Below, piece after piece: positions 1 through 20,976 of a stretch of 20,976 bases of DNA. The DNA is taken from positions 1 to 20,976 of the forward strand of contig JBHLRQ010000053.1 in assembly GCA_048882385.1 (NCBI GenBank), read 5' to 3'. Numbering within the stretch: the stretch's first letter is position 1; each line of letters starts with the position of its first letter. Source of the stretch: Candidatus Thorarchaeota archaeon. GTDB lineage: Archaea; Asgardarchaeota; Thorarchaeia; Thorarchaeales; Thorarchaeaceae. The position numbers were made by a program, and so were the translations under genes. The notes beneath the pieces were generated by a model that saw only the letters and a list, made by a program, of their open reading frames with translations, was not told where the DNA came from and ran no database searches.

Positions 1-1376
1 GATTTGAAGACTCCAGCTCCTCGGAAGGCTAGGATAGCAGCGCCTACAGCAGTTGCTTCCTCCATGTGAGTTCGAATGACTGGTGTGCGAAGAATATCTG
101 CTTGGATTTGCATCCACATCTCACTTCTTGCGGCTCCTCCAGTCACACGGACTTCTCTTGCAGGAAGACCCAACTCACGCATCACTTCTACATTGGTTCT
201 AATCTCGTAGGATACTCCTTCAAGAATAGCACGGATGATATGTGCACGTGTGTGTCCCAAAGCTAGGCCAGCAAAAATACCTCGTGCATAGGGGTTCCAA
301 TTTGGAGCTCCTGCACCGACGAAATGGGGAATATGGATGACTCCTGCAGATCCAGGGGGTATAGTACTTGCCTCTTCTGTTATCACGTCGTATGGATCAA
401 TACCTCTCTCATCTGCCATACTGACCTCTTCTACACCAAGATTATCCCTGAACCATTTCAAAGCTGAACCTGTTGTGAACATACTTGCTTCCACAACAAA
501 TGAGTCAGGAACCACATGACGACTGCATAAAACTCGAAGTCCAGGGTCTAATCGAACAGTCTTCGAATGAGCGAGAATGAACGTCCCGGTCCCAGTGGTC
601 GATTTCAGCATTCCTTCTTTGACAACACCCACACCTAATGCAGCACACTGTTGGTCCCCACCACCAGCCACTATTGGCGTGCCTTTCTTTAGACCTGTTT
701 CCCTTGAAGCTTTGAGTGTCAATTCTCCGATTTGACTACCGGACTCAACAGCTCTTGGGAGTTTCTCCGTTGGAATTTCAAGTCCTTCTAGAATTCTTTG
801 AGACCATCCAGCCTTCCGGACATCAAATAGCATAGTCCTGCTGGCATTCGAATAATCGGTTACAAATTCATCAGATAGTCGAAAGATGAGATAGTCGTGA
901 ACGAGTAGAAACTTGTGAGTTTTCTTGAAGATCGATTCTTCATTTTGTTTAATCCAGAGTATCTTAGGTGCAGAAAAGTAAGGATCAACTGTGAGTCCAG
1001 TTATTGAGTAGACAGCATCTTGAGATAGTGTTCTTTCTATCCAATCACACTGACGTACTGTTCTTCTGTCTTGCCAGACGATTGCTTTATGCAAAGGGTT
1101 TCCATCCTCATCTACCGGAACAATGGTTTCACGTTGGTTGGTCACGCTAATGGCGATGACTCGTTCAGGGTCAAGCTCAGATTCTGAAAGCGCCTTTGCA
1201 ACAGTTTCACAAGACCGTGCCCACCAACTCTCAGCATCCTGTTCAACCCAAGATGGATTTGGATAGACACTCTCATACTCTGAGTATGCCTTACCAATGA
1301 CTTTCCCAGTCTTATCAAAAAACATAGAACGGACACCTGTGGTCCCAGCATCAATTGCGAGTACAATCTCGGTCAT
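1..1376 (-). CDS. FGGY-family carbohydrate kinase (xylulokinase/glycerol kinase-like), truncated at the window edge
   Basis: Hand-translated from the ATG at 1376 (not in the ORF track because no stop lies in the window): MTEIVLAIDAGTTGVRSMFFD...PSWVEQDAESWW...TNQRETIVPVD...IVWQDRRT...YFSAPKILW...TDYSNASRTMLFD...AGGGDQQCAALG...TTGTGTF...RAILEGV...VTGGAARS...EATAVGAA. These are FGGY kinase motifs. Confidence 0.92.
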   Translation of the reverse strand, partial: MTEIVLAIDAGTTGVRSMFFDKTGKVIGKAYSEYESVYPNPSWVEQDAESWWARSCETVAKALSESELDPERVIAISVTNQRETIVPVDEDGNPLHKAIVWQDRRTVRQCDWIERTLSQDAVYSITGLTVDPYFSAPKILWIKQNEESIFKKTHKFLLVHDYLIFRLSDEFVTDYSNASRTMLFDVRKAGWSQRILEGLEIPTEKLPRAVESGSQIGELTLKASRETGLKKGTPIVAGGGDQQCAALGVGVVKEGMLKSTTGTGTFILAHSKTVRLDPGLRVLCSRHVVPDSFVVEASMFTTGSALKWFRDNLGVEEVSMADERGIDPYDVITEEASTIPPGSAGVIHIPHFVGAGAPNWNPYARGIFAGLALGHTRAHIIRAILEGVSYEIRTNVEVMRELGLPAREVRVTGGAARSEMWMQIQADILRTPVIRTHMEEATAVGAAILAFRGAGVFK

Positions 1377-1432
1377 CAGTGACACTCATGAACTTGGAAA
1401 CAAACCCATGATATGAAAGCTTCGAGAGGAAT

Positions 1433-1753
1433 TCATCGATAACTCAATTCAGAGTCAATCACTTCTCTGATGTCCCTTTGTGGACCGATGCACTCCATCT
1501 TGAATTTCTGATCTCGTTTGATGCGATTTTCAAGCTGCATTGCGTCTCCGCGAGTCTTACATTCGGTCAGGTAAACCACATACTGAGGTTTGTGCATTTT
1601 CAGATAGGTTGCCCCCTTGGAGTTACCAGAAAGATGTTCTTGGAATCTCCTCGCGACATCATTAGTCATCCCAGTGTAGTAAGTCCCATCCTCTGTTTCA
1701 ATGATGTATACGAAGTACACCGAGTCAACCCAGTAGGTGTTGGTGCTCCCCAT
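1433..1753 (-). CDS. Small stand-alone GIY-YIG nuclease family protein (UPF0213-like)
   Basis: YFVYII...YYTGMTND.ARRFQEH...GATYL and a conserved Glu in AMQLENRIK match the GIY-YIG catalytic signature. Confidence 0.85.
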   Translation of the reverse strand: MGSTNTYWVDSVYFVYIIETEDGTYYTGMTNDVARRFQEHLSGNSKGATYLKMHKPQYVVYLTECKTRGDAMQLENRIKRDQKFKMECIGPQRDIREVIDSELSYR

Positions 1754-1811
1754 GATAAAGGCCTTTGCAGTACATTCAATCGATGAGAAAGGTTAACAAG
1801 CTGCAGAACAC

Positions 1812-2777
1812 ATGTCGCGATTGAAAATGAAAGAGTGTGTGGTTGTCACAGGAGCAGCAGGTTTCATCGGTAGTCATCTTTCAGACCATTTGTTGGAACA
1901 GGGATACAAGGTCATTGGTATTGACAACATGAGAACAGGATTGATGCGAAATGTTGAAAGAGCAGTAGAAAATGCGAGTTTTGAACTAATGGAAGAGGAT
2001 GTTTGTAATCCATCCTTGAAGGACAAAATCGAGGAAAAAGTCGACATCATCTTTCATTTCGCCGCGATATCATCAGTGAAACTATCTATTGTAGATCCAT
2101 TCCTTGTACATGAGGTCAATGTTGAAGGTACTCTCAATATGCTAGATTTTGCCACAGAGAAAGGAGCATCGAGGTTCATACTTGCCTCAAGCGCTGCAGT
2201 CTATGGAAATCCTACTTCATTACCAGTTACCGAAAATTCGCCTGTATATCCTCTTAGCCCCTATGCAGCATCAAAACTCTCTGCTGAGATGTATTCTCTA
2301 GCCTTCGGAGAATCCTATTTGGTGAATCCAACTATCCTCAGATATTTCAATGTCTATGGTCCACGACAAGAAAATTCAGAATATAGTGGAGTGATCCCAA
2401 TTTTCATCAGTCAGGCACTCACTGACTCGCCCCTTACAATTGATGGCGATGGCTCACAGACTCGAAGTTTTATTCATATTGACGATGTAGTAAAAGCAAC
2501 CCTACTAGCAGCTCGGAATCCAGAAACAAGATTTCAAACATTGAATGTTTCTGGAACGGAGTCCACAAGCATACTCGAACTTGCACACCTCATCAAGAAT
2601 TATACTCCAGAATCAGATTCTGAAATCGTCTACAGGCCACCGAGGAAAGGTGATGTGAAGGATAGCATCGGGAGTATTGACAAGCTGTCAAAGCTCCTAA
2701 ATTTCACTCCCGAGGTGTCCCTTGAAACTGGACTCGATCGTACAGTTTCTTGGTATGAGCTAAATATGTCTACGTGA
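1812..2777 (+). CDS. NAD-dependent nucleotide-sugar epimerase/dehydratase (UDP-glucose 4-epimerase-like extended SDR)
   Basis: TGAAGFIGSH Rossmann motif, SSAAVYG, YAASK (YxxxK), RYFNVYGP, RSFIHIDD. The start could instead be the ATG at 1827. Confidence 0.9.
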   Translation: MSRLKMKECVVVTGAAGFIGSHLSDHLLEQGYKVIGIDNMRTGLMRNVERAVENASFELMEEDVCNPSLKDKIEEKVDIIFHFAAISSVKLSIVDPFLVHEVNVEGTLNMLDFATEKGASRFILASSAAVYGNPTSLPVTENSPVYPLSPYAASKLSAEMYSLAFGESYLVNPTILRYFNVYGPRQENSEYSGVIPIFISQALTDSPLTIDGDGSQTRSFIHIDDVVKATLLAARNPETRFQTLNVSGTESTSILELAHLIKNYTPESDSEIVYRPPRKGDVKDSIGSIDKLSKLLNFTPEVSLETGLDRTVSWYELNMST

Positions 2778-5700
2778 CTGTCAAGAGCAGGTTGATTTGA
2801 TCCATTACTCCTTCTTCAGTGCGAAGGATGATCTGTACAAGATACTGCGCTAGTACTATTCCTGTCGGTAAGTAGACTGTGACCTTTGGTGATGTGCCAT
2901 AGAGGTCTCCAGGTCCTACATCTCCTATATCCAAGGTGAATGTACTGTTAGAGGGATAGACTGTTGGGACTACGTCAGAGCCATGCCAATTGATTGAGAA
3001 GTTACCAGTTGCTGTCACAATGTCGAGACTCAAATTATGACTCACATCGTCATTGTTTCGTAACAAAGTGACAAGGCTAGTAAATTCGCCAGAATCTACT
3101 GTCAAAGGACTGAACACAACACTCTCAAACCCAACTTCTCCTACCTCCACTATCGTCTGGTTCAGTAGACCAAACATCTTGTAGTAGGCTTCGACCACAC
3201 TCTCACCAAGTTCTACACGGTCTCCAGTTTTGACATCTACAAGTCCTACACCACCAAGCTTCTGAATGACTCGATTGACTGAAGTTTCAACCTCAAGAAA
3301 GACTGGGATGACAAAGAACAGGTCTCCGCCGAGGTGATACAACAAGCGGTTTCCATACCTGTGTTCACCCCATAGTTGTAGCTGCGTACGTACAACGTCA
3401 TTCGTTTCGAATGCCTGAATTGCTGCATTTGGTCCTAGCCAATTGGAATACCCTGTTTCACCTGCCTTATAGAACGTAAAACGACCGAAATCCTTGTCGC
3501 CACACCCCATGATATAGATGCCTGCGAGGTTATGGGCCTCTGAGAAGCGAAACTCAGCATTGTGATAGGCAACGAACCGTTCCTCACCTTCAATGTTCAT
3601 AATCACATATCTAGTGTCAGAATCTGTCGGACTCTGATGAAAGTCGACTCCTGATCTCCACTGTTCACCATTACTGACGTGGTAATAGTATGCGGTTTCG
3701 AGCTGACGTTCATAGAGGTCCTCTGGCCACTTCAACTGAGCTTGGAGCCAAGAAGGCATCTCTTGCCAGTCGTAATAGTTCTTGTATGTGTTATCTAGAA
3801 AGAGACCATCGTCAGCTACGGGAGACTCGAAGAATTCGATATCGCCATTCTCAATGTCAACAAGCGCTACACCCATGAATCGTAAGTAGTTTTCATGAGC
3901 ATAGCCAGTTGCGAGATGATAGTCAATGAAGATAGATACTGCATAGTATAGATCTCCTGTTGGGCTTATTACAATATATGGATCATTATCAATATTGAGA
4001 CCTTGAAGGAGAATGTTCTCCACTCTTGTTAGAACATTTCGCTCTACTAGCATATCCATATCTCTACCAAGATACGACCATGCATCAGGACCCATTGTGA
4101 GTATGTAGAAGAATGACTCGAAGCCGCTCAATGTATAATCAGGAGTACCATCAAATGATGTATTTCCAACCTCTTGAAAGTTCGGAACATTGACGAACAC
4201 CACATCATGGAAACCAGCACCTTCACCATAGTAGAAATTGATATCCTCGGTGCGGTTGAATAGAGCGACCAAGGCATCGTCTTCAACCAGCTCACCGCTG
4301 AAAGCATCAAGTACCACAAGACCTTCAGTATGAGTATAGAGAATTCGTTGGCTGATGAAACTAGTCCATGTTGCTCCAACCTCAAAGGTCAATGGTGCAA
4401 TCCAGTATTCATGGCCTTTTAGATACACAATGTCTGAGTCTGCTAACTGCATCCAGTTCGTACCTATTTGATTCCGCATCCGCAAATAACTCGCTGTTTG
4501 ATCCCACTGCCGTACTGTTGTCAGCGACTCTACCTCACTTTCAGGCGTCGCGTTTAATATCAAATCATCTAACGTTTTTTCTTCAAAACCATCGAGTCCA
4601 GCTGCCCAGTTAGTAATCTCGATCTCTTTTGTTGTCTGAAGGTTGAACTTCCAATCTATGTAGCGATCTCCTTCCATTTGGATTCCATAGTAGAATCCTT
4701 GAATAAGAGGCAGTGCAATAACAATCACAATTAGGAAACCAGCTACCAAAGCAAAAGACCTCTGGGACCCTCCAATGGGAATGAGCCTTTCAAGTTTCAA
4801 ACGACGGAGCTCGTTCGCAATGTTCACACGGTCTTCCATCAAAAGATTGACTCTTTTTCGATAGTCCTCAGCTGATATCGCACCTGCCTCATACTCTTGA
4901 CGAAGAGAGAGCAGCTCGCCCTGTAGACGGGCAAGGTCTCCTTCGAGGGAGGCAATCTTACTCTTGAGGCGTTGTCGAACATCTCCTGAACGTACTCTTA
5001 CAACCATAAAAACCACAGATCCAGCAAGACTAGCTCCTAGGGCAATGAGTAATGCAAGATAACTCATCCAAGTACCAGCATTAACTGTCCACATTGGAAC
5101 ATTGAGGATTTCCAAGCCTAAAGCGAGAGCGACAACAAGCAAACCTTTCGAAATGATTACAAAGATGTCACGTCTCTGGAGCATGAGGTCTGTGATGATA
5201 CCAAAGACTAGTCGGGCTGCTGTAGCAACGAGAATTGTTGAGATGAGTCCGACATAGAGCTGATACGCCTCCATGGCTGGAATCAGACTCTGAATAGAAG
5301 CGGCTGAAGTTCCTGGAGCAAATGGAAGCGAAAACATTGTTGCCAATTGTCCAGGTGTTATGGATATCGACCCATCGCCCATCAACATCATCAAGAATGC
5401 TACATTTTGACCAGTGATAGAATATCCGCCAGTGGATACATAGTATAGGAAGAATGCTCCTATCTCAAATAACCTCCAGACTATTCCAGTCTTGATATCA
5501 AGGGTCTTTAGATGGGTTCCAGTCTGGGAGAGCGCAGATATGAAGGACAAAAATGTTGAACGTGTCCAAAGAGTAAAGACACTACTCAAAAGTGCTAGGA
5601 GCAGCGAGGCAGTGAAGATATTGTTATTCAATGTCCATGTAGCCCAGAAGTTTACATCAGACTTGGTTTGATACGCAGAAATGTAGATTGTCTGACCGAG

Positions 5701-5784
5701 TACCCAGCCATAGGTCGTTGCTGCAATGAGCGTTCCTACGATTGCGATGATTGTTAGAATAATGATCATTCTTAGATACTTCAT
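2770..5784 (-). CDS. UPF0182-like large membrane protein (multi-TM N-terminus, large extracytoplasmic domain)
   Basis: 1004 aa with several N-terminal hydrophobic helices. Motifs VRQWD, YTHTEG, FYYGEG, DNDPYIV, NYLR, LKWPEDL...YYYHV, GNRLLY and LFFVIPVFLE resemble UPF0182 family hallmarks (recognised from memory, not from a search). Confidence 0.75.
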   Translation of the reverse strand: MKYLRMIIILTIIAIVGTLIAATTYGWVLGQTIYISAYQTKSDVNFWATWTLNNNIFTASLLLALLSSVFTLWTRSTFLSFISALSQTGTHLKTLDIKTGIVWRLFEIGAFFLYYVSTGGYSITGQNVAFLMMLMGDGSISITPGQLATMFSLPFAPGTSAASIQSLIPAMEAYQLYVGLISTILVATAARLVFGIITDLMLQRRDIFVIISKGLLVVALALGLEILNVPMWTVNAGTWMSYLALLIALGASLAGSVVFMVVRVRSGDVRQRLKSKIASLEGDLARLQGELLSLRQEYEAGAISAEDYRKRVNLLMEDRVNIANELRRLKLERLIPIGGSQRSFALVAGFLIVIVIALPLIQGFYYGIQMEGDRYIDWKFNLQTTKEIEITNWAAGLDGFEEKTLDDLILNATPESEVESLTTVRQWDQTASYLRMRNQIGTNWMQLADSDIVYLKGHEYWIAPLTFEVGATWTSFISQRILYTHTEGLVVLDAFSGELVEDDALVALFNRTEDINFYYGEGAGFHDVVFVNVPNFQEVGNTSFDGTPDYTLSGFESFFYILTMGPDAWSYLGRDMDMLVERNVLTRVENILLQGLNIDNDPYIVISPTGDLYYAVSIFIDYHLATGYAHENYLRFMGVALVDIENGDIEFFESPVADDGLFLDNTYKNYYDWQEMPSWLQAQLKWPEDLYERQLETAYYYHVSNGEQWRSGVDFHQSPTDSDTRYVIMNIEGEERFVAYHNAEFRFSEAHNLAGIYIMGCGDKDFGRFTFYKAGETGYSNWLGPNAAIQAFETNDVVRTQLQLWGEHRYGNRLLYHLGGDLFFVIPVFLEVETSVNRVIQKLGGVGLVDVKTGDRVELGESVVEAYYKMFGLLNQTIVEVGEVGFESVVFSPLTVDSGEFTSLVTLLRNNDDVSHNLSLDIVTATGNFSINWHGSDVVPTVYPSNSTFTLDIGDVGPGDLYGTSPKVTVYLPTGIVLAQYLVQIILRTEEGVMDQINLLLTVT

Positions 5785-5867
5785 AGACTGTTTCCTCTCT
5801 CACTGGCAATGTGTGACATTTGGTTGCTACACATAAAGGGTTGGTGTTTTACACTTTATAGTAGTTA

Positions 5868-6365
5868 TCAGAGCAGATGCTTCTGGCTCCTTAGTGCAAA
5901 GGAGTTCCCATCAATTGCGCGCATAACTGCGAGTATGCCATCTAAGTGGTCATACTCGTGTTGAAGCAATTCGGAGAGATCATCTTCTAGATCTAATGTC
6001 TGTGGTTCCCAATTCAAGTCTCGATATTCAACCGTGCAGCGTTTGTGGCGTCGAACACGGACGAGAAGATCTGGAAAACACATGCAGTCGTCCCAGAGTT
6101 CAATCAGTTCTTTGCTCTTGTTCTTCAATTTGGGATTCAGAAATACTACAGGATCGTCAATGTGCATGTAGATGATTCGTTTCATGACCCCTATCTGAGG
6201 AGCGGCAATTGCCCTACCCACTCCGTATTCCCTTCGAAAGTTCATCATTGTGTCATGGAGATCATGGATAACCTGCCTTGTTATTTCTAACTCAGAAGCA
6301 TCAACTTCGTCAGACAACTTGTATAACTGAGGGTTTCCAAGCTTCAAAATCTCTCGAATCGTCAT
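5868..6365 (-). CDS. def: Peptide deformylase-like protein
   Basis: ILKLGNPQL, GRAIAAPQIG (motif 1), FLNPK, DDCMCFP (variant of motif 2 EGCLS), QHEYDHLDGIL (HExxH motif 3). Confidence 0.88.
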   Translation of the reverse strand: MTIREILKLGNPQLYKLSDEVDASELEITRQVIHDLHDTMMNFRREYGVGRAIAAPQIGVMKRIIYMHIDDPVVFLNPKLKNKSKELIELWDDCMCFPDLLVRVRRHKRCTVEYRDLNWEPQTLDLEDDLSELLQHEYDHLDGILAVMRAIDGNSFALRSQKHLL

Positions 6366-6443
6366 CGTTGTATATGAGAGCGATATGCGATATGAAGCTG
6401 TGGTTTCGATAGGAATATCAGAGGTGATGCAACTTCGTTTATC

Positions 6444-7271
6444 ATGGCACGACCAATGTGGTTTGTCAAACTACTGAAGAAGACATTCCCAAATAGGGGG
6501 CTCATTGCGAAGGCAACAAACATTCCCCTAATTGGAAGAATTGTAGACAAGATGCTCTTTGAGGGTGATGACATCATCTATTTGCCTAAAGATAGCGTTA
6601 CCCAAAAGACCATTCAGATCAATCAGCAGCTCGAAAGACCAGTAGAAACAGCTCTCCCATCAGAGATTGTTCATCACTTCATTGAGAAGGCCAAGGACCA
6701 CTGGATTATGGATTTTTGTATCTGTCGAGATTCTTCCAAGTGTAAGGACTACCCAATCAAGTATGGCTGTCTCTTTATGGGAGAGGCGATAGAGGGCATT
6801 AATCCTAAATTAGGCCGGCGCGTTACAAAAGAAGAAGCACATGAGTACGCGAGGAAATGTCGCGAGGCTGGTCTTGTTCACTTGATTGGACGTAACAAGC
6901 TTGATGCAGAATGGCTAGGCGTATCTCCCGGTGACAAGTTGTTGACTGTCTGTAATTGCTGTCCCTGTTGTTGCCTATGGAAGATTCTACCTGATTTGAA
7001 CCCTGAGATTGGTAGGAAAGTGACCAAGATGACAGGAGTTCATGTTGAAGTCACAGATGATTGTGTTGGTTGTGGAACCTGTGCAGAAGGTGTATGTTTC
7101 GTTGATGCAATCTCTCTGGTGGATGGAAGATCTGTTATTTCAAACCAGTGCCGAGGTTGCGGCAGATGTATCGAGGTCTGTCCAGAGTCAGCTATCAAAA
7201 TGACAATTGACAACTCACGTTTTGTTGAAGATACTATTGAGAGAGTTGCTTCCGTCGTAGATGTCGAGTAG
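6444..7271 (+). CDS. Cys-rich 4Fe-4S dicluster (ferredoxin-domain) protein
   Basis: CICR...C..YP...GC and CNCCPCCC, plus C-terminal CVGCGTCAEGVC and CRGCGRCIEVCP ferredoxin motifs. Confidence 0.88.
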   Translation: MARPMWFVKLLKKTFPNRGLIAKATNIPLIGRIVDKMLFEGDDIIYLPKDSVTQKTIQINQQLERPVETALPSEIVHHFIEKAKDHWIMDFCICRDSSKCKDYPIKYGCLFMGEAIEGINPKLGRRVTKEEAHEYARKCREAGLVHLIGRNKLDAEWLGVSPGDKLLTVCNCCPCCCLWKILPDLNPEIGRKVTKMTGVHVEVTDDCVGCGTCAEGVCFVDAISLVDGRSVISNQCRGCGRCIEVCPESAIKMTIDNSRFVEDTIERVASVVDVE

Positions 7272-7310
7272 AATCTTCAGGGCTAATCCAGACCCATTTG
7301 ACACATTTTT

Positions 7311-7326
7311 CAGAAACAATAATATA
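7311..7326 (+). promoter_or_regulatory. Putative BRE/TATA promoter of tupABC
   Basis: Purine-rich CAGAAACA followed by ATAATATA (7319-7326), about 60 bp upstream of the tupA ATG. Confidence 0.45.
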
Positions 7327-7348
7327 GGGAGTGTCAGAGAACCACGAC

Positions 7349-7372
7349 CGATATGTCTGTTGAAACATATCG
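7349..7372. promoter_or_regulatory. ModE-box-like palindromic operator upstream of tupA
   Basis: CGATATGT-N8-ACATATCG: perfect 8-bp inverted arms, 24 bp in total, ending 12 bp before the tupA ATG. It resembles the ModE consensus CGnTATATA-N6-TATATAnCG. Confidence 0.7.
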
Positions 7373-7384
7373 AGGCTAATATCT

Positions 7385-8383
7385 ATGCGTAGAGAAATGA
7401 GATTGGCAGCTGTTGCTATGGTAATCATAGCTTTGTTTGTAGGCACGGGTTTCGCATTCTATTGGATCCAGACTCAAAATAGAGAAACTCTAGTGATATC
7501 AACAACGACCAGTCTCTATGATACAGGTCTTCTCGATTTGATGAAGGAGAGATATGAGCAAGAGCATCCTAATGTCATTCTTGCATTCATTTCTGCGGGA
7601 ACAGGGATTGCAATAACACATGCCATGAATGGTGACGCGGACATGATCCTTGTTCATTCACCATCTCAAGAATACGCATTCATGAATGTAGGCTTTGGAG
7701 TAAACAGGAAGATTTTCGCATACAACTACTTCACAATTGTAGGACCTTCTAATGACATGGCTAGTATAAATCAGACGGACCCAATAACAGCATTGCAATC
7801 AATTTACAGCTATGGGCAGTCTCACAATACTAGTCTATGGGTCAGCCGTGACGATCTTTCGGGTACAAACTCAAAAGAGATAGCCCTCTGGACTGCTGCT
7901 GGATACAACTACACTGAACTGAAAGATTTGCCATGGTTTTTGTCCTCAGGAGCAGGCATGGGTTCAACTCTCAATATTGCAAATGAGCAATCATTGTATA
8001 CATTGTCTGATATTGGCACATATCTAAAGTATCGAGCTGATGAATTGATATCACTACATCAACTTGTTGAAGAGGGACAAGACCTTCTAAATGTGTATTC
8101 TGCAATTCCTGTGAACAGAAGCACTGTCAGTTCCGTGAGGTTTGAACTAGCGATGGAATTTCTTCAATGGCTTGTAAGTCCATCAGTACAGCAGGCAATA
8201 GCAGACCATGGCGTCACAGAATATGGACAGGGCCTTTTCTTCCCAGCAGTTGACATTCTTGAGACCGAGTCACCACCCCAGATCTTTGGATGGATAAGAG
8301 ATTATGCGTTCTTTGATTATGGAGGTGCGTTATACGAATGCCCTCCAATATGGCAGTCTGGTGATTATGGGCTTTATGGCTAA
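7385..8383 (+). CDS. tupA: Tungstate ABC transporter substrate-binding protein
   Basis: N-terminal TM anchor, STTTSLYDTGLLD (TTTS motif), GTGIA, GDADMILVHSP, YNYFTIVGP, SRDDLSGT, GMGSTL, YTLSDIGT, LLNVYS. Confidence 0.9.
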   Translation: MRREMRLAAVAMVIIALFVGTGFAFYWIQTQNRETLVISTTTSLYDTGLLDLMKERYEQEHPNVILAFISAGTGIAITHAMNGDADMILVHSPSQEYAFMNVGFGVNRKIFAYNYFTIVGPSNDMASINQTDPITALQSIYSYGQSHNTSLWVSRDDLSGTNSKEIALWTAAGYNYTELKDLPWFLSSGAGMGSTLNIANEQSLYTLSDIGTYLKYRADELISLHQLVEEGQDLLNVYSAIPVNRSTVSSVRFELAMEFLQWLVSPSVQQAIADHGVTEYGQGLFFPAVDILETESPPQIFGWIRDYAFFDYGGALYECPPIWQSGDYGLYG

Positions 8384-8421
8384 AAGGATAGGTAAAATCA
8401 GAATAGAGGATGAGATAAGAA

Positions 8422-9084
8422 ATGACGGTTGAAAGCGATCTTGTACAAATAACTCTGCAAAGTCTCTTCATATCAGGGTCTGCAGCGCTCTTGGCTTCTG
8501 CAATTGGACTACCTATTGGCCTTTTTCTAGGCCTCAAGAAATTTAGAGGACGGTCAATCATTGTTGGAGGATTCAATTCACTGATGGGTTTACCAACTGT
8601 CGCTCTTGGGCTTGTTCTCTATCTGACATTTTCAAATGCAGGACCACTAGGATTTCTCGATTTGCTCTATACTCCAGCGGGCATCATCGTTGGTCAGACC
8701 ATTTTGGTAATTCCAATAATGATCAGTATCACAACTGAAACCATCACGAGCGTTGACGATTCAATAAGAGAACTGGCTCTTACTCTCGGAGCAGATGAAA
8801 AGGCTGCAGCTTTCTCAGTTGTTCGCGAATCAGTTGGTGGAATCATGCTAGCGGGTTCAGCAAGTTTTAGTAGGGCAATTGCTGAGCTTGGTGTTGCTCT
8901 CATGATTGGGGGCAACATCAAAGGGCTGACAAGAATCCTTACAACATCAATTGCTCTTGAAACAACAAGGGGAGAGATAGCTCTTGGTCTTGGGCTCATG
9001 ATAATCCTACTTGTACTAATTCTCTTCGTGAATACAGGTCTTGGTGTGCTTCGAAAAAGGGTTCAGTGGTGGTTATGGGAATAA
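8422..9084 (+). CDS. tupB: Tungstate ABC transporter permease
   Basis: Hydrophobic protein with MGLPTVALGL, GPLGFLDLLYT, ALTLGA, FSRAIAELGVALMIGGNIKGLTRILTTSIALET. Confidence 0.92.
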   Translation: MTVESDLVQITLQSLFISGSAALLASAIGLPIGLFLGLKKFRGRSIIVGGFNSLMGLPTVALGLVLYLTFSNAGPLGFLDLLYTPAGIIVGQTILVIPIMISITTETITSVDDSIRELALTLGADEKAAAFSVVRESVGGIMLAGSASFSRAIAELGVALMIGGNIKGLTRILTTSIALETTRGEIALGLGLMIILLVLILFVNTGLGVLRKRVQWWLWE

Positions 9085-10148
9085 TTCAGCTAGAGAATGT
9101 GGGAGTGTTTTTTGGTGCTCTGAAGGCACTTGACGACGTAAGCTTCTCAATCAATGAAGGAGAGAGGTTTTCAATCATCGGTCCTAATGGTGCAGGAAAA
9201 ACTACTGCTCTGAGAGTCATTGCTGGTCTGTTGAAACCTTCTGAAGGAGAAGTGTTGTTTCATGACAAACTCATTACAGAAACCAATCGGCAAGACCTCA
9301 GAAGACAGGCTCCGTTGGTTTTTCAGAAGCCCACTCTTTTCAACACTACCCTATTCAAGAATGTAGCTTATGGATTGAGAATTCGAGGTATTGCGGAGAA
9401 ACAAGTGAAAAGAACTGTATTGGAAACCCTTGAACTTGTCCAGCTAACCGATCTTAAGGACAGACTCGCTAAGAACTTGTCAGGTGGTGAACAACGACGA
9501 GCCTCGCTAGCAATGGCAATCGCCCTAGACACAGAACTATTACTTGTAGATGAGCCAACAGCCTACCTAGATAATGAGAGCGCGGAGATTGTTGAAGCCA
9601 CATTAATGCGTCTTAACTCAGAAAGAGGAACAACAATTGTGATGGTCACACATAATTTTCTGCAGGCAGAGGTACTGGCAAATAGAGCCGCAATACTTCA
9701 GCATGGGAGAATATCAAAGATTGGAACTGTTGGTGAGATTTTCAGATCAGAATTGGAAGGGCTTCTTCAAGACGAGTACAAGAGCAATACTTTCTCAGGT
9801 GTGGCAAGATCTAGTAGCGAACAGGATCAAGGGAGAAAACTTGTCACTATTGAGCTTGAAAACGGGGTGACTATCGAAGCGCTTGGCAAAGTATTGGGAA
9901 ATGTGACAGCCTATATTCCGCCCCAAGACATCATAATTTCACGAGAAGTTGTTCTCTCAAGTGCCCGAAACTGTCTATTGGGAAAAGTGACCAGAATACA
10001 AACCCGCGAGTCTACTGCCCTATTGACAGTGGATGTTGGTGTAGAATTTTTAGTCCAAATAACCAACACATCCAAAGATCGACTCGATATTTCGGTCGAT
10101 GATGAAGTCTATGTGACCTTCAAAGCATCTTCTGTGAGAATCTTCTGA
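9075..10148 (+). CDS. tupC: Tungstate/molybdate ABC transporter ATPase with C-terminal TOBE domains
   Basis: Walker A GPNGAGKT, signature LSGGEQ, Walker B LLLVDEPT, H-loop VTHN, and a C-terminal SSARN...FKASSV TOBE/mop motif. The ATG at 9075 is preferred over the GTG at 9066. Confidence 0.88.
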   Translation: MGIIQLENVGVFFGALKALDDVSFSINEGERFSIIGPNGAGKTTALRVIAGLLKPSEGEVLFHDKLITETNRQDLRRQAPLVFQKPTLFNTTLFKNVAYGLRIRGIAEKQVKRTVLETLELVQLTDLKDRLAKNLSGGEQRRASLAMAIALDTELLLVDEPTAYLDNESAEIVEATLMRLNSERGTTIVMVTHNFLQAEVLANRAAILQHGRISKIGTVGEIFRSELEGLLQDEYKSNTFSGVARSSSEQDQGRKLVTIELENGVTIEALGKVLGNVTAYIPPQDIIISREVVLSSARNCLLGKVTRIQTRESTALLTVDVGVEFLVQITNTSKDRLDISVDDEVYVTFKASSVRIF

Positions 10149-10158
10149 ATAGTCATGA

Positions 10159-10180
10159 GATTTGTAGTGGATTTGTAGTG
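10159..10180. repeat. Exact 11-bp tandem direct repeat (GATTTGTAGTG x2)
   Basis: 10159-10169 and 10170-10180 are identical and lie in the tupC-moaA intergenic region. Confidence 0.85.
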
Positions 10181-10181
10181 T

Positions 10182-10205
10182 CGATATGCATGATAGAACA
10201 TAACA
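10182..10205. promoter_or_regulatory. Second ModE-box-like operator upstream of moaA
   Basis: CGATATGCATGATAGAACATAACA is 17/24 identical, without gaps, to the tupA palindrome. A TATA-like TTATTAT follows at 10207-10213. Confidence 0.62.
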
Positions 10206-10239
10206 CTTATTATCGCGAATCAATCTAGCGCGTAGGAAC

Positions 10240-11229
10240 ATGTCTACTCACAAGCCCGCACATGCAGATTCAGAGAACTGTGTTTCAGAGGAGCAATGTT
10301 ATGTCGATAGATTTGGAAGACATATCGATAACCTACGGATATCTCTGACACAGGATTGCTGTTTTTCATGTTTCTTTTGCCACAAAGAAGGCGAAGACCA
10401 TGCTAGAAGGGAGATATCAGCTGAACAGATAGAGCGAATTGTCAAACATGCGAGTAGACATGGCGTGCATAATGTGAAGCTAACAGGAGGAGAGCCACTC
10501 CTACGAAAAGATATCCTCGACATCATCAGAAGGATTTCACCTCACGTTTCGGATCTTTCGATAACAACTAATGGTGTCTTTTTGGATGAAATGTCAGAAG
10601 ACCTCAAGGAGGCAGGTCTTACACGAGTGAATGTAAGTATCCATTCCCTAGAATCAGAAACATACTACAGAATTACTGGTTTTGATGAACTGGAAAGAGT
10701 CAAACGAGGTATCAAGCGTGCTATCGATGTAGGTCTTTCTCCAGTGAAGATTAACATGACTATCCTCCGAGGGTACAATGAGGACAGTATTGCGGACCTT
10801 ATGGGATTTGCATCGGAGATGGGAGCAATACTTCAGATTATTGAGCTTCAGCAGATTCCGGGAGTAGATTCAAGTAGTCAAATGGATCTTTGGGTTGATT
10901 TGGGACCTCTTGAGGAGAGTCTTAGAGAACGAGCAATCAAGACTGAAAAACGAAGGACACAAAGTCGATACCAATACACGATTGCCCTTGGTTCACAACG
11001 AAGTGTAGTTGTAGAAATTGTACGTCCGATGTATAATGCAGCCTTCTGTGATGAATGCACACGGTTACGAGTGACATCAGATGGTAAATTGAAACCCTGT
11101 TTGTACAGATTGGACAATATGATTGAGGTTTTTTCCTGTGGAGACCAGACTAGTACCATAGATACAGTTGAGCTAGCGTTTGAACAAGCTGTATCCAACA
11201 GAGAACCGTATTGGAGAGAGGATCGCTGA
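10240..11229 (+). CDS. moaA: GTP 3',8-cyclase (radical SAM)
   Basis: DRFGR..NLRISLT, CxxxCxxC (CCFSCFFC), KLTGGEPLLR, TTNG, RVNVS, FCDECTRLRVTSDGKLKPCL, and an archaeal-type C-terminus REPYW without the GG tail. Confidence 0.95.
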   Translation: MSTHKPAHADSENCVSEEQCYVDRFGRHIDNLRISLTQDCCFSCFFCHKEGEDHARREISAEQIERIVKHASRHGVHNVKLTGGEPLLRKDILDIIRRISPHVSDLSITTNGVFLDEMSEDLKEAGLTRVNVSIHSLESETYYRITGFDELERVKRGIKRAIDVGLSPVKINMTILRGYNEDSIADLMGFASEMGAILQIIELQQIPGVDSSSQMDLWVDLGPLEESLRERAIKTEKRRTQSRYQYTIALGSQRSVVVEIVRPMYNAAFCDECTRLRVTSDGKLKPCLYRLDNMIEVFSCGDQTSTIDTVELAFEQAVSNREPYWREDR

Positions 11230-11630
11230 TTCGTATTACCGAGGATGATTTTCAAATTGACCAAGTTGTAGCACATACAAGAAAACCATCAATGGGATGT
11301 CTTGTTCTATTCCTTGGAACTGTCAGAGACATGACAGAGGGAAAGGCAGTCCAACGAATTCATCTTGAGGCAGATGAAGAAGAGGCGGTCATGCAGCTTG
11401 AGCAGATTCGGAATGAAGTCATAGATGAATTTGGAGTGACTGATGTTTCAATCATACACAGAGTTGGTACTCTTGAGGTGGGTGAGAATATAGTCATCAT
11501 AGCTGTCGGAGCAGGGCATCGTCCAGAAGCGTTTGCTGGTTGCCGTCATGCTATCGAACGGTTGAAGGAATTCGTCCACATTTGGAAGAAGGAGTTCACT
11601 CAATCTGACGAATATTGGGTTGGTGATTGA
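11211..11630 (+). CDS. moaE: Molybdopterin synthase catalytic subunit
   Basis: GCLVLFLGTVRD, HRVGTLEVGE, HRPEAF, IERLK..VHIWKKE. The start is uncertain (TTG 11211 or CTG 11226). Confidence 0.93.
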   Translation: MERGSLIRITEDDFQIDQVVAHTRKPSMGCLVLFLGTVRDMTEGKAVQRIHLEADEEEAVMQLEQIRNEVIDEFGVTDVSIIHRVGTLEVGENIVIIAVGAGHRPEAFAGCRHAIERLKEFVHIWKKEFTQSDEYWVGD

Positions 11631-11633
11631 ACT

Positions 11634-12089
11634 ATGGATGAGAAAAAACAGTCTATCAGAATGGTAGATGTTTCGGGAAAGAACATGGTGAAACGCTATG
11701 CTGAAGCTGTTGGAAACATAGTTCTTCAGCCTGAAACAATAACCAAGATTAGAGATGGAACTACGAAGAAAGGGAATGTACTTGCAGTCGCTGAAACTGC
11801 AGGGATACTTGCTGCTAAGCACACCTCTGATTCAATACCTTTGTGTCATCAGATTCCACTAACATCAGTCGAGATTGGATTTGAGTTCGCTAAAACTGGA
11901 ATCCAAGCCACATGTAGAGTTTCAGCAATATACCTGACTGGGGTGGAGATGGAAGCACTCACGGGGGTTACGATAGCATTACTCTCAATCTGGGACATGG
12001 TCAAATATCTGGAGAAGGATTCAGAGGGACAATATCCTCATGCCAGACTCGAAAACATTAGAGTTACAATGAAGAGGAAAGGTGAATAG
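11634..12089 (+). CDS. moaC: Cyclic pyranopterin monophosphate synthase
   Basis: MVDVSGK, KKGNVL, AGILAAK, IPLCHQI, TGVEMEALTG, IWDMVK. Confidence 0.96.
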   Translation: MDEKKQSIRMVDVSGKNMVKRYAEAVGNIVLQPETITKIRDGTTKKGNVLAVAETAGILAAKHTSDSIPLCHQIPLTSVEIGFEFAKTGIQATCRVSAIYLTGVEMEALTGVTIALLSIWDMVKYLEKDSEGQYPHARLENIRVTMKRKGE

Positions 12090-12092
12090 GTA

Positions 12093-12590
12093 ATGGATGA
12101 GCATAGGCGAGACCAGAGAGTTGAGGCTGGTTTTGCTGTATTGATTGTAAGCGATAGCAGAACGAAAGAAACTGATAAGTCTGGGAAGATAGCAATTGAG
12201 TTGCTTGAAGCAGAGGGTCACAAAACGATTGCGTATGATATTGTAAAGAATGATAGTCAGGCAATTGGGGAAGCAGTTAGAGTATATGCGGCAAATCCTG
12301 ACATAAGAGTGATTCTTACCAGTGGCGGAACAGGTGTGAGCAGTAAGGACCTCACGGTTGCTACTGTTGCTCCGATGTTTGATGAAACACTTCCAGGATT
12401 TGGTGAGTACTTCAGAAAGCTGAGTTTCGATGAAATAGGAATTGCAGGCATATTTAGTCGGTCTACTGCAGGTTTGATTGAAAACAAGGTCACATTTTGT
12501 CTTCCAGGGTCTAAGAATGCAGTTCGAACCGCTCTCACCAAGATCATCTTACCAGGAATTGGACACTTACTCTGGGAGGTGGATAGATGA
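12093..12590 (+). CDS. moaB: Molybdopterin adenylyltransferase MoaB/MogA family
   Basis: VSDSR...DKSG, TSGGTG...DLT, LPGFGEYFR, SRSTAG, FCLPGS. Confidence 0.93.
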   Translation: MDEHRRDQRVEAGFAVLIVSDSRTKETDKSGKIAIELLEAEGHKTIAYDIVKNDSQAIGEAVRVYAANPDIRVILTSGGTGVSSKDLTVATVAPMFDETLPGFGEYFRKLSFDEIGIAGIFSRSTAGLIENKVTFCLPGSKNAVRTALTKIILPGIGHLLWEVDR

Positions 12591-13801
12591 AAGGGATGGA
12601 GCCATTCAGCCTTCTTGTTTCACACGAGGAGGCATTAGAACACATTCTATCAAGTGCAAAGGAGATCGAACGCATCGAAAACATCGATGTTAGTGAAGCA
12701 GTTGGACGTGTCTTGGCTGAAGACATAATTGCAGATAGATCTGTACCCCCTTTTGATAGGTCAGCAATGGACGGCTATGCTGTGGTTGCAGAAGACACCT
12801 TCAATGCAGGACATGAAGAAGTACTTCTTGAAGTGGATGGAGTCATACACGCAGGCGAGATTTCAGAGGTCGAAGTCACTTCGGGCCATTGCGTGCAGAT
12901 AGCCACAGGTTCACCAAAACCATCTGGGGCAGATGCTGTAGTGATGGTGGAGTTTACAGAGAAGAAGGGGAACAGAGTCTTAGTCACAAAGCCTGTCCAT
13001 CCAGGAGCGAACATATCCAAGTTAGGCGAGGACATCAAAAAGGGAGATGTTGTCCTCAAAAAAGGAGTGCATTTGACTCCTTCAAAGATTGGAACATTAT
13101 CAGCCTTAGGGATAACCGGCGTTGACGTGTATGAGAAACCAAGAGTCAGTGTCATTCCTACAGGTACAGAAATCGTTCAACCAGGGCAGCAATTAAGTCC
13201 AGGTCAAATCTATGACGTGAACTCATTCACACTTGAGGCCATTCTCAGAAAGAATGGGGCTATTGTTCAAAGGAAACCAATCATTACTGATGATCGCCAA
13301 TTGCTAAAGGAGGGAATTGAAAAGGCCCTGGAGTCAGACATGGTCGTTCTGTCGGGAGGTAGTTCAGTTGGAGAGAAGGACCTACTTGCAGGGATCTTAG
13401 AGGACCTTGGTCAAGTACTCTTTCATGGTGTACAAATAAAACCCGGAAAACCCACGTTATATGGAATAATTCAAGGAAAACCAATCTTCGGTATGCCTGG
13501 ATTTCCAACATCATGCCTTAGTAATGCACATGTTTTCCTCGTTCCTGCAATTAGAAAGATGGCCAGACTACCAAGTGGCAAAGAGAGGATTGTAAAAGCG
13601 AAGATGGGAAAACGAATCGTTTCATCATCAGGTCGGAAACAATTCTTGACCGTTCGCATAGAGAACGGCGTGGCATACCCAGTCTTCAAACATTCTGGCG
13701 CTATTACAAGCATGGCACAGGCTGATGGATATATCATGTTACCAGTCAATCTAGATGTAATTGAAGAGGGAGAGGAAATTGAAGTCGTCTTATTAGACTG
13801 A
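12587..13801 (+). CDS. moeA: Molybdopterin molybdenum/tungsten transferase
   Basis: GRVLAED, PPFDRSAMDGYAV, IATG..P.GADAVVMVE, GEDI, TGTE, SGGSSVG, IKPGKP, GMPGFP, SGAITS...ADG. ATGA overlap with moaB. Confidence 0.96.
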   Translation: MKGMEPFSLLVSHEEALEHILSSAKEIERIENIDVSEAVGRVLAEDIIADRSVPPFDRSAMDGYAVVAEDTFNAGHEEVLLEVDGVIHAGEISEVEVTSGHCVQIATGSPKPSGADAVVMVEFTEKKGNRVLVTKPVHPGANISKLGEDIKKGDVVLKKGVHLTPSKIGTLSALGITGVDVYEKPRVSVIPTGTEIVQPGQQLSPGQIYDVNSFTLEAILRKNGAIVQRKPIITDDRQLLKEGIEKALESDMVVLSGGSSVGEKDLLAGILEDLGQVLFHGVQIKPGKPTLYGIIQGKPIFGMPGFPTSCLSNAHVFLVPAIRKMARLPSGKERIVKAKMGKRIVSSSGRKQFLTVRIENGVAYPVFKHSGAITSMAQADGYIMLPVNLDVIEEGEEIEVVLLD

Positions 13802-13889
13802 CGAAATCAAATATGTGGTAACCTTTTTCAATCTAGTATTTTGCCAGATGTCATTCCACAGATGCACTTGATTCGTCGATGAGGAAAAA

Positions 13890-15236
13890 ATGATGGTCAC
13901 CAATATTGTTGTTGTCGGCATGGGTTATGTTGGGATACCATGTGCAGCATTACTTGCAGATGTACCAGATAATCGGGTTGTAGGTCTTCAGAGGAGGTCA
14001 AAAAGATCCGGATGGAAGATCGAACACCTCAATGCTGGAAAGTCACCCTTTGAGGGAGATGAACCAGGCCTTGATGAGCTAATTGCCAAAGTTGTAGAAA
14101 AAGGGTCTTTCAGGGTCACTGATGATGTTGACGTATTGAAAGATGCAGATATCATCCTGATCGATGTACAAACTCCCACAGATGAAAACCATATTCCTCA
14201 GTATAACTCTTTGAGAGAAGTTAGTGCACAGATAGGCAAACGTCTGAAGAAAGGGTCTTTGGTAGTTGTAGAGTCCACCGTTGCTCCAGGAACTACACAG
14301 AATATCGTCCAGAAGATTATAGAAGAAAACTCGGGTTTCAAAGGTGGAGAGGATTTCGATCTAGCATTCGCTTACGAGAGGGTGATGCCTGGGAAACTGA
14401 TCAGGAACATTGTACACCTTCCAAGGATTGTTGGTGGAATCACTAAGAAAGGCGCAGAACGTGCCGTTGAGATGTACTCAAAGATTGTAAAAGCAAAGGT
14501 CCACCTGACAGATGTTCTGACCGCAGAGGTTTCAAAGACAATTGAGAACGCATATCGAGATGTCAACATTGCATTCGCAAATGAGATGGCACTCGTTTGC
14601 GAAAGTCTTGGTGTGAATGTGTATGAGATAATCGATCTTGTGAACGAGCTTCCAAGTCGAATGATGCACATTCCTGGAGCAGGTGTAGGAGGTCATTGCC
14701 TGCCAAAAGACACGTGGTTATTGAGGTATGGGATCAGTGAATATGGATCTCAAAAAATCGAGCCCCGGTTTATCTCTCTAGCAAGAGAGATCAACAACTA
14801 CATGCCCATACACATGGCATTCCTCATTGAAGATGCTCTCGAAAAGAAAGGCGTGAAACTTCAGGGAGCCACAGTAACAATCCTTGGAATCGCATACTTA
14901 GAGAATGCTGATGATACTAGGAACACACCCGCTCTTGCACTCATCAACACTCTAGAAGCAAAGGGTGCAAAGGTAGTTCTTCATGACCCATATGTGCAAG
15001 TTTGGGATCTGGGACCTCATGAGATTGAGAGGGATCTTTTCACAGCAGCTAAGGACTCTGACTGTCTTGCGCTCGTTACCAGACATAGAGATTACAATGA
15101 AATTGACTTTGGCAAACTAAAACAGGTCATGAGAACGCATACTCTAGTAGATGGCAGAAATGTCTATGAAAAAGACCTGTTAGTCACACAAGGCTTTGAA
15201 TACAGAGCAGTAGGAAAAGATGGTCTTAGAGAATAG
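13890..15236 (+). CDS. Nucleotide-sugar dehydrogenase (UDP-GlcNAc/UDP-ManNAc dehydrogenase family)
   Basis: GMGYVG, VQTP, ESTVAPGTT, ERVMPG, K.IENAYRDVNIAFANE, catalytic GVGGHCLPKD, DDTRNTP, HDP, DGRN. Confidence 0.92.
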   Translation: MMVTNIVVVGMGYVGIPCAALLADVPDNRVVGLQRRSKRSGWKIEHLNAGKSPFEGDEPGLDELIAKVVEKGSFRVTDDVDVLKDADIILIDVQTPTDENHIPQYNSLREVSAQIGKRLKKGSLVVVESTVAPGTTQNIVQKIIEENSGFKGGEDFDLAFAYERVMPGKLIRNIVHLPRIVGGITKKGAERAVEMYSKIVKAKVHLTDVLTAEVSKTIENAYRDVNIAFANEMALVCESLGVNVYEIIDLVNELPSRMMHIPGAGVGGHCLPKDTWLLRYGISEYGSQKIEPRFISLAREINNYMPIHMAFLIEDALEKKGVKLQGATVTILGIAYLENADDTRNTPALALINTLEAKGAKVVLHDPYVQVWDLGPHEIERDLFTAAKDSDCLALVTRHRDYNEIDFGKLKQVMRTHTLVDGRNVYEKDLLVTQGFEYRAVGKDGLRE

Positions 15237-15256
15237 ACCCCTTTCCCAACTATTCA

Positions 15257-16498
15257 TTATGCACCGAACTTTTCTATATACCCAGAGTATCCAAGAAGGA
15301 GAGGCATAACATCAATTCCTCTGATCGTATGAAGTGCTCCATCTGCAGCATCCAACTCTGAGAATCTTTTCACGGAGTCTGAGCGGATGAAATTGGACCA
15401 GAAAACGATTGGAACAGGATCACATTGGTGTTCTCCTACAGACACGGGAGTTGTATGGTCACCTGTGACTGCTATGACTACCTCATCAGCCACAGCATTC
15501 AGGATTTTTCCCACCATGGCATCAGTCTTCTCAATAGCCAGAACTTTCTCTTTCGCGTTTCCATCGTGACTAGCATTGTCTGGTGCCTTGATATGGACAA
15601 ACACATAATTGTAGTCTGACCTGATAGTTTCGATTGTCTTCTCTGCAATATTGTCAAAGTTCGTATCGATTGTTCCCGTTTGACCTTCAACAGGAATGTG
15701 GTCCATTCCTACATATTTTGCAGTTCCAATGTATAGTGCTCCACCAGCAATCACAGCAGCCTTTATTCCGTAACGTGCAGGAATAGGTGGAACATCACTA
15801 TGACGTCCTGGACCTCTGAGAAGAATGGCGTTAGCAAGGGGAATTCCTTTCTTTGCGCGCTCCTTGTTTGTTTCAAGGCCCTTCATCTTTTCATGTGCAA
15901 CTCGCATCAGTTTGTTGACTACATTGGCTGTCTTCTCAGCCTCAGGTTTGAGAGGTCGAACAGTAAGGATTTTCTTTCCTGTTTCGTGAGGATCAACATC
16001 ACTGATATCAGCATAGAGACCTTCACCCTCTAGAACCAAAGCTCCTCTATGTTCAACCGTAGCAATGAATCGAACCTTTATACCATCAATCTCAATTCCA
16101 TCAAGAGCGGCTTGCAGCTCAGCTTGTTCTTCAGGTGTGAAGTCCCTACCAGCTCGACGGTCTAAGACGATCATATTGGAATCGACCGTTGCAAAGTTTG
16201 ATCTAAAGGCAACATCACCCGGTTTTGTTTCAAGTCCTGCACCAAAAGCTTCCAACGGACCTCGCCCGGGATATTCAGTGACCGGATCATAACCAAAGAG
16301 AGCTAAATGAGCGGTGTCTGAACCGGGTGTTAAGCCTGGTCCGATAACATTCATCAATCCGTTTTGGCCCTCAGAAGCTAGTCTATCGAAGGTTGACGTC
16401 TTGGCAAACTGAAGAGGCGTCTTACCTCCAAGCTCCTTAAGAGGTCTGTCACCCACTCCATCCATCACAACAAACACTGCAGTTCTCTTGTCACTCAT
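15257..16498 (-). CDS. apgM: 2,3-bisphosphoglycerate-independent phosphoglycerate mutase, archaeal type
   Basis: MDGVGDRP, KTPLQFA, PGSDTAHLALFGYDP, GRGPLEA.G, DVAFRSNFAT, DRRAGR, HIKAPDNASHDG, TGDHTTP, H..DPVP. Confidence 0.95.
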   Translation of the reverse strand: MSDKRTAVFVVMDGVGDRPLKELGGKTPLQFAKTSTFDRLASEGQNGLMNVIGPGLTPGSDTAHLALFGYDPVTEYPGRGPLEAFGAGLETKPGDVAFRSNFATVDSNMIVLDRRAGRDFTPEEQAELQAALDGIEIDGIKVRFIATVEHRGALVLEGEGLYADISDVDPHETGKKILTVRPLKPEAEKTANVVNKLMRVAHEKMKGLETNKERAKKGIPLANAILLRGPGRHSDVPPIPARYGIKAAVIAGGALYIGTAKYVGMDHIPVEGQTGTIDTNFDNIAEKTIETIRSDYNYVFVHIKAPDNASHDGNAKEKVLAIEKTDAMVGKILNAVADEVVIAVTGDHTTPVSVGEHQCDPVPIVFWSNFIRSDSVKRFSELDAADGALHTIRGIDVMPLLLGYSGYIEKFGA

Positions 16499-16501
16499 TG
16501 C

Positions 16502-17800
16502 TCAATAGTTCCTCCACGCAGTTCTGAACTCAGAACCAGGGTATCCACATTTCCCATCGAGTATATCAAATATCTCCAGTAGTCGGTTGTATTTCTCCAC
16601 TCTATCACTTCGTGCGGGACCACCAGTCTTGAGTTGTCCTGTACCCAGTGCAACGCATAGGTCTGAAATGAATGTGTCTCCAGTTTCTCCACTCCTGTGA
16701 CTTACAACTACCCCCCAATCAGCCTCATTGGCGATTTTTGCAGCCTCAATAGCCTCAGTTACAGAGCCAATCTGGTTTACTTTGAGGAGCAATGCATTAC
16801 CAGCCTTTTCCTTGATGGCTCTTCTAACTATCTCGGGATTCGATACAGTAAGGTCATCAGTGACAACCTGAACCTTGGTCTTTTTCAGATACTCTGCAAA
16901 ATCATCGAAAGCCTCCTCCTCAAATGGATCTTCGACGGTCTGTAGTGGAAATGTCTTCTCTAAGTCGATATAGAATTCCAAAAGCTCAGAGGCATCAATC
17001 TTCTTTCCGTCAATTTCGTACTTTTCATCCTTGAAGAAGCCACTCGCTGCAGCATCTATTCCAAGAACGACATCTTTCTTTGGAGTGTATCCAGCTTCTT
17101 CAACTGCGCTCACAATTTCCTCAAAGGCATCAGAGGTGCCCTTAAGACCAAATCCACAGAAACCTCCCTCATCTCCAACATGCTTGGCCATTCTACCATG
17201 TCGTTTAATCATTCTCTTACCCAGATGATGATACACTTCGCTAATGCATCTCAAGCCTTCAGGATATGTTTTGGCACCAATCGGGAGAATCATGAACTCT
17301 TGGATTGCCAGTTCATTTCCAGCATGTGCACCACCATTGATGACATTGGACATCGGTACAGGAAGCTGATATTTTGCGTCTTTACCAATTACATTCTTTC
17401 TCAAGTACTCAAATAGTTCCATCTTTAGATGTGATGCGGCAGCAACAGCAGTTGCCATAGAAACTGAGAGAATGGCATTAGCCCCGAGTTTACCTTTTCC
17501 CTTAGTTGGGTCACTCTTAAGGAGTTTTTCATCAACAGCTTGAAGCGAAAGAGGGTCTACCGAATTCATTGCATCAGAAAGAACAGAGTTGACATTCTTG
17601 ACAGCCTGCGAGACTCCTTTTCCTAGGTAACGATTTCCTCCATCTCGTAGTTCAACAGCCTCATGTATACCAGTTGAGGCTCCGCTTGGAACTTTAGCCA
17701 CTCCTACTGTTCCATCTGAGAGTGTCACCTTAGTCATCAATGTTGGATTTCCACGAGAATCAAGTATCTCAAGAGCTCTGATCTTTGTAATCTTCAACAT
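16502..17800 (-). CDS. eno: Enolase (phosphopyruvate hydratase)
   Basis: EILDSRGNPT, VPSGASTG.HEAVELRD, LGANAIL, NGGAHA, QEFM, GDEGGF, EDP, DDL, LLKVNQIG, SHRSGET, RSDRVEKYNRLL. Confidence 0.98.
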   Translation of the reverse strand: MLKITKIRALEILDSRGNPTLMTKVTLSDGTVGVAKVPSGASTGIHEAVELRDGGNRYLGKGVSQAVKNVNSVLSDAMNSVDPLSLQAVDEKLLKSDPTKGKGKLGANAILSVSMATAVAAASHLKMELFEYLRKNVIGKDAKYQLPVPMSNVINGGAHAGNELAIQEFMILPIGAKTYPEGLRCISEVYHHLGKRMIKRHGRMAKHVGDEGGFCGFGLKGTSDAFEEIVSAVEEAGYTPKKDVVLGIDAAASGFFKDEKYEIDGKKIDASELLEFYIDLEKTFPLQTVEDPFEEEAFDDFAEYLKKTKVQVVTDDLTVSNPEIVRRAIKEKAGNALLLKVNQIGSVTEAIEAAKIANEADWGVVVSHRSGETGDTFISDLCVALGTGQLKTGGPARSDRVEKYNRLLEIFDILDGKCGYPGSEFRTAWRNY

Positions 17801-17803
17801 GTT

Positions 17804-17809
17804 TCACCT
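17804..17809 (-). promoter_or_regulatory. Shine-Dalgarno-like AGGTGA upstream of eno
   Basis: The minus strand reads AGGTGAAAC-ATG, complementary to the typical archaeal 16S 3' end. Confidence 0.55.
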
Positions 17810-17943
17810 AAATGATCGGTCTTAATTCTTTCAAGTTGAGTGGTAACTAGGATTTATGTCAATCCATCTGAACCTATCATATACCTTAGTCAGGGCAAGT
17901 TCTATTACGTTGCATGTAATTCTCTTGTTCGAGAGTGTAGTAA

Positions 17944-19371
17944 ATGGTCTTCCATGAAACCAAATCCAAGATAGTCTGTACCATTGGTCCTGCCTCAAAA
18001 TCCAAGGAAATACTTGAGAAGATGGTAGCTGCAGGAATGGATGTTGCAAGACTCAATATGTCTCATGAAGACCACAAGAGTGCAAGAAAGACATTAGAAA
18101 CACTTCGATCAGTCGATGATACTCTTCCAATTTTGTTTGACTTGCAGGGCCCTAAGATTAGGATAGGAGAATTATCAAACCCGGTGGACCTAGTTACTGG
18201 AAATGAGTTTGTACTCTCAACCGAAGAGTTCGTTGGGGATGAAAGTCGTGTTTCAGTTTCCCACGATATGTTACCACAAGATGTGAAGAAAGGTACGATC
18301 ATCACTCTCAATGATGGTATTGTCCGTCTGAAGGTCAAAAAGATCAAGGGAGCTGAGGTATTTACAGAAGTCACACATGGAGGTCCTATTTCAAGTAGGA
18401 AAGGATTGAACATTCCAGGTATCAGGATTTCGTGCGACGTACCAACAGAAGAAGATCTGAACGATCTAGACTTGGCAGCAGAACTAGAACCGGATTTGAT
18501 TGCACTCTCATTTGTCACCGAATCTGAAGACATCAAGAAACTGAGGAGTATAATTGAGTCCAATGGACCCAGTGATGCTTGGATAATCAGCAAGATAGAG
18601 CATACGTTGGCGATTAGGAATTTTGAGGAAATTCTCAGAGAATCCGATGGTGTAATGATTGCTCGTGGCGACTTGGGAATCGAAGTGCCATTGGAGGATG
18701 TTCCGATACTCCAGAAAGACCTCATTAGGAGAGCTAACATCTGGGCAAAGCCTGCAATCGTTGCAACACACATGCTTGAATCCATGACTGAAGAGATGAT
18801 ACCGACTCGTGCAGAAGTGAGCGATGTGGCTCACGCTGTCATGGAACGAGCAGATGGAGTAATGTTGAGCGGTGAAACTGCTGTGGGGCAGTATCCAGTC
18901 CTGGCAGTAGAGATGATGGAACGGATTGTAAGAAGGACTGAGAGTACGATCCCAAAAGAAGACCCATTGGATATTACATCGCCGAAAAGAATGATTGTTG
19001 AAATCATTGGAAATCTGGCATATAGTGCAGTTGTATTGATTCCTGACAAGGTAGATGGGATAATCAGTGCTACTCGAAGTGGCTATACTGCTAGGTGGAT
19101 TTCCAAGTTCAGGCCACCAACATACATTTTCGCAGTGACTCCAGATGAAAGGGTTGCAAGACGGCTGAGACTTCTATGGGGAGTGTGTCCAATAAGACAT
19201 GAGCAAGACCTAACGAGTGTTGATGACATGGTGAAGGAATCTACTAGGCTTGCGTATGAAAAGGGACTCATCAGTAAGGACAGGGACATAGTCTTTACAT
19301 CAGGAGTACACATGATTCCTGGTAGGACCAATGTTATAGGCGTATTTCACGTCAAAGATTTGGTTGAATAG
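17944..19371 (+). CDS. pyk: Pyruvate kinase
   Basis: KIVCTIGPAS, RLNMSH, DLQGPKIR, SRKGLNIPG, SKIE, DGVMIARGDLG, ATHMLESM...PTRAEVSDV, MLSGETA.G.YP. Confidence 0.98.
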   Translation: MVFHETKSKIVCTIGPASKSKEILEKMVAAGMDVARLNMSHEDHKSARKTLETLRSVDDTLPILFDLQGPKIRIGELSNPVDLVTGNEFVLSTEEFVGDESRVSVSHDMLPQDVKKGTIITLNDGIVRLKVKKIKGAEVFTEVTHGGPISSRKGLNIPGIRISCDVPTEEDLNDLDLAAELEPDLIALSFVTESEDIKKLRSIIESNGPSDAWIISKIEHTLAIRNFEEILRESDGVMIARGDLGIEVPLEDVPILQKDLIRRANIWAKPAIVATHMLESMTEEMIPTRAEVSDVAHAVMERADGVMLSGETAVGQYPVLAVEMMERIVRRTESTIPKEDPLDITSPKRMIVEIIGNLAYSAVVLIPDKVDGIISATRSGYTARWISKFRPPTYIFAVTPDERVARRLRLLWGVCPIRHEQDLTSVDDMVKESTRLAYEKGLISKDRDIVFTSGVHMIPGRTNVIGVFHVKDLVE

Positions 19372-20976
19372 TCATGACGAATTACCAAACTTTCGATTCA
19401 GTAGTATAACTGCTGATGTAGCTCCAATGCCTACTATGGCCAATGTCGCCATTGCTAAGATAATGCTGGATGCTTCTATTCTAAGCTCCACAATTACCAG
19501 AACCTGATCAATTGCGATGTTTGCAAATGCATCGTAAAATACAATGGTAATATTCCAAACTCCAATCGAAGCTGGAACGAATACAAAGCTGATGTCAGAG
19601 CCATACCACCAATTAGTTTCTACAAGAGTAGAGTTGACATAGATCTCGTAGTTCCAAGGAGTTGCATCAAAGGCAGACCAGTTTAGTATCGTGCTCACAT
19701 CACTCATGTACATCCATATGTCATCAGGGTGGTCTATCGCGGGGGGGTCGCTGTCACTTGGAGGTTCATTATAGTGGAGAGCTTCGATTGCGTCGAGTTC
19801 TACTATGTCACCCATGAACAACTCAATCCGTACATATCGGACATACTCAAGCCCTGTACCAGAGATATCGAAACTCTTTGTCCCCGAGAAAACACCTAAA
19901 GATTGAGCTGGGATAAAGAATGACTCACTCACTATAATCTCATATTCATCTCCCTGTGCGAATACTGTAAAATCTGCACCAGCTCCATCGATTATCTCTT
20001 CATTCTCGCCCATATCAAGTGTCAGATATCCGTTCTCGTAGTCAATGTATATTTCAGTGAATATTCCATCAGGTGCTCCGATTGAATTCTCGCCAAACAG
20101 ATACCACTTACACCGATTGGGTACAAGTGCATCTGCATATGGGTCGCCTTGATCAACCACAATTGTCACAAAAATCGTATCAACTGCAGATTGTCCATCA
20201 AGAAAGAGAACCAATGTGAGGTTATATTCTCCAGGTCTCCAACCTTCTGATCTCCAATCAGTAATTGGGACTTCGACAAATTCGCCTGCAATTTCACCTT
20301 GAGCAAATGTGTGACCATTCTTAAGAACTATCCAGTCAGTACCGCCAAAGACCTCCCAAGTGAATAATACATCAATCGAACCCCAGAGAAGTGTAGAATT
20401 TCCAGGAGAGGAGAGGATATGCGGACTTGTCGGAGGATGAACGGTTAGTGAAGTCTGACTATAGGTTACAAGTCCCTGTAGGTCTTCGACAACGAGCGTG
20501 ATATTGTAGACTCCAGCACGTAATAATGGCACATCCCAATCAATCCTATGAGTAGGGGGAGTCCACGTATCTTCAGCAGTGAGTGATTCATTAACATATA
20601 GACTCCAGGAGGTCCCACTCGCATCAAAGAGATTCCAAGATAGAGTCATTGCAGAACTCCAGTATGTTTCAAGAGTCAGTGGTTGCAGCGGTTCAATGAC
20701 CGGAGGTTCTTCAGGATAGACGTTGAGCCAGAAGGAGTCATCAAAGACATTCGTTGTGCCATTGTAGAGATGCATCTCAACAAAATGCGACCCAAGAGGA
20801 ATCAGTTCCGGATCAAGTATGATGTCAGTGCCATTCCAGTCAAATGACATGAAGATAGTCCCATTGAGTGATATATTGCAGGCAAGAGGGTCTAATGTGT
20901 CACCACTCCAAGTAGGCAGTTGATCATATTGACCCCTTTCAATTGTTGTGAGCCCACTTCGTTCTATGTGGAAATT
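19372..20976 (-). CDS. Membrane-anchored cell-surface protein with repeated Ig-like beta domains; N-terminus lies beyond the window
   Basis: The frame stays open upstream of the track start (20850) to the window end (NFHIERSGLTTIERGQYDQLPTWSGD...). Repeated units of about 85-90 aa (W...Y/W.(I/L)..N....W......G.(Y/W)N.T.V..D), many NxS/T sequons, and a C-terminal TM helix with a short basic tail. Confidence 0.8.
   Translation of the reverse strand, partial: NFHIERSGLTTIERGQYDQLPTWSGDTLDPLACNISLNGTIFMSFDWNGTDIILDPELIPLGSHFVEMHLYNGTTNVFDDSFWLNVYPEEPPVIEPLQPLTLETYWSSAMTLSWNLFDASGTSWSLYVNESLTAEDTWTPPTHRIDWDVPLLRAGVYNITLVVEDLQGLVTYSQTSLTVHPPTSPHILSSPGNSTLLWGSIDVLFTWEVFGGTDWIVLKNGHTFAQGEIAGEFVEVPITDWRSEGWRPGEYNLTLVLFLDGQSAVDTIFVTIVVDQGDPYADALVPNRCKWYLFGENSIGAPDGIFTEIYIDYENGYLTLDMGENEEIIDGAGADFTVFAQGDEYEIIVSESFFIPAQSLGVFSGTKSFDISGTGLEYVRYVRIELFMGDIVELDAIEALHYNEPPSDSDPPAIDHPDDIWMYMSDVSTILNWSAFDATPWNYEIYVNSTLVETNWWYGSDISFVFVPASIGVWNITIVFYDAFANIAIDQVLVIVELRIEASSIILAMATLAIVGIGATSAVILLNRKFGNSS

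Follow-up and report, generated by a model that had tools for sequence, protein, structure and literature searches.

The 20,976-nt stretch of DNA that was analysed (the window) carries on its forward strand genes for oxyanion uptake and, directly downstream of these, an operon for pterin cofactor biosynthesis. The tupA-like gene at 7385-8383 encodes a periplasmic oxyanion-binding protein of 332 aa, which matched PF12849 with 101.6 bits and had NF041772 (TupA) as its sole NCBIfam match, at 162 bits and under the equivalog cutoff of 400. It is followed by a tupB-like ABC permease gene at 8422-9084 (PF00528; NF038017, 190.9 bits; NF041773 TupB, 136 bits against a cutoff of 320) and by a tupC-like ABC ATPase gene at 9066-10148 (PF00005), the product of which ends in a C-terminal TOBE domain (PF03459, residues 298-358) and has WtpC as its best NCBIfam match with 251.8 bits against a cutoff of 440. 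The cofactor operon at 10240-13801 was assigned by Pfam matches and comprises moaA (10240-11229), for which NF001199 (377 bits) and TIGR02668 (365.8 bits) both scored above cutoff, moaE (11211-11630), moaC (11634-12089), a moaB/mog-like MoCF_biosynth gene (12093-12590) and moeA (12587-13801). The names tupABC and moaA given in the initial annotation are right at the family level according to Pfam and NCBIfam, with the TupABC scores lying below the equivalog cutoffs. Relatives of the TupA protein carry the JGI label 'tungstate transport system substrate-binding protein', and the nearest of them, with 79-84% identity, belong to Thorarchaeota/Promethearchaeota MAGs, in agreement with the Asgard-like lineage proposed earlier for this DNA.

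Two 24-bp elements are located in the gaps of this cluster, namely CGATATGTCTGTTGAAACATATCG at positions 7349-7372 in the gap before tupA (7272-7384) and CGATATGCATGATAGAACATAACA at positions 10182-10205 in the gap between tupC and moaA (10149-10239). Re-reading the sequence and counting position by position returned the coordinates and the identity of 17/24 that had been reported for the pair, as well as their placement in the two gaps of the uptake and cofactor cluster. The perfect 8-bp arms described for the first element were recovered by an inverted-repeat search, in which 7349-7356 and 7365-7372 are 100% complementary with 8 nt between them. This element, a predicted ModE-type operator to which no strand is assigned, is separated from the tupA ATG by 12 nt and shares its last base with a Shine-Dalgarno-like GAGG tetramer at 7372-7375. 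The second, likewise a predicted strandless ModE-type operator, covers positions -58 to -35 as counted from the moaA ATG; its left half is a full match and its right half reads CATAACA.

With the palindrome pattern at up to three mismatches, two matches were found in the window against 0.76 expected, and two were reached by 12 of 100 shuffles, as might be the case if two 24-mers were alike by chance in an AT-rich intergenic background. Such in-window pattern statistics are a weak test on their own, and they were therefore replaced by an independent weight matrix of 24 columns, built from 74 orthologous tupA-upstream sites with the sites of the window left out. On this matrix the tupA site scored 27.0 bits and the moaA site 26.5 bits, while the third-best position of the window reached 2.4 bits; the maximum scores of 200 windows simulated with a first-order Markov model had a mean of 6.4 bits and did not exceed 18.0 bits. 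For the comparative test, 80 related tupA loci from Asgard, Bathyarchaeia and Archaeoglobi were used at species level, with at most 13 kb visible per genome. The box CGWTATG-N10-CATAWCG was present upstream of tupA in 79 of these loci: in 74 it lies, with at most two mismatches, within -260 to +40 of the called tupA ORF, and in five (L044, L046, L063, L066 and L071) it was found 33-135 nt before the start of the tblastn match, inside an over-long ORF call. L033 is the only locus without a site. Upstream of moaA the box was present in 23 of 26 loci, and among the matrix matches of at least 12 bits in the loci scanned, 107 of 109 lie upstream of tupA or moaA. Conservation in orthologous promoters, which the initial annotation had named as a check, was found in the loci covered. 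The comparative test is decisive in that both sites are real and strongly conserved; chance resemblance is refuted by the matrix scores, the specificity for tupA and moaA and the conservation at the moaA loci, and is vanishingly improbable.

It was also considered that the palindrome works at the RNA level, as a hairpin of the tupA leader, and not as protein-binding DNA; it would then be a translational or stability element beside the ribosome binding site. The tupA copy can indeed pair into a perfect stem of 8 bp (-8.8 kcal/mol) reaching as far as the GAGG in front of the start codon, but its fold is ordinary (z = -1.70; a fold of equal or greater stability was reached by 11 of 200 shuffles), the moaA region folds no better than its shuffles (z = +0.91), and the moaA site lies upstream of a predicted leaderless start. 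Moreover, the arm positions 3 and 22 are without covariation, with an A/A mismatch in at least 32 of the 74 tupA-upstream sites, and position 1 is C while position 24 is A in every one of the 23 moaA sites. Rfam covariance models gave no match in the window at the gathering threshold, nor in 7200-10400 at E values up to 1. Upstream control of molybdate/tungstate transport and cofactor genes recalls the Moco riboswitch (Rfam Moco RNA motif; PMC2408646), which is, however, a structured RNA of bacteria, unlike an element with no Rfam match and non-covarying arms. On the ordinary folds, the arms and the Rfam result, the RNA reading was rejected as highly improbable.

The operator of E. coli ModE is palindromic and about 24 bp long, and its consensus was the comparison chosen in the initial annotation. 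For the sites of the window, the closer comparison is the archaeal motif RTTATGT-N8-RCATAAY, which according to the available text of PMC12327845 is bound by Methanosarcina acetivorans ModE in gel shifts, occurs also upstream of the molybdate ABC transporters of that organism, and goes back to a prediction by Studholme and Pau (2003, as cited there). When the motif was compared with the inner 22 nt, 12 of 14 positions fitted at the tupA site and 12 of 14 at the moaA site. Judged by sequence, both sites have the half-sites and the spacing of the archaeal ModE box, with the same palindromy and TATG/CATA core, and they are placed as such boxes are, before Mo/W transport or cofactor genes and kept there among relatives. 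The base of the exact published form is seen at the variable position 3 (T) in 23 and at position 22 (A) in 56 of the 74 tupA-upstream sites. There are also differences from the M. acetivorans system: the flanking C and G are conserved as well in the tupA sites (57/74 and 69/74), the half-site takes A or T at its second base instead of T, the transporter target is TupABC-like instead of ModABC/WtpABC-like, the moaA operon is among the targets, the lineage is Asgard and not a methanogen, and no regulator gene lies near the sites within this window. With regard to E. coli, the predicted joining of oxyanion uptake with moa genes resembles the ModE regulon as outlined in the part of PMC12327845 available, whereas the promoters of the window have an archaeal architecture (TATA/BRE) instead of one of the sigma-70 type.

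A search for ModE-like regulators with wHTH and TOBE domains, as proposed in the initial annotation, was positive in the relatives. In 49 of the 80 loci a ModE-type gene adjoins tupABC, encoding a protein of about 185 aa that consists of an HTH_1 wHTH and one TOBE/Mop domain (PF00126 and PF03459), the same arrangement as in M. acetivorans ModE, which has a single Mop domain (PMC12327845, in the text available). In most Bathyarchaeia loci this gene and tupA point away from each other and share a gap that contains the box, and 30 intergenic sites lie between tupA and a divergent modE. In L006 and L007 modE is found inside the cluster, and in these two loci as well as in L027 and L043 it lies downstream of the transporter genes, an order in which the regulator gene can also occur in M. 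acetivorans. A profile of the ModE-type neighbours matched E. coli ModE (PDB 1b9m) with E=5e-31 at profile positions 31-189, covering the DNA-binding and first Mop domains; the corresponding domains of E. coli ModE (PDB 1b9m, 1o7l) are homologous to those of the archaeal neighbours. The neighbours matched TIGR00637 (ModE_repress) at 69-79 bits, under the cutoff of 98.5, and two of three ModE-type proteins matched TIGR00638 (Mop) at 54-59 bits, around the cutoff of 55. By domain order, wHTH followed by Mop/TOBE, and by homology to E. coli ModE, these proteins can be assigned to the ModE family.

Taken together, the two 24-bp elements are probably operators for a ModE-family regulator, which is the best explanation of the whole, and the earlier proposal of a ModE-like operator is supported by the box in 79 of 80 loci, the adjoining modE in 49 and the match to an archaeal motif validated by gel shift. 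For this organism, binding, the identity of the sensed metal, the sign of control and the positions of the starts are inferences. With respect to the metal, molybdate left the in vitro DNA affinity of M. acetivorans ModE unchanged and the purified protein was Mo-free (PMC12327845, in the text available), so that direct metal sensing by single-Mop archaeal ModE proteins is itself a presumption.

No ModE gene was found in the 20,976-nt window, and in 22 of the 24 Thor-clade loci there was none up to a distance of about 6 kb from tupA. Thorarchaeota-named proteins were likewise lacking among the 39 ModE-family matches of a single-query search and among the best 120 of 2983 profile matches; the nearest named Asgard match among the matches listed was a Baldrarchaeia protein with 50% identity to the ModE of L007. 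These results would fit a Thorarchaeota box that is read by a DNA-binding protein outside the ModE family, the ancestral operator having been taken over and modE lost. With at most 13 kb visible per genome, however, absence nearby says little, and since most database proteins are nameless, a missing label is weak evidence. Furthermore, these half-sites do not differ from those of the 49 loci with modE, and modE has stayed in the cluster in two members of the TupA clade to which the window belongs: the TupA proteins of L006 and L007 fall within the 24-row Thor/Promethearchaeota clade of the window (support 99), as sister to the six-row subclade of the window (support 85). A reader of another family is therefore judged unlikely, and a ModE-family protein, which would be encoded elsewhere in the genome as the initial annotation proposed, remains the preferred candidate.

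At tupA, a TATA-like heptamer TAATATA on the forward strand (7320-7326), 22 nt upstream of the operator, is the predicted TATA box of the promoter. Of the 25 rows of the Thor clade, among them the window, 16 have a T[AG]A[AT]AT[AT] heptamer 11-22 nt upstream of the tupA site, and 19 have 8-14 nt between the end of the site and the start; the conserved block aaacagtaaaatag is seen as well. At moaA, the T/A-rich octamer CTTATTAT on the forward strand (10206-10213) abuts the operator and lies 26 nt before the ATG, and is the predicted TATA box of a leaderless moaA transcript. Each of the 23 site-bearing moaA loci has an in-frame ATG 32-36 nt after the site, 17 of them at 33-34 nt, while the sequence between site and ATG is not conserved.

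In the proposed mechanism, both elements would be bound by a dimeric ModE-family regulator with a wHTH and one TOBE/Mop oxyanion-binding domain, each monomer reading one CGWTATG half-site and the 10-bp spacer setting the half-site centres. At tupA, the bound dimer would occlude the expected start of transcription and obstruct RNA polymerase, by which tungstate/molybdate uptake would be repressed when the oxyanion is sufficient; at moaA, it would overlap the BRE position. Because the box is downstream of the TATA-like element and covers the expected start site, the geometry suggests that tupABC is repressed by the box-bound regulator. M. acetivorans ModE represses anf/vnf in vivo and has been demonstrated so far only as a repressor, according to the text available for PMC12327845, whose authors leave an activator role possible.

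For moaA the direction of control is a matter of leaning. Archaeal activators can work from a position upstream of the TATA box, and the moaA operator, at -58 to -35, lies upstream of its TATA-like octamer. It is conceivable that moaA is activated while the same regulator represses tupABC, which would parallel the activation by E. coli ModE at moa and its logic of restricting cofactor synthesis to times of metal availability, and for which the activator role left possible for the archaeal protein would leave room. On the other hand, the right half of the operator overlaps the expected BRE position, the only activity known so far from M. acetivorans is repression, and the same layout, an operator followed by a TTAT box, is found at tupA, where repression is expected, in six related loci (L010, L012, L013, L015, L018 and L021). 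Activation of moaA is thus a possibility of some substance that we regard as the less probable of the two directions, and on account of the layout in the six loci we lean towards repression of moaA as well.

To our knowledge, confidently assigned transcription factor-operator pairs are very few in Asgard archaea, which are almost entirely uncultured. The novelty claimed in the initial annotation stands in part: no description of such a regulon in this lineage was found in the literature searched, including the available texts of PMC6147048, PMC7997004, PMC9246946 and PMC13144720, but the element itself is already known in Archaea (PMC12327845, in the text available). As a regulatory system it is ordinary, its novelty lying in a lineage from which it was previously undescribed, and it leaves the understanding of how ModE systems work unchanged. 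A more far-reaching interpretation, which we consider doubtful, is that the tupA ModE box belongs to the most widely conserved archaeal regulator-operator pairs and that in Thorarchaeota it might be used in two promoter geometries, over the start at tupA and abutting the BRE/TATA of a leaderless gene at moaA, with one oxyanion sensor repressing uptake and activating cofactor synthesis, or might be read by a no-longer-canonical ModE. The latter alternative derives from the 22 of 24 Thor-clade loci without modE near the cluster.

The analysis supplies an operator of defined extent (24 bp), a pair of target promoters for which TATA boxes and starts are predicted, and a candidate regulator family, by which W/Mo trace-metal control in Thorarchaeota becomes directly testable; recombinant protein and about 50 bp of DNA are enough. 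The 79 of 80 species-level loci form a clean set for the placement of operators relative to archaeal core promoter elements, and the matrix allows regulons to be predicted across whole genomes, where aor, fdh or fwd genes would be examples of places to look. In the 846,796 nt of the 80 loci and the window, CGWTATG-N10-CATAWCG occurred 108 times with at most two mismatches, as 34 perfect copies, 44 with one mismatch and 30 with two. Within the 74 tupA-upstream sites A is the commonest base both at position 3 (50/74) and at position 22 (56/74), and at moaA the left half-site takes degenerate forms among relatives (CGAAATG, CGACATG and CGAGCTG), which counts against the operator reading.

Two ModE-type palindromes of 24 bp were read from the sequence of the window, one before tupA (7349-7372, CGATATGTCTGTTGAAACATATCG) and one before moaA (10182-10205, CGATATGCATGATAGAACATAACA). 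Counting of positions reproduced the identity of 17/24 claimed in the initial annotation, and the perfect arms claimed for the tupA site are likewise present (8 nt each, fully complementary, with 8 nt between them). The cluster has only two non-coding gaps (7272-7384 and 10149-10239), with one element in each, again as claimed. Three transport genes come after the first element and encode a TupA-like binding protein (7385-8383; PF12849; NF041772 162 bits, which does not reach the cutoff of 400), a permease (8422-9084) and an ABC ATPase carrying a TOBE domain at its C-terminus (9066-10148). The second precedes five cofactor genes, beginning with moaA (10240-11229; NF001199 377 bits, TIGR02668 365.8 bits) and continuing with moaE, moaC, a MoCF_biosynth gene and moeA, which ends at 13801. 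The label 'Asgard-like' was upheld by the closest TupA relatives, which are Thorarchaeota/Promethearchaeota MAGs with 79-84% identity, and by a FastTree tree of 78 TupA rows, in which the window falls within a 24-row Thor/Promethearchaeota clade with support of 99.

For comparison, 80 tupA loci of related genomes (L-numbers) were obtained from one TupA-alignment scan of genome contigs. The Thor-type clade comprises 24 of these (L001-L023, L026), while the remaining loci are mostly Bathyarchaeia, together with some Archaeoglobi, two Hecatellales, one labelled Heimdallarchaeota and one labelled Patescibacteria. Over loci and window together (846,796 nt), CGWTATG-N10-CATAWCG occurs 108 times with up to two mismatches (34 perfect, 44 with one and 30 with two). 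Conservation in orthologous promoters was found for 79/80 tupA loci and 23/26 moaA genes: in 74 tupA loci the site lies at -260 to +40 of the tupA ORF call, in L044, L046, L063, L066 and L071, where the ORF call is over-long, it lies 33-135 nt 5′ of the tblastn match start, and only L033 has no such site before tupA. A site is lacking before three moaA genes, namely that of L031 and those of L006 and L007, in which moaA is the last gene of a longer cluster. Operator pairs 25-27 nt apart (start to start) were observed in the gap before tupA in five loci (L021 5855/5882, L049 5937/5964, L063 5869/5894, L072 144/169 and L073 85/110); in L021, moaA and tupA diverge on either side of the pair, so that each promoter would have one box. 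L066, labelled 'Patescibacteria group bacterium', has an archaeal-type tupA with operator and a TupA on a long branch among Bathyarchaeia rows, and is probably a mis-binned contig.

A pattern search in the window with up to three mismatches matched only 7349-7372 and 10182-10205, a test that is weak alone, with 0.76 matches expected and two reached in 12 of 100 shuffles. A 24-column weight matrix was built from 74 tupA-upstream sites with the window left out (28.3 bits). It scored the tupA site at 27.0 bits, the moaA site at 26.5 bits and the third-best window position at 2.4 bits; the best score per window over 200 simulated windows averaged 6.4 bits with a maximum of 18.0. Among the positions of at least 12 bits in loci and window, 107/109 precede tupA or moaA, the other two being L007 10631 (inside moeA) and L021 524. 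Chance resemblance of the two 24-mers was ruled out by the matrix scores against simulation, this placement and the moaA orthologous sites. Two further features were noted near the moaA operator. The 11-nt unit GATTTGTAGTG is perfectly duplicated in tandem at 10159-10180, ending one base 5′ of the operator, and this repeat is absent from the corresponding stretch of L001-L005. At 10305-10327, within the moaA coding region, a 23-nt near-palindrome with operator-like half-sites and a spacer one base shorter was seen by eye; it is not among the weight-matrix matches and lies across codons for the conserved N-terminus of MoaA.

According to PMC12327845, ModE of M. acetivorans has a single Mop domain, and its gene lies 3′ of those for a molybdate/tungstate ABC transporter; the protein binds RTTATGT-N8-RCATAAY in gel shifts, with binding lost upon half-site mutation or deletion. 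This motif, first predicted by Studholme and Pau, 2003 (as cited in PMC12327845), is also located 5′ of the molybdate transporter and fmd genes, and anf and vnf are repressed by ModE in vivo (PMC12327845). The inner 22 nt of each window site fit the motif at 12/14 positions and many orthologous sites fit it exactly, whereas the box here also has a conserved C and G at its flanks. On this fit, the window elements are, judged by sequence, the archaeal ModE box plus conserved flanking C and G. Since molybdate left DNA binding in vitro unchanged (PMC12327845), direct metal sensing is putative even for M. acetivorans ModE. In agreement with the initial annotation, searches of main texts, mostly in open-access journals, gave no account of a ModE regulon for Asgard archaea or Bathyarchaeia; PMC12327845 was the only paper returned for ModE regulon and archaea, and the passages found in PMC6147048, PMC7997004, PMC9246946 and PMC13144720 describe none for these groups. 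Because the element is of a known and experimentally validated kind, the lineage is new and the system is not.

At tupA, a T[AG]A[AT]AT[AT] heptamer lies 11-22 nt 5′ of the site in 16/25 Thor-clade rows (7320-7326 in the window), and the distance from site to start codon is 8-14 nt in 19/25. From this conserved spacing, a tupA start site approximately 25 nt past the predicted TATA box would land within the operator; a position over the start site is the usual location for an archaeal repressor blocking polymerase. At moaA, a T/A-rich octamer (10206-10213) follows the operator immediately. An in-frame ATG is located 32-36 nt past the site in 23/23 loci (33-34 nt in 17) and the bases between are unconserved, a layout that fits a TATA box of a leaderless mRNA. 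With such a start, the moaA operator would lie at -58 to -35, overlapping the BRE position. Activation at moaA is possible, but as six loci (L010, L012, L013, L015, L018, L021) use the moaA-type layout at tupA itself, we lean towards repression at moaA too.

A ModE-like regulator, for which a search had been proposed, was found beside tupABC in relatives and not in the window. ORF clustering over all loci yielded a ~185-aa protein adjoining tupABC, with an HTH_1 winged helix and one TOBE domain, whose relatives are named 'molybdate transport system regulatory protein' by JGI. Its profile, A2, matches E. coli ModE 1b9m over the DNA-binding and first Mop domains (E=5e-31) as well as TIGR00637 and TIGR00638. 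In six-frame searches of the locus DNA, A2 detected a modE-type gene in 49/80 loci and none in the window or 22 other Thor-clade loci; the database matches listed include no Thorarchaeota-named ModE-family protein. In most Bathyarchaeia loci modE and tupA diverge from a common gap that contains the box, and 30 intergenic sites fall between the two genes; modE lies downstream of tupC in L006, L007, L027, L043, L050, L057, L058, L064 and L071. It is improbable that the box in Thorarchaeota is read by a non-ModE regulator: no regulator was seen in the DNA covered there, which would suit such a reader, but the half-sites are common to loci with modE, and L006 and L007 carry modE within the cluster (tupABC-modE-Mop-moaB-moeA-...-moaA). 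The TupA of these two loci is nested in the window's clade, as sister to its six-row subclade (support 85). An RNA hairpin is unlikely, as A predominates at position 3 of one arm and at position 22 of the other (50/74 and 56/74 sites), C1 is opposite A24 in 23/23 moaA sites, the moaA region folds no better than shuffles and no Rfam match was obtained. The initial reading as a ModE-like operator is sound, given the orthologous sites, the adjoining modE in relatives and the fit to the gel-shift-bound archaeal motif.

Several neighbouring genes were recorded. Stand-alone 70-aa Mop/TOBE proteins are encoded directly 3′ of modE (L006 9363-9575, L007 9365-9577, L062 4420-4635) and could bind or store the oxyanion in partnership with the single-Mop regulator. 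ORF cluster 4 (L054 4790-5341 and 26 other loci), adjoining modE in 27 loci, mostly Bathyarchaeia, encodes ~183 aa with an N-terminal Mrr_cat/restriction-endonuclease-like domain and an Rpb5 C-terminal domain, and is RpoH/Rpb5 with an extra N-terminal domain. In 21 loci, a 74-aa ORF (ORF cluster 6; for example L070 8840-9064) is conserved immediately 3′ of tupC on the other strand; its sole match is a weak one to HTH_24 (E=0.0024), and it may encode a small DNA-binding protein tied to the transporter. In the window, the minus strand encodes a 1004-aa protein with a partial UPF0182 as sole match (2770-5784), a 492-aa ORF without Pfam or NCBIfam match (19372-20850) and a peptide deformylase homologue in an Asgard-type archaeon (5868-6365; PF01327 133.7 bits), which keeps the same neighbours in L001 and L003. 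The plus-strand gene 6444-7271 encodes a 275-aa protein whose ~190 first residues have no family match and whose C-terminal 70 residues form a two-cluster ferredoxin domain; L001 and L003 are the only relatives that keep it directly 5′ of tupA. In five Thor-clade loci (L010, L012, L013, L015, L018), moaE and moaC form one fused gene of ~290 aa (e.g. L013 9848-10732), whereas the window has two separate genes.
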